A stretch of 63,166 nucleotides of DNA, counting the filler, from Sphacelaria rigidula (taxonomy: Eukaryota): the NCBI GenBank assembly GCA_964200075.2. It is 11 parts of 11 records of this genome, joined end to end, with 100 filler letters (N's around TTAATTAATTAA, not from the genome) between each part and the next. Parts side by side here need not be neighbours in the genome. Positions count along the whole stretch, not along the records: positions 5,753 to 11,404 come from CAXNAA020025548.1; 10 more parts are not named here. The stretch is one strand, 5' to 3'. Below are positions 1-63,166 of this stretch, piece by piece. The notes beneath the pieces are model-generated. The model ran no database searches. It worked only from the letters and a program-made list of their open reading frames with translations, and was not told the DNA's origin. The position numbers were made by a program, and so were the translations under genes. Within the stretch, counting starts at the first letter, position 1. Every line of letters begins with the position of its first letter.

Positions 1-150
1 AAAAAAAAAAAAAGAAAACACCGCAGAAGGAAGTTGGGGAACTAAAAAAAAAAAAAAAAAAAAAAACTCGTGTGTGACCCCGGCTAGTGCGCCCACATAT
101 ACTGAAAGGTGTAGACTGACGTCCAGAATATATGCGACGACAACACACAG
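1..150 (+). mobile_element. 3' part of tRNA-derived SINE (family C)
   Basis: GTGTGACCCCGGCT.GTGCGCCCACATATAC.GAAAGGTGTAGAC...GACGACAACACAC matches the copies at 24152 and 24980. Confidence 0.7.
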
Positions 151-1926
151 CTGCCAGGCGGTGTCCGAGCAGCCGCTGACTGGTACGGGGGGGTGCTACC
201 GTCTCGTGTGCGTTGTATTGTAGGGAATAGCAAGTGCCGCCAAAATACATGCGGGCACATGTTTACGGTGGTGGAGTTGGTCGCGCTTTGTGTGTGTGGA
301 CTGGTAGGTGGCAACAGTACAGCACGAGTAGAGCCGTAGCTGCGTGTGGTTGGCGGTCCCTGTGAGTGATCTCGTCAGAGCACAGAGGCCGCACCGCCAA
401 TGTGGACAAGGCCTGATAGCGTCACACCGAGACAGATATGTGTCCCCGTTGCTGCTCCGTACGACATGGAAACGGCTGTAGCAAGGTTTGAATGTATATG
501 TCCATACCGTGCGGTATTTGTCGAGATGTACCAGGTGGGCAGAAAAGAAAATAGATATCCCTGCTGTACTCGTACACGCCTCAGATTCCGTCTGATAAAC
601 TTACCCTTGATGTGCTGTATGCGCCTGTATTTGTGTTTCCTCTTCGTCTATGTCGAATCAAACCTGTTCACTGTCTGAAATATCGAGGAACGCCTCCAAC
701 ACGAAGCAAGTGTCGCTGTAGATGCCGCCGCGCCCCCGGTGACAAACTGAAGCTATGTATTCAGTTGTGAAGAGTGCTGGTTCGGTTCGATTCGATTCGA
801 TTCGACTCGACTCGATCCGCAGTTGATGCATTCTGGGTTTCCCTTATTCGGAAGTTTTTTTTTTTCTTCATTTTTTCACTTTTCGTCGTTGAAATGCGAA
901 GACGTGAAAAAAAGATATATATATATATTTTTTTTTCACGAAAGCTGGCGCAATGCGGGGATAATCCAACAATCCGCGATACAAAAATGCAAAGCGTGTG
1001 TACCGAGGAGAGATGGACAAGTTGATCCCTTCTTGAGAGCATGGACTTGTCTCGAGCAACTGAAGAGTTTAAGGCCAGGTCGAGTGGGGGTATACCCGAT
1101 ATTGTCAGTATTTTGAAGAGAGGAGATCCGACTCATGCCCACAGTAGCGGCCAGTCCTGCGCTCTTGTTCCCCTCTCTGAAGCCCATACAAGCCATTGTG
1201 AATGACTTAGGCAGGTGACGTGTGACTTTTCAAAGCACCACGACTATTCAAGGGTGTGTTCTGTAGGATATACCGGCTGGAATCAGGGTGTTTTACAAAA
1301 ATATTTTGAAGATGTATCTTCTCGATAAATACTCTTCCGAACCATACTGGATTGTTCGGAACAAGGCTCAATACCTTGCTATTCAGACCATACCAGAATG
1401 TTTCGGTACACATCACAATATGGTTTAGGATGCCAACCAACAACCCCCTCACTTTTGGGTATACCCCCATATTGTATAACGCAACATTGAAGATGTGGGG
1501 TATTACTTTCACACCCTCGACAATATATGGTCAATAGATGCCACAGATATACATATATATATTATGGGTAAAGTACAGGCCTATATAAACTATTGTCGAC
1601 AACACAACAGATGCTATAGGCCTTTACGTTACCCAGTATATGATTTTGTTTATTGCATGTATTGACCATATAGTATCATTTTCCAGGGTGTGGAGAGTCT
1701 GGAAGCGTGACAGCAAAATTTCACACCTTCTTTAAAACATGTCTCGTTTCTCTTTCAACGAGCTCTTGAGTTTTGTTTTGTCTCGGGTACGTCCATCATG
1801 TGACCGCGACTGGATCCCTGGGGCTTCAGTTCAAGTGAAACAAACGATCGACCAATTTATCAATCAAACTCCCGCTCCCCCCGTCGCCCCCACCCGCTAT
1901 GGCTCCTGTCTCTCGTCATGGAATAG

Positions 1927-2058
1927 TCTTGCTTACCATCTACGCCGGTGGCGGATGCTGTGGAAGCTCTGGACATGGCACAGCTTCACCTCGGCTCCGG
2001 GGGCGGTCTGCAGACTGCACACGATCTTGGTCACCACGCGGCTACCTTGCTTCTGCAG
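1927..2058 (+). CDS. CLU: Clustered mitochondria (CLU/Clueless) protein, TPR region, internal exon a
   Basis: AG/GT bounded, 44 codons: SCLPSTPVADAVEALDMAQLHLGSGGGLQTAHDLGHHAATLLLQ. Splices in frame to the next exon. Confidence 0.8.
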
Positions 2059-2249
2059 GTACTTGAGCTTTTCTTGAAGTTCTGCTTTGTATTGTTTTGA
2101 TTATGTTGGGTTTTATTTTCATTTCCATTTTATTTTATTTTATTCGTTGTTCATCATTATCGTCTCTTTAATCTTGTCATTTTTTTTTAATTCCGTTTTT
2201 TTAATTATTGTGTGGTTACCGTCGACTGTGCTTTCGCAAAACTCTCCAG

Positions 2250-2399
2250 GCGTGCGACGGGATGCATTCCAAGTATCCCGCGGCCCTGACGCTTCAGGCT
2301 AGGGTAATGTATCACTTGGGCGATGCCGACGCGGCCATAGCTTATCAGCTCAAAGCCTTGGCGTACTTCGAGCAGCTCGAGGGCCTTGACTCATCCCAG
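2250..2399 (+). CDS. CLU: CLU protein TPR region, exon b
   Basis: AG/GT bounded, 50 codons: ACDGMHSKYPAALTLQARVMYHLGDADAAIAYQLKALAYFEQLEGLDSSQ. Resembles the CLU pattern G-MH...LAR..Y..GD...A...Q.KA....E...G.D. Confidence 0.88.
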
Positions 2400-3026
2400 G
2401 TGTGGAAAATAATCGATAATCCCTCGGCTAGCAGGGGAAAATATATCTTTTTAATTATTGGAGGGAAGAGGGAGGGGGAGAGCAGGGCTCAGTCCGAACT
2501 CGGCATGTGTTTGCTCACAATGTTGATGCCGCATTTTTCAGTTACACCCGCGAGAAGGAGTAGAACATGATGGTAGAAGTATGCTTGTTGCTGTTCCATT
2601 TGGGGTAGTGTGTATGTAGTATGCGTATGCGTGTGCGTGTGCGTGTGTGTAGCAGTTTTTACATGGTTGAATATGAGGGTGCGGTAGGTCGGCTCTGTGG
2701 TGTTGGTTCAAGCCGAAATATGCGATATAAATAAAATCTGTGTCGGGTGAGAGGATGCTCATCATCAGGCATAAAATGTCACGCATTGTACGATTATCGC
2801 ACTATTTTCGTGCTTCATTATTTGGGAGTTTTCGAAGACGATTTTTCATGTATCAGTGGCTACCGACGTCGTGATGCTTTTTTTTCTTTCCTTCTTTCCA
2901 AAGCTTTTTTTTTTGCTTACGTACTAATCCCCCCGCTGCGCGCACCCGTCCCCTGTGCATTGTCTTTTTTTTTTTCTTGTCCTTCTTACTATTATAATGG
3001 TTATAATCCATAAATGCTGTCGATAG

Positions 3027-3085
3027 GTGATTAAGTCCCACGAGCACCTGGGGCTGTACTACATGCTGTCCGGTCTGTACGACAG
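3027..3085 (+). CDS. CLU: CLU protein TPR region, exon c
   Basis: tag|GTG...AG|gt, VIKSHEHLGLYYMLSGLYD(R). Phase 0 to phase 2, compatible with both neighbours. Confidence 0.8.
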
Positions 3086-4670
3086 GTGACAATTGCGTTT
3101 TTTTTGTTTTTTTCAGCACTCGAAGAGTAGTACTGTATTCCATACTGAGTCTACCCGACGACTAAGTGTGTTTTGTGTGTCCCGAGTCGTACTGGAATTC
3201 GTTTTCTACGCTTGCGTGATGCATGAGATCGCATTACGGCAAAGTAACCCTGCACCTGAGGGATGTTGATTCCTTGCACTGATCTGTTTCATACAAGAAC
3301 CAAGATATTTTCTCTCGTGTTTCGTGGGGTATCATTCTAAAGTAAGTGTGTATCATAAGGTTTTGTAGCACCACTCCAGACATGGACGAGTGAAGATACC
3401 GATTTTTTGTCAAACAGTTGATGTTGAACGAGATCAACTCTTTTTTTCTTTGCTTTTTTTTTCCCCCTCGTGTATCGTGCAGTAACACTTCATTTGGTGT
3501 GTAGCAATCCTAGGCTTAGCGGTGACGGAAAGGTTCTTGGTTCTTTCCGTTCTGGCGCATGTGTTGAACCGAGTGTTCATTTTTATTTTGTTTTGTTTTG
3601 TTTTTTTGTGTGCTTGTGTAGTGCAGGGGGTTCTACCTCAGCATCCCCGGGCAGGAGAAGAGGAGTGAGGTGTTTTTTTTTTTCCTGAGCTTTTTCATCC
3701 CTCCGTACCCAGGATCGTTTCACTGGGTCAGCCGAAAAACATGCATACCCCGGGTGCACACAAATATTTTCACACGTCCGACAGCTCATGAGCTATCAAA
3801 TATTATATTAGCCCCTACGGAACTAGACCCCCCAGAGAGTGCTGATTTTTGTTCTTGTGAATCGGCATCACTTTCAGTCATTTTCTAGTCATGATGATGC
3901 CGATTCACAAACATTGAAAAAAAAAATCAGCTCTTTGGTTCCCAAAGGATTAGTCGTTGTGAGTGTACTGATTCGGATCATGAACTATTTAGCTCCTTTG
4001 GCCCATTTTCCCCATAGTTGCTCCCTAGAGCGGTGAATGCCGGACACGCGGAGCAGCGCAAAGATAGCGCTTTGACTTCTTGGACCCTGCTGTCACGTAC
4101 TCTGTGTTGTTGGATAAGGGGACTGAGATTCCTCTTCGATTATTTTTAGTTTTTAGGTCGCTCACAAGCTGTCCGAGACGTTTTTTTTTTTCCTTCTGAG
4201 TTTCCCGAATCAGCCCGATCCAAGCATCTCGCTGTGAACTGCAGAACAACCTATGATAATGATGCACGCTGTGCCGTTAAAAGAGAAGTGAAAAATGTAC
4301 TGCGAGATACATGACCTCAACGTCGGAACCAGATTCTGCGAGACGTGAAGTATCTTTAGGGAGTCGAAGTCGTGGCCGCCATGAATGGAATCTCCTGTAT
4401 CACCTGAGACCATCGGGGCGCACTGGTTGTGCACCAAGGAGTTTCATGCATGCGGAACCCAACGTTGAGAATTTCAAGCTGAAAATTTTACAAGAATCTT
4501 CTGCACGGTAGTTGAGATATTTGTGACGAAAGCAGCAACATTTATTTTGTTTTTATTCACTGAGTTTTTTTTTTTTCAGTATTCTCTCATTTATGTTTTC
4601 GCCCAAAGTTCAAATTTGTTTCAACTCTCTGTTGTTGTCGTTGTTGTCGTTGTTGTTGTGGTTTGGCCAG

Positions 4671-4805
4671 GGCACTGGCGCACATGCGCGCGTTTTGCTA
4701 CCTGGTGGAACTGACCGCGGGACCGCACCACCCTGAGTTGGCCTCTGGGTATCACCGCATGGGAAGGGCATATCAGGAGATCGGCAGTGTCATGATGGCT
4801 CTACG
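4671..4805 (+). CDS. CLU: CLU protein TPR region, exon d
   Basis: cag|...|gtaagc, ALAHMRAFCYLVELTAGPHHPELASGYHRMGRAYQEIGSVMMALR. Contains the CLU-type G..HPE motif. Confidence 0.88.
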
Positions 4806-5362
4806 GTAAGCGCTACTGCCGACTTCTGCCCAAAAATCACCTGCGAAGGAATACTCACGGGGTCATTTACTCGTGATATGTTGTGGTGAGATGGAGCAGA
4901 GGCGACAAGGATCTGTGTTTTGTTGACGGACTGGACCCGATCGGTTTTGACGTCACTGGGTAGGTAGGTATGCCCGAAGTGGATTATGACTTATGTACTT
5001 TGGTTGGGTCGGTTCAGTCATTTGTTCGTAATGTGTTTTTTCACTGTTTGCACGATTCCTCAGGTCAGTTGTTTTCCGTTATTCCTCTTTTCTTCTTTTT
5101 TTCCTAATTTCTTCTTTTTTTCCTAGTTTCTTCCTCTCTGATTGAAATCCACGAAAGAGAGGTGCAATGTGTGAAGTTTGATAACGACTGCTATTTTTGG
5201 CAAAAGTGAAAAAAAAGAAGAAAGCGGCACTACTGTACGTGCTCCAGTCGTGGCTGGCAGACGCGTTCACCCGAGTTATGATCGAAACATGTCACAAACT
5301 ACCGCTCTCGTCCTCAGGTAATCATTATTTCACTTCTTTTATCCCGTGCACTTGACACTGTC

Positions 5363-5652
5363 GGTCGCCCCGGTGGCTCAGTTGGTATGCTCGAAACCCT
5401 CTGACGGTTGGGTCGCGAGTTCAATTCTCGGAGCAATCTGGGATTTTTTCTCATACCATGCCCAGCAGTGGAGAGCGACTATGTCGTGGGTACACAGAAA
5501 TGCGACTTGACGGTCGACGAGGAAAATGGATTGCTGAACCCCTCTCGCGATAAAAAATAAAAGGCAAGCACCGCAAAAGGAAAATGGGGTACTAATAACA
5601 AATAGAAAGGAGAAAGCTCCTGTGTTGACCTTCCTCCTGTGTGACCCCGACT
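5363..5652 (+). mobile_element. tRNA-derived SINE (family C), truncated by scaffold end
   Basis: Head GGTCGCCCCGGTGGCTCAGTTGGT (A box) and GAGTTCAATTC (B box). The body is shared with at least 5 other copies in the window. Confidence 0.75.
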
Positions 5653-6909
5653 NNNNNNNNNNNNNNNNNNNNNNNNNNNNNNNNNNNNNNNNNNNNTTAA
5701 TTAATTAANNNNNNNNNNNNNNNNNNNNNNNNNNNNNNNNNNNNNNNNNNNNTTGCGAATTCCGAGCCTCTTGAACAAAATAAATGAAATTTCGATGGTC
5801 CGTTGAACCTCAATTAAATGTTGAGCCTCAAAAACGAATCCAGGCAGTTACAGAAAGAAACAAATTGGCCCGTGACGTGGTACCCGGGCCAGCAAAGGCA
5901 AAAAAAACTCAAGACAGGACGAGACAACAAGACAATGCCCAAAGGGGGATTTATCACCACAACCAGATACTGATTGTCACCCTTTACTCTAACTCGCACT
6001 TTTACATCAGACTGCAAAGCTGACGAGATGATACGCAACATTGTGGAAGGGGCGGGGAAAGCACTCCAGAATCGCCCCAGCTGAAATCCATTGGAGAACG
6101 ACTGTGACATTCAAGCCATGCACCATGGAAAGTATCATGAAATATTCACAACTTACGAGCTTCCTGAACATAGATATTACGTACTTGAATAAAAAGAACT
6201 CTTCTTGTACAATGCCGATCAGCATACATCATGATGGGCCGATCACAATACAAAGATGGAGCTAGCAACGACTTCTCCTTACTCAAACCCCCACAGCATA
6301 CTCGACACACATCTGGATTTATAAAAACCAGGCGATCGGCATGATCGTCTGTCTCGCGTATTTTTCATTACAGAACATCTGAGTGACGGCACCATGAAAC
6401 ATGTACAAGAACGCAGGGAACATAACTACACTAAAAACACCACCTTCATTGGGACAAGTGACTCGACCTCACCGTGTTTTCCAAGTTGAAGAATCTCGAC
6501 ACGAAACGCTCATATCACAAATAACGAAACATACTGAGTGAGCATTCTACAGCGGAACTCTTGGGTTGCCCGAGGCAACCAACTGCATACATCTGTCACT
6601 TTACCCACATCTCCACCCCCATGCAAATACGTTCGTTTACAACAGACACGTTCTTTCATATGGGAACAAAAAATGTGAGTACGCCTTGGATTCGTGCTTC
6701 GCAGAAATTTGACGAACTGGGAGGTCAGCAAACCCTTTGCTTCCCCCCCCCCCCCTTCTCTCCCGGTCTGTCGGGAAAGTCCGAACGTGAAGCAAAAACA
6801 ACGAATACTCAAACACAGCGTATTTACACAGCAGGGTGAAAAAAAACGGACAGAAAAACAGCAGTTGTTTTGCTCTCCAAAGTACGACGCTGGTGAAACA
6901 GGAGTGCCA

Positions 6910-7128
6910 CTAAACACGATCCTCATCATCCACGAGGCCACGTACACCCGCCCAATAACCATCTAAGGCATGAGCGACATGACCTGCATGGAACCAACCC
7001 GCTTGGAACAGCACTTTGTCGGGTGGGGCCACTATGGTAACCCCCCGCGCACCCAGGACATACGAGCACCACACTGGCTGTACTTGATCGCTGTAAGGGT
7101 TTCCTGGCAAATAGTCTGGCAATATCAC
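6910..7128 (-). CDS. Iodothyronine deiodinase-like protein, last exon
   Basis: cag|VILPDYLPGNPYSDQVQPVWCSYVLGARGVTIVAPPDKVLFQAGWFHAGHVAHALDGYWAGVRGLVDDEDRV*. Continues the fold (V..D....N....Y...hydrophobic strands). Phase 0. Confidence 0.7.
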   Translation of the reverse strand: MILPDYLPGNPYSDQVQPVWCSYVLGARGVTIVAPPDKVLFQAGWFHAGHVAHALDGYWAGVRGLVDDEDRV

Positions 7129-8699
7129 CTGATGTTGCGGCATGCAGGGGTTGGCAGGTGGGGGAGCGTATGGGAAGGAAGTGATCAGAAAGCAAGAACG
7201 GGCGCTGCTCGCATCAACGAGGCGACATGAACCTGACCCTCATCTGTTTCCAGAGCTGCTACTCCTCAAAATGGAGATGACAAGTAGAGAGAGCAGTCAT
7301 ACCCCACTTACCGATACAGGACGCGGGTTAGACGTGGCTGTTGTGACCGGGAAGGCGTATCATACGAACCTCGATTATGGACTTCGGGATGTGGTTCTAT
7401 AATGCTGCGCAACCTTATTCAGGAACGGAAATGCGGAGACGAAACTGGAATAAATTACAATTGTAGGGGTTCAGACGGCATGGATAAAACAGCGACCACC
7501 TTGTGGATAAACTTGGTGACGTGTGCGTGTTTGTAGGAGTGGATTAACGTATGCGCAGCAGGTAGAAGGACTGGTCCGACTCCATGGGATGGCCTTATTT
7601 CGAAATCGAAGCAAACGTTGACGATATGCGGTGTACGCAGAGGGTCCGTCCGTTTCCTCATTTCTCTTCGGCGCCGCTGCTCGAGATGCCTCGTGTTTGA
7701 CACCAAGCATTCGACACTACATGCAGAAAGGGATGAAAAAATGGGATGATTTTAGAGACCTGTTGAAACATTTCAACAATCAAAGCATGTTATGTTTTCT
7801 TCAAAGCGCGAGGAACTCGTATATGAGGTCCCGCCAGCGCGATGATCTCAGCATCAGCTCGCACAGACCACAGGATATGCTGTCGAATTGTCCGGCATGC
7901 ATAACGAGCACGAAGAAAGTAACACTACATGATACACGGGTCTCCCACGCCAACACAGGACGTCGGCAACGGTTCTGCCGGACAGGGGAGTACTCGTTGC
8001 CCACGCACGACACGTGATTCTCCCGCACTCAGGACAACATACGGTCAATACAATAGTTGCAACAGACAAAAAATGTACTGCGTAAAGTATAGTCATATTG
8101 CAAATGTTGACCACAAATTGTCAAGAGCGTGGAATCTTCATGTTACAATAGTTGGGCACTCACCACCAGCTGAATCGACCACATGGATCAATTCGTTAGG
8201 ACCGCGGGGAACAAAAAAATGCGTGTTTTGCTCCAAGTCTTCCAGAATTCGATATTAAGAGGTGAGATGAGAGCGTACGGGAACACACGACGTTGTCCGG
8301 TGACGGTAATTATTTCGAAGATAGCCTGTGACCGCGTAGATCCGTTTTCGAATCAAGCTTGTCCTACAGGAGCGCGTTATAACTTGTATCACCTTCCAGT
8401 CAGTGAGTTGGTTAGTGCCGAAGCAGGATAGCCTGTTCCGATCGCTTCCGAGCCCGATGTGTCAAAGACTCTGAGGTATGGCGTGAATCAAATCCAACCC
8501 TACGTGAGGCGACCATATTATATATATCGTTCGGTTCAAGACGTGATAGTGCTGTCGACGAGACTTGGGAGGGGTTGACAGCAGTACATACTGCCGTGAG
8601 TGCAAGACAATTATCCCACGTATCAGACGCTCGACTAGAATTAAGGTCTAAGATGGTACATCTCAACAGGGTAGTATTATAGTACACGTAGCACCCTGC

Positions 8700-8891
8700 C
8701 TGCGAAGGGTGAGTGCTGTTGACGATCTTCGCAGCCATGTTCAAGCGCTCTTCATAGCTGAGAGGCTGGTTGACGACACTCCATGGCATCGGTCGAAAAA
8801 TGCCCTGATCGAAGTTGGTGCCGGGTATCACCGGGTGCGGCTCCGGCCCATAAAGGTGCACAAAAGTCGCTCGATCTTGATATTCTTCCAC
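8700..8891 (-). CDS. Iodothyronine deiodinase-like (thioredoxin-fold) protein, penultimate exon
   Basis: cag|VEEYQDRATFVHLYGPEPHPVIPGTNFDQGIFRPMPWSVVNQPLSYEERLNMAAKIVNSTHPSQ. Aligns by eye to the deiodinase pattern VEEF...ADF..VYI.EAHP...Q....EER...A. Confidence 0.72.
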
Positions 8892-9781
8892 CTGTGAAAC
8901 GGTGCGTGAAATTTTGCAGAAATGCGACGGGACGAGCACGTTAATACTCCGGGGACTAAGGCCTCAGGTGGACCCTAGCCGGACAGCTGAAAACATGTGA
9001 GAATAGCTGCTTTGGTTGAAAAAATATTAGATAATAAGCACAGGTTGAGTGTAACGGTAGTTTGTGTTTCCACTATCCCCAGAAGTGGTCCTCGCCCAGA
9101 GAAAAAAAAAAAACTGTCAGATTGAGTGTGTGTCTAGCGTTGTGACTAACAGTGAATTTTCCACACTCTGGATAATGACAGTAGATTACATTGCCAAAAA
9201 GTGTACTGTACTGCGTACAGTATGGGCTCTTGCGTCTATTGCAATAGACAATATATCCCATACTGTATACAGTACATTTGTCGTCATACATGGTCATTAT
9301 TCAGCGTGTGGAAATTTCACAACTCGCTCCAACTTCAACTCTTCATTTTCTGTGTGTGTGAGAGAGAAAGAGCAGAGTCAGTGCTTCGACAGGATGTAAC
9401 GGCTGTTAGACCGATTCGTGCGTATGCCAGTATATGCTGGATGATATTTTCGCCTGTCATGCCATTCTGACGGCAATGCTGTCGGGAGAGTGTCCACGAC
9501 AGTTGTGCTACCCGAAGCGCGTCGTATTATTGCGGATAAGGAGGAATCCAAAATTGATCTATACATGTGACATGTGTACCCTGGGATTCTAAGACCACTG
9601 ATGCACGTGTAGATTGGGTGGCGAGTGGGGGCACAGTGGGCGTAAACCCGGCGGTTAAAACACCCTGGCCGTTTTCAGCGATGAGAATGGAACCATGATG
9701 CGATTTCATTGCTATGGTTAGCGATCTTCGGTTCTACTTTTGCTTGGCTTCGCGTGTCGAGCGGGGGAGTTGCTCCGGCAG

Positions 9782-10056
9782 AGTTCACCCCTTGGTAAGG
9801 TGAGGTTGACTCACGGTTTCAGTGTGGGCACCGAAATCTGGATCTTCAATGAGAGGGGGGGGTGCTCCTAGTGTGTCCAGAACGCGTTTCTGTCTAAATC
9901 GGCGCCTCCGTCAACGCACACTTTGCCTCGGGAACACTTTGCAACCTCCTTGCCCGAGGGTTTTCGACATGCCTACGTTGGGGTGAGGGTTAGGGTTAAG
10001 ACTATTCGAATTCATGAATTTCTGAGTAAGTTTTTCACCTTACCAAGTGGTGAACT
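9782..10056. mobile_element. Small TIR element (MITE)
   Basis: 22-bp inverted ends AGTTCACCCCTTGGTAAGGTGA / TCACCTTACCAAGTGGTGAACT. Confidence 0.55.
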
Positions 10057-11599
10057 AACCTCTTTTGATCGCCCACATTAAAACCGGGAAAAATATTCAA
10101 AAACAAATTTCCGGGTCTCGCTGATGGAGAAATTGAGTTCGCCAGTCAGAAACGAAGGGTCTGTGCGGTCAGTTCGAAGACAACAACCCCGCAAGGCCTT
10201 CTGTGCACATTACATACACTCTACCCTGGTGCCTTGCTTACGGCCGTACTATCGGTACAACAGTATTGATGCTTCAAGATAAAATTATGCCGACGGAACA
10301 GACACCCACCCTGGAAGTGACTATATATAGATAGACCCGAACTAGAATGAACAGACTGGCCCATCCTGACGATCAAGAAGTACTTTTACAGCTGGCGGGA
10401 GCAAGAGGTGACGCTTTCCAAGGGATACTTGGTGATACCCATAGACAGGGAAGGAGCGAAGGGGGCGGCGGCGGCGGCGGCGGCGGGGGGGGGGGGGGGG
10501 GGGGGGGGGAAAAAAAAAAACAAAAATGCCCGGGCGGAGGGGGATAGATGGCGATCTTAATTAATTTTAANNNNNNNNNNGAGGCGTGGGGGGGGGGGGG
10601 GGGGGTGGGGGTCGAGGGGGGGGCGGGGGACGAGGTAAGCTAGTGACTGGAGGTCAGAGAAGACAACACTATACTGTACTGCGCTGTACGGTGTAGTTCG
10701 CGGCTTTGTTTATCTTTACAGGCAAGAGACACCCTCAGGGTATGGGTCAAATGTGCTGCATAAGCATAATATTCCAAAAATGAATGCAAGACAGAGATAG
10801 CCCACCATGGCGGTCCAAGGATTCAACTTTGCAACTGGCAGCAGGAACAGGTAACGCGCTCGAAGGGTATGGTGTAATCTGTAATCTGATTCTTAGTGAT
10901 CCAATACACAAAGGGAACGAACGCAGCGGGGGGTAGAGAAGACAAAACCGTACTGTACTACACAGTACTGTACTGCGATACTGTGAGGTTTAGTTCGGCT
11001 TTATGTCGACCTATGCAATCACCCTCAGGGGGGGGCGGGGGGTGAGGTAATCTGCGTTGCATTGACACAGTTTTGACGTAGAAACGGAAGACGAACAGAC
11101 AATTCGGGTGATACACTGCAGCAGGGACGTGTGCGTATCATCGGTGCAGAAGGTTTTCTGCGCTTCTTTTCCGACCGATCTGAAGGATCACTCTCATCTC
11201 ATTGGCTTGCGCCATGTTTCCATCAGGGAGACCCACGACACGTTTTGCAAAAAGTTTCCAATGTTTCGGACTCGATTAGCATAGCTAGGAGTTTGTCTTT
11301 TTTCTTTGCCCCCTCCCCCCCCCGCCCCCTTTTTGCGGTAACCATGACGGTAGTCGAGCTAGATCATGTTGTGCGGCGTGGGAGAACCTCAACTCCGCAC
11401 AATGNNNNNNNNNNNNNNNNNNNNNNNNNNNNNNNNNNNNNNNNNNNNTTAATTAATTAANNNNNNNNNNNNNNNNNNNNNNNNNNNNNNNNNNNNNNNN
11501 NNNNTAAGGGGGGTGGGGGGGGGGGGGGAGGGGTGTACTCATGCATGATCATATGATCATAAGTACACCCCCCCCCCCTCCCCAACCCCTTTAATATTA

Positions 11600-11760
11600 A
11601 TGTAATGAGCTGCGGAAGAAACGTAATGAGCGCCGGAATGTTGGAGGCGTCTAGGTGTCTAGTAGAATTAAGAACGGTGCTCCGTCTCGAAAGGGATGCG
11701 CGGTCAATGGTCACACGACTAAGGCAAGCAACAAATATGTACGCCCCCCCCCTCCCCCCA
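11600..11760 (+). mobile_element. LINE 3' end fragment (family B) with poly(C) tail
   Basis: GGAAGAAACGTAATGAGCGCC...GGGATGCGCGGTCAATGGTC...GGCAAGCAACAAAT..GTAC-Cn, the same as 41424-41812. Confidence 0.75.
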
Positions 11761-11817
11761 ACCCCTTTATTTTCGCGCGCTTGCACCTGTTCAAAATACA
11801 ATCGTGAACTGATGAAG

Positions 11818-11937
11818 GCCTTGGATACCGCCGGGAGGCCCCATCACCAGCACGAATTCATGGATCCGTACTTTGTGGAGGGAACTTATGTCACCGTCCA
11901 CGCGGCCACTTACATTCCAGGGCGTTACCTCGCCGTT
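11818..11937 (+). CDS. WD40-repeat protein, exon a
   Basis: aag|ALDTAGRPHHQHEFMDPYFVEGTYVTVHAATYIPGRYLAV|gtaagt. Joins the next exon as YLAV-VCSDHSV. Confidence 0.6.
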
Positions 11938-13321
11938 GTAAGTACTTCCCGTGACTTTTGGGAAGCAAAATAAACTCTGCATCACGACGCTGCAATGTTA
12001 TTTCACCGCCATTATTGCTTCCGCAATGCTCTAAACATAACACGGTGTAATGGTGTGACAGGACGTCTTCAAACGGTAGTAAGTGGTGTTTGGATCTCAA
12101 GAGTTATCCTCCGATAGGGGGGAGGGACTCGAGCGGCTTCGGACACTAGCGAGCCCCTGCGAGGCGTTGTGGCGGGGAAAAAAACGCTCATGCTAGTGCT
12201 ACATATTACACGGATGCACATCGATTTTGACAGCGATTTTGCCCACATAAAACACCCATTGAGCGTGTTCGTATTCAAAACACACACTCGCGTAAACTAT
12301 GTCTTGCGTAAGATATTATCCCATCTCTACCGAAGTATAGGTAATTTACAAAGAGTGTGGTTATGCTCTCGGTGCGGAGTGCCCCGAGCTCCGCGCAAGA
12401 ATACTTCAGCTCTTGGAAGTGGGGATGCATTGTCAGCACGCGTCTGTTGAACGCCAGTCTGTGTTCTGGGTCGCACTTCTCTTCGTCTTTTGTCCCTGAG
12501 ACGTGTCACATGCTCACATGCGACCAAGGGCTCGGCATCTGTGACTTGGACGGAACCGCACGGCGCAAATACAATCGGTTGGCCCATTCGTGAGACTACC
12601 TAGTGGAAATGCCACAAGCTACTGACTATCCCTTTACACTGACCGAGCTTACCGTAGCTGTCGCTTGCTCCACACACAGATGGTGTTGTGTGAGCCTTAA
12701 GCCGTGAACCAGATCTGTACCGGTCATGAAAACGAGTGATGTATTGATCTTAAGACAAGGAAGCAGCCTTGAAGGTGACCATCGACTGTACGAGAAACAA
12801 ATGCAATGGATCAAGTCAAGAAGATTATAGCAGGCGGAGCATTGAGCACGTATTTCACACCTACCGCCGCCAAAATGATACGTGGGAGAAAGACCCTGTC
12901 ATGACGATACTCTGTTGCGAATACGTGGATGTGGCGCCCTCAGGAAAGAAAGGAGCTGTTGCTAGCGAGCAGAACTGCGGTGGTAAATACAGTAGAGTTT
13001 GCCTGTTCCGACGAACACGCGTCGTGCCTATTGCATGGACAATACAGCATGAGCACCATGGTGGTTGGTGCATCATTAGAAGCTCGAATGTTACCGTCTG
13101 CTGGTGAGAAAGGGGGTAGATACCTCATCATTATAGAAACAGTGGCTAGTCTGTCTCTGTCTGTCTACGTGTCTGTATGCTTGTCTATCTCTCCAACATC
13201 AATCTTCTAGATATCTGCACAGCTATCTATTTCTACTACTGGCGCACAAACAGACCTGGCACACACTACGTTCGTTTACTCCTGAAACCGCCCGGCGCGG
13301 TGTCTCGTCTTCTTGTCACAG

Positions 13322-13399
13322 GTGTGCAGTGATCACAGCGTGAACCTCATGAAGGAAGTGAAGAACAGGGGGGGTGCCACACATGGCTATCAGTGCGAG
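13322..13399 (+). CDS. WD40-repeat protein, exon b
   Basis: Pyrimidine tract, cag|VCSDHSVNLMKEVKNRGGATHGYQCE|gt. Phase 0/0. Confidence 0.6.
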
Positions 13400-14401
13400 G
13401 TGGGGTAAAGCCTTGAGTTGTCATGAAAATGATGCAAAACGGCGGGAATTTCAGCTGTAAATTCTTGAGGCGTCTCACAATTTGACAACCTGTTTTGATT
13501 GCGCTGTGAACATAACAACTCGTGACCTTGCGATGCAGCGAGGTATGTTGCCACGACGCCCCGACGAACCGCTTGGTGATTCAGCCCTTGTTCGGTGGAT
13601 TTCGTGGGTTGGAATCCAGGCAGAGGTGTCGTGTTCCCGATTTCCGTTGTTCGAGTACACTTGGAGCACAACTTCGTAAAATCGTTCAGTTAGGTAAAGG
13701 ACGATAGGCTACGGGAGCGCTGATCCAATGATCTAACGCAAACCGCAAGGCAGGTACGGGGGGAATTATCTGATTATTTATTGAGTCTACGGACTCGCCC
13801 CGAGGAGGGCGGGGGAGGGCGGGGGGATAAGGCATCCGGCATCAAGGATTTACAATATACTAACAGTTACGTTCGAATCGGGATTACCCAGTCAGCACGA
13901 CAAAAGCGACTCGGTGGATATCGTTGACTCCGTCCAACGGCCATCGCGGTCGAAAGTAGGGTCAGGGGTAGGGCAAGGGGCTAGCAAGGGGGCAAGGGGC
14001 TAGGGATAGCGATGCGTTACAGAATTGCAAGACAAACGGCGTGAACTCGTTCGTCGATAAAAGAGCAAATGTAAGGTCAGAAGAGGCGAACAAGGGGTTA
14101 TCCAGGTAGAGCCGGAGTCCATGAAAATATTGTGAACCCCCCAATGATACTACGGTGTGTTCCATACTGAAGAGAGGTATACGCCGGAGCGATGAACATC
14201 AAAAGGGCTTCGGGAACGATCGGGTTGGCACAATCTGTCAGGGCACGAAGTAGATAGTGTGTACGTTTTATTTTGATTGATTGTCGCACTTTAACTGACC
14301 CCCCAGGGGTCCAGCCGTGGTCTCGTGATAGACGTACCCAACAAAACATTAATGAGCGGAATTTCAGATGACTGCACTGATGTGCGCGTGCACGGTCTCA
14401 G

Positions 14402-14503
14402 GTGAAGGCGATGCACCAGCTGATGCACACCAAACTGCTGTGGGAGCCTTGCTATCAAAGCCTCATCTCTGTGGGCTCTGATAGTCACCTCTACCAGTGG
14501 CAG
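14402..14503 (+). CDS. WD40-repeat protein, exon c
   Basis: cag|VKAMHQLMHTKLLWEPCYQSLISVGSDSHLYQWQ|gt. WD-type S.GSD..L..W motif. Confidence 0.75.
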
Positions 14504-15368
14504 GTGGGCGTTTGTGTCCGTTCCTCTCGCGGCAATACAGTGTTTTCCTTCTCCCCTGCAAATATTTCGGCAGGATTCGTAGCCCATCGCCGTCAGATGC
14601 CAGCGTTGGTAAGTGAGAGTGTGGGGTGCTCGGGGTGCTTTTACCCGTCGCGCGGAAACACACTTTAGACTCTACGGCACTACTCGCACACTTATAGCGT
14701 CCAGATACCTCAGGTTTCGATCAGGAGGCTGGTGTGACGGGGGAAAAGCACGTACCTACACGTATATACTAGAAGGACACATCGAATACACGCGTACACG
14801 ACGAATGTACTTACCAGCATTCATTGCATGTCGCCGGGGCCTCCCGTTCGTGTCCTGACCCCCCATTCCACGATCTAGCAGACGCAAAAGACTGCCAATA
14901 CTGTGTAATCGGAAAATCTCCATGATGTCTTCGTTATAGCCAAGAGGTCACTACAGCGAAACCTATCGGCAGACGTATTGATTCCGTGTCTTCTCGTCCT
15001 CTTGTGGTGTATATTTACGGGAAACTCGAAGGGTTCCTCGAACCCTAGTGCATGTGCCACACCTCGTTGGTTTTCTGAATGTCCAGCTGCTCCGCGAGGC
15101 TTGGCTTCATTCGCTACCCACGTACGACCTACGATAGCGGTAGAGCAAAAACTAGTTGCTTCTTTTTTTTTACCAGCGTGTGTGGTTTTCAACGCCATCG
15201 GTCGAAGGTTTTCGGTTCTAGTGGCTCCCCATGTGTTTGTCAAATGTTGTTCTTCGCTGAACGCTCTTGTCGCGCGCTGCTCTACGCTTGTAATCAAGCA
15301 AGTGTTTTGTGCTTGTTGCACGACGGGTGTCACAAATATTGTTTGTTTTTTCTGTGGCGTGTATACAG

Positions 15369-15506
15369 CTTGATGATATGGCGGCTGGTGCTCGGCGCAT
15401 CCACTTACGTCCCGAGCACACAAACACCATCACGGATCTCGTGTGCATCGCTGAAAAGGAACTCGTGGTTACCAGCGCTTTGGACAAGCGTGTGTGTGTG
15501 TGGCAG
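15369..15506 (+). CDS. WD40-repeat protein, exon d
   Basis: cag|LDDMAAGARRIHLRPEHTNTITDLVCIAEKELVVTSALDKRVCVWQ|gt. Canonical WD40 repeat. Confidence 0.85.
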
Positions 15507-15559
15507 GTGACTTGGAACTCAAAACACTACAGATGTCGTCAGACGGCGTTCGCGCGCGC

Positions 15560-16064
15560 GGGGAGGGGGGGGGTACTCATGAGCTTGCATGAGGTAGTCG
15601 TATGACCGTTGACCTCGCATCTCAACCATACCGGGACGAAGCACGCCGGGGTTTTGCCGGACCAGGCTGGCAATCAATCACCAAGCGCGAAGCGCCGTGA
15701 TGTGTTCGGCGAGTCGCTTCGGGGGTGACCTACATCCTACTAAGATTGTTCGGCCCGAAGGGTACTGATTTATTGGATGACAACCTCCGATGAGCTGTTT
15801 CATCACCTGGTTTGCAAAACCCAGAGACAGCCACGGCTTATACACGGTATCATGGGCGTCTCGCAATTCAAATACTACGTGATATAACCATCCCGTTTGC
15901 GCGGCCTTGAGGATCTCCCACCTTGCGCAATATGATCTAGCTCGACCACCATCATGGCTACCGCAAAAAAAAGCAAGCGCGCGAGGAAAATAATAAATCT
16001 AGTTGCAAAGCTTACGCAGTTAGTGGCGTGTTTTACAGCGTCATTGCTGACCGACGCCAACCCC
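15560..16064 (-). mobile_element. ~500-bp SINE-like element (family A), near full length, poly(C) tail
   Basis: Head GGGGTTGGCGTCGGT..GCAA.GACGCTGTAAAACACGCCACT, tail ...CATGAGTAC-Cn. About 10 copies or fragments in the window (e.g. 23060-23572, 39776-40162, 45500-45642, 51140-51576, 57516-57661, 61128-61638). Confidence 0.8.
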
Positions 16065-16807
16065 ATAGGGTGGCCGGGGAGGGGGGCTATTTCAGGGGGT
16101 CATTTTTGTTCCTATCTAGAATCCCAGAAAAAATTATGCAGACTCCATGTCTTGTTAGGAATAGCGGGCTACCCCCCTCCCAATCAAAAGCGAGGATGAA
16201 GATGTTTTGTGTCTGGTCTGTTTGTACGCTCATCTTATGCTCTTCAATCTAACTCGTGCACCAGTTTCACACATGCGATCACCGCGTCCTCTCCCGTCGA
16301 TCCACGAGTAATTCAAAAACTTTCAGCAAGATACATCTGAATCAAATTCTACGATGAATACGATTCAGGCCGCGTTTCTCGTAGAGAGTGATGGCACGGG
16401 ATCTGTTCAAGCATCTCAACCTTCCCCTATTGGCTACGTGCATCGCCGCCAAAATGCCACCGGGGGAATTCGGAATAATTTTCCGAGAGCACACCGGTGG
16501 CATTTTCACACTCCATACGGCATCGAGAGCACTCCATACGCTATATGTCTATACAAGTTCCCCTTCCGGGTACATGTTCGTGCGTTTTCATTTTTTATCT
16601 TACGATCAACCGTAGTCTGCATTCCATGTGCGTTGTATCGATCCAGCCTTCCAAGAGAACAGACAAGCATCTTTTAAAGAGTATTTGCGATTCGATTTGA
16701 TATCTTGCACGAATAAATGAGCATCCACCCCCCCCCCAACCCTCCAACCCCCCCCCTCCTCCTCCCCCCGCCCAAATTCCCGTTCGCTACATTTCACCGC
16801 CGTGAAG

Positions 16808-16993
16808 CTTCCCACGTGGAAACTCCGAAAGTCGTTCCGGGAGCACACCTTAGGTGTTCAGACTCTGTCGTACCTGAGGGGTACCTTGCTGTCCGCTGGG
16901 TTTGATTGGGATATCATTGCATGGGACACCGAACGCCTCGAAAAGATCGGGAAAATGACGGGGCATAAATCTCCAGTGACGACGGTATCGCAG
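16808..16993 (+). CDS. WD40-repeat protein, exon e
   Basis: aag|LPTWKLRKSFREHTLGVQTLSYLRGTLLSAGFDWDIIAWDTERLEKIGKMTGHKSPVTTVSQ|gtaggt. Contains GH and WD dipeptides. Confidence 0.88.
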
Positions 16994-17944
16994 GTAGGTG
17001 TGCATAATGTTTTTTCCGAAATAACCACACATGTTTTCGGCATGGTCCCGGACAGGGAAAAAATACGTTATCTTCGCTTATTCCCTCCACCCCCCCCCCC
17101 TACTTGCACAACAGTCAAATACTGAAGCGAAAGCAGACATCTGTGGACGACCGAACNNNNNNNNNNNNNNNNNNNNNNNNNNNNNNNNNNNNNNNNNNNN
17201 TTAATTAATTAANNNNNNNNNNNNNNNNNNNNNNNNNNNNNNNNNNNNNNNNNNNNCGGGGGCTACCCCGTCTTCCAACCCCTCTCGACCCGTGTCGCGT
17301 CTGGCCCCCAGCCACCTTTGCTCGAACCCCGATCCACCTACGACCAGATCCCCGAGAGTGACCGCGATAGGCTGCTTCGCGGTCGATAAAACGCGCTGAA
17401 GTAGCTACGCGATCGAGGGGCATTAATTAGGCCGACAAGAAAGTCATTGGGCACCATCGCTGAAAGCGTGGAGAAAGTACTGTTTTGGGCTCGAACCTCT
17501 ATGAACCTACCTCACTTCATAGAATCCTGTTGGTCAAATCTAAGGAAAGTTGCACGGTTCAGACGAATCATCGCCGGTTCGACAACCAAATCCACGATTC
17601 TTCGGCCTGATTTCTCGAAAGAGGAAAAAAATCGACCGCTGGTCGAATAGATCTCCACGCAACTATTGAGTCATTTCACGTGCCTGTGCTGCGGGTACCT
17701 GGATCGCAGCGCTGAAGACCAAGCCTGACGAACCACGTACGAATAATCACACTAAAATCGAGTTATTTCCGGACGAATCATTAACCCGTCCGACCCTTGA
17801 GAAGTGGCCATTTTTGTGAACTTGATCGTCTCAGGACAAAAATGTGTGTTGGGCCAAAATGAAGACTGTGGCCACTAGAAAACAAACGCGAAGACGTCCT
17901 GGAGCCGTTTCAACCACTGGTCCCTGTACCTCCACCGTTGAGTT

Positions 17945-18085
17945 GAGTTTTGTGTACCCACGACATAGTCGCTCTCTACTGTTGGGCATGAGGTAAAAAT
18001 AATCTCAGATTACTCCGGGAATCGAACCCCACAACTCGAACGATAAGAAGTTTACGAAATGATCGACTGAGCCACCGGGGCGACC
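17945..18085 (-). mobile_element. tRNA-derived SINE head (family C)
   Basis: Reverse complement GGTCGCCCCGGTGGCTCAGTCG...GGGTTCGATTCCC...GAGAGCGACTATGTCGTGGGTACAC. Confidence 0.7.
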
Positions 18086-18351
18086 GGATTGAATACTTCA
18101 CAGTAGTGGTTATACAAAGATTGGATTTTTCCGGAGTCCCATACCCGTAAAAAAATTCAACCGGAGGGTGCGGGCCTGAATGGTACGGTAGAATATGCCT
18201 CAACGGCTCATGCATCGTGATGAAACCACAATACAATAGTACCAAGATACTCGGCAAAGGCGACCCATCAACTAGTGAACTAGCACCCTCGCCGCCATTT
18301 CAGTTCATTCGACAGAACCACCTGATACAGTTTACAGCCTCTGCTTGTTAG

Positions 18352-18469
18352 ATGCTGGGTATCGTGAGACTGTCGGGCGTGCAGCGTGAGCCTCCCTTTC
18401 CTCTCTCGACTCTGTTGCACACTGGCTATTACAACATGCTGCGTACCATCTGCGCCGCCTATCGCAGCG
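18352..18469 (+). CDS. Unknown protein, putative exon a
   Basis: tag|MLGIVRLSGVQREPPFPLSTLLHTGYYNMLRTICAAYRS(G)|gtaagg. This is the only open frame of the three. Confidence 0.55.
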
Positions 18470-18759
18470 GTAAGGTACGAGTCTCTGGGGCCGTTGTGCG
18501 GTATTGTCGACCTGATCCCCATCACAACACCCTCCCCGCCCGTATCCCATTCCAAATGGTAGAATGGGCACGTGTCTGAGACCTCCACCTACAGTGCCGC
18601 TTCCGGCTGGCAGGCTTCCCTGCCGGGTTCTACGAGGCGCCTGAGTTGTCCTTCGATGCGACCAAAACCATGCGAATACATTGCTGATGCAGGATTTCTT
18701 GCGGTATCGAATCCACAGCCTTTCTACGCGTGTTGTATACCCTGTACTTTCCCCACAAG

Positions 18760-18866
18760 GGAAATTCAGGGTATACGATCTTCTGCTGGCCGAGCTTCGT
18801 GATGAGGAACAGCTCGTTCTTCTGATTGAACGTCGAACGCTGCGACCGAAATCAACGGTGGACAAG
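18760..18866 (+). CDS. Unknown protein, putative exon b
   Basis: Phase-1 compatible: (G)KFRVYDLLLAELRDEEQLVLLIERRTLRPKSTVDK|gtagag. Confidence 0.55.
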
Positions 18867-19526
18867 GTAGAGACGGCCGGCGGCAACGAACATGAGAAAG
18901 TCAATTCGGGATACGGAGGAGGGGCGGTGGTTAGAATCAGCGCTCAGACAGGGGTCTCAAAACCACGATGTGTAGTTGTTCCCGAAACGACATATCCCCC
19001 GGGCATCGCGATGATGGACGCGCCCATAAACGGACCCGACAAAAACTGTTTTTTCACGAAGTGCGGTAAAGCGGGAGGGGAAAAAAGTCGATACCACGCA
19101 GTAAAAAAAAACTACGTCTCCAACGGTGCACGAACAAACAAAATCGCGCACCCATGTCCCACTTTTGATTTGGACCTCTCAGGGGGGTAGGGGGGAGGGG
19201 GCGTACTTGTTTGTAGCTTGCCTTGGTCGTGTGACCATTGACCCCGCATATATTTCGAGACGGAGCACCGTTCCTGCTCCTAACAAAGACACCTGCAACA
19301 TTCCGGCGCTCATTACGTTCCTTCAGCAGCTCACTACGTTTTCCCCATACATTACACAAAGTCCTTTTACACATCTAGAAGCGGATTTGAAGCTTGCAGG
19401 CCTATGCTTCCGCCAATACCTAGAGTCGGACCCTGAAATTCGGTATGGACAAGGAATAGGGCGTGAAAAAAAGTATTGCATCGGCACCAGAAGGTTTTAT
19501 CATTTGTTATAGGTATCAGTGAAATA

Positions 19527-20462
19527 CTATAATCTCTATGACCCTCCCGATCGATGCATTCAACTGATTGAGATGAATTTTGGTGTGGAGAACGCAAAAG
19601 AGCCGAATAAAGAACAAAATGGGCCTGCATTTTGTTTTCGTAGAGGTTCAGGCGTTCTCGTGAATAAATGGTCTTTACCGTAGTATAACGCCCTAAACCA
19701 GTGAAGAAAAACGAAAAAAAGCAACCCGACCCACTTTGTTCTCTTGGATATGCGCTCAGAGAGCGCCCAACCAAAATATAACGCACGAAGATCAAAGATA
19801 GCCCAGTGAGTGGCCTGCGAAATACTGTTCCGAATTTCTACCGACCCGGCTTTTGAACTGCCCATGCTCCCGCCAATGTTTGGGGTTGGACCTTGAAATT
19901 CGGTATGGACAATGCATAGGGCAAGGAGAAAAAATTACACCGGCACCAATTTTTATTTTTTATTTCATAAGTTAAGGGCATTTCACTGATACTGAAACTG
20001 AAAACTGATTATTGCCCTAGACTCATGAAATAAAAAAAAAATTGCTGCCGATGTAATTTTTCTTCCATATCCTATGCATTGTCCATACCAAATATCGAGG
20101 TGCAACCCCAAACATTGGCGGGAGCATGGGCAGTTTAAAAGCCGGGTCGGTAGAAACTCGGAACAGTATTTCGCAGGCCACTCACTGGATTATCTTAGAT
20201 CTTCGTGCGTTATATTTTGGTTGGGCGCTCTCTGAGCGCATATCCAAGAGAACAAAGTGGGTCGGGTTGCTTTTTTTTGTTTTTCTTCACTGGTTGAGGG
20301 CGTTATACTATGGTAAAGACCATTTCTTCACGAAAACGCCTGAAGCTCTACGAAAAAAATGCAGGCCCATTTTGTTCTTTATTCGGCTCTTTTGCGTTCT
20401 CCATACCAAAATTCATCTCCATCCGTTAAATGCATCGATCGGGAGTGTCATAGAGATTATAG
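19527..20462. mobile_element. Foldback/large MITE, ~940 bp with ~440-bp inverted arms
   Basis: CTATAATCTCTATGAC... / ...GTCATAGAGATTATAG, flanked by TA. The mirror ORFs 19560-19865(-) and 20126-20566(+) are nearly identical. Related diverged copies lie at ~20820-21480 and ~38400-38990. Confidence 0.85.
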
Positions 20463-20635
20463 TATTTGCGCTATCCCCCGTAGGTATAGGGATTACTAGG
20501 CATGGGGTTCAACCAACGAGAAAATATGAGCCCAAACACTTGAGCAGACGGGCACCTTGCCCTTGATCAGACGATTGATACGATATGCGGATCACGGCCC
20601 AACTCGTCTATTCCGATGAGATATTACTTATACAG

Positions 20636-20685
20636 CTCGAATCCGTTTTCAGGCTGGCCCAGCTCGTACAGCAGCAGTGTCAGCG
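20636..20685 (+). CDS. Unknown protein, putative exon c
   Basis: cag|LESVFRLAQLVQQQCQ(R)|gt. Phase 0 to phase 2. Confidence 0.4.
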
Positions 20686-22092
20686 GTTGGGCTCGGGATT
20701 TAGTCAGTCATATATCCCGCAACGTTTGCGGTTGACCGTCTTACGATATCCTCCGACCTACTCTAGCACGCCACTCAGGCTGCTTCCTACGAGCTCGGCC
20801 AGCCTGGAGGCGGCTTTGAAGTTTGCAGACCCATGCTCCCGCCAATATTTGGGGTTGGACCCTGAAACTTCGTATTTACAATGAAAAGGGCATGAAAAAG
20901 CATGACGTCGGTACCACTTTTTCTTGCATGAATGAAAGGCATTTTCCTGAAAGCCAAAAACTGATTATTGCCCCGGACTGATAGAAAAAACTATTTTGGC
21001 ACCGAGGTAATTTAGTTCCATGCCCCATTCGTTGTGCATACCAATTTTCAGGGTCCAACTCTAAATATGGGCGGGAGCATGAGCCTTCAGAAAACAGGAT
21101 CGGTCGGAATTCGGAACAGTGTTCCGAAGGCCACCCATCGGCCGGCGTGTGGTTTTCGTCTATTGAAATGTTGCGTGGGCGCTCTACAAGGAAAAATCAA
21201 CAGAACAAAGCAGGTCAGTTCTTCAATTATTTTTTTCACAGGTTTAGGGCGTTTTAGTATGGTGAAGACCATTTCTTCACGTGAACAACGTAACCTCTAC
21301 GAAAAAATCTTGGAAAATGAAGGGCCACTTTTTTTCTTCTCGCAACACTGTTGTGGTTCTCCGTGCCAAGTTTCAAATCAAAATTCTAAAAATTGAGCCA
21401 AAACATCGAGATGAGGCCCAGAGCAACGTTCGTTTCCCCCCAAAACTCCACTAAGAACACGAAAAAAAGACGCAAAAATGAAGGTGAAAAGAGTCGCTCT
21501 TTTGTATTTTTCCCATGCCTGAAGTCGTCGGGATGTAGGGTGCAAGGAGCAGAGGCAGATATTTTACGAACCCCGCGAAGCCCACCAGACCTTTTGAATC
21601 CCTCCAGAGATATTTCACGAACCCCATCTAAGGGGGAAGGTGATGGGTTTGGGGAGCGCCTCATTCCTTTGATTTGAGACTAAACAGCCAACGCCCCATA
21701 AAAGTTTCAACTGTGAGTGAAGAGCACTGCGTGCCAACAATATTTTGAGCAAATCAGGCACTCCCACCGGAGAACAAGCTGTCTCCACAAAGGCCTCAAG
21801 ACGCCACAGCGCAGCGACACGTGCAACGCACAAGACAGACCATGAGTGTGTCTGTGCTACAGCACAGTCATACAGCGCATGCCCCATTCGATAGTTCTTG
21901 CACTGCTTTCAGGTGGGTCCTCGATTTTTGCCCAGCGGCGATTTTCAAACGCTCGGCCATACTCCGGATTGCCGCGAAAATGCTTTACTTCACTTTGAGT
22001 TACCCCTATCTGTGAGAGGTGAGCAGCTTTTTCGGGGTTTTATTTTTGTCTGTTACACGGAGGGGCCTCACGAGCGACTCGATACAGTACAG

Positions 22093-22208
22093 GCAGATCC
22101 TACTGTACCGCTCGAGAGGGGCGAGGTCGGTTGTTCTCACAATCCACGTTTGTCGTCTCGAACGAAATACCGCAAGTGTGAACGAGGCCGACCCGGAAGA
22201 CAATTACG
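22093..22208 (+). CDS. Unknown protein, putative exon d
   Basis: cag|(R)QILLYRSRGARSVVLTIHVCRLERNTASVNEADPEDNY(G)|gtaagt. Phase compatible with exon c. Confidence 0.4.
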
Positions 22209-23877
22209 GTAAGTTCAAATCAGAGTTCAAGACTGTGCAAGCCCGCTCCAGCGAGTGTACATCCAGCAACCGGAGCAAGGCTGGTTCCTACTCACCTCCG
22301 TGAACTGCCCTGCATTCGCATCCGATTGCTATGAACTTCCACCTTGAGGGAACGACTGCGAGGTGTGATCTAGGTGGGGTGCTGGTGAGGCGGGGTGGGT
22401 GATGTGCGGTTATTGTGTTTTTGTCGTTTCGCCGAAGCACCTGCACTTAAGGCATCTTCAAGCTCTACTTTTCAGGGGCGATGTGCAGGTACGCCACGGA
22501 ACGAGCGGGTGTACCCGAGTTTGCCTGTGCGCTCTTTGTGTTTGCAAACGGGCAGGTCGCGGCGAGATACCGGCCGTGACGTACATGACAACACGGACGA
22601 GACAAGCTGTTTTTGCAACTGTCTCGTGCATAATGTTGCCTTCAATCCTCATCATGAGGAACATTGCCGAGGAACGCTGGTGATGCAACCTGCCGAAGTA
22701 CAGTTCATTTACGTGGGACGGTGTTGAAACATCATTTGCGCCGCGAAGTTAACACAACGAAAGTACAGATTTGAGCCCGAACTTGCTTTGTCCATCTGTG
22801 ATAAGTGTCTTGGCGTGTATATGCCCCTACGCCTGTGAAACTCATCAAGGGAGTTTCGATCGATGCTGTACATATGCCCGTATACCTGTGACCAGTACTC
22901 GATAGCGCNNNNNNNNNNNNNNNNNNNNNNNNNNNNNNNNNNNNNNNNNNNNTTAATTAATTAANNNNNNNNNNNNNNNNNNNNNNNNNNNNNNNNNNNN
23001 NNNNNNNNCGTGGGGCTTGTTCTCGACCCGGGAGGGGGCCTCCGTTGGGTGGCGGTGCCTGACTCATGATCTTGCACATCGTAGTCATATGACCCGACCA
23101 TTGACCTCGCATCCCTACCAAAGCCAAGACGGGGCACGCCGGATTGTCGCCAGAATCAGCCCGCAAACATTCTCCGAGCGCGAAGCGCCGTGATGTGTTC
23201 GGCGAATCACATGAAGGGTGACCTGCATCCTACCAAGATTGTTCGGCCCGAAGCATACTAATTATCTTGATATTGATGACAGCCTCGAATGGGTTGCTTC
23301 ATTTTCTGGTGTCGCCACCTCCAGGGACAGCCATGGGTTTCACTGCGCGTCATGTGTGTCCCAAAACCTAAACACCAGGTACTACGAGCGTCCCCTTTGC
23401 GCGGAGTTGAGCTTCTCCTACCACCCCGCACACTATCCGACCACCAACCATCATGGTAACCTCAAAAAAATAAAACGAGTAAAAAAAATAAAACGGCAAC
23501 CCGGGGTGGTTACCTACCTACCGTACGCAATGAGTGGCGTGTTGTACAGCGTCGTTGCCAACCGACGCCAACTTTTAAACGGGGGGCAAGGGAGCGGGGT
23601 GTTACCCCCCGTCATGTACGGTGCAACCACAGGCAATCCATCTACAAAAGGTGTGTGTGTGTGTGCGGGTGGCATCACCTGAGGAAAATGCATGAGTCCT
23701 TGTGCATGATCCGCTTCCGAAGTTCTCCCGTGAAGCGAGCTGCTCACCAAGTTGTGCTGGCTATCGGCGAAAAGCAGGCGGCAAGCAGACAAAAAGAGCA
23801 GCAACGAAAACGACACACACAAGCCAGATCATCCACGGGTCGGACGAATGAATGATGCGTCTGGAAATTACTCGAGT

Positions 23878-24120
23878 TTAGTGTGATTGATTCGTACGGT
23901 ACGAATCAATCCTTGGGCTCTGTTTGCAGCGTTGCAACCCAAGTACGTACGCGCAGGCAGCCCAGGCACGCGGATATGGCGCAAAAGTTGCGTGGGATCC
24001 GTCTTGACCATTGGTCGACTTTTTCCCTTCTCTTTCGAGCAATCAGGCCTAAGAAATCGTGGATTTATTTATTTGGTGATTCGAACCGGCGATGATTCGT
24101 CCGAACCGTGAAATTATCCA
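23878..24120. repeat. Dispersed repeat containing the palindrome GATTCGTACGGTACGAATC
   Basis: Copies at ~36790-37010 and ~17560-17750 (reverse), and a partial copy at ~26010-26200. Confidence 0.65.
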
Positions 24121-24151
24121 ACGCGCTCGAGTTAGCCGCAGTCCTCGTGCC

Positions 24152-24479
24152 GGTCGCCCCGGTGGCTCAGTTGGTAAACCCGAAACCTTCCGACGGTTGG
24201 GTCGTGGGTTAATGTTTCGGAACGATCTGGGATTTTTTCTCATTCCCAACAGTGGAGAGCGACTATGTCGTGGGTACACAAAGTTCGACTTCATGGTCGA
24301 CGAGGGAAAGGGATTGCTGAACCCCTCTCGCGATAAAACAAAAGGCGAGCAAGCACCGCAGAAGGAAGGTGGAGTACCAAAAACAAAACAAAAAGAAAGA
24401 AAAACTCCTGTGTTGACTTCCGTCCTGTGTGACCCCGGCTGGTGCGCCCACATATACCGAAAGGTGTAGACCGGCGTCC
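24152..24479 (+). mobile_element. tRNA-derived SINE (family C), near full length
   Basis: A-box head GGTCGCCCCGGTGGCTCAGTTGGT, shared body and 3' part. Confidence 0.75.
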
Positions 24480-24979
24480 CTAGGCAAAGTGCGGCCTTGG
24501 TAGACCCCAAATCGGCGCCACAAGTGGCGCCGATATGAACGAAAAAAAGGCGTTCTGCGCTATTTAGGAAGGAGCACACGAGACTGTCAGCCCCACACTA
24601 AAGATCCGATCCTCGTTGTTTACACTCAAATCAAGTAAACTCAACCATGGATATACATATATTGTATGTAGCCAAGCGCCGGATTACTCTACTGGCTGGA
24701 CACGGCGATAACGATTTTTTGACTCGAGCCTTACCCCCACACTCGTTCGGTCGAAAAAAAGAAAAAAAAAAAGAAAAAAAACGATGAGTCGGGCTCGAGG
24801 AACCCGAGTCATAAGACGGAAAATCAGCGCACTGAGTGATTCCAAGAAAAGAGTCGGCCGAGTCACTGCTGGTTCGAGTCATCGAACTTACGACCCATGA
24901 GGCCTGGAAAAAGAAAAAAAAAGTTTCACCACGGCTATAACAAGGTTTCCACGGTAAGCAAATTTTCAGGGATGAGATC

Positions 24980-25490
24980 GGTCACCCCGGTGGCTCAGTT
25001 GGTAACCTCGAAACCTTCTGACGGTTGGGTCGTGGNNNNNNNNNNCGTGGGTTGAAATCTCGGAGCGATCTGGGATTTTTTCTCACACCACGCCAAACAG
25101 TGGAGAGCGACTATGTCATGGGTACACAAAATTCGACTTGACCCTTTTGGAACCCATTGTCAATTTTTGTTTTTTGTGAATCGGCATCATTTTGACTTGA
25201 AAATGACTGAAAATCATGCCGATCCATACAAACAAAATTCGTCAACGGGTTCCAAAAGGGTTGACGATCGACGAGGGAAAGAAGAACTTCTGGACTCCTC
25301 TCGCGATGAAAAGTAAAAGGCAAGCACCGCAGAAGGAAGGTGGGATACTAAAAAACAAACAAGGAAGAAAAATCTCCTGTGTTGATCTTCCTCCTGTGTG
25401 ACCCCGGCTGGTGCCCCCACATATACCGAGAGGTGTACACCGGCGTCCAGAATAGATGGGACGACAACACACAACACAACAACACATACA
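24980..25490 (+). mobile_element. tRNA-derived SINE (family C) with (CA)-rich tail, interrupted by a 119-bp MITE
   Basis: Same head and body as the other copies. Ends GGGACGACAACACACAACACAAC. Confidence 0.75.
25142..25260. mobile_element. 119-bp MITE with CCC..GGG ends and TTGA duplication (piggyBac-like)
   Basis: CCCTTTTGGAACCC...GGGTTCCAAAAGGG, flanked by TTGA on both sides. Uninterrupted SINE copies carry a single CGACTTGACGG. A related copy lies at ~3810-3955. Confidence 0.75.
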
Positions 25491-25496
25491 CTCTAC

Positions 25497-25975
25497 ACAC
25501 GTGACACATAGGAAAAAACGTAACTTTGAGTCATTTAACGCTACGTAAGGTTTGAGTTTTTCGTCCTCCACAAATGTAACGTAACGTGATATAGCGTAAC
25601 GTGTGGTGTTTGAAGCAGTGTCTCTTGGAATTTTCGGAATTTTCCAGACGTGACAAAAAAAATCGTTTTGAGGAATTTGTAACGTGATACACGTGACACG
25701 TTACAATTCACCAAAACAGATCAGGGTTTTCGTCACATTTGGAAAGTAAAACGCTCACGTGAGGGTTCATTCGAAGCACCACACCATACTTTAGACAATA
25801 GATTCCATACTGTACGCAGTACATTTTTTTACCGTGTATTCTATTGTCCAGGGTATGCACCACACGTTACTACTGACATCACGTTATCTTACATTTGTTT
25901 GTCCCGTCCAAAAAATCAGACCTCACGTAGCGTTAACTTAGACCCGAAGTTACGTTTTTTCGAATGTGTCACGTC
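25497..25975. mobile_element. MITE with ~110-bp imperfect TIRs
   Basis: ACGTGACACAT..GAAAAAACGTAACTT... / ...AAGTTACGTTTTTTCGAATGTGTCACGT. Confidence 0.65.
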
Positions 25976-26388
25976 ACAGTGTCCCGTGAAACGTGTATAC
26001 CCGTGCAAATTTTGCGCAATTCCGCGTGCGTGCCAGCGGTGCGCGTACCATACCTTGGGTGCAGTGCTACTCTGGAAACAAACCCAGTCCAAGGATTGAT
26101 CGATTTCGCACGGGACGGTACGAATCAACTGCGCCCAAGAGCAAGGAATCCGACTCTTGAAAAAAATGATGAAATTTACCACTTGGTCGATGACGAAATT
26201 TCTCGCAAACATATTTGTTCAAATAACGCTAACCCTAACCCCAACCCTAACCCAAGGCATACCGAGAACCCTCGGGCGAGGGGGGGTGTGAAGTATTCCC
26301 TAGGCAAAGTATGGCGTTGGCAACCCTCGGAACGGCGCCGCACGAGGGACAGTTGGGGCTGTCAGCCCCGCCAAAGATCCGAATATCG

Positions 26389-26664
26389 GTGTTTACACTC
26401 AAATCAAGTAAGAAGATTCCGGGAAGGTTCTAATCGACCAAGCGGTGTTTACACTCAAATCAACTCATAGAATTTCGGGAAGGTTCTAATCGAACAAGTG
26501 TTTACACTCAAATCAAATAATAAGATTCCGGGAAGGTTCTCATTGACCAAGCGGTGTTTACACTCAAATCAAGTAATAAAGTTCTGGGAAGGTTATAATT
26601 GACCAGGGGGTAGTTACACTCAAATCAAGTAACAAAATTCCGGAAAGGTTCTAATCGACCTTGT
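26389..26664 (+). repeat. Minisatellite, 5 x ~56 bp, at the end of a dispersed repeat
   Basis: Unit GTGTTTACACTCAAATCAAGTAA.AA.ATTCCGGGAAGGTTCTAATCGACCAAGCG. A version of the same element with one partial unit lies at ~24478-24640. Confidence 0.85.
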
Positions 26665-27392
26665 GGTAAACACTACTGATGACGGACTACAATAGGGTGA
26701 CTCGAGTGATTCGAGTCATACCGAAAAACCAGCCCAGCGTACTGTACTGTTGTGACAGCGACGGGACCTCGACGGACACTTTGTAGGTGTCCCGTCGCTT
26801 TTTCTTCCTTTTTTTTGAGAGTTGTGGTTGGTATCCACATCATAACTATGTCGGTCCGAGGGCCCACGAGACAGACTCGGAGGGGTCATGTACGTGAAAA
26901 ATTGAGATGAGACGACCCGGCGTTGTAGTGGCGGTGAACATCCGTCGCTCAGGGTGACACAGAGCAGTGCAACGCAGTGCCGTGTTTTTCAATCCTATTT
27001 CGACTGCTCCGTCTCGAAAGGGATGCGCGGCCAATGGCCAAATGACCAGGTTAAGCAACGAATGAGTATGCCCCCCCCCCCTTCCCCCTCCCCCCTCCAC
27101 TCATTGGACTCAACCAGAACAAGACCCGCGGTACCAAACATAGTCCTTGCTACAGAGCACAGAAGGAGGTGTACACACAGACAACAAAGCACTAGAGCCG
27201 TGTGCGCCGGCGGAGGTACACAAGATCCCACTACGCCAACCGCACTGCCCATCACTAGCAAGGATCGCTGCTGTTGCCCAGCTCGGAACGTCTTCTCGCG
27301 ATATTTTTGCCACAGAACCTCGGGAGTCGTGCATCTCTTCGCTCGGGCGTAACGCTTGAGTTCCGGCGTATCGAGCTCGGATCTCTCCAAGG

Positions 27393-28175
27393 AACACGGG
27401 ATTTCTCATATTGGGGATGGATTATCATTGGGGATGAGAACCCGGAGAATTAAAATCTTCGTACCCATGTGAGGAAGGCGTATCGCTAGAGTAGTCAGAG
27501 ACCTACGGGGGAGACTGCCGTCCGGATGCCGGAGGAACTCCGACGCTGGCGATGATTTCCTCTTGTATATGTAGGCAAGTCAGACGAGAAGTGGTCGCCA
27601 GAGGCGACCAGTTGTTCCTTGGGGGATGTTCGTCCATCCTAATATTGGGCTCTTCCTGGCATCACCCCGAGGTTGTCTAGTATCGTTGGCATTACAGGGT
27701 CCTTGGTATTCTGGCCCTTTCGGACCGTTCTTACCTTGTACCTGCTTGCGCTGTTTCTTCGTACGTGTGTGGCATCAGTCTCTGATATGTCACTGCAAAG
27801 AGGAGTCTTCCATATCCACACCAAATCTTCGAAATATGCTTCCATTTCTTCACGTGCCGGTAGCTATTGACAACTACTACATGCCATGAAAAATTAGGTT
27901 TCGATAACCGAAATGTTGGGGTCCTAGGTGAATAACCAATGTTGGTAAATTTCGTTGATCCGATCGGACCCCAAAATTGGTTCTTCACCTAGGACCCCAG
28001 AATTTCGATTATCGAACTCCAAGTTCGTATGGCGTGTAGTGGTTGTCAACAGCTACCAGCAAGTGAACAAATGGAACCACATTTCGAAGATTTGGTGTGA
28101 ATACGAAGATTTTAGTTCTCCGGGTTCTCATCCCCAATAAAAAAAATCCATCCTCAATTTGTAAAATCACGTGTT
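27393..28175. mobile_element. Foldback TIR element with candidate 4-bp TSD (AAGG)
   Basis: AACACGGGATTT...GGGGATGAGAACCCGGAGAA mirrors TTCTCCGGGTTCTCATCCCCAAT...AATCACGTGTT. The inner arms 27813-27945 and 27970-28105 also mirror each other. Confidence 0.75.
27468..27812. mobile_element. Probable solo LTR (345 bp) nested in the foldback element
   Basis: TG...CA termini, flanked by TACCCA/TATCCA. Absent from the opposite arm, which has a single TATTCA. Confidence 0.65.
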
Positions 28176-29477
28176 AAGGGCATGTACCACTTTGCAAAAT
28201 CACGTGCTTCGGCCGATTCTTCACGGAAGGAAGAGAAGAAATTGAGGGTATGTGAGTGAGATTGTGAGCATGAGATTGTGAGAGTGAGGGAGGGGGGGGC
28301 GTACTCATTTTGTTGCGTACCTTATTCGTTTGACCATTGACCACACGTCCCTTTCGAGACTTTGCGTCGTTGCTACTCCTACCAGAGACACCTCCAACAT
28401 ATTTCGGTGCCCACTACGTTTCTTCCATACACTACACAAAAAAACTTTTACATAGGTACGTATCTCATCCCCGTCCTGTTTCGCCGTCTGTGGCCAGAGA
28501 GCTAGGGACTGGTTCTTGCGGTTTTGGTGATGTTGTTACTTTTCGTCATTCCGATTGGTTGAGAGCTGATGAGGAAGCAATCGGAAGAACAAAGAAAAAG
28601 GGCTGTACTCATGATCATGCATGCCATAGTCATCAGACCATTGACCTCGCATCCCAACATNNNNNNNNNNNNNNNNNNNNNNNNNNNNNNNNNNNNNNNN
28701 NNNNTTAATTAATTAANNNNNNNNNNNNNNNNNNNNNNNNNNNNNNNNNNNNNNNNNNNNATTTAGCGAAATTACTACTAAGACTGTGAGAGTGTGACAT
28801 CTGTGTAATCGATGTCAGAAGGCTTTTTTTTTTTTTTCATAACTCCGGCTTCATCTGGAACTTATCCGACTTTACCAGAAAAAAAACGGCGGGAACAAAA
28901 AAGACAACGCTATACGTGAATTCTCCGAGTAATATGTCGTCAGTCCATCCTTGATCTATTCGTTGATCGGTTGGCAAATCTGCTGTCACAATTATCGGGA
29001 AGCATTCTTTCGTACAAGTCCGAAGATCTGGAGAAACAGCTCCGTTAATACAATCACCGACCCTTGGAAAATAATGCCAAGAATATGAGGCTGAGGTCGT
29101 GCCTTGTCAAATTGTTTTCGACTCGAAAACGCACGGTGGAATCGAATTTATGCGTACCCGACACGTGCACCGCATTCATGTTCTCAACCATCTGAAAAAT
29201 TAACAGCGTGGACGAATCAGAAACGAGCGAATTCGACTCACATGGCCTGAGATCGCCACTTAGGATGAGAATGGGGTTACACGGATCCTAAACTAAGTTC
29301 TTCATAATAACCTACGTGCTCGACAGTTGTGGTGACGAACTAAGGAAGTGGGCCTGGAGCAAATGTCGTACACGTCGGACAGCATACGAGCTATCTGAAC
29401 ATTACTTCTTATGAGTCGACTCATCTCGATCATGAGCTAGATATTTAACCCATTTTCTCCATGTCTTCTCCGTGCAG

Positions 29478-29510
29478 CGGTGGACGCCGAGCACGCGGAG
29501 TTGCGCCAAG
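29478..29510 (+). CDS. Possible small upstream exon of the Cys-rich repeat protein
   Basis: Pyrimidine tract, cag|RWTPSTRSCAK|gtagcg. Phase 0/0. Confidence 0.3.
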
Positions 29511-30601
29511 GTAGCGCTTCGGTTTCTCGGACCCCCCTGTCGCGCAGTCTGTGTTTTTGGACAAGGGATCTTCGAGTCCTGTTTGATCAGATATTCAAGT
29601 AGCTCATGAGCTGTCCGACGTATGATATGTTGCCTCCTCTCATTTGTGGACCATAACTGTAAAGTTTCTTCTAATTACAGCCTTGGGGTCCTCCACGAAA
29701 TCGTGATACACGATCATATACCATCAAGTTTGCGTTGACCTTCTAATGCTCAACTTGCGGGAACAGCGTTGTCCGTCTGAACTGAGGCGGTTACTTTCGT
29801 GACATAGCTGGCCATCTCTCAATAGGGGTGTAGGTGGATACGCAGATTTGGTAGAGCTGCGTTTCTCATGCACCCTCGAGTTAAGGTCAACTACATAACT
29901 TCTCTGCGTCGTGTATGCTTTTTTGCAGTATATATCCCGTGGAGTGGACGGGCGCCTCGGGGGACGCGCGATTCGAGATCGACCTGACTTACTGCGGCTC
30001 CTACTCCTTCTGTTTTGATGTGAGTACGGTACACTACTTCCGAAATATCGTGCCATGATCGCTCATGTACTCCTTCTCCCATCTTGAGCTATATAATGCA
30101 CTCGTGGTTGGTCACACGACAGAAGAATCGCAATCCGACCGCTGCAGACGCCCGGAACCGTATACCAACAGTGTTGATCCGGGACCCGGATCATGTCCGA
30201 CCGTTCACGTGTCGGGATTCCTTGGGCGGTACGAAAGAGTCGAATACTTGTCTTGACGGACTGAAATGAGTGTATGTACCTACCGTCTACTGACAGCAAA
30301 AGCGACACGCGGAAGCCGATCGTCTCTCCACTCCTCTCTTTCCTATATACCTTACGATGCCCACACACCCGTTGTTGCCGGAGACTCCGCCCTGACGAAG
30401 GAAGGCACTCCGCCACCACTCCGCCGTCCCCCTCCCCCACCCGTCCCGCTCCACCCGGAAGTCGAATGATGCTGATTCACGTCGTTGGGTCTCCTTCAAT
30501 ATAATTTCCAATCAAAATGCATGTATGATGAACGGTTGACCGAACATGAATCGGATAGCGCTTTCGTCGCTCCCGTGAACGTCGTCCCTGCTTGTGCACA
30601 G

Positions 30602-30910
30602 GACAACTGCGGCTTTCTCTTGGAAAGTTTGTGCCCAGATGAGGAGGCAGGATGCGCCCAGGACGCGGATGGTGGCTACGGTGTGATGATGCCAGAGCCG
30701 CTGGGAGGAGAATCGGGCGGTGGCTACAGGGTGCGAATCGCCGAAATTGGGGGCGGCGTGGATTCGGTACGGTGCTCAGACGACTTTTTCTTGATGGCAT
30801 CCACGGATGTTCCGATGACCGGCCAAGTGGGCGGGCCTGGGCCTAGCTTGGCTGTGACATCTCCAACGGGGGACTCGGTGGCACTGTCCGGGGAGGAGTA
30901 CACTGTCGAG
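30602..30910 (+). CDS. Cys-rich repeat protein (Kre9/Knh1-like Ig-fold units), exon a
   Basis: cag|DNCGFLLESLCPDEEAGCAQDADGGYGVMMPEPLGGESGGGYRVRIAE...RCSDDFFL...LAVTSPTGDSVALSGEEYTVE|gt, 103 codons. Confidence 0.85.
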
Positions 30911-31551
30911 GTGGGCAATTTTCGAAGAGTCAAAAGCAAAGCCATTAAACCACCACCTGAGGCCACAGAAACAAAATCGCAAGGTAACACTGCGGGCCGT
31001 GTCTCTTTTGAGCTACAGACCACAGAGGAACGGGTCACCTATCTTCCATTTGCATCCGGGCTAGAAATTGTGGTGAGAAGCGTGGGCAGGGAGCATCTAT
31101 TTTCACATGGGAATCATGCCACGGTAGGGGTGTTATCATATTTTGATATTTTGCCTATTTTATGAACGAGATGAATGGCTCCTACAAATTGGAACCACAG
31201 AAATACCTTGTGCACCCCTATAGTGACATTAGTCATGGGAGTATCCTATGAATAATTTAGCACAAGACTAGTCCAGAGTGAATTCTACACATTTTTACAG
31301 TAGCTGTCGGTGAATGCATGTAGCGTGATAATATATGTCATGGTCTGCGCTTTCCGTGTAAGATTACGCAACACAGAAGTATTTACACATATTGTTGGCC
31401 CAGTCCCAGGTGGTGGTGTGTTCATTGTGCTCGGTACGGCCATGTGCTCCCAGTCTCCCTTGATCCTGTCTTTTGTTGCGTATTTCCCGATACCTTTGAT
31501 GAGCACACCCTCCCATCCCTTCCCATCCCTCGGCCTTGTGCTGTGGTTCAG

Positions 31552-31687
31552 TTTGACTATGACAACGGGTTCGGCGGTACGGTTGGACGCTTCAAGATCG
31601 ACCTGTACGCCAGCGGCGGGAACGGCGATTGCGGAAATTGGGTTGGTTCTGTGTGCGACAAACCAGACAAGGGCTGCAAAGATTCAA
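31552..31687 (+). CDS. Cys-rich repeat protein, exon b
   Basis: cag|FDYDNGFGGTVGRFKIDLYASGGNGDCGNWVGSVCDKPDKGCKDS|gtgagt. Confidence 0.85.
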
Positions 31688-32034
31688 GTGAGTAGCAAAC
31701 ATAGTCGTGCCTTTGTCCTGCTTTGAACGAACAAAATGATGTTGACGCAGCTCGGAGCATGATGCTATTTGAGTCCGATACCATCGGGCCACAGTAGACT
31801 AACCCCGTCGTGATCAGCACATGAGCACTTGGAAACGCCGTTCCAGTCGTAATCAAAGGACGCGACAAGGACTCAACAATCGTGGCTTGCTTCTACAGTC
31901 GACTGCGGAGCGCTATCCATCCGTGACCATTGTCGTGAAATGCACCACGTCCTGAACGCCTCTACTCCCGATCGCCCCTCGTCGCCCCGTCTCCCCTTTC
32001 CTGTGTCGGCTCCTTTCGCTCCTCTTCCGAGCAG

Positions 32035-32195
32035 CTGGCAACTACGACATTGTGATGCCGACCGTAGAGCAAGCTGGCATGTACAGTATTCGCGTGGGTG
32101 TGTTCGGCGATGACTCCGTCTACGCTTGCTCTGAGGAGTTCGAAGTGTTCCCTTCGAGCAATAGCATGCCGTCATCGAGCGGTGTGGGGTGGTAG
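32035..32195 (+). CDS. Cys-rich repeat protein, last exon
   Basis: cag|(T)GNYDIVMPTVEQAGMYSIRVGVFGDDSVYACSEEFEVFPSSNSMPSSSGVGW*. Completes the second repeat unit. Confidence 0.85.
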
Positions 32196-32404
32196 ACGAT
32201 TTTGTATATATTTATATATTTTCAAGTGTTCGTGCTGAATCAGTGGTGACACGGTACCCCAAAGTTGTTGATGGTGACCGTTAGTCGTCTGGGGCGAGAG
32301 CGCCTACCTAGTGCCATCAGTGGATCTTGGGGACTGGAACAGCACACAGCACGACAGCACGATGAGTGCTGGCCAGCACTGTTCTATGTCGTTTCTGCGT
32401 GTGC

Positions 32405-32720
32405 TTGCTCTCCGAGCAACCAGCAACGACGACATCGCGATGCCGAACGTAGGGAAGCTGGCATGTACAGGATTCGTATGGGTGTGTCCGGCGATGGCTC
32501 CCTAATGGTCCGCTGTGAGGTGTTGGACTTGTTGCCTTTGCTAACCATCGAGCGACGTCAGTAGGGAGACGATATTGCTGTCTTTGTGTTGGTTGTTTTT
32601 TGTGTTTTGAGTCAGTGAGAGCGCGGTTCGTCTACCGTGTTGACGGCGACCGTTGATCTTCTGGGGCGAGAGTACCTACCTAGTCGTGCAGGTGGAGTCT
32701 GTAGACCGGTACTACACCTG
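32405..32720 (+). pseudogene. Degenerate tandem copy of the last exon and 3' flank
   Basis: TCCGAGCAAC...CGACATCGCGATGCCGA...AAGCTGGCATGTACAGGATTCGTATGGGTGTGTCCGGCGATG parallels 32025-32120. The acceptor AG is lost. Confidence 0.7.
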
Positions 32721-35021
32721 TGATAGATGAGTGCCAGCGTGTGTGGGTAGGTTATATCGGTATCCGGGGATTGCGTTCGCCGTGGTTCACGATAGTGTAG
32801 CAGTGCGCGTGAACGGAACGCACTACTCCAAGCGTAACGGTCCCGCTTTATTTGGCGTGGATGCGTTGTGTTCCGCGCAAATTCACCACGGTGAGGAAGT
32901 GATGTGTTGTGTTTTTGGTGTGTGTGTTGTCCTGATGCTAGGGTCACAAAGGGGTGTGCTGTTGGTGTGCATACACAGGGTAGAAGCCCTTGGGCGATGA
33001 TGGTTTCATGACGGGAAACTCTTGGGTTTTCAAGGGAGGGAGGGTAAGGTTTCCATGTAGAAATTGCCAAGTGCGTGTGGAGTTCGGTATCCGGAGTGGT
33101 TTTTGCTGAGAGTCTAATGTTCGAGGAGCTAATCAGCAAGTTAGTTAATAAAGAATGGTTTTACATTGTTTCAAGACGTCTCGTCACTAATGTTCAAGGA
33201 GCCGAGCTGTTGATCAGAAAGTGAACAAAGAACGGTTTTGTATTAATTCAAGACGTCTCGTCACCTGCCGGTGCAAAAGAGCATTGCTGCAAGTCCCGTG
33301 GAGTTCACTGTTGTGCTGGCGACAAGCACATGGTGAAGCAACGACAACTCGTTGAGCCTAACCCCAACTACAGTCTTGCGAATGGTCACTCATCTATGCG
33401 GTCGAGGGCTCTGGCATTTGATATGCCAGATGCATTATCTTCCACTATCTTGGAAGCGAGGGATACAGCCGTAACCGGCCCGATCCTAACACCTCGTTGC
33501 ACCGGGCGTGTGATGACAACATGAGATGCGAATGATCGAAGACACGATGGTGCCCATGAGCACCCGTCTCGTCGAGTTGTTTTCTTGTATAGATATATCT
33601 TCGAAAAAACAAGTCAGGTTTAGTCGCCGTGGCAGTGAGAAAAAGTTGCGATACGACATTATCTCTGGCCTGTGCCCCAAGTCACGGGCTGGAAAATAGG
33701 AGCAAACCACTTGTGCAAGCTTGAAGTCACGTAAAAATATATTCCGCGGCCAATTTTGAACGAGATACGGGCTCACCGGTCGTTGAGGGTCTTACGAGTG
33801 TACAGTCCCTAGTTCTAACTCTTTTCCTTTTCGCTCGACCGAACCGATCCAGATCGCTACAGTGAACAAATGGCTCGCCCCCTAGCGGTATGGCTTCAGT
33901 TAAGGACATCGTTGAAGGTCAAACGAATCAAACCGGGGAAAAATTCAACAACCGAGATAAAACAAGAGGGGTATGCTGAGAAGGCCCCGCGTTGCCCCCG
34001 CTTCTCCCGCCCATCCCTAGTCAGGTGTGGAAAGAGTCACCCCCTCGACTATCTCGATCTCTGCATTTGTCGATGTCCTGAAATCCTCCATTCCTTCGCC
34101 ACATCTTTCACGCTTTTGATCTCACCTGTTGCGGGATCTGAACATACATATGTTAGGATTAAACTGTATGTAGTACCCTGAACGTGTCGCAGGGGCAGGC
34201 GCCACAGCTGCTAAGCTGATCGGGAGAAGGATGTAAACACAAAGTTCGGAGCTTGTATTGATGGTTCCCAAGAACGTGGAGAGAAGAGTAAACAAGGACG
34301 TGACCATCTACAGATCTACAGTACCATCACTCTGACGGTTACAAACAGGGTTGCCAGAAAAATAAAACGTATTTTGAAATGAGAATCAACCGCTCCCCGG
34401 GATCGTGTCCANNNNNNNNNNNNNNNNNNNNNNNNNNNNNNNNNNNNNNNNNNNNTTAATTAATTAANNNNNNNNNNNNNNNNNNNNNNNNNNNNNNNNN
34501 NNNNNNNNNNNAGAACTGTTTATTAATAATTTTACCAACACGTCGTGAACGTGGTGTTAGTGAGCTTCAGTCCCAAAAGGGTTACGCATGCTATCGTCCT
34601 GATGCTATCGTCCTGATCACAAGTGAAGGCTAGATCTCTACGCGCAAAACGAAATTAGTGGAAGGCATTCAATGCGTCAACGAGTATACCACACGCTGGT
34701 GGAACTTTGGGGGGGGGGAACTGTTGGTCACCACGAAAATCATCAGGTCTTCCGTGTGGACCAAATCCCATATTATGCAGTCATTGTCCACACGACGAAC
34801 CGAACACATCGCTTCACTGCCCTGGTTATATTTATCGTCACCAGATTTCTTTCGAGGGTAAGAGTATGTGCGGTATAGTATGACTTCCTGCGCGCATGAA
34901 GGGTGAGGAGACAAACGCGAACAAGCCAACCCAATGCTCCACCTGATACAAACCTCATAGGTATTTTCCAAGTATACGAACGCATGTGGAGCATGACGAT
35001 ACCGACGTGACCTGCTGGTAC

Positions 35022-35117
35022 CTTCCACCATATCAGCAGCGAGAAGAGATACGAAGGCGTTATCCTCAAAAGCCGGTGCAGATAAAAGAATGGTAGCCAG
35101 GAAGACACTCTCCGCAC
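35022..35117 (-). CDS. Acyltransferase-3 family, exon b
   Basis: cag|VRRVSSWLPFFYLHRLLRITPSYLFSLLIWWK|gt. FY.HR..R..P.Y hallmark, in phase with exon a. Confidence 0.88.
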
Positions 35118-36230
35118 CTGCGATATCACCCCCGCCAAAAAAAAGCAGGACAATCAGCACGGGGAAAACGGATATCCGACGACCGTGAGATTTACCGCCA
35201 GCGTAACCCGCTTGGGACCAGACCTCCGCTTCACCAGGGGTAAGGACCTGGTCTGCACGCGGGGTCCATAAGTGAATCGACATAACTTTCAGCCGTTTTC
35301 AAAATAAAGTGATGGCGATTCCCGATAGGTCCTCACCCCCGGTTAGTCCGCTTCGGTCCCAGAAGGGTTAATAAAAGACCCTGGAGAGTAAAACGAAAAA
35401 CCGCCGGTTGCTGGCGCGCAATTAAAAAAAAAAAGGGGGAAGCATTTGCGTGCATCGGCACAGAAACGATACGGTGCGAGCACAGTGACAATACAGCAGT
35501 GACACGATTACGTACAAGCGTTTGGGACAAAGAATAAAAAAATCGGAAAGAAGACGACAGCGGTGTGCCGTACCAGAACTGGAACGAAAAATGAAGTTGC
35601 GAGAGCACTTCGGTCTCCATTCCGGATACTGACAAAAAAACGTTTTCAGCGCAAGAGCTCGTTGTTCTGCATTCTCGCTTTTTCGCCGCTGAAAAAAATG
35701 CGACAACTGTTTTCGTGCTCGCCAAATGAAAACACGTGAAATCGCGAAAAAGTAGACGTTTAACGAGAAGCAAGCATATTTGTCACACTCGACGGATCTA
35801 GGGGGGGGGGCCATATATCTCAGTTCTTAGCCCCCTCACTTCCCTTCCGGGACCAAAACAAACATTTCCACATTCGTATAAAAGCAGCTAGAAAGTACCG
35901 CTGAGGCAACTGCAAGCAGCTGCAGTGATTACACATGGCAACAAGTGCACGCAGATAGTTCACGAGGCTGCCTGATCCCTTCCTAGCTCTTTTCTTGTCG
36001 ACTGTGGGGGTGACTCTGCAGACAACTCCACGCCCTCGTGTTCGTAGTAATGAATAATCACACACATTTAATTTTTTCGCCTCGCGGTCAACCCTCGTCA
36101 ACGTATCTAGTACACAACATATCCTCAATCAGACTTCAGGACAATACCCTCTTCACATGACACTTTCCACAACAGTCTAAAGCTTGAGCAAGGATTGGCA
36201 GCCTGATACTATACTTTAACCAGCCCTACC

Positions 36231-36265
<35 letters not shown>

Positions 36266-37369
36266 CCTCGCCTCCGTAACTTCTGCCCAGTGCCTCGTCT
36301 GTATCTCCACGGAACCACACCCCCCCCCNNNNNNNNNNACACTTTCCACAACCATCTAAAGCTTGAGCAAGGATTGGCAGCCTGATACTATACTTTAACC
36401 AGCCCTCCCCCCCCCCCCCCCCCTTCCCCCCCCTTGAGGGCTGATCGATATATTGACGGATCGATTGTCGCGAATTGACTGGCCAACAGCTAACCCAGCC
36501 GCGACAGTATAAGTATATGGTGGCGTTTCTCAGATATGCGCGTCTGCTCGCTTCGCGACTTCCCAGTATGCATGTTACACGATCCGAGGCGAGCAATTTC
36601 CAACACGTGTCTTCCTTGAACGACGGAGGGAACCTGACCCATCACTTACCCCGCAAGCGATTTCGTGTGTCATTACCCGGAGGCTTGGCTAGACTGCCTC
36701 ACGGCGGTCACATGGGGGTAGGCGTCCCAAGCGTTCTCGAGCTTTCAAGGGTCGAACGCATGAATGATTCGTCAATAAATCACTTGATTTTAGTGTGATT
36801 GATTCGTACGGTACGAATCAATCCTCAGGCTTTGTTTCCAGCATTGCAACCCAGGTACGCGAAGCCCAGGCACGTGGAATGGCGCAAAAAATGCAATGCG
36901 TGGAGACCTGTTTCACCAGCGGTCGACTTTTTTTTTTCCTCTCTTTCGATCAATCGGGCCTGAGAAATAGTGGATTTGGTTATGCGAACCGGCGATAATT
37001 CGTTCGAATCGTGCAAGCTTTGCTCAAGGCAGTGTGGGAATCCGGCCCACTGAAGCCCCAAATGTCAACCTGGCGCAGTGCACGCGCCGACCTACTGTCG
37101 AGCGCTTCGCCCCCAGTTTCAACACGCGTGTTGTGCCTGGGACATGACAATACCCCGCTTGGACTTTTTCGAAAATTCCGGCAGCCGAAACGCAACAGAA
37201 TACGCTGCTGGACATTACTTCGTCGGGAAAACCTTGCCCAAGTCTTGAAGGGATATCCGGGCTTTTGGCGCCAGATCTTTCTCGGAACACTGTTTTTTTA
37301 CAAATCGTCAACACCTGCCATGGCTGAGAAAAAGCGTTTTATGCTTGAAAGCACCAATCCTAACAATAT

Positions 37370-37600
37370 GTATGTGTGTGTGTTGACGTCCTATCTATTT
37401 TGGACGTCGGCCTACAACTTTCGGTATATGTGAGCGCACCAGCTGGGGTCACACAGGAGGAAGGCCAACACAGGAGTTTTTCTATATTTTTTGTTTGTTT
37501 TTTGTTCCTTACCTTCCTCGTGCGGTGCTTGCCTTTATTTTTTTCTCGCGACAGGGGTTCAGCAGTCCCTTCCCTTCGTCGACCATTAAGTCGAATTTTG
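37370..37600 (-). mobile_element. tRNA-SINE family C, 3' half
   Basis: Reverse complement of the body and the (CA) tail seen at 25270-25490. Confidence 0.7.
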
Positions 37601-39264
37601 ACATCACGTACTCCGAGTGCTCCATCAAGTGTGTTGGTTAACCCACAGAGCAACACGTACTTTTCTTGTTTTTTCGTGTAGCTTTCAACCACTCACAAAA
37701 ATGAGGGAATATAGGCATAATAAAATGAAAATAAATGTGAGACTCAAATAAAGAGTAAACCGGCATCGTGCGCGAAAAAGAAGAGAGACAAAAAAAACGC
37801 ATGAGCCAGAGAAACTGCGTACAACTACGAGCTGGGCCAGCCTAAAAACGGATTTAAGCTCTCAAAGCAATAACTCATCGACGTAGACGAGTTGGGCCAT
37901 GATCCACATATCGTATCAATCGTCTAATCAAGGAGAAGGTGCTCATCTGCTCAACAATCTGGGCGAATGTTTTCTCGTTGATTAAACCCCATGTCTAGTA
38001 ATTCCTATACCGTACGGAGATAGCGCCCAGACTAAAATCTATATGAAACCCCGAACGACACATACAGCGGATGATGACGACTTTTGTTGTGGACCTTTCC
38101 TGGAGCGCGGGGAGACGATACATACCCTCACTTTTACCCAGTTCGTACTCTATCTCGAGATATGGCACACATGATGTTTTACACTGAAATCAATATATTA
38201 CGGGCAGAGGCACTAGATGCCCCAAGTCTGGATATCGCGTCTCATTTTTTGAAAGTTGTGCTATGAAATCTGATATGGAGAACCGCTGGTGCATCATGAA
38301 ATTAAAAAAAAACAGCTTATAACTTTTTTTTCCGTTTTTTCTAGGGGAGTTTCGAGGAGAAAGGGACGTTGGTTCTTGGATCTTATTTCAATTTTTCAAC
38401 TCAATTATTGAAATTCTGATTCGCCACTTCGCGTGGAGAAAGACAGAGGTATGCTGAATAGAAAAAAAATGAGCCTTCATTTTTTTGTTCGAGAGAGGTT
38501 CGGGCGTTCTCGAAGTAAAAAGGTCGTTGCCATACTAAAACGCCCTGAATCAGTGAAAAAAATGCATAAAAACCAACCTCACCCATTTTTCTTGGTTCAT
38601 CATGACCTAGCGAGGTCCCGCACAAAGTTTCAATCCATAAACACCAAGCGTGGGCTGATAAACGGCCTGCCAAATACGGTTCCGAACTTCCGCCGGCCCG
38701 GTTTTTAAAAGGCGAATTCGCAATTTTTTTCTTCGAGTTGGACTGAAAATTGGTATGGACAATCAACAGGGCATGAAGAAAAGCTGTCTGTGGGGTCTCA
38801 AAGTTTTCTTGTTTTTTTCATGAGCTAAGGCCAATATTCAGTTCCAAGATTATAGTAACATGCTGGTAAAATACAAAAAAAAAATGGGACCCCACAGACA
38901 GCTTTTTATCACACCTTGTATATCGTCCATACCAAATTTCACTGTCCAACTCCAGGTAAAGATTGCGAATTCACCTGCAAACTACAAATCCGTTTCTAGA
39001 CTCCCAGCTCGTACCGTACACAGCTGAAAAGGCAAAACAAGTTATGTTGCGTCGGGCATGCAGGTGCCACCAGAATATGAGGAGCAGACGGGCTCCGACC
39101 GTGCTGCAGTGGGTTGCCAAGCAAGTATGCCGACTTGGTATGACCGTACTATGGTGGAGCTCCACACTGTGGTGGCGCACCAAAAGCCCTCTACGCGCCC
39201 CGAGTGTGGCGGGGCTGCGACTGTGCGAACAAAATACGCCGTCATCTTTATTATTCAGAATCAC

Positions 39265-39355
39265 CTTGACGGCATTCCCGTCGTGCTTAAACCGGCGCAG
39301 CATGGCGTACACCACCAAGAAACCCGACACGAAGAAAAATGTGTCGACTGAAAAC
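39265..39355 (-). CDS. Acyltransferase-3 family (NRF-6/OAC-like O-acyltransferase), exon a
   Basis: cag|(R)FSVDTFFFVSGFLVVYAMLRRFKHDGNAVK|gt. VD.FF.xSGFL is the family hallmark. Confidence 0.88.
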
Positions 39356-40262
39356 CTGTTGTTTTTCGTCAAGCAAAAACAAAGTTCACGAACACAAACA
39401 ACAAAGGCAACAACCGTAACAACAACCAGAGGAAACAACGATCGGACGAGAGGGACGGAAACAAAAACATGGCAGAATAAAGATGAATACGAAACCAGCA
39501 TGGTATCGGCGGGAGATACCGCGATACGTGTTCACGGACAAGAAATCGCGAGAAATCAGCATATCAACATCGACGGCACAATCTTCATCGTCCAGCACAC
39601 TTCACCCTATCCAAGTCCACGGGAGCAATGCACTGTACTACTCGTCATGCAGTGCATCTTCCCGCTCGATTTCTTCGTGTCCAACGCGTGGTATTACCCC
39701 CCGCCCCCCCCCCTAGCCTGGTCCGGCGAGAGCCCGGCGTGCTCCGTCCACGCTTTGTAGGGGCGGACCCCCGATGGGGTTGGCGTCCGTTGGCGATGAC
39801 TCTATTAAACACGCCACTCACTGCGTAAGCTAGGCAATCAGGTTACCGAATGTTTTGGCGCACTTGCGTCTTTTTTTTTGCGGTAACCATGATGGTAGTC
39901 GAGCTAGATCATGTTGTGCGGCGTGGGAGAACCTCAACTCCACACAACAGGGATGATCGTACTACGTGGTGTTTAAATGGTGAGACACCCATGACGCAGC
40001 GTATAAGCCGTGGCTGTCTCTGGAAGTGACGATACCAAATAATAAAGCAACTAATGGCTGGCTGTCATCCAAATGCAAGATAAATCAGTACGCTTTGTGC
40101 TGAACAATGTTAGCATGATGCAGCTCACCCTTCATGCGACTGGCCAAGCACACCACGGCGCTNNNNNNNNNNNNNNNNNNNNNNNNNNNNNNNNNNNNNN
40201 NNNNNNTTAATTAATTAANNNNNNNNNNNNNNNNNNNNNNNNNNNNNNNNNNNNNNNNNNNN

Positions 40263-40433
40263 CTCCCGCTTTTCCCTTATCCATGCGTACTCTTCAACTT
40301 TGCATCCTATTTCTACCTCCTCTTTCTCCCATGACTCTTGAATTCCTACTACGTCTAGGTCGTGTTTACTCACTTGTTGCGCTATCTTTCCTTGTTTGTG
40401 TTTGTCTGTGGCGAAGCCACACACGTTCCACAC
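40263..40433 (-). mobile_element. LINE ORF2 N-terminus (APE endonuclease), truncated by scaffold end
   Basis: WNVCGFATDKHKQGKIAQQVSKHDLDVVGIQESW carries the WNV.G and D...QE motifs. Confidence 0.8.
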
Positions 40434-41423
40434 TACGCGGGGGGGTGGGGGGGGGGAGGGTGTACTCTTTTGTCGCTTGCCGAAGTCGTTTGATCATTTA
40501 CCACGCATCCATTTCGGGACGGGGCAAAAGCTTTATTTTTCACCGGGAGTACTCTTGGGTTCAGTTGATTGATCAGGGCACAAGATCTTTATGCTGATAT
40601 CTGTTTACAAAACTAACACAAAAAACACACGGCAGAACATTCGACTCCTGACTTGTGCAGGTTTCGCGAGTTAACTTCGAAGTGAAAAGTATTCAAAACA
40701 AATAGTATCATTACCATTTCCCTTTTGCCGCATGAGATTTCCGTATTGACCCCCCTTCTTTGACCTGTGTAGTCCTTTCTGCCATCCGCGCGTTGTGGCG
40801 AAGAGTCTCCTGTCCCGTTTGTTCCTTGCCTCAGTCGTTTGACCATTGACCACGCATCCCTCTCGAGACGGAGCATGTCCCGTCGGGGGGGGGGCGTACT
40901 CATTGGGGGGGGGGGGGGGCATTGGCTCCATGCGAACAAAAAACCAATACTAAAAACTTTNNNNNNNNNNCCCGGCCTCCCCCGCGGCGGCGCGCGGCCC
41001 GGCGGGCGGGCGCGGAACCCGGGGCGGGGGGGGGGGGGGGGCATAGGCTTCATGCGAACACAAAACTCATACTAAAAGCTTTGCGCGACAAGTAGTGCGT
41101 TTTTTTCTGTAATACAGCTCATATTTAGTCACACTTTTGATCCCTCCTCTTCCTCGGGACGAGTCCGTGGTCTCAAGGGATCAACTCATCTCTCACGCGG
41201 TACGTGCCTTGCACTTTGGTCTCGCGGATTGAATCATGACCCGCATGCACTTGCGCACCACGTGGACTCCGTTCAAACCAAATTCAGTCGAACAAACTCT
41301 TCTATGCTACTCTGGTACGTTCTCACGCTTGCCACGGGAAAAATCAGATACAAGTACTTGAAAAAAAAAAAGCCATCCGGCGGGAATCGAGTCCGCGTTT
41401 TTTTTTTTTTCCTAACGGTGTAA

Positions 41424-41812
41424 GTAGATGCACAGAATTGCCCCCTGTGGCAAAGCAATAGAGAGTACAACTTATGTAGTGGCAAGATGTGAAATATACA
41501 AGGACGAACGGGGCGTGCTAGAGGGGGAAATGCGGGACGTGAACGAAGGTGGAATGCAATCGTTTGATGCATTAGACAGTAGGGAGAAAACGATGGTTAT
41601 ACTAGAAAATAGATGGTCGCCACAGACGGCGAAACAGGACGGGGGTAAGATATGTAAATGGTCTTTGTGTAATGTACGGAAGAAACGTAATGAGCGCCGG
41701 AATGTCCGAAGTGTCTCTATTGAAAGTAGGAACGATGCTCCGTCTCGGAAGGGATGCGTGGTCAATGGTCAAACGACTAAGGCAAGCAACAAATGAGTAC
41801 CCCCCCCCCCCC
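41424..41812 (+). mobile_element. LINE ORF2 C-terminus (family B) ending in poly(C)
   Basis: (C)PCGKAIESTTYVVARCEIYKDER...KKRNERRNV...APSRKGCVVNGQTTKASNK* followed by GTAC-C12. Shorter copies at 11600, 19190, 27003, 28290, 40440 and 40820. Confidence 0.75.
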
Positions 41813-41903
41813 TGCCCGCCCTAACGATGTAAGTTGGATCAGACCGCCCGGGACGCGGCAAATATTGCAACGAGTCATTGATTGTAGGAGTCACCCCCGT
41901 GCA

Positions 41904-42171
41904 CAAATTACTCCGAAGTAGATGCTGAACACATACAGGGTAGCCAAATCTCTCCCTTTCGTTCCGTAAACGCAGAACCTTACTACTACCCTGAGCGTCT
42001 CACATCGACAGCCGAAATGCTGCAGCCGGCTTGGAGCAAATTACTCCGGAGTAGATGCTGAACACATACAGGGTAGCCAAATCTCTCCCTTTCGTTCCGT
42101 AAATGCAGAACCTTACTACTACCCTGAGCGTCTCACATCGACAGCCGAAATGCTGCAGCCGGCTTGGAGCA
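41904..42171. repeat. 133-bp tandem duplication
   Basis: CAAATTACTCCG...GCCGGCTTGGAG occurs twice, nearly identical. Confidence 0.92.
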
Positions 42172-42292
42172 GCGCAGCGGCGATTTTCATGTGCTCTCGC
42201 TGCCCCCGTCTTGCGGCGACCATCAATGGTGTCTGGCGGGCGCCGCTTGCTCGAAAGTCAGGATCAGCATTGCGCTGCAGCAACAACTCCGC
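42137..42292 (-). CDS. Ankyrin-repeat protein, exon 2 (not in the ORF track)
   Basis: tag|AELLLQRNADPDFRASGARQTPLMVAARRGQREHMKIAAALLQAGCSISAVD|gtgaga. TPL..AA..G motif, in phase with exon 1. Confidence 0.85.
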
Positions 42293-42711
42293 CTAGTGTG
42301 CCGTTCAACAAACCACACACGAGCAAACACAGACGGGAACGAGAGATAGGCACAGACCGGAAAACAGAAAAGAGGCGAGCGGACAGAGGGAGGCGGGCAG
42401 AGAGACAGAGGGGATAGGACTCTGAGCCACCAATCTGTGTGTGAAAATTCGTTCCGTCGTCGTTAACCCTACCTTTTTCATGAGGGAGACAGGAAACCGA
42501 ACAAGAGCCATCGAATTCTTTTTTTGTTTATGGCCCTTCGACTAGAGACACACTTCTGATGTCCGCCCGTTTCTGCACTTATTGGAGGATCACCAATCAT
42601 TATTGATGCTTAACGAAATAAAAAAGCAGTCATGAAAAAGACGGATGAGTTGATTCCATACATATATACATGACTACAAGTGAACTGGGAGAGAGATGGA
42701 TGGGTTGATTC

Positions 42712-43296
42712 CGAGGTCGTGTTCTGCAGGGTACGGGTATGTTCTGTAGGGTATGAGATTCCTTACATAATTTACAGAAATATCGGGTGGCGGTATGAAA
42801 GCCTTGAAGAAATGACAAAACTGTCGGGTACCGGTACTGGAAGCAAGTCTAACAGAAATTACAGAACTTGTCGGGTACGGTATGGGAAGCTTACAGAAAA
42901 ACCGTACCGGCAATCGGGTATTTCTTCAAGAGCATACCCGCCCTCCGGGTACGGGTAATCAGTCCGTACGAAACTCACAGAAACGGTCGGGTGGGGTAAA
43001 GAGGTTGAACAGAATAACGTATCCGCAAACGGGTATCTTCGTCAAGAGCATACCCGTGCCCCCTGGTAACGGTACAGGAGGCTTACAGAGCTCACAGAAC
43101 TATCGGGTGAGAGTATGAAAGTCTTAAGGAGATTACAGCACTGTCGGGTACCGGTATGGCAGACTTACAGAGTTTACAGAACGATCGGCTACCGGTGTGA
43201 GAGTCTTACAGAGTTTACAGATGTGTCGGGTACGGTAAATACCCGGGAAAATACCCCGAGTATACAAAAAACCGTACCCTACATAACACAACTTTG
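42712..43296. mobile_element. Non-autonomous hAT-like element with internal ACAGAAC..TCGGGTA repeats
   Basis: Imperfect 25-bp TIR (CGAGGTCGTGTTCTGCAGGGTACGG vs reverse complement CAAAGTTGTGTTATGTAGGGTACGG). 8-bp flanks GTTGATTC/TTTGATTG. Confidence 0.6.
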
Positions 43297-43587
43297 TTTG
43301 ATTGCTTCTGACTACGGACTCATCACGAGGAAGGAGGGAGGGTCAAGATATGACGAAAAAGACAAGAGATATTAATGGACACTCTCGTAGCCAAGTGGTC
43401 AGCGTTCCAACGCACGCCACCTTCCCCCCCGCCCCCATGCCGTCGCCGTACCACGATTTCATTCATGCAACGGACTTGATCTATGCCCAAGCCCTGCCGA
43501 CAAACTCTCGGGCTCGTCGTGACGGCCGACTCACTCAAGAGTGTTCCAAACGTGACTAAAAACACAACAAAGGGATCTCAGCAGGGC

Positions 43588-43688
43588 AGAGAGAGAGAGA
43601 GAGAGAGAAAGAGATAGACAGCGACAGACAGGCAGAGGCAGAGGCAGAGACAGAGACAGAGACAGAGACAGTGACACACACACACACA
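43588..43688. repeat. Compound microsatellite (GA)n/(GGCAGA)n/(GACAGA)n/(CA)n
   Basis: Directly visible in the sequence. Confidence 0.9.
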
Positions 43689-44182
43689 GGAGCATTCTGC
43701 TTTTCATTGACGGTAGAAAGAGGAATATATTTGGATGCTGTACTCACGAATGATTCGCATATTCTTCGTGTAAGAGTATTACTTTTTCTCGAGTTTTCTT
43801 ATAAGCCAGCGTGTGACTTCGCTTCATTTTACGTCTAGTACATACGTTATTCGCCATACGTCCATCTCGTCACTCATCATGACTGGATTCGTTCGTGGCA
43901 GATGCAGTTGGATATGCGACACTCAAATCAACCAAAATCGATCAATCAACCAACCAATCAGCCAGTTGGTCTTGCAGGGGTCGTGACACGTCAAACACGG
44001 TTTTCGAGTAGTCACCTACCTGCAACCACCTCACTTCCCCCGCCCCCTACCCAAAACCGACCCCGTGCGAAAACGCCGGCGATAAGTACCCTCTCCCTTC
44101 CATCGCCCAAGGGCGCATGTACATACACTAGATACAGACAAGAACAGTATACGTGGGAGAGCAGGTCATCACCACAGCACAC

Positions 44183-44482
44183 CTTACGAACGTTGCCGAA
44201 GGCAGCCGCATGATGCAAGAGCCCGAACCCGCGCTCATCATGGCCTTCGTCCGTCAGCTTGGGGTTACGCAAAAACGGCTCGGACCTAGCCTCCGCGGTG
44301 ATGACTACCGGTGGCTGCGCGGGTGGCGGAAGTATCGCCCACTTCTGTGATTGTGGTTGTTGATGTCGATCTTGATGACGCATCTGCTGTTGCTGTCCTT
44401 GGCCGTGCGCGAAAAGTCTCTCCAGCGCCAGGTCGTTGAGTGAGGCGTCGGGGGCCTCCCTCGGCCGCACGCCCGCGTCCAT
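44183..44482 (-). CDS. Ankyrin-repeat protein, probable first exon
   Basis: ATG...MDAGVRPREAPDASLNDLALERLF...HDERGFGLLHHAAAFGNVRK|gtgtgc, 100 codons. Confidence 0.75.
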
Positions 44483-44527
44483 CTTTTTTGTGGGGGTTTG
44501 TTTGTAGGGGAGCAGAATTTGGATCGA

Positions 44528-44561
<34 letters not shown>

Positions 44562-46157
44562 AAAGTCCAAATTATTTTATCCATTGAATTCGATGACTTG
44601 ATGACTTGAGAACGATTAAAAGGTTGATTTGGTTTCGACACATTAACAGATGATCCGCTGCAAATTCAGGAGTTGGAGTAGTAGTGCTGGTCACACGAGA
44701 TTGACGTCCCAATGTGAACAGAACGGAAAGAGATGATTGATCGATCGATGTCTCACCATGATTGGTTGGTTGGTTTACTCATCCATCGATGTGTCGCACA
44801 TTAGCAGATACTCCGCTCCGCTGCACAGCCAGCAGTCGTGGTCACCAACAAAGACGTACGTTTATCCTCAAGCCGTGCCCCGCTGGTCTAATGATAATGA
44901 TACAATTGACTTCGCCAAGTACGAAAAATGTGGGTTCGACTGCCGCCAGATGCGTCTAATATTTTTGAGCTTTTTACTCAGAAGTATCTGCTCTCCATCG
45001 ATGAAAGCTTAAGGACGTACGTGAGGAGAGAAAAAGACATTCTGTTTTGACCAGGTATGTATGTTTGATGAGAATCGACGCTGTGCGGGAAACAATGTTT
45101 TCGTGAGATTGAGAGTAGAGGATACGATTGAGAGTGAAATGCGGTCAATTGGTGAATGAATCGTTTCAGTTCCGAAATGCCCCTCCGCGAGGCCCGATAT
45201 GCTTCCCGTAGTAGCTTGCCACTGAGGCCCTTGATATCACTGAGTAGGATATCGACGTGTAGCTGTAAGCACACGCCAGTCAGTGATGGAGGCAAAGAAA
45301 AGCACACACTGAACGAAAAATTGGCCAAGTTGCGGCGAATGATCAAAGCCACTGTCACTCAGCGTTCTACTATCAATCTCACGAAAACGTTGTTGGGAGT
45401 GCTGATGGTCATGGTCTAACCCGCGATACCAGAATGTAAGGGAAAAAGAAAACAATAACCGCATTTATTTGCCGGCGGTTCGAGCCCTCTACCTCCCGTC
45501 CTAGCGCGCGACGGAGGAGTGATACTGTGATAGCACCCCTGGCCCGGCGAAAGCCCGGCGTGCTCCTTCCCGGCTTCGTAGGGATGTGAGGTCAATGGTC
45601 ATACGACCACGGCATGCAAGATCATCAGTAAGTACACCTCCCAGAAAAACGGCTGGTTTGAGGAAGCAAATCTGCATGTGAATCAAAATGACACAAAACG
45701 CCGACATCACCGAGCAGCCGGGAACTCCCATGCTTCGGATCGCTTCTGTCGCAGTGCCGCCTGTAATGAGGTGCTCGATGCAGTCCGAAATCAGCTATCA
45801 TGTGCTGTATGGCCACTTCCTTTGTGACAGTTTTGAGGCTGGTTTGGGAGGGAGAGAGGGGGGGGGGGGGCCTTCACTTCGCCCGCGGGGTGGCCTGGGT
45901 CCCGCGGCGGGGGNNNNNNNNNNNNNNNNNNNNNNNNNNNNNNNNNNNNNNNNNNNNTTAATTAATTAANNNNNNNNNNNNNNNNNNNNNNNNNNNNNNN
46001 NNNNNNNNNNNNNCGGTGCTGCTCCGTCCTGCAAGGAGTGTGTCGTAAATGATCACCCGACTTCCGGAACCAATAACTGGGCGCGCCCCCCCCCCCCCCT
46101 CCGGAAGCAGCATCGAGTACCACAACGAAGAAATCATTTTCACCGACAGAGTATCAC

Positions 46158-49005
46158 CTTTTTCTCTGCATCCTGTGCCATCTTGAACGCGAGATCCTTC
46201 TACGCCCTCATTTCATCAGCTCTTTCCGCAGCCTCCGCGGCTAGCATCTCGTACTCCAAGCGGCCTGCTCTGATCCCCCCAATGTCCCGGAGAGCCTTGG
46301 CTTCTGTAGCGAGGGCTTCACCGAGCCTGGTCTCTGTGGCGACCACGTACTCGTTGAGCTCTTGGACCTGACACATTCAGTCACGGAGGGTGTACTCATG
46401 AGATGAGGACATCCTCCGTGGCTGAATGCATCAAGTCCAAGCGCTCAACGAGTACGTGGTCGCCACAGAGACCAGGCTGAGTGCAGCCCTCGCTACAGAG
46501 GCCAAGGCTCTCCGGGACATTGGAGGAATCAGAGAAGACCGCTCGGAGTACGAGATGCTAGCCGCGGAGGCTGCAGAACGAGCTGAAGGTATGAGGGAAG
46601 AGAAGGATCTCGCGTTCAAGATGGCACAGGATGCGGAGAAGAAGGTGATAATTCTGCCGGTGACAATGATTTCTTCGCTGTGGTACTTGATGCCGTCTTT
46701 GGAAATAAGGGGGGAAAGAAATGCGGTTGCAAAGCTTGGGTGCTGAGCTCTTGGACCTGACACATTCAGCCACGGAGGGAGGAATAAACCGAGAGCGGGA
46801 GGTGACGGAACTTCAAGAACTACGTCCGTATCTACGGTGGAGCTACTGTGGTGAACGCATTTGTTTTTGGAAACACCCGGCTCGTCGAGAAGCATCTTGC
46901 CGGGATGTAAACAGATGGATCACCCTATCACCTTCTTATCTGCATCCTGTGCCATCTTGAACGCGAGATCCTTCTCCGCCCTCATACCATCAGCTCGTTC
47001 CGCAGCCTCCACGGCCAGCATCTCGTACTCGAAGCGGTCTTCTCTGACCCATTCAATGTCCCGGAGAGAAGGGATCAGAGGAGACCGCTTCGAGTACGAG
47101 ATGCTAGCCGCGGAGGCTGCGGAACGGACTGCTGGTATACAGGAAGAGAAGGATCTCGCGTTCAAGATGGCACAGGGTACGGAGAAGAAGGTGGTGATTT
47201 TGTCGGTGACAAAGCATTTTCCGTTGTGGTACTTGATGCCGTCTTTGGAAAGGAGGGGGGAAAGAAGAGCGGTTGCAAAGCTTGGGTGCTGAGCTCTTGG
47301 ACCTGACACATTCAGTCACGGAGGGAGGATAAACCGAGAGCGGGAGGTGACGAAACTTCGAGAACTACGTCAGCATCTACAGCAGAGCTACGGTGGCGTA
47401 CGTATGTCTTTCAGAAACACCCGGCTCGTCGGGAAGCAATGTGCCGGGATATGTAGTTTCCACCATCACGGTATGAGTTTCAACAACACAATATCAAGGG
47501 CAAACGCCATGTGTAGGAGTTGAAGCCATCGCTCGGTACGTATGTAGTACACTGCACATGGTGCTGAGGAACGAACGGAAACGCAATTCTTCCCTCATTA
47601 TGCCTTACGGTGATTCTCTCTGTCAATAGGACCAGTCCCCGACGCCGCAGTGCAGCTTGGAAACGGTGCTCACAAACTTGATGACGACGTAGGCGCTAGC
47701 CTCCCCTACCCTCCTTTGCCCCGTCGCGGAGTGGCTCAGGTGCACGAGCTGACTGAGCGCCGATCGGCGAGCAAGGAAAAGATGGTGTCCATGGATAACG
47801 AGATCACGCTGCGGTAGAGCAAGATGCCAAGGTAGGTGGCTCAAGTGTTGCCTTGAGTCAGGCCACTTGCCCTCAGTCAGACTACTTGCCTCGACATCTC
47901 GCGACGCCGCGGCGCTCAAGTCGCTCTCCATGGACACCATATTTTCCTCGCTCACTAACCCGCGCTCAGTCAGCAAGCGCCCCCGAGCCACTCAGCGACG
48001 GACGAGGGGAGGCGAGGCAAGGGCGCAACTTGTCTTGTTCAATTTCGTGAGCATTGTCTAGCAGCTACATCGCGGCGCCCGGCATGGGTGCTAGAGATAG
48101 AGAGCATCATTGCGAATCGCAGCACGAGAGCCATTCCGCTACCGCCCGTTTCGGGGTGCCACGGTGCAGTGCTACATGCGCACCAAGCGATAACGATTCA
48201 ATCTTCCCATGAAATATTCTTGTCTGAAAATGCACAGCTCTCATTGCAACATGCAAGGTGAAGTATATATATATATATATACTTCTTCATAAGCTGAAAC
48301 ATGTACACCTTTGTGTTCCTCTCCGGCAAATGATTGTACACCTGCTGGAAAATATATTGCTCAGCTTTGCGCGTCTCTCCAGTGTATAGTGATACGCCAG
48401 GGATAATGAAGAATACGAAGCAAGGCCGCTGTGGCTTTATCGAGTTTGTCGAGTTGGCGCAAGGAGGAATCTTCCCCCAGTAGCCCCGGAAGGCCATGAA
48501 CGTGACACCCCCTGTCAGTACGGCGCCCTACCTTGGCCTCACGCTGCGCCGCCTCGGCCTCTACCTGGGAGATCCTTTCCAGGGCCGCCCGCGTCCCACC
48601 CTCAGCGTCTACCGTCGCCCATCGCTCCTTCTCGAGGGAAGCCTGCATTGCTTCGTCGACATTCGTAGACCTGGTGACATGGTCCTTCAGCAGTTTTTGG
48701 GCGTCCGCCTGGAGCTGGCGGTGCGTCGACTCGGTACGTTCCATCTCCTCCGCTCTCTGGCGCTTCGCGTCCCGCAACATGCTCTTGACAACGTCGTTCC
48801 GGTGCTGCTGCGCTGCTAGCCAAGAAGTGAGATCCGAGATCTCCGACGTGGCCTTCATAACGGCAGTTTCGGCACTAGACTAAGCGCGAGCTTCGATCGC
48901 GTCTTGACGGGTGATCGCACGAGATTCGGCAGAAGAGAGAGCTGCTTCGCAGGCGTCGGCGGCGCTGCGCTTTACTTCGACGGATTCGGCGCTAGCTCTC
49001 GCAGC
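46158..49005 (-). pseudogene. Coiled-coil protein pseudogene with duplicated and inverted exons
   Basis: Exon 49005-48532 (AARASAESVEVKRS...EARA*SSAETAVMKATSE...EAEAAQREAK|gt) has an in-frame TAG. Exon 46367-46158 (VQELNEYVVATETRL...MRA*KDLAFKMAQDAEKK|gt) also has a TAG. An inverted copy at 46435-46644 has lost its acceptor AG. Confidence 0.7.
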
Positions 49006-50908
49006 CTGCTCGGTATAAATTTCGTGCGATTCCAGTCACATGTAGTAAAAAACACAGCGGACAGTGTCAAAAAAGGGGACGGTGGGATTGGCAACGGAAG
49101 ACAGGCTGGAGATGGTTGGTCGCTCGATGGCTACACGTGAACACGGAGAGATCACGCCAAACACGTATACGTGACATCATGAGGGATACTCCACGGAAAC
49201 GCGCTCCTCTTTATTCCTGAACTCTTCAGGGTACACAGAGGCCAGCCGTTTACCTTCCGAGGCAAAAGTGACGAGGGGTTGACTCGATGCCACTATTTCT
49301 GCTGCCAACCCGCGATATAGATGTGTTTCTCAATAGATACACGAGAACGGCACTTGGAACAGTCGCAAGGTTCCAGGAACTTGAAGAAATATGCTTCGTG
49401 TAAAGCGGCCACAAGCGGCAAGAAAGACATCTACACATGCCGGCCTTTACGTCTCCTATAATAGAGGTCCCACCTTTTTGTCGAAACCTTGCCCATCCTG
49501 GCCACCAGGTGTACATTTTGCATCAGCACAATAAACGCAAGCTATCATTTTGTCGAGAAACCAGAACGATCAGGAGCATCGAAGTCCCCGTCGCACGCAT
49601 GTGTCTTACAGGTCGAGTGACACCTTTTCTCTTGCCGTATGCAGTGAGCTCCAGAAGTGCATGCATATGTGCTTGGTCTTATTGTGTGTCTCAGATTGTG
49701 ACATGCGCTGCCTCGCGACCACCAAGCCATGCAGCAAATTGAAACCCAAAAGTTCTGCAAAGACGACTTGTACACACTCACACTCTCAGGCGGAAAGGCG
49801 CAAATCGACATTCGCATTTCATCTGATTTGGGGGGAAAGGGTAGCATCGCCGCGACTGAGACACACAGCGAAGTGATTTGGCGATGTGATATTCCGCGCT
49901 CCGACAAGATTCGGCTCATGACCACCGCAAATAGTCATCTCTCCGAATAACTACTGTACTGGATAAAACACCTGCGCAGCGAGTTGCCTGTTCACGACAA
50001 CGGTAAACAAATGTAAAGCAAGCACCGTTCTATAGACAACCACCGTACTGGACGAAAGCCCCCGCGAAGGTGGATACATGTAGACCATCAAGGCCGTGTG
50101 TTATCGAGAAAAGATGAGAAGACAGAAAAAAACAGTTTGCTGCCCCACCACGACCGCTTTGGATCCTGACGAGGAAACTCAAAACAGACTCTCTGGGCAA
50201 AGTAGCGGTGATTCTTTCCTCACCGGACGCAGTCGGGAACAGGCGACTGAAACACAGGATTGTAACACGTTACACCTACACAACCCAGCTCCACAGAACA
50301 CGCACAGGTACCCACAGCACAAGCGCATCACGCCTGGCGCTAGTTCTTGGTTATCTAAACACGATGCTGTTTGTTTCACGGCAATCCATTCGATATGGGA
50401 CCAGGGCCGGCTACGTGTGTGCAACCGAAGTTGTTCAAGATGGAGTCGTTGATCGATCCTTCAGGGGTGTGTTACACGGCACCCTTGTGACGGAAATCAT
50501 CGTGTCTTCTTCATTTTTTAACCGATGTTCTCCAAGACAAGAATGCCGTACTCAGTTGATCAGTAGCTACGGCTCGAGCTATCACTATTTATCCCGGTAC
50601 AGTAGTGAGATACAGAAGTTCGTGCTATGCCGCAAGTGTGTACCACAGCAAGGATTGTCGCGCCGCTGATTTATGTTGCCCTTCGTGACCAACAGCCCGA
50701 ACACGTCTTGGCTAATGACCTGGGTTATTCCATATAAAAACGAAGCACCGCTGCCTCGAACAAAAGCGTTCCCGCCACAAACAAAGGCCCGCCCCTTTTT
50801 TCCCTTGAAGGGGGAAATTATCGCACCGACCAATCAGCATGCTTATTTTCTCCCCCCTTTGTGGCTCCCTTTTATTTTTTCGTATCGACAAGCAGACAGG
50901 GTCTTCGG

Positions 50909-51080
50909 CCGTGTCTTGCCAACTTGTTTTTCGATCGAAAACGTGCGGCGGAAGAAAAATTGCCCGTGTAATATATTTTCTGAGATGGTTGAGAACATAA
51001 ATAACGTGAAGTCATCAGAAAAGAACGACTTCTTCCTCCGACGCACGTTTTCGATCAAAGGAAAAATTGAAACGACACGG
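50909..51080. mobile_element. ~170-bp MITE
   Basis: CCGTGTC...GATCGAAAACGTGCG.CGGA mirrors TCCGACGCACGTTTTCGATC...GACACGG. Confidence 0.6.
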
Positions 51081-51764
51081 TCTTAGTCATTCCGCCATTG
51101 ACCTCACATCCTTTTTGAGACGAAGGGGAGCTGCACCCATGACCTCACATGCCGCGTAGTCATCGACCATTGTCCTCGCATCCCTACAGAGCCGGAAGGA
51201 GTAAGCCGAGTTTTCACCAGACCAGCCTCGCAATCAATCACCTAGCGCAAAGCGCCGTGATGTCTTCGACAAGTCGCATGAAGGGTGAGCTGCATCCCGC
51301 TGAGGTTCTTCGACCCGAAATGTACCGATTTTTGTGTATTATATGGATGACAGCCTCCCATGAGTTGCTTCTTATCTAGTATCGCCAGTTGCGGAGACAG
51401 CCACGGGTTACACTGTCTCATAAGTGTCTTACCACTTGGACACTTCTTAGCACGATCATCCTCTTGGCACGGAGTTGCACAAAAACGCAATAAGCAAGGA
51501 AATACGGTATCCTGGTTGGTTACCTAACGCCGTGAGTGGGGTGTTTTACAACGTCGTTGCCAACCGATGTCAACCCTTCCAAGGGAACGAGACGGGGGGG
51601 TGTACTCATGATCATGCATGCCATAGTCATAAGACCATTGGCCTCGCATCCCTACAAAGCCGGGNNNNNNNNNNNNNNNNNNNNNNNNNNNNNNNNNNNN
51701 NNNNNNNNTTAATTAATTAANNNNNNNNNNNNNNNNNNNNNNNNNNNNNNNNNNNNNNNNNNNN

Positions 51765-52275
51765 AGTCCGCCATAAACCTTTCTGCTCCCTGTTCAACAC
51801 AGCTGTGCCACTCTACTGCATTCAAGGCTCTGGTAGTCCACCCCTGCCATTCGATACCGAACGCCTTCATGTCTTCCGCTAGGCAGCGGATTCAGTCCTT
51901 GCGCCTGCCGTTAAACTCTCTTTCTTGCCCCTTCACGGCTATAATTTCACCGAACATGACGTGTTTCGGTATCCGTCCGGGTGATATGCACGTGACGAAA
52001 CCGACAATGTGGAGTCTCCTCTTCCTCACTGTCGTCTCGATGCTTTCGCACCCTGTCCTCGCGAGGGTCTCTCGGTATGACAGAAGGTGGTCTGTGCGAT
52101 TGCGCTTGTGCCATCCAAGACAGCGCCTGAGCAACGCATGGTGGGCCGTGCGCAGTGTACTGTAGTGGCCGTTGAGAGGGGTCCATGTGACGCACCCGTA
52201 CAGGAGTGCTTCGACAGCCTCGGCTTTGATCATGCGGACCTTCAGGTGGACGGCCGCGTTCGGTCCATTGTACAT
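51765..52275 (-). mobile_element. RTE-clade LINE ORF2 fragment (post-RT region), degenerate
   Basis: LKVRMIKAEAVEALLYGCVTWT...LRTAHHALLRRCLGW...SIETTVRKRRL..GFV...RIPKHVMFGE is typical of RTE. Contains an in-frame stop. Confidence 0.88.
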
Positions 52276-53904
52276 TTGGACTTTGTACTTACTGTGCAGT
52301 GCATTTAGCGCAGCGCGGAACGCGCTATAGTCACTCCCTGGCGAAGTTTCATGTCCTCCCGACAACATGTATTACGGATACATACTTGACTCGAGAAAAC
52401 CTGATGAATAGGGACCGTGTTTCATACCCCCTTCCGCGACTCATTACAAAGTTTAATAAACAATGCTTTGCTGCTGTGTTCGTCCTTGCGATAACTGCAG
52501 CCAAACTAATTGCGCTGTACTTGCCAGTCCTACTCTCCTTCCAGATCTACATGGTGCTATACGAGCTGGGCCGGCCATAATCACAACACGTGGGCACACC
52601 ATAAATTCTTCAGTTTTCCGAGTCAACCCGGTCTAAGCATATCGCAGCGAACTGCCGACCTACAGTAGTGGGCGTCTGACTATTCAGGAGTGTTTGAGGT
52701 TTTCATCGTGTACCACTTTTCGATAGAACTCCAAATTGCTAGCGTCGGTAGATTTCGGCCCAATGAACAGATCACCCTCGAAACACAGTGCCCAAGTCAG
52801 TGTTCGTTGGTGTTGTCGAGCGACATGAGTAAATACCCCGCTTATCAGGAGGGTGTTATTGACCGTGAAACACAGTTTTTCGGCTCTAGTGCAATGAGTA
52901 GGTAAAATTTCAAAAATAAAACTGTACATTTCTTCACAAGTATGATCGGGACAGTCACGATCGACTGAAAATACCGAAGAGTAAGAATCTGAGCTGAAAC
53001 GTGGCAGGACTCCCGATAACCGGGAAGCCCATAAGTCACTCAATATTTAGGACATGTGGTTTTTTGTTGTTGTAATGTGGAGCGGATACAAATATCTTCA
53101 GATGCCGAATGTATTGAGCGGTGGCAAGCGAAAAGAGCCCAAGAAAACCGCCAATTACGAAAAAGCACGAAATGCGACAAAATGAGTAGTTAGTCGGCCC
53201 GCTACTGTATCTGGTAGTGAGTCCGCTACAGCTCGATTGGCGCAGTCCTGGCGATGACGTTACTGAACTACATTGAGTACAGGATATGTCTCATATCATG
53301 TCGTGATAGCGTGTCTAGAGACGTTTTTTTCTTCAAAACGCGACGGAATCATGATGGACAACTTCGCTGCACGAGCATATGGCAACCCGGTATGCACAGT
53401 CAAAAGCGCACTGGGAATGCTGCGAGATGGCGTCAAGCTTGCCAACATCTCGGTACGAGCACAGGCACAAGTATCCAACTCGGACTGGGGTGCAACACTT
53501 TTCCTCGACCCAATCCCTGGTGATGATCGCTCCTTCTCACAATTGGGTGAAAAATCTGCTAGATCATGAGGGCAAAAATGGTCGTGTAGGGATTCGAACT
53601 CGTGACCTGTGTAACTGGAGGCTTGTATATCAGTTGGACCATCGAGGTGCAGCTGTGTCACACAATACGGTCCACGCGCGGCACAGTTGACGAGTTTTTG
53701 ACGAAGTCACATCATGGTCTTCTCTGCGTCAGTACAAGATTCGTGTTTCGGGATACGGCCATTTTTTGTTTTTTTTTATGGAGTCATGAGATTTTCTAGT
53801 TTTACATAATAGGCCCGCTCGTACTTGACCGTGACGACACTACCGCTGCTCGCCGTTTGTACGCATGTTCCACTGATCCCCACTTCAGCCTAGCAGCTTC
53901 ATCA

Positions 53905-55011
53905 ATGTCGGGGGTACTGCCGCCGACGGCGCCGCCGGAGAAGGACCAGCAGCAGGCACCTGTGAGTGATGTACCTGATGATGTGTACGAGGTGATCATA
54001 ACTGCGATGGGGACGCTGGAGGAGCAAGCAGTGGGTGGCGTGTCCGCAGCAGGTCCTGTGCGGGTCATTCAGGGGCCGCGCACGAACGAAAGTCCGGCGG
54101 ATGGAGTTTTTGGGTTCCTCTCCGTCGACACGCTCAACGTCCCGCTCGTTTCGACCTCGAGGACCTCGAGGGTAAGTCCGGGTGTATACTGTGTGCGCAT
54201 CCCGGGCAAGGAGTTCCTGCTTACGCTAGACCCGCGTACCGAGCCTGCGATTGTTGAGGGCATGGAGCAGGTGCTGCAGTGGTTTACGGCCTTCGAGGGC
54301 GACACACCTGCTCCTGGCGACGTCACCGAGAAAGGTCAAAGGCAGCTGCGGCCGGCCGGTGCCGATGGCGCCGCACAGCCGGCAGGCGTGACGGGCGCGA
54401 TCGATCGCGCAGGCTTGGCTACTGCGGCGATGGTGATGCGGGCGGGCAAAAAACTACATGAGAGTCTGGACCGACGGGTGGAGGCATCGCTGGCTGGGCA
54501 GGCGAACAAGCCAGCTAAGAACGTCAAGCTGGGTGGTGCGCCGACAGCGGCAGTGTTAACCTCAGCGCGCAAGGTCGCCGACGCTGGCGCCGGTGCCGCC
54601 GCGACCGTCGTCGACAAGCTGTCATCTGCTATCGGGAACAAAGTAGCGAACAGCAGTGCGATGTCGAGCGCGCGCGCAGCGCCCGAGGGATCGATGAAAA
54701 AGCAGACACACGACCTACTCGTCGCCGGCGCGGTGGCGGTCGCCCGCGTGTATGTGGCGGCGGACGACCAGGCTAAAACTTTATTTACAGCTGCGGGTGA
54801 TGGAGCGGGGCGGATCGCGGGCGCCAAGTACGGGGCGGAGGCAGAGCACGCGGCGCGGTCTGTGGGTGGGATTGGTGTGGACGGTTATCGCATTTTCCGT
54901 TTCCCCGAAAAACTCGGCGTGTCGCTGCTGGTGAAGGGCGTGGCCAAGGGCGTGGCGCCCCCGCCCGGGACCGTTGCCCCACCGGCTGTGCCCCCATCTC
55001 AATCTAGCTAA
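53905..55011 (+). CDS. Spartin/senescence-domain (ERD7-like) protein, intronless, 368 aa
   Basis: Longest ORF in the window, GC-rich, with ATG at 53905. The C-terminal VYVAADDQAKTLFTAAGDGAGRIAGAKYGAEAEHAA...KLGVSLLVKGVAKG fits the senescence domain (KYG.EA motif). Confidence 0.8.
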   Translation: MSGVLPPTAPPEKDQQQAPVSDVPDDVYEVIITAMGTLEEQAVGGVSAAGPVRVIQGPRTNESPADGVFGFLSVDTLNVPLVSTSRTSRVSPGVYCVRIPGKEFLLTLDPRTEPAIVEGMEQVLQWFTAFEGDTPAPGDVTEKGQRQLRPAGADGAAQPAGVTGAIDRAGLATAAMVMRAGKKLHESLDRRVEASLAGQANKPAKNVKLGGAPTAAVLTSARKVADAGAGAAATVVDKLSSAIGNKVANSSAMSSARAAPEGSMKKQTHDLLVAGAVAVARVYVAADDQAKTLFTAAGDGAGRIAGAKYGAEAEHAARSVGGIGVDGYRIFRFPEKLGVSLLVKGVAKGVAPPPGTVAPPAVPPSQSS

Positions 55012-58000
55012 CGTTTCCCAAGGTGGAGGTGGGATGGGGGCGTGCTGTTTGCTCGTATGAGGTTTGAAAAGGTTTAGGCCAGTGCGTCGGTGGTGTGGCC
55101 TAGGTGGCTCTCACAACTGGCTCTAGGAAATCAGTCTCTGCGACCACGAATCGTCGGATTGTCATCGCCGGCCTCTCTGCAAAGGCTGGCGTTTTGTATT
55201 TCATCAGCCGTCCAACTGTCAGGATGACGTGGCCGGCTCGCCATGGCTGCTGCAAGATGAAAACCCAGCCCCGAATAGTTCGAGCGGAATAGGACTACGC
55301 TGACGCAGGAATACATCGGGATCCCGAGTTCAACAAACTGGGTTCAAATATCAGCCGTCACAATGGGACGGCAGTAATGTGGCGTCCATCTCCGTGCAAT
55401 CCGTATGTTCGAATAGACCGTCTATACGACGGACCTTTGCTTTCCTAATGTTTTGTGCTGAAAACTAGATGCCGAAACGTTGCGCGGGAGGGGAGTGGCG
55501 GTGTACGAGCGCTCTGGTACCCTTGATTTTACACTTACACCAGAGTTGCACCCGGGGGAATGCAGCCTGTCTGGGTGCTAAAAAATGATGCTGTCGAGGG
55601 TCTGCCTGCGTCGTAACATCGTCGTTTCACAACCGTGGAATGCTTCGAGTGTTGAACTAAGGCTAATCAATATGTGGCAGCTATGTGACATATTGAAAAA
55701 CTTGAGAGGTTTGAGGTTGGCGAACAAAACCAATAGCCGAGATTGGGAAGCGCATGAAAGATGCGGCATGCTCAAGTTGTTGTATGCAAAATGCTACCCT
55801 ACTGTGCTGTGTGTGTGTCCTTGTTTGTTTTGTCCTGTTTTGCTTCTTGTGTTTCAGTTCACTCTGTTCTGTATTGATCTTTGCTTCCGCCCCTTCTCGG
55901 GCTTCCCTCAGCGAGTGTTTTCATTTCCATTTACCTTAGATACGTATATGTTGTGACCACGGCTGGACTCTTGGGACGTGAGCTAATGTGCGACAATCGA
56001 GCGATCAACCAATCGAGAATAGAGGTTTGATGAGCTTCAAGGTGCCGACGAGCATGTTGAAACCCTCGTGAATGCACCTGTCTGTGTGAACCGGGTGAAG
56101 GGAAGCATAGGTGTTGCTGACCCCGGGGTATAAGATTACACCACTAACGGTTGTCAAAACTTGTACTTGACGTATTGCAAGTGGTGTGTTGTCTGCGTAC
56201 GCATGTACTATCCAGGTATTACTGCGATAGAGTATCAATGCAGAGGATATCAGACAGGGACAATGCCGTAGACAAGAAGGTGGTGTGGAAGGGGCTGTGG
56301 ACTTCTGTCCCGCGATTCGTTGACAGCTCTGTTATAGTCAGCATTGATGACGTGTGCCTCAAGAAAGCACGTGAGCGTAGCTTGTGTCAGTACGGGGTTG
56401 AGATATACGACTACTGGAATAAAAAAAGGATTCTGGCTCGGAAAATACCGTGACACTTTGTGTGGAACTAATGAATTTCCTCAAGAGCATATGAACTGAC
56501 AATCTCTATCCAAATGGAGGAAGGTGTTGTAATGCGTGGGAGGACCGCGTGCTTAGAGGACAGCATCGGAGTTTGGACGCCCCTATGGTTAGGGTTGAGG
56601 TTAATGTTTGGGTCAGGAGAGCGGTCCCCGTGAGGGCTGGCCCGATTGGTTTTGAAAAACGTCGATCCTGGGGTGTCTTGAAGTACGATGTGTCCATGTA
56701 AGCACGCGGTCCTCCCACACATTACAGGTGTGCTGGCGCAACCAAGATATGGCTGTCAAAGGGTGCAGATTCAGGCCCGGTAAGAGATCGTGATGGACCA
56801 CGTTTTGAATGTTTGATGACTTTGTTTCAACACACTCCGAGACTCACAGGAGTGAAACATTCGTCATTGTTGAGGATGAATAATACATTGTTGGTCCAGT
56901 CGGATGACGCATTAGGCGTATGGTGTGCGGCAGGAGAGGGTATAGTAGCCATCCCCAACTGGGTATCTCCGGGTCATGCTGTGATGGGGGGTGTTTGATT
57001 TCTACGAAGAAAGGGCACAAAGGTGTGGCAGACGATCTAGCACACTCGCGGGGCGCTTGTATTTGGGTGAAAGCGGTGTCGAGTAGTATGAATGAGCGTT
57101 TTTTGTAGGTGACAAGCGCGTTCGAAGAACCGTTGCAGCTGTCAGCAAAGATTTGAAGTGGAATTTCGTGGAAGAAATGGCCCAAAATACCGCCCCCCAT
57201 CCCACTGTAGGTAGCATGACTCCCGTCGAATTTGAAAAGAGGAGCATTGAAAATATTCACATACCCAGGGATGAGATGAACTCACCATACGCCCTCCCGG
57301 AAGATACCAACGCAGTCCCTGGTAGGAACACGGGATCTTGAAAATTGGGGATGGATCTTTTACTAACAGCCGATCCTAATTCTTGGGGTTGAAACATGAA
57401 ATGAGGTTGAAGTCCNNNNNNNNNNNNNNNNNNNNNNNNNNNNNNNNNNNNNNNNNNNNTTAATTAATTAANNNNNNNNNNNNNNNNNNNNNNNNNNNNN
57501 NNNNNNNNNNNNNNNCATGGTCATAAGACCATTGACCTCGCATCCCTAGGAAGCCGGAACGGAGCACGCCGGGTTTTCGCCGGATCAGGCTCGCAGTCAA
57601 TCACCAAGCGCGAGGCGCCGTGGTGTATCCGGCGAGTCGCATGAAGGGTGAGCTGCATCCTGGGTGGATGGGGGGGGGGGAGGCGGGTGGCGCCGTCTCG
57701 AGGCACTTGTTCTGCTTTTTGCACATCAGATCCACTTGCATGCGCCGATGCACGCAGATACTTTTCATCCAAGTGCTCCTACCACCGGCACAATGCACGT
57801 ATTCACACCGCTTGACAAAAGTATTGCCTTTATTTCCCCGCATACAAACCCCGTAACGAGCGTGTGACGTTTGTGTAACACATGCCCCCGTGCAATCGGG
57901 TTTTGTGTTCAATGAAACGCTCCCGCTTCTACAATCGTAGGATCGCTTGGAGGGCCTTGACGACAGGTCGTAGGCTCTGCAGAGGAGCAGCGATCAACTT

Positions 58001-58840
58001 GTTGGCGGTGGGAACTCCCCCGCACCGGGGGATGGACCGAGGGTGCAGGGGAGGGGGGGGGTACTCATGATCATGCATACCATAGTCATAAGACCATTGG
58101 GGGGGGGGAATATCGGGGACCGTGCTACAGACGTCACGGAGAATCATGCTACGGTACCTGTAGGGGTGGCACATGTGGGCCCAGAGTTTTCTCATTCAGA
58201 GACCCCTAACGTTAGGAGCCACACAAGAGTACGGGTGGGGACATTCCCATTTTTAGATTCGTTCGGGATATCTCTAGCCCACGGGAATGCTAATGGTGGC
58301 GTGCTCTCAACCATGTTATTAGCCGTTTTTCTGATCAGATGGCGGGCATCTAACAATTCCGAACTCGGGAAACATTTTGGCACCCCTCCTACCGTAGTAC
58401 CGCTCCCGAGGAGAATGCAACGAGCAGTCAAGCGTCGAGTTTTCCGACCATAGCAGTTCCTGGAACAACTGCTGCTTGGTGGGAAACTAACTGCACGGGT
58501 ATTTAGGGTTGGTCTCGGTTATTATTATTATTTTTATTTCATTCCTTGTTGGACTTTGAACTCCTCCCCTTCTTCCTCGGGACGAGTCTATGGTCTCGAG
58601 GGATCAACCCACTCGGGATATGGAGATCAACGGGTACTATATGTTCGCGGTTGGAGTGTGTGGCTGCCTGTTGGGTTCAAGTGTGGCAGTTCCGATTCCG
58701 AGTTTCCCGTCTCGAGGTGTACTTTTCTCACGTACGCGAAGCAGTGTGGGCTTTCCGACGCTTGACCACCTTGAATATCGGGATAGACATAACACCCATG
58801 GTTGAGCGAGAGTATACTGCTGACCAATTGAAGAGAGCGC

Positions 58841-59302
58841 AGGCCGCTTCTTGTGGCAAAAAAACAGACAAAATCCTGAAAAACTGCTGTGTTGGTCCTT
58901 CTGCGTCGCTTTGCGCCTTACTAGAGCGCTAGGCAGACCGGACACCTTGGAATGGCTTGCTCTACAGACGGTTCCAGGACACCATTGCGTTTTTCGGTGA
59001 CCACAGCTTTTGTTTTCCTTGCCAAGCTTGCCAAGAACGATAAAAAAAGTGTTCAAGTCAGGGAAAAAGCGGCAGTTTTCCTGGACTTGGCTGTCCCTGG
59101 ACGAAAATGCAAGTTTGGGCAAAAGGAAAAGCTGCGGCCACCGGAAAACGCAGCGGTGTCTTGACACCGCCTCAACGAGTACGGCAAGTCATTCCATGGT
59201 GTCAAAATCTGTCTAGCCCTCTTTTAGGACGCAAAACGACGCAGAAGGACCAAAAAGGCAGTTTTGCAGGATATTTTGTTTGTTTGCCGCAAGAAGCGGC
59301 CT
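58841..59302. mobile_element. Foldback MITE, ~460 bp
   Basis: AGGCCGCTTCTTGTGGCAAA... / ...TTTGCCGCAAGAAGCGGCCT, with ~190-bp mirrored arms. Confidence 0.75.
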
Positions 59303-60699
59303 CGGGCAGCCTGGGGTATGTGTACGAGTGGGTTGACAGCAATGACGTCTGGGCTACGGTCCATAACACCGAGTCACTTAGAAAGGCGTGGTGATGCCTT
59401 GATTATGACGTTTCCTGCCCCGTGAATCGTTCGTCGATCGATCTGTACGAGCACATGCTCTCCAATTTTGCTGATGAAGGATAGGGTGCAGCCCCATGTG
59501 TTTTTCTCAGGGGTCATAAAGTTTCTTGGGGTACTACTCCTTGCAAGGAGGAAAAGAGGAGGAAAAAGTAGGTGTGCGCTCAATGGCGCTGACTGGTCTA
59601 AGGCCTTAATACAACAGTGCTCGAGAGAGAGAGCGTATGAGTATTCTCGTCCACTCAGACACTAAGCAATTGAAAACCTAGTGCGGACAACGACCCAGAG
59701 TTGTCTGTTTTAGGCAAGGTTAGCTGAGGTCGAAAAACGCGGCAACAACACTTACGATCAACTACTTCCAGAAAAATAGCGGCCGAATCGGAAAGTCGCT
59801 ATTTCGTGTCCAGGTCTTTCCGTGAAGACTGGTGCGGTGAAACTGTCCCTTCTTTTTCCCTTGATGGATTCCTCAACACTTATGAAGGATCTTGCGCCGG
59901 TGAATTTTACTGTCGCTGGTTTTGGAGGTGACAGGCGTCATGCGTCTTTAAGGAGTATCTGGCCGCGATAGATACGAGCGAATGCGTGGCTGAGCTGCAG
60001 AAGGTCACTATACGATGCAAATTTCGGATATCGCCAGCTTCTTCCCGGTGCAGAATTCGACGGCGAAAGTTGGGTCATTCAAGGAGGTTCGAACGGCGTG
60101 GTAACCATGTTCAACGGACGCGTGAAATTTTGAAACCAGGGCGGTATCGGTATGTTAAATTGTTGTGACAAATCGGCTCAGGCGCTTTTGTGTTGCCTGT
60201 GCCGATGCTCCCCCGTATCTCGAGCGTGGACATCAGCCCTTCTTACTGTGTGGGTGGGCATGCAAGTGGGCAAATGTGGAATCCACGTGCTGGGTACCAA
60301 GGTTTCATACTCGAAGAAATATGTACCCCGTATATTTACTCTTTACTAGGCTGTCGGTAGAGGCCGAATGAAGATAGATGTTTTTTTATCGGTCTAGAAA
60401 GCCACAACAATGTAACCCCTGTAAGGAGGAGACATCTGCCCCATGGTAATCAAGGATGATTAACGCAGACGGTCTCTGCTGTGCATTGTACACAGATATA
60501 TGTGATTGCGATATGGCTTTCAAGTGTATTCTCGCGGATGTTTCAGCTGGCGCCCCCCCCCTAAGTAGTGCCGATAGTAAGATCTAATGGTGCTCGAACA
60601 TATTTTCTCGGGATTCTGCGGGGATCAGCGAGTGTGTGATGGATAATTGATTGAGCAAGAAACATCTCAAAGTCCTCTGTTCTAAGTCGCTTCAGAGCT

Positions 60700-62880
60700 T
60701 GATCCGACTACCATCTAGACGACGGCAACGAGGAGGATCAAAGGAAATTTTTTGTCCTGCCACGATCAGCTACGAAACGCTCTGGACCGGGGCAACACGC
60801 TTGGCATACCTCGCGCTCAACTACACGGCTTCTACTACCAAGCCGAACAACAAATTGCCAGAAACGACACGGGTTTCGGACGGCGAAGCCAGCCCGGCGG
60901 TACCCCTTCGTCAAACCACCTTACTCCCGATGGAAGCGAGCGCCGAAACTGCTGCTCAAATCCGAGAGTAGTTTTTTACCTCTGGCCTTGACGGTACCGC
61001 CCACGGAATTCCTGCTGCTCTGCTGACGCGGGGAGGGCAAATCACCGTGATCGAGACGTCACCTCGGGGGCATAGTCACTGCGATCTCTCCCACCGTGTA
61101 GCCCTTGTCCACGGGGGAAGCAGCAGCGGGAGGGGGAGGAGTGTACTCATGATATTGCAGGCTATGGTCATATGACCATTGACCTTGCATCCCTACAATG
61201 CCGGGACGGAGCACGCCGGGTTTTCACCGGACCAGGCTCGCAATCAGCAACCAAGCGCAAAGCACCGTGATGTGTTCGGCGATTCGCATAAAGGGTGAGC
61301 TGCGTCCCGCTGAGATTATTCAGCCCGAAGTGTACGGATTATCTTCTATTTTGATGATAGCCTTCAATGAATTGCTTCATTTTCTGGTATCGTCACTTTC
61401 AGAGAAAGCCACGGCTTCCACACTGCCTCATGAGTGTCTCATCACATGAAACACTGCGTAGTATGATCAAACCCTTTACGCGGAATTGAGATTCTCCACT
61501 CCGCACAATATGATCTATCTCGACCACCATCATGGTTACCGCACAAAAAAGCGCGAGCGGAAAACCCTGTAAACTAGTCGTCTAGCTTACGCAGTGAGTG
61601 GCGTGTTTCACAGCGTCGCTGCCAATCGACGCTAACCCTCAAAAGTAAAACAGTAGCGGGCGGGGGGGGGGGGAAGAAGCCTGCGAAGATTAACCGGTGG
61701 AGGTGTGGCCGCTAATGGGGAAGGGGATCTCCCACGTGCAGCTGCCGACTTTGGCAGTGGAGACCAGTCAGCCACAGGTGGGGGTGGTGAATACAAGTCA
61801 AGGACCTAAGGCGAAAGGAATGAGACCGGGTGAGTTCGATGTATCATTGCCGCTCTAAATCCCATGATCGACAGAGGCATCATCCAGCAGCGAATCGGCA
61901 CCTGCAACACCGTCCAACAACAGCGGTACCAACAGCGAAGCCGCATCCAATCGCGGCGACCTGCTTATGCGAGCTTGTAACGTTCCGAGACCTCTAGCAG
62001 CGCACGGTGCAGTGTCGCACGAAGTAAAACAAATAAAGAAGAGAAAATCTTGAGCAGTATATAGGTGCAGACGCGGGCGCTGAATCGGTCGCGAGCGACC
62101 GGTCTGTTGACCACGCTAGAACCTCATCACCTGGGATCAAGCCCTGCTCGTGCTTATTGCTGGGCGAGAAAGAATAAAGAAAACGAGCGAGATTCCTGCA
62201 CGACGTGCCAAGGACGCCGGGTCATAGCCGACAATGTACGTCGAAGCCTACGCCTCTGCACATGCTGACGCCTGGGATGGGGCTACGTCTTTGCAAGTCG
62301 AAGCGTAGCTGGTAGCAAGGATGTTTGCTTTGGGCGGGGTCTATTCCTGAGGCCGGGAATCAAGTGAACGCTTGGTGGATTTCAAACTGAAAATATTGAC
62401 GCCCACGATAGGGAAGGCTAGGCTTGCTGAAAAATGACTTGGTCAACGATGTGAAATTGGTTGTCTTGGATTATTCTTGCGCACTGTGAAATACTGCGAC
62501 AATCCGTCTGCTTCTAGCGCTACCGACTACCACTGGATAGGATCTGAGCCATTTCAATGTGGAACAGGTGTTCGTGCAGTCAGATCTGGATTTCGAAATG
62601 CTCACGAGGTCTCCCCCCCGGCTGCGGATCGATGTCGGGCAAGATCGTCCCTCTCAACGGTATTTGCACGATTTTCTGGCAAGCCGCTGGAGTCTTCGAT
62701 GAGCTGCTAAGGTCGAGGTTGGTAGAGATCGGCTTCGAGTAGTGCCTGCCAGATGCCTGCTTACTGCGCACACATGTAGATGGTAACTTCGTGGGAGCGG
62801 TGGTAGTGCACGTGAACAACAGCATTTTGGGGGTGGCAGCAGGTAGGCAAGGATTTGGTCGAAGCTCTAAATGGCATTCA
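60700..62880 (+). mobile_element. Degenerate Ty1/Copia pol (integrase C-terminus and RT), interrupted by a family A SINE
   Basis: LW.GA...AYLALNYTAS..KPNNKLP and KLLLKSES...LTRGGQI...RDVT (integrase region). KARL, DLSHFNVEQVFVQSDLDFEM, LPPGCGSMSGKIV.LN, LVEIGFE*CLPDACLLR and VVVHVNN (RT). Contains frameshifts and stops. Confidence 0.8.
61128..61638 (-). mobile_element. Family A SINE-like element, near full length
   Basis: Same head, body and tail as 15560-16064. Confidence 0.8.
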
Positions 62881-63094
62881 TTTTTTTTGTTTCCGTCCCG
62901 AGGAGAGAGGTAGGAACCCTTCACCGTGCACTTCGCCACTTCTAGTTTCGGACAGCGCCTTCGAGTACGCTCCATCTCACCGCCGCTTCGAACTCAGCCC
63001 TCAAGCTGAGTTGTCCGTAAAACGGTGCGCTGTACGAGTTGGCACCAAGGTGGAGGCGCCCCCCCCCCCCACCCACCCACCCACCAACCCAGAT

Positions 63095-63166
63095 TTTACC
63101 TGATTAAACCGAACGCAGGTTGCAGCTATCCTGAGGGAAATTTCGGAGGGAACCAGCTACTAGATG
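63095..63166 (-). rRNA. 28S (LSU) rRNA fragment, not a full gene
   Basis: Reverse complement CATCTAGTAGCTGGTTCCCTCCGAAATTTCCCTCAGGATAGCTG...TTTAATCAGGTAAA is a conserved eukaryotic LSU segment. Similarity stops after CAGGTAAA. Confidence 0.8.

Follow-up and report, generated by a model that had tools for sequence, protein, structure and literature searches.

The closest described relatives of the gene reported here are the vertebrate iodothyronine deiodinases DIO1–3 and the deiodinase-like proteins of bacteria, algae and protists. In human DIO1, Thr is reported to be essential and Ser dispensable, the His174Ala variant is active, the proximal Cys is irrelevant with DTT and needed only for glutathione, and Sec is described as a better catalyst than Cys (PMC9141512). 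His202, Trp207, Asp211, Phe258 and Arg275 have been proposed as thyronine contacts (PMC11592359, PMC12025243). Deiodinase-like proteins with Cys or Sec were reported from bacteria in 2005 (PMC1088965), and a 2026 review still describes the prokaryotic proteins as being without a function (PMC13188914). The Dictyostelium homolog is a selenoprotein, 37–39% identical to the vertebrate enzymes (PMC2375036), and deiodinase homologs also occur in algae, where 80% of the DIO members are reported to be Sec proteins (PMC7539508). The main text of a 60-genome study of brown algae contains neither 'deiodinase' nor 'dehalogenase' (bioRxiv 10.1101/2024.02.19.579948), and our literature search, which mostly covered sources outside the subscription journals and took in PMC7539508 without its supplement, found no published description of a brown-algal deiodinase-like branch. 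Here we describe a gene of Sphacelaria rigidula and assign it to a branch of the already known deiodinase-like family that is probably extracytoplasmic, has not been described before and is common to brown algae and bacteria.

The analysed DNA (the window) is a 63,166-nt stretch of separate S. rigidula contigs of 5,651–5,652 bp with N spacers every 5,751–5,752 bp. Positions 5753–11404 are identical to contig C25548 of the genome (G000), and the DNA beyond them belongs to unrelated contigs; among the contigs retrieved, length decreases with rising contig number. Three exons encode a protein of 264 aa from the ATG codon at C21793:5577, or 273 aa from one at 5604. Exon 1 lies on contig C21793, carries a signal-like stretch, Cys37 and the catalytic Cys105 (codon TGT), and has a phase-0 GT donor as its 3′ boundary. 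Exon 2 encodes the strand after the catalytic helix, Tyr142, Glu145, His147, Pro148, the deiodinase insertion loop and Arg177, and exon 3 contributes Asp197, Trp212–Cys213, Arg220 and Trp237.

Table 1 Features of the S. rigidula deiodinase-like gene. Positions are those of the window unless a contig is named.
Feature	Position	Strand	Basis or remark
Exon 1, residues 1–128	G000:C21793 5577 (or 5604) to 5194	minus	loose-end match; outside the window
Intron 1, 3′ part, running off the contig	8892..11404	minus	loose end at 8892 in X3 and X8
Exon 2, coding, residues 129–192, 64 aa	8700..8891	minus	ORF, RNA-like joint and homolog alignment
Intron 2, 1,571 nt, phase 0, non-canonical GC–AG	7129..8699	minus	joint in runs X3 and X8; slide test
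Exon 3, coding part, residues 193–264 (72 aa, 7128–6913) and TAG stop (6912–6910)	6910..7128	minus	ORF and RNA-like runs
3′ UTR, ~1.1 kb, end approximate	5755..6909	minus	continuous depth of ~80–170 in four runs
Artificial spacer	11405..11504 (likewise 5653–5752)	no strand	limit of true genomic context

Four sequencing runs from two studies (X1, X3, X4 and X8), none on record as RNA, were mapped to positions 5753–10570 and read as RNA from the contrast in depth between exons and introns and from the joints. Depth was about 80–210 in the exon and 3′ UTR bins and 0–13 in most intron bins of the four runs. Three intron bins of high depth (8007–8167, 9134–9294 and 9778–9938) contain loose ends and resemble repeats whose reads come from other places. 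A joint that skips 1,571 nt, from 8700 to 7128, is present in contigs of runs X3 and X8 (two studies), which bears out the initial annotation of two spliced minus-strand exons; X1 and X4 have a loose end at the edge of exon 3. The cut can be slid to five equivalent places that give the same mRNA, and only one of them has splice-site ends, GC..AG. A donor at the GT that lies five bases further along was rejected because it would yield an mRNA unlike the observed joint; in each of the three paralogous copies of exon 2, the matching phase-0 position has a GT donor. Full-length homologs run without gaps across the exon 2/exon 3 junction, confirming both the reading frame and the join. The gene is thus real and expressed in the RNA-like runs.

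Contig ends showed no overlap (exact match of at least 15 bp), and the ends held in common are a common repeat, so that the link between exon 1 and exon 2 rests on the RNA-like loose end at 8892. The 30 letters of this loose end match C21793:5195–5224 with 0 mismatches, compared with 9–13 in the other tested contigs and in the window. No 5′ exon was found in the window by tblastn with four full-length homologs as queries. As the window consists of unrelated contigs strung together, the catalytic exon could not be inside it: the initial annotation, which had called that exon not identifiable in the scaffold, had wrongly taken the window for a scaffold. The residue sought at the catalytic position of the full-length protein, Cys or Sec, is Cys105. 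Sec in the algal gene was rejected, the codon being TGT, and the proposed search for a downstream SECIS element on the minus strand found no SECIS family of Rfam in 5753–7000, where only two chance-level matches appeared.

A search of the genome returned 5′ exons and middle exons, four of each, together with three last exons. The paralog count proposed as a check in the initial annotation therefore comes to at least four, and the catalytic codon is TGT or TGC (Cys) in all four 5′ exons. Exon 2 of the paralog on contig C10437 equals an NCBI Sphacelaria rigidula protein over 61/61 residues, in agreement with the suspected brown-algal origin of the DNA. The PF00837 profile gave no match over the genome, nor did it match the controls, which makes this search uninformative.

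Neither exon alone nor its open frame matched Pfam. With exon 2 as the query, 10 longer homologs were recovered with E-values of 1e-20 to 1e-14, including proteins of Sphacelaria, Pylaiella and Hapterophycus, a level of similarity that chance does not explain. A profile of 57 homologs, compared with PDB sequences, retrieved mouse Dio3 (4tr3) at 3e-16 and Dio2 at 7e-12, followed by ResA at 1e-6. The AlphaFold model of a Cladosiphon homolog (P0008; pLDDT 89), which is 59% identical to the Sphacelaria protein, likewise put mouse Dio3 first: 4tr3 and 9h48 ranked at the head with Foldseek, and with VIA 4tr4 was at the top of 48,161 chains (Z 17.5, rmsd 3.7, 171 aligned; next 14.6), at ~20% identity between the model and the animal deiodinase. 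ResA, BCP and AhpE ranked behind the deiodinases in both the profile and the structure searches. The deiodinase-type thioredoxin fold proposed in the initial annotation, with the deiodinase insertion, is thus the predicted fold, as judged from the family profile and the model of a homolog rather than from the exact protein.

T4_deiodinase (PF00837) matches 31 of the 57 members and AhpC-TSA 30 (E ≤ 0.01). Brown-algal homologs score 21–24.9 bits against PF00837 or fail to match, at a curated cut-off of 27; one bacterial TGA form reaches 43 bits. NF038285 (deiodinase_rel) is the best NCBIfam match for 13/13 proteins in one set and for four full-length homologs, with scores of 33–44 bits for brown-algal homologs and up to 124 for bacterial members against a cut-off of 250, and the Atlas neighbours are deiodinase-like clusters. 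The protein belongs to the wider deiodinase-like family and is a member of neither DIO1–3 nor NF038285.

A search of representative proteins found 265 at E ≤ 0.001. With 150 of these 265 matches listed, the members that carry a name include proteins of Ectocarpus, Pylaiella, Scytosiphon, Hapterophycus, Cladosiphon, Nemacystus, Undaria (by gene id), Laminaria, Ascophyllum, Choristocarpus, Sphacelaria, Phaeothamnion and Pseudopedinella. The Ectocarpus members carry the annotation 'expressed unknown protein'; the Ectocarpus ortholog is CBN79506. The branch extends to ochrophytes outside the brown algae (Phaeothamnion and Pseudopedinella) and to many bacteria. In a quick tree, which included the two Cys columns discussed below and had no animal deiodinase among its rows, the Sphacelaria protein is one of the 12 rows of a clade (SH-aLRT 99) in which all rows with a name are brown algae, and this clade is nested within one of 23 rows (99).

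To compare active sites, we picked 86 near-full-length rows, including the Sphacelaria protein and near-duplicates, from 211 profile matches. Dio3 numbering was counted by hand through the profile alignment; loop registers are approximate and Arg275 lies just past the end of the alignment. The catalytic codons ACA-TGT-CCT on C21793 encode Thr104-Cys105-Pro. Cys105 occupies the Sec170 site (Cys in 84/86 rows) and Thr104 the Thr169 site (Thr in 77/86), and Tyr142, Glu145, His147 and Pro148 correspond to Tyr197, Glu200, His202 and Pro203, with the same residue in 73, 81, 83 and 86 of the 86 rows, respectively. Gly206 is kept in every row, as is the Arg225 equivalent (Arg177 in Sphacelaria), and the Asp244 equivalent in 85. 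The EAH motif said to be replaced in the initial annotation is therefore intact as EPH, since Glu200, His202 and Pro203 align to Glu, His and Pro, and only the loop that follows differs. In contrast, the thyronine-contact sites have changed: Trp207 to Ile159, Asp211 to Met163, Phe258 to Gly218 and Arg275 to Trp237 (Trp in 69/86 rows). His219 is replaced by Pro, and this site holds Pro in 41, Ala in 39 and His in one of the 86 rows. On this alignment, the residues of the chemistry are conserved, whereas those of the hormone pocket are lost.

The resolving cysteines are not retained either. The only Cys residues of the protein are at 17, 37, 105, 120 and 213. The proximal Cys168 is replaced by Phe103, and residues 186–196 contain no Cys column that could hold the distal resolving Cys. 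A CxxC active site of the Thioredoxin/ResA/TlpA type is absent from the protein. Peroxiredoxins have Thr or Ser three residues before the peroxidatic Cys (PxxxT/SxxC); here Met102, the counterpart of Ser167, stands in that place, and across the alignment the position is Ser in 36/86 and Met in 35/86 rows. Both features argue against thioredoxin-type and peroxiredoxin-type catalysis. A single short stretch near the N-terminus is hydrophobic (11-residue windows with starts at 10–14, peak 2.6), and a crude hydropathy test found a hydrophobic N-terminus in 59 of the 80 rows that start with Met. Judged by hydropathy, the stretch may be a signal peptide or a membrane anchor, and the protein is probably secreted or in the secretory pathway.

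Bacterial relatives were collected by scanning GTDB with a single pattern of eight residues, the WC Cys among them, which makes the resulting 21 loci a biased sample. They belong to Myxococcota, Anaerolineae, Dehalococcoidales, Thermodesulfobacteriota, Syntrophobacteria, Krumholzibacteriota, Latescibacteria, Eisenbacteria and unclassified MAGs. One locus is cut before the catalytic site and was left out of the codon count; of the 20 readable loci, 15 have TGA and five TGT or TGC at the catalytic position, and none has TAA or TAG. The frame is open on both sides of this codon, save in two frameshifted loci. In 13 aligned loci the TGA is followed by a short hairpin, four of whose six pairs have changed on both sides; its consensus energy is weak and it overlaps coding constraint. 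Exchange between Sec and Cys marks a redox-active residue. The Cys/TGA exchange fits a catalytic role for this position, and the TGA forms appear to be unannotated Sec proteins. Many bacterial N-termini are lipoprotein-like. Four TGA forms from four lineages, and the protein P0128, have four CxxCH motifs in frame, whose predicted haems could provide a source of electrons outside the cytoplasm.

Among 122 of the 129 ORFs extracted around the bacterial loci (the other seven lie across the gene itself, on the opposite strand or in overlapping frames), there was no common gene neighbourhood and there were no halogen genes. Some neighbours do recur: an aldehyde oxidoreductase in two near-identical loci, and FMN reductase, short-chain dehydrogenase, Mfd-like and ATP-grasp proteins in two loci each.

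Reductive deiodination is the only activity shown for the family, whose catalytic network is kept here while the thioredoxin and peroxiredoxin motifs are missing. For these reasons we tentatively favour a reaction of the deiodinase type that takes place outside the cytosol, uses an external reductant and has as its substrate a halogenated phenol, though not thyroid hormone. The secretion, disulfide, reaction, substrate and reductant of the following scheme are what we infer for the protein. It would be a 264-aa, probably secreted, single-cysteine reductase. By analogy with the biochemistry of DIO1 and DIO3, the Cys105 thiolate would take the halogen off an activated aryl–halide bond, with a proton supplied by the Thr104/Tyr142/Glu145/His147 network. 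With neither a proximal nor a distal Cys to resolve it, the sulfenyl intermediate would then be reduced by an outside reductant. A Cys37–Cys213 bond would clamp the N-terminal arm to the core, suiting an oxidising compartment. The substrates could be tyrosines carrying iodine or bromine, or halogenated units of phlorotannins; Laminaria is reported to contain mono- and di-iodotyrosine, and brown algae to contain halogenated phenolics (PMC2866472). The Pro at the His219 site is a point against the halophenol reading, only Ala having been shown to be tolerated there. Also against it are the description of Sec as the better catalyst (PMC9141512) and the report that selenium-based deiodinase mimics did not cleave the C–Br or C–Cl bonds of thyroxine analogues (PMC12025243).

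Nearly as likely is a general extracytoplasmic thiol redox function, 1-Cys peroxidase-like or reducing sulfenic acids, disulfides or hypohalites, with no C–halogen substrate; the deiodinase insertion would then be an ancestral substrate-binding lid, later turned to thyroid hormone by animals. The about equal numbers of members matching AhpC-TSA and T4_deiodinase (30/57 and 31/57) would fit this function, as would the position of ResA, BCP and AhpE next after the deiodinases, but the deiodinases stand clearly above the peroxiredoxins in both sequence and structure searches. Lipoprotein-like N-termini and a spread over Myxococcota, Chloroflexota, Thermodesulfobacteriota and others with no neighbours in common also agree with it, whereas the deiodinase-specific Tyr/Glu/His/Pro/Arg set is near-invariant across bacteria and algae, CxxC is absent, and Met precedes the Cys by three residues in 35/86 rows, the Sphacelaria protein included. 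The finders of the bacterial deiodinase-like proteins took a similar view and expected a different redox function (PMC1088965). The same function would suit a branch that reaches beyond the brown algae, close stramenopile relatives being reported to lack the algal haloperoxidases (bioRxiv 10.1101/2024.02.19.579948). With the branch present in ochrophytes beyond the brown algae while those relatives are without haloperoxidases, the two were probably not gained together. The removal arm of algal halogen metabolism put forward in the initial annotation is a hypothesis, and none of these results connects the protein with algal iodine metabolism in particular: the branch is also found in Phaeothamnion, Pseudopedinella and many bacteria, and the 122 neighbouring ORFs reveal no common context.

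The WC motif bears on another alternative. The initial annotation had taken this extra motif as a sign of different substrates. Its Cys213 instead co-varies with the N-terminal Cys37: both are present in 77 rows, both absent in seven and discordant in one (n = 85), and after removal of rows more than 80% identical (63 left) no other of the 15,660 column pairs ranks higher (phi 0.93). That the substrates differ remains likely, but on other grounds: Trp207, Asp211, Phe258 and Arg275 are not kept. On the tree, the nine rows without both Cys require five changes, two of which are forced by strong branches. The co-variation points to a disulfide, and the hydrophobic N-terminus of most rows fits a structural one; Cys37–Cys213 is therefore probably a structural disulfide on alignment evidence. 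In 20 bacterial loci chosen for the WC Cys, the N-terminal Cys is present in 17, and one locus is frameshifted; the remaining two, which have the WC Cys without the N-terminal one, speak against the disulfide. Alternatively, Cys213, with or without Cys37, could be a resolving or relay Cys of an atypical 2-Cys redox enzyme, with no structural clamp. In PrxQ enzymes the resolving Cys lies in a later helix, and Cys213 falls within a helix predicted for the thioredoxin core (219–224 of the P0008 model), with no other conserved resolving Cys in the protein. However, the two Cys go together, and the members that have lost both retain the catalytic Cys, which makes a relay quite improbable.

Less probable again is that the protein is a true iodothyronine deiodinase with which the alga tunes signals resembling thyroid hormone. 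The nearest solved structures are indeed Dio3 and Dio2, one paralog and several algal homologs retain His at the Dio3 His219 site, and iodotyrosines are discussed as signals in a review (PMC2866472), but the identity is ~20%, brown-algal members fall under the Pfam cut-off (best 24.9 against 27 bits), the catalytic residue is Cys rather than Sec, and the thyronine-binding residues and the distal Cys are missing. Least probable of all is a cell-wall protein that binds or carries halogenated or phenolic compounds but has no catalytic activity, consistent with the lack of a resolving Cys and of an identified reductant outside the cell, given that Cys in 84/86 rows and its exchange with TGA in bacteria fit a catalytic residue.

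Beyond the favoured deiodinase-type chemistry, a broader and rather unlikely proposal is that the whole branch consists of extracytoplasmic reductive dehalogenases free of cobalamin and flavin. The Cys forms of brown algae would recycle iodide or bromide from the halogenated tyrosines and phlorotannins of the cell wall, supplying the removal step that is missing opposite the vanadium haloperoxidases, and the Sec forms of anaerobic bacteria, among them fusions to a four-haem cytochrome c, would pass electrons on to aryl halides. If so, the thyroid-hormone deiodinases of animals would descend from an older halophenol-reducing enzyme.

The Sphacelaria protein offers a practical test case, being Cys-only, probably soluble and expressed in a seaweed of a halogen-rich lineage in which iodotyrosines and halogenated phenolics occur. 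Should it remove halide, it would add a halogen-removal step to the halogen metabolism of seaweeds and bear on the origin of the thyroid-hormone deiodinases; should it not, the branch would still stand as a new family of extracellular redox proteins, with selenoproteins in bacteria that have so far gone unannotated. Apart from the hypothetical halogen role, its value also lies in these unannotated bacterial Sec and four-haem forms.

How the branch relates to the described systems can be summarized as follows. With the prokaryotic deiodinase-like proteins (PMC1088965, PMC13188914; NF038285), it shares the family and the Sec/Cys exchange. It differs in its scores (33–124 bits for algal and bacterial branch members against the NF038285 cut-off of 250) and in its motif, which is of the Thr-TGA-Pro-Pro type in the bacterial members, compared with UxxC in the prokaryotic family (PMC13188914). 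The Cys pair, the lipoprotein or signal N-termini and the four-haem fusions find no mention for that family in the available text of PMC13188914 and PMC1088965. The 1-Cys and BCP/PrxQ peroxiredoxins and ResA/TlpA have the fold and the N-terminal module in common with the Sphacelaria protein, which lacks their CxxC or peroxiredoxin motif; in them, in turn, the Glu-His loop that belongs to the deiodinase insertion is missing.

Iodotyrosine deiodinase, an unrelated nitroreductase-fold flavoprotein, likewise removes iodine reductively from aromatic rings. A putative one is reported in diatoms (PMC6627142; bioRxiv 10.1101/2025.04.19.649686), so this enzyme represents a rival route in ochrophytes; apart from a peroxiredoxin fusion, our profile, Pfam and structure searches returned no match of this type. 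The algal and protist DIO homologs are mostly Sec proteins, unlike the brown-algal branch, which has Cys.

With vertebrate DIO1–3 (PF00837; 4tr3, 4tr4 and 9h48), the Sphacelaria protein shares the thioredoxin/peroxiredoxin-like fold with the deiodinase insertion, the Thr-(Sec/Cys)-Pro centre and the equivalents of Tyr197, Glu200, His202, Pro203, Arg225 and Asp244. It has Cys in place of Sec and no SECIS, lacks both the proximal Cys of DIO1 and DIO3 and the distal Cys of all isoforms, carries Met for Ser167 and Pro for His219, and has lost the thyronine-contact residues. Conversely, an insertion after the catalytic helix, a longer loop after the His, the N-terminal arm with Cys37, the WC motif and the signal-like N-terminus set it apart from the vertebrate enzymes.

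The window consists of size-sorted contigs strung together with N/TTAATTAA spacers. Its parts are joined artificially, and neighbourhood arguments across the spacers are therefore void. Two other contigs carry exon material of unrelated genes, one with a weak TPR match and the other with weak WD40 matches.

The donor of intron 2 is GC in the target paralog and GT in three other paralogs. The GC-donor intron is spliced efficiently, as judged by the exon/intron depth ratio. Three short intronic stretches of high depth, flanked on either side by loose ends in every run, look like repeats transcribed from other places.

Table. Coordinates of features in the window and in bacterial loci.
Feature	Position	Strand
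N/TTAATTAA spacers	5653-5752, 11405-11504, 17157-17256 and onward along the whole window	
Exon of unrelated gene, weak TPR match	window 2205-2390	+
Exon material of unrelated gene, weak WD40 matches	window 15294-17008	+
Intron 2 donor	window 8699-8698	
High-depth intronic stretches	window about 8068-8100, 9134-9294, 9778-9938	
TGA downstream of four CxxCH motifs	L028: 2631	
TGA downstream of four CxxCH motifs	L029: 5424	
TGA downstream of four CxxCH motifs	L031: 2270	
TGA downstream of four CxxCH motifs	L033: 1480	
selB gene	L040: 5616-7571	

The residue corresponding to Dio3 His219 differs in most of the branch and is kept as His in exon 2 of the G000:C10756 paralog (L025) and in the homologs P0013, P0005 and P0012. 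These four may be the best candidates for deiodination activity. A further clade (P0023, P0025, P0028, P0031, P0036, P0037 and P0184) comprises unnamed members of 430–530 aa with long C-terminal extensions, and the C-terminus of P0023 is a hydrophobic, membrane-like stretch.

In the bacterial loci L028–L033, L037–L039, L041, L042 and L044–L047, the catalytic codon is an in-frame TGA, and alignment of TGA loci reveals a short hairpin approximately 11 nt 3′ of it. The TGA forms are likely unannotated bacterial selenoproteins, each cut into two by gene callers. At L040, a selB gene adjoins a Cys-form family member.

At L028, L029, L031 and L033, four CxxCH haem motifs are in frame with the TGA-containing deiodinase-like domain; the protein P0128 also carries four CxxCH motifs in frame. 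This fusion, absent among the cytochrome selenoproteins described in the consulted passages of a review (PMC13188914), comes in its TGA form from MAGs of Anaerolineae, Thermodesulfobacteriota, Syntrophobacteria and Myxococcales.
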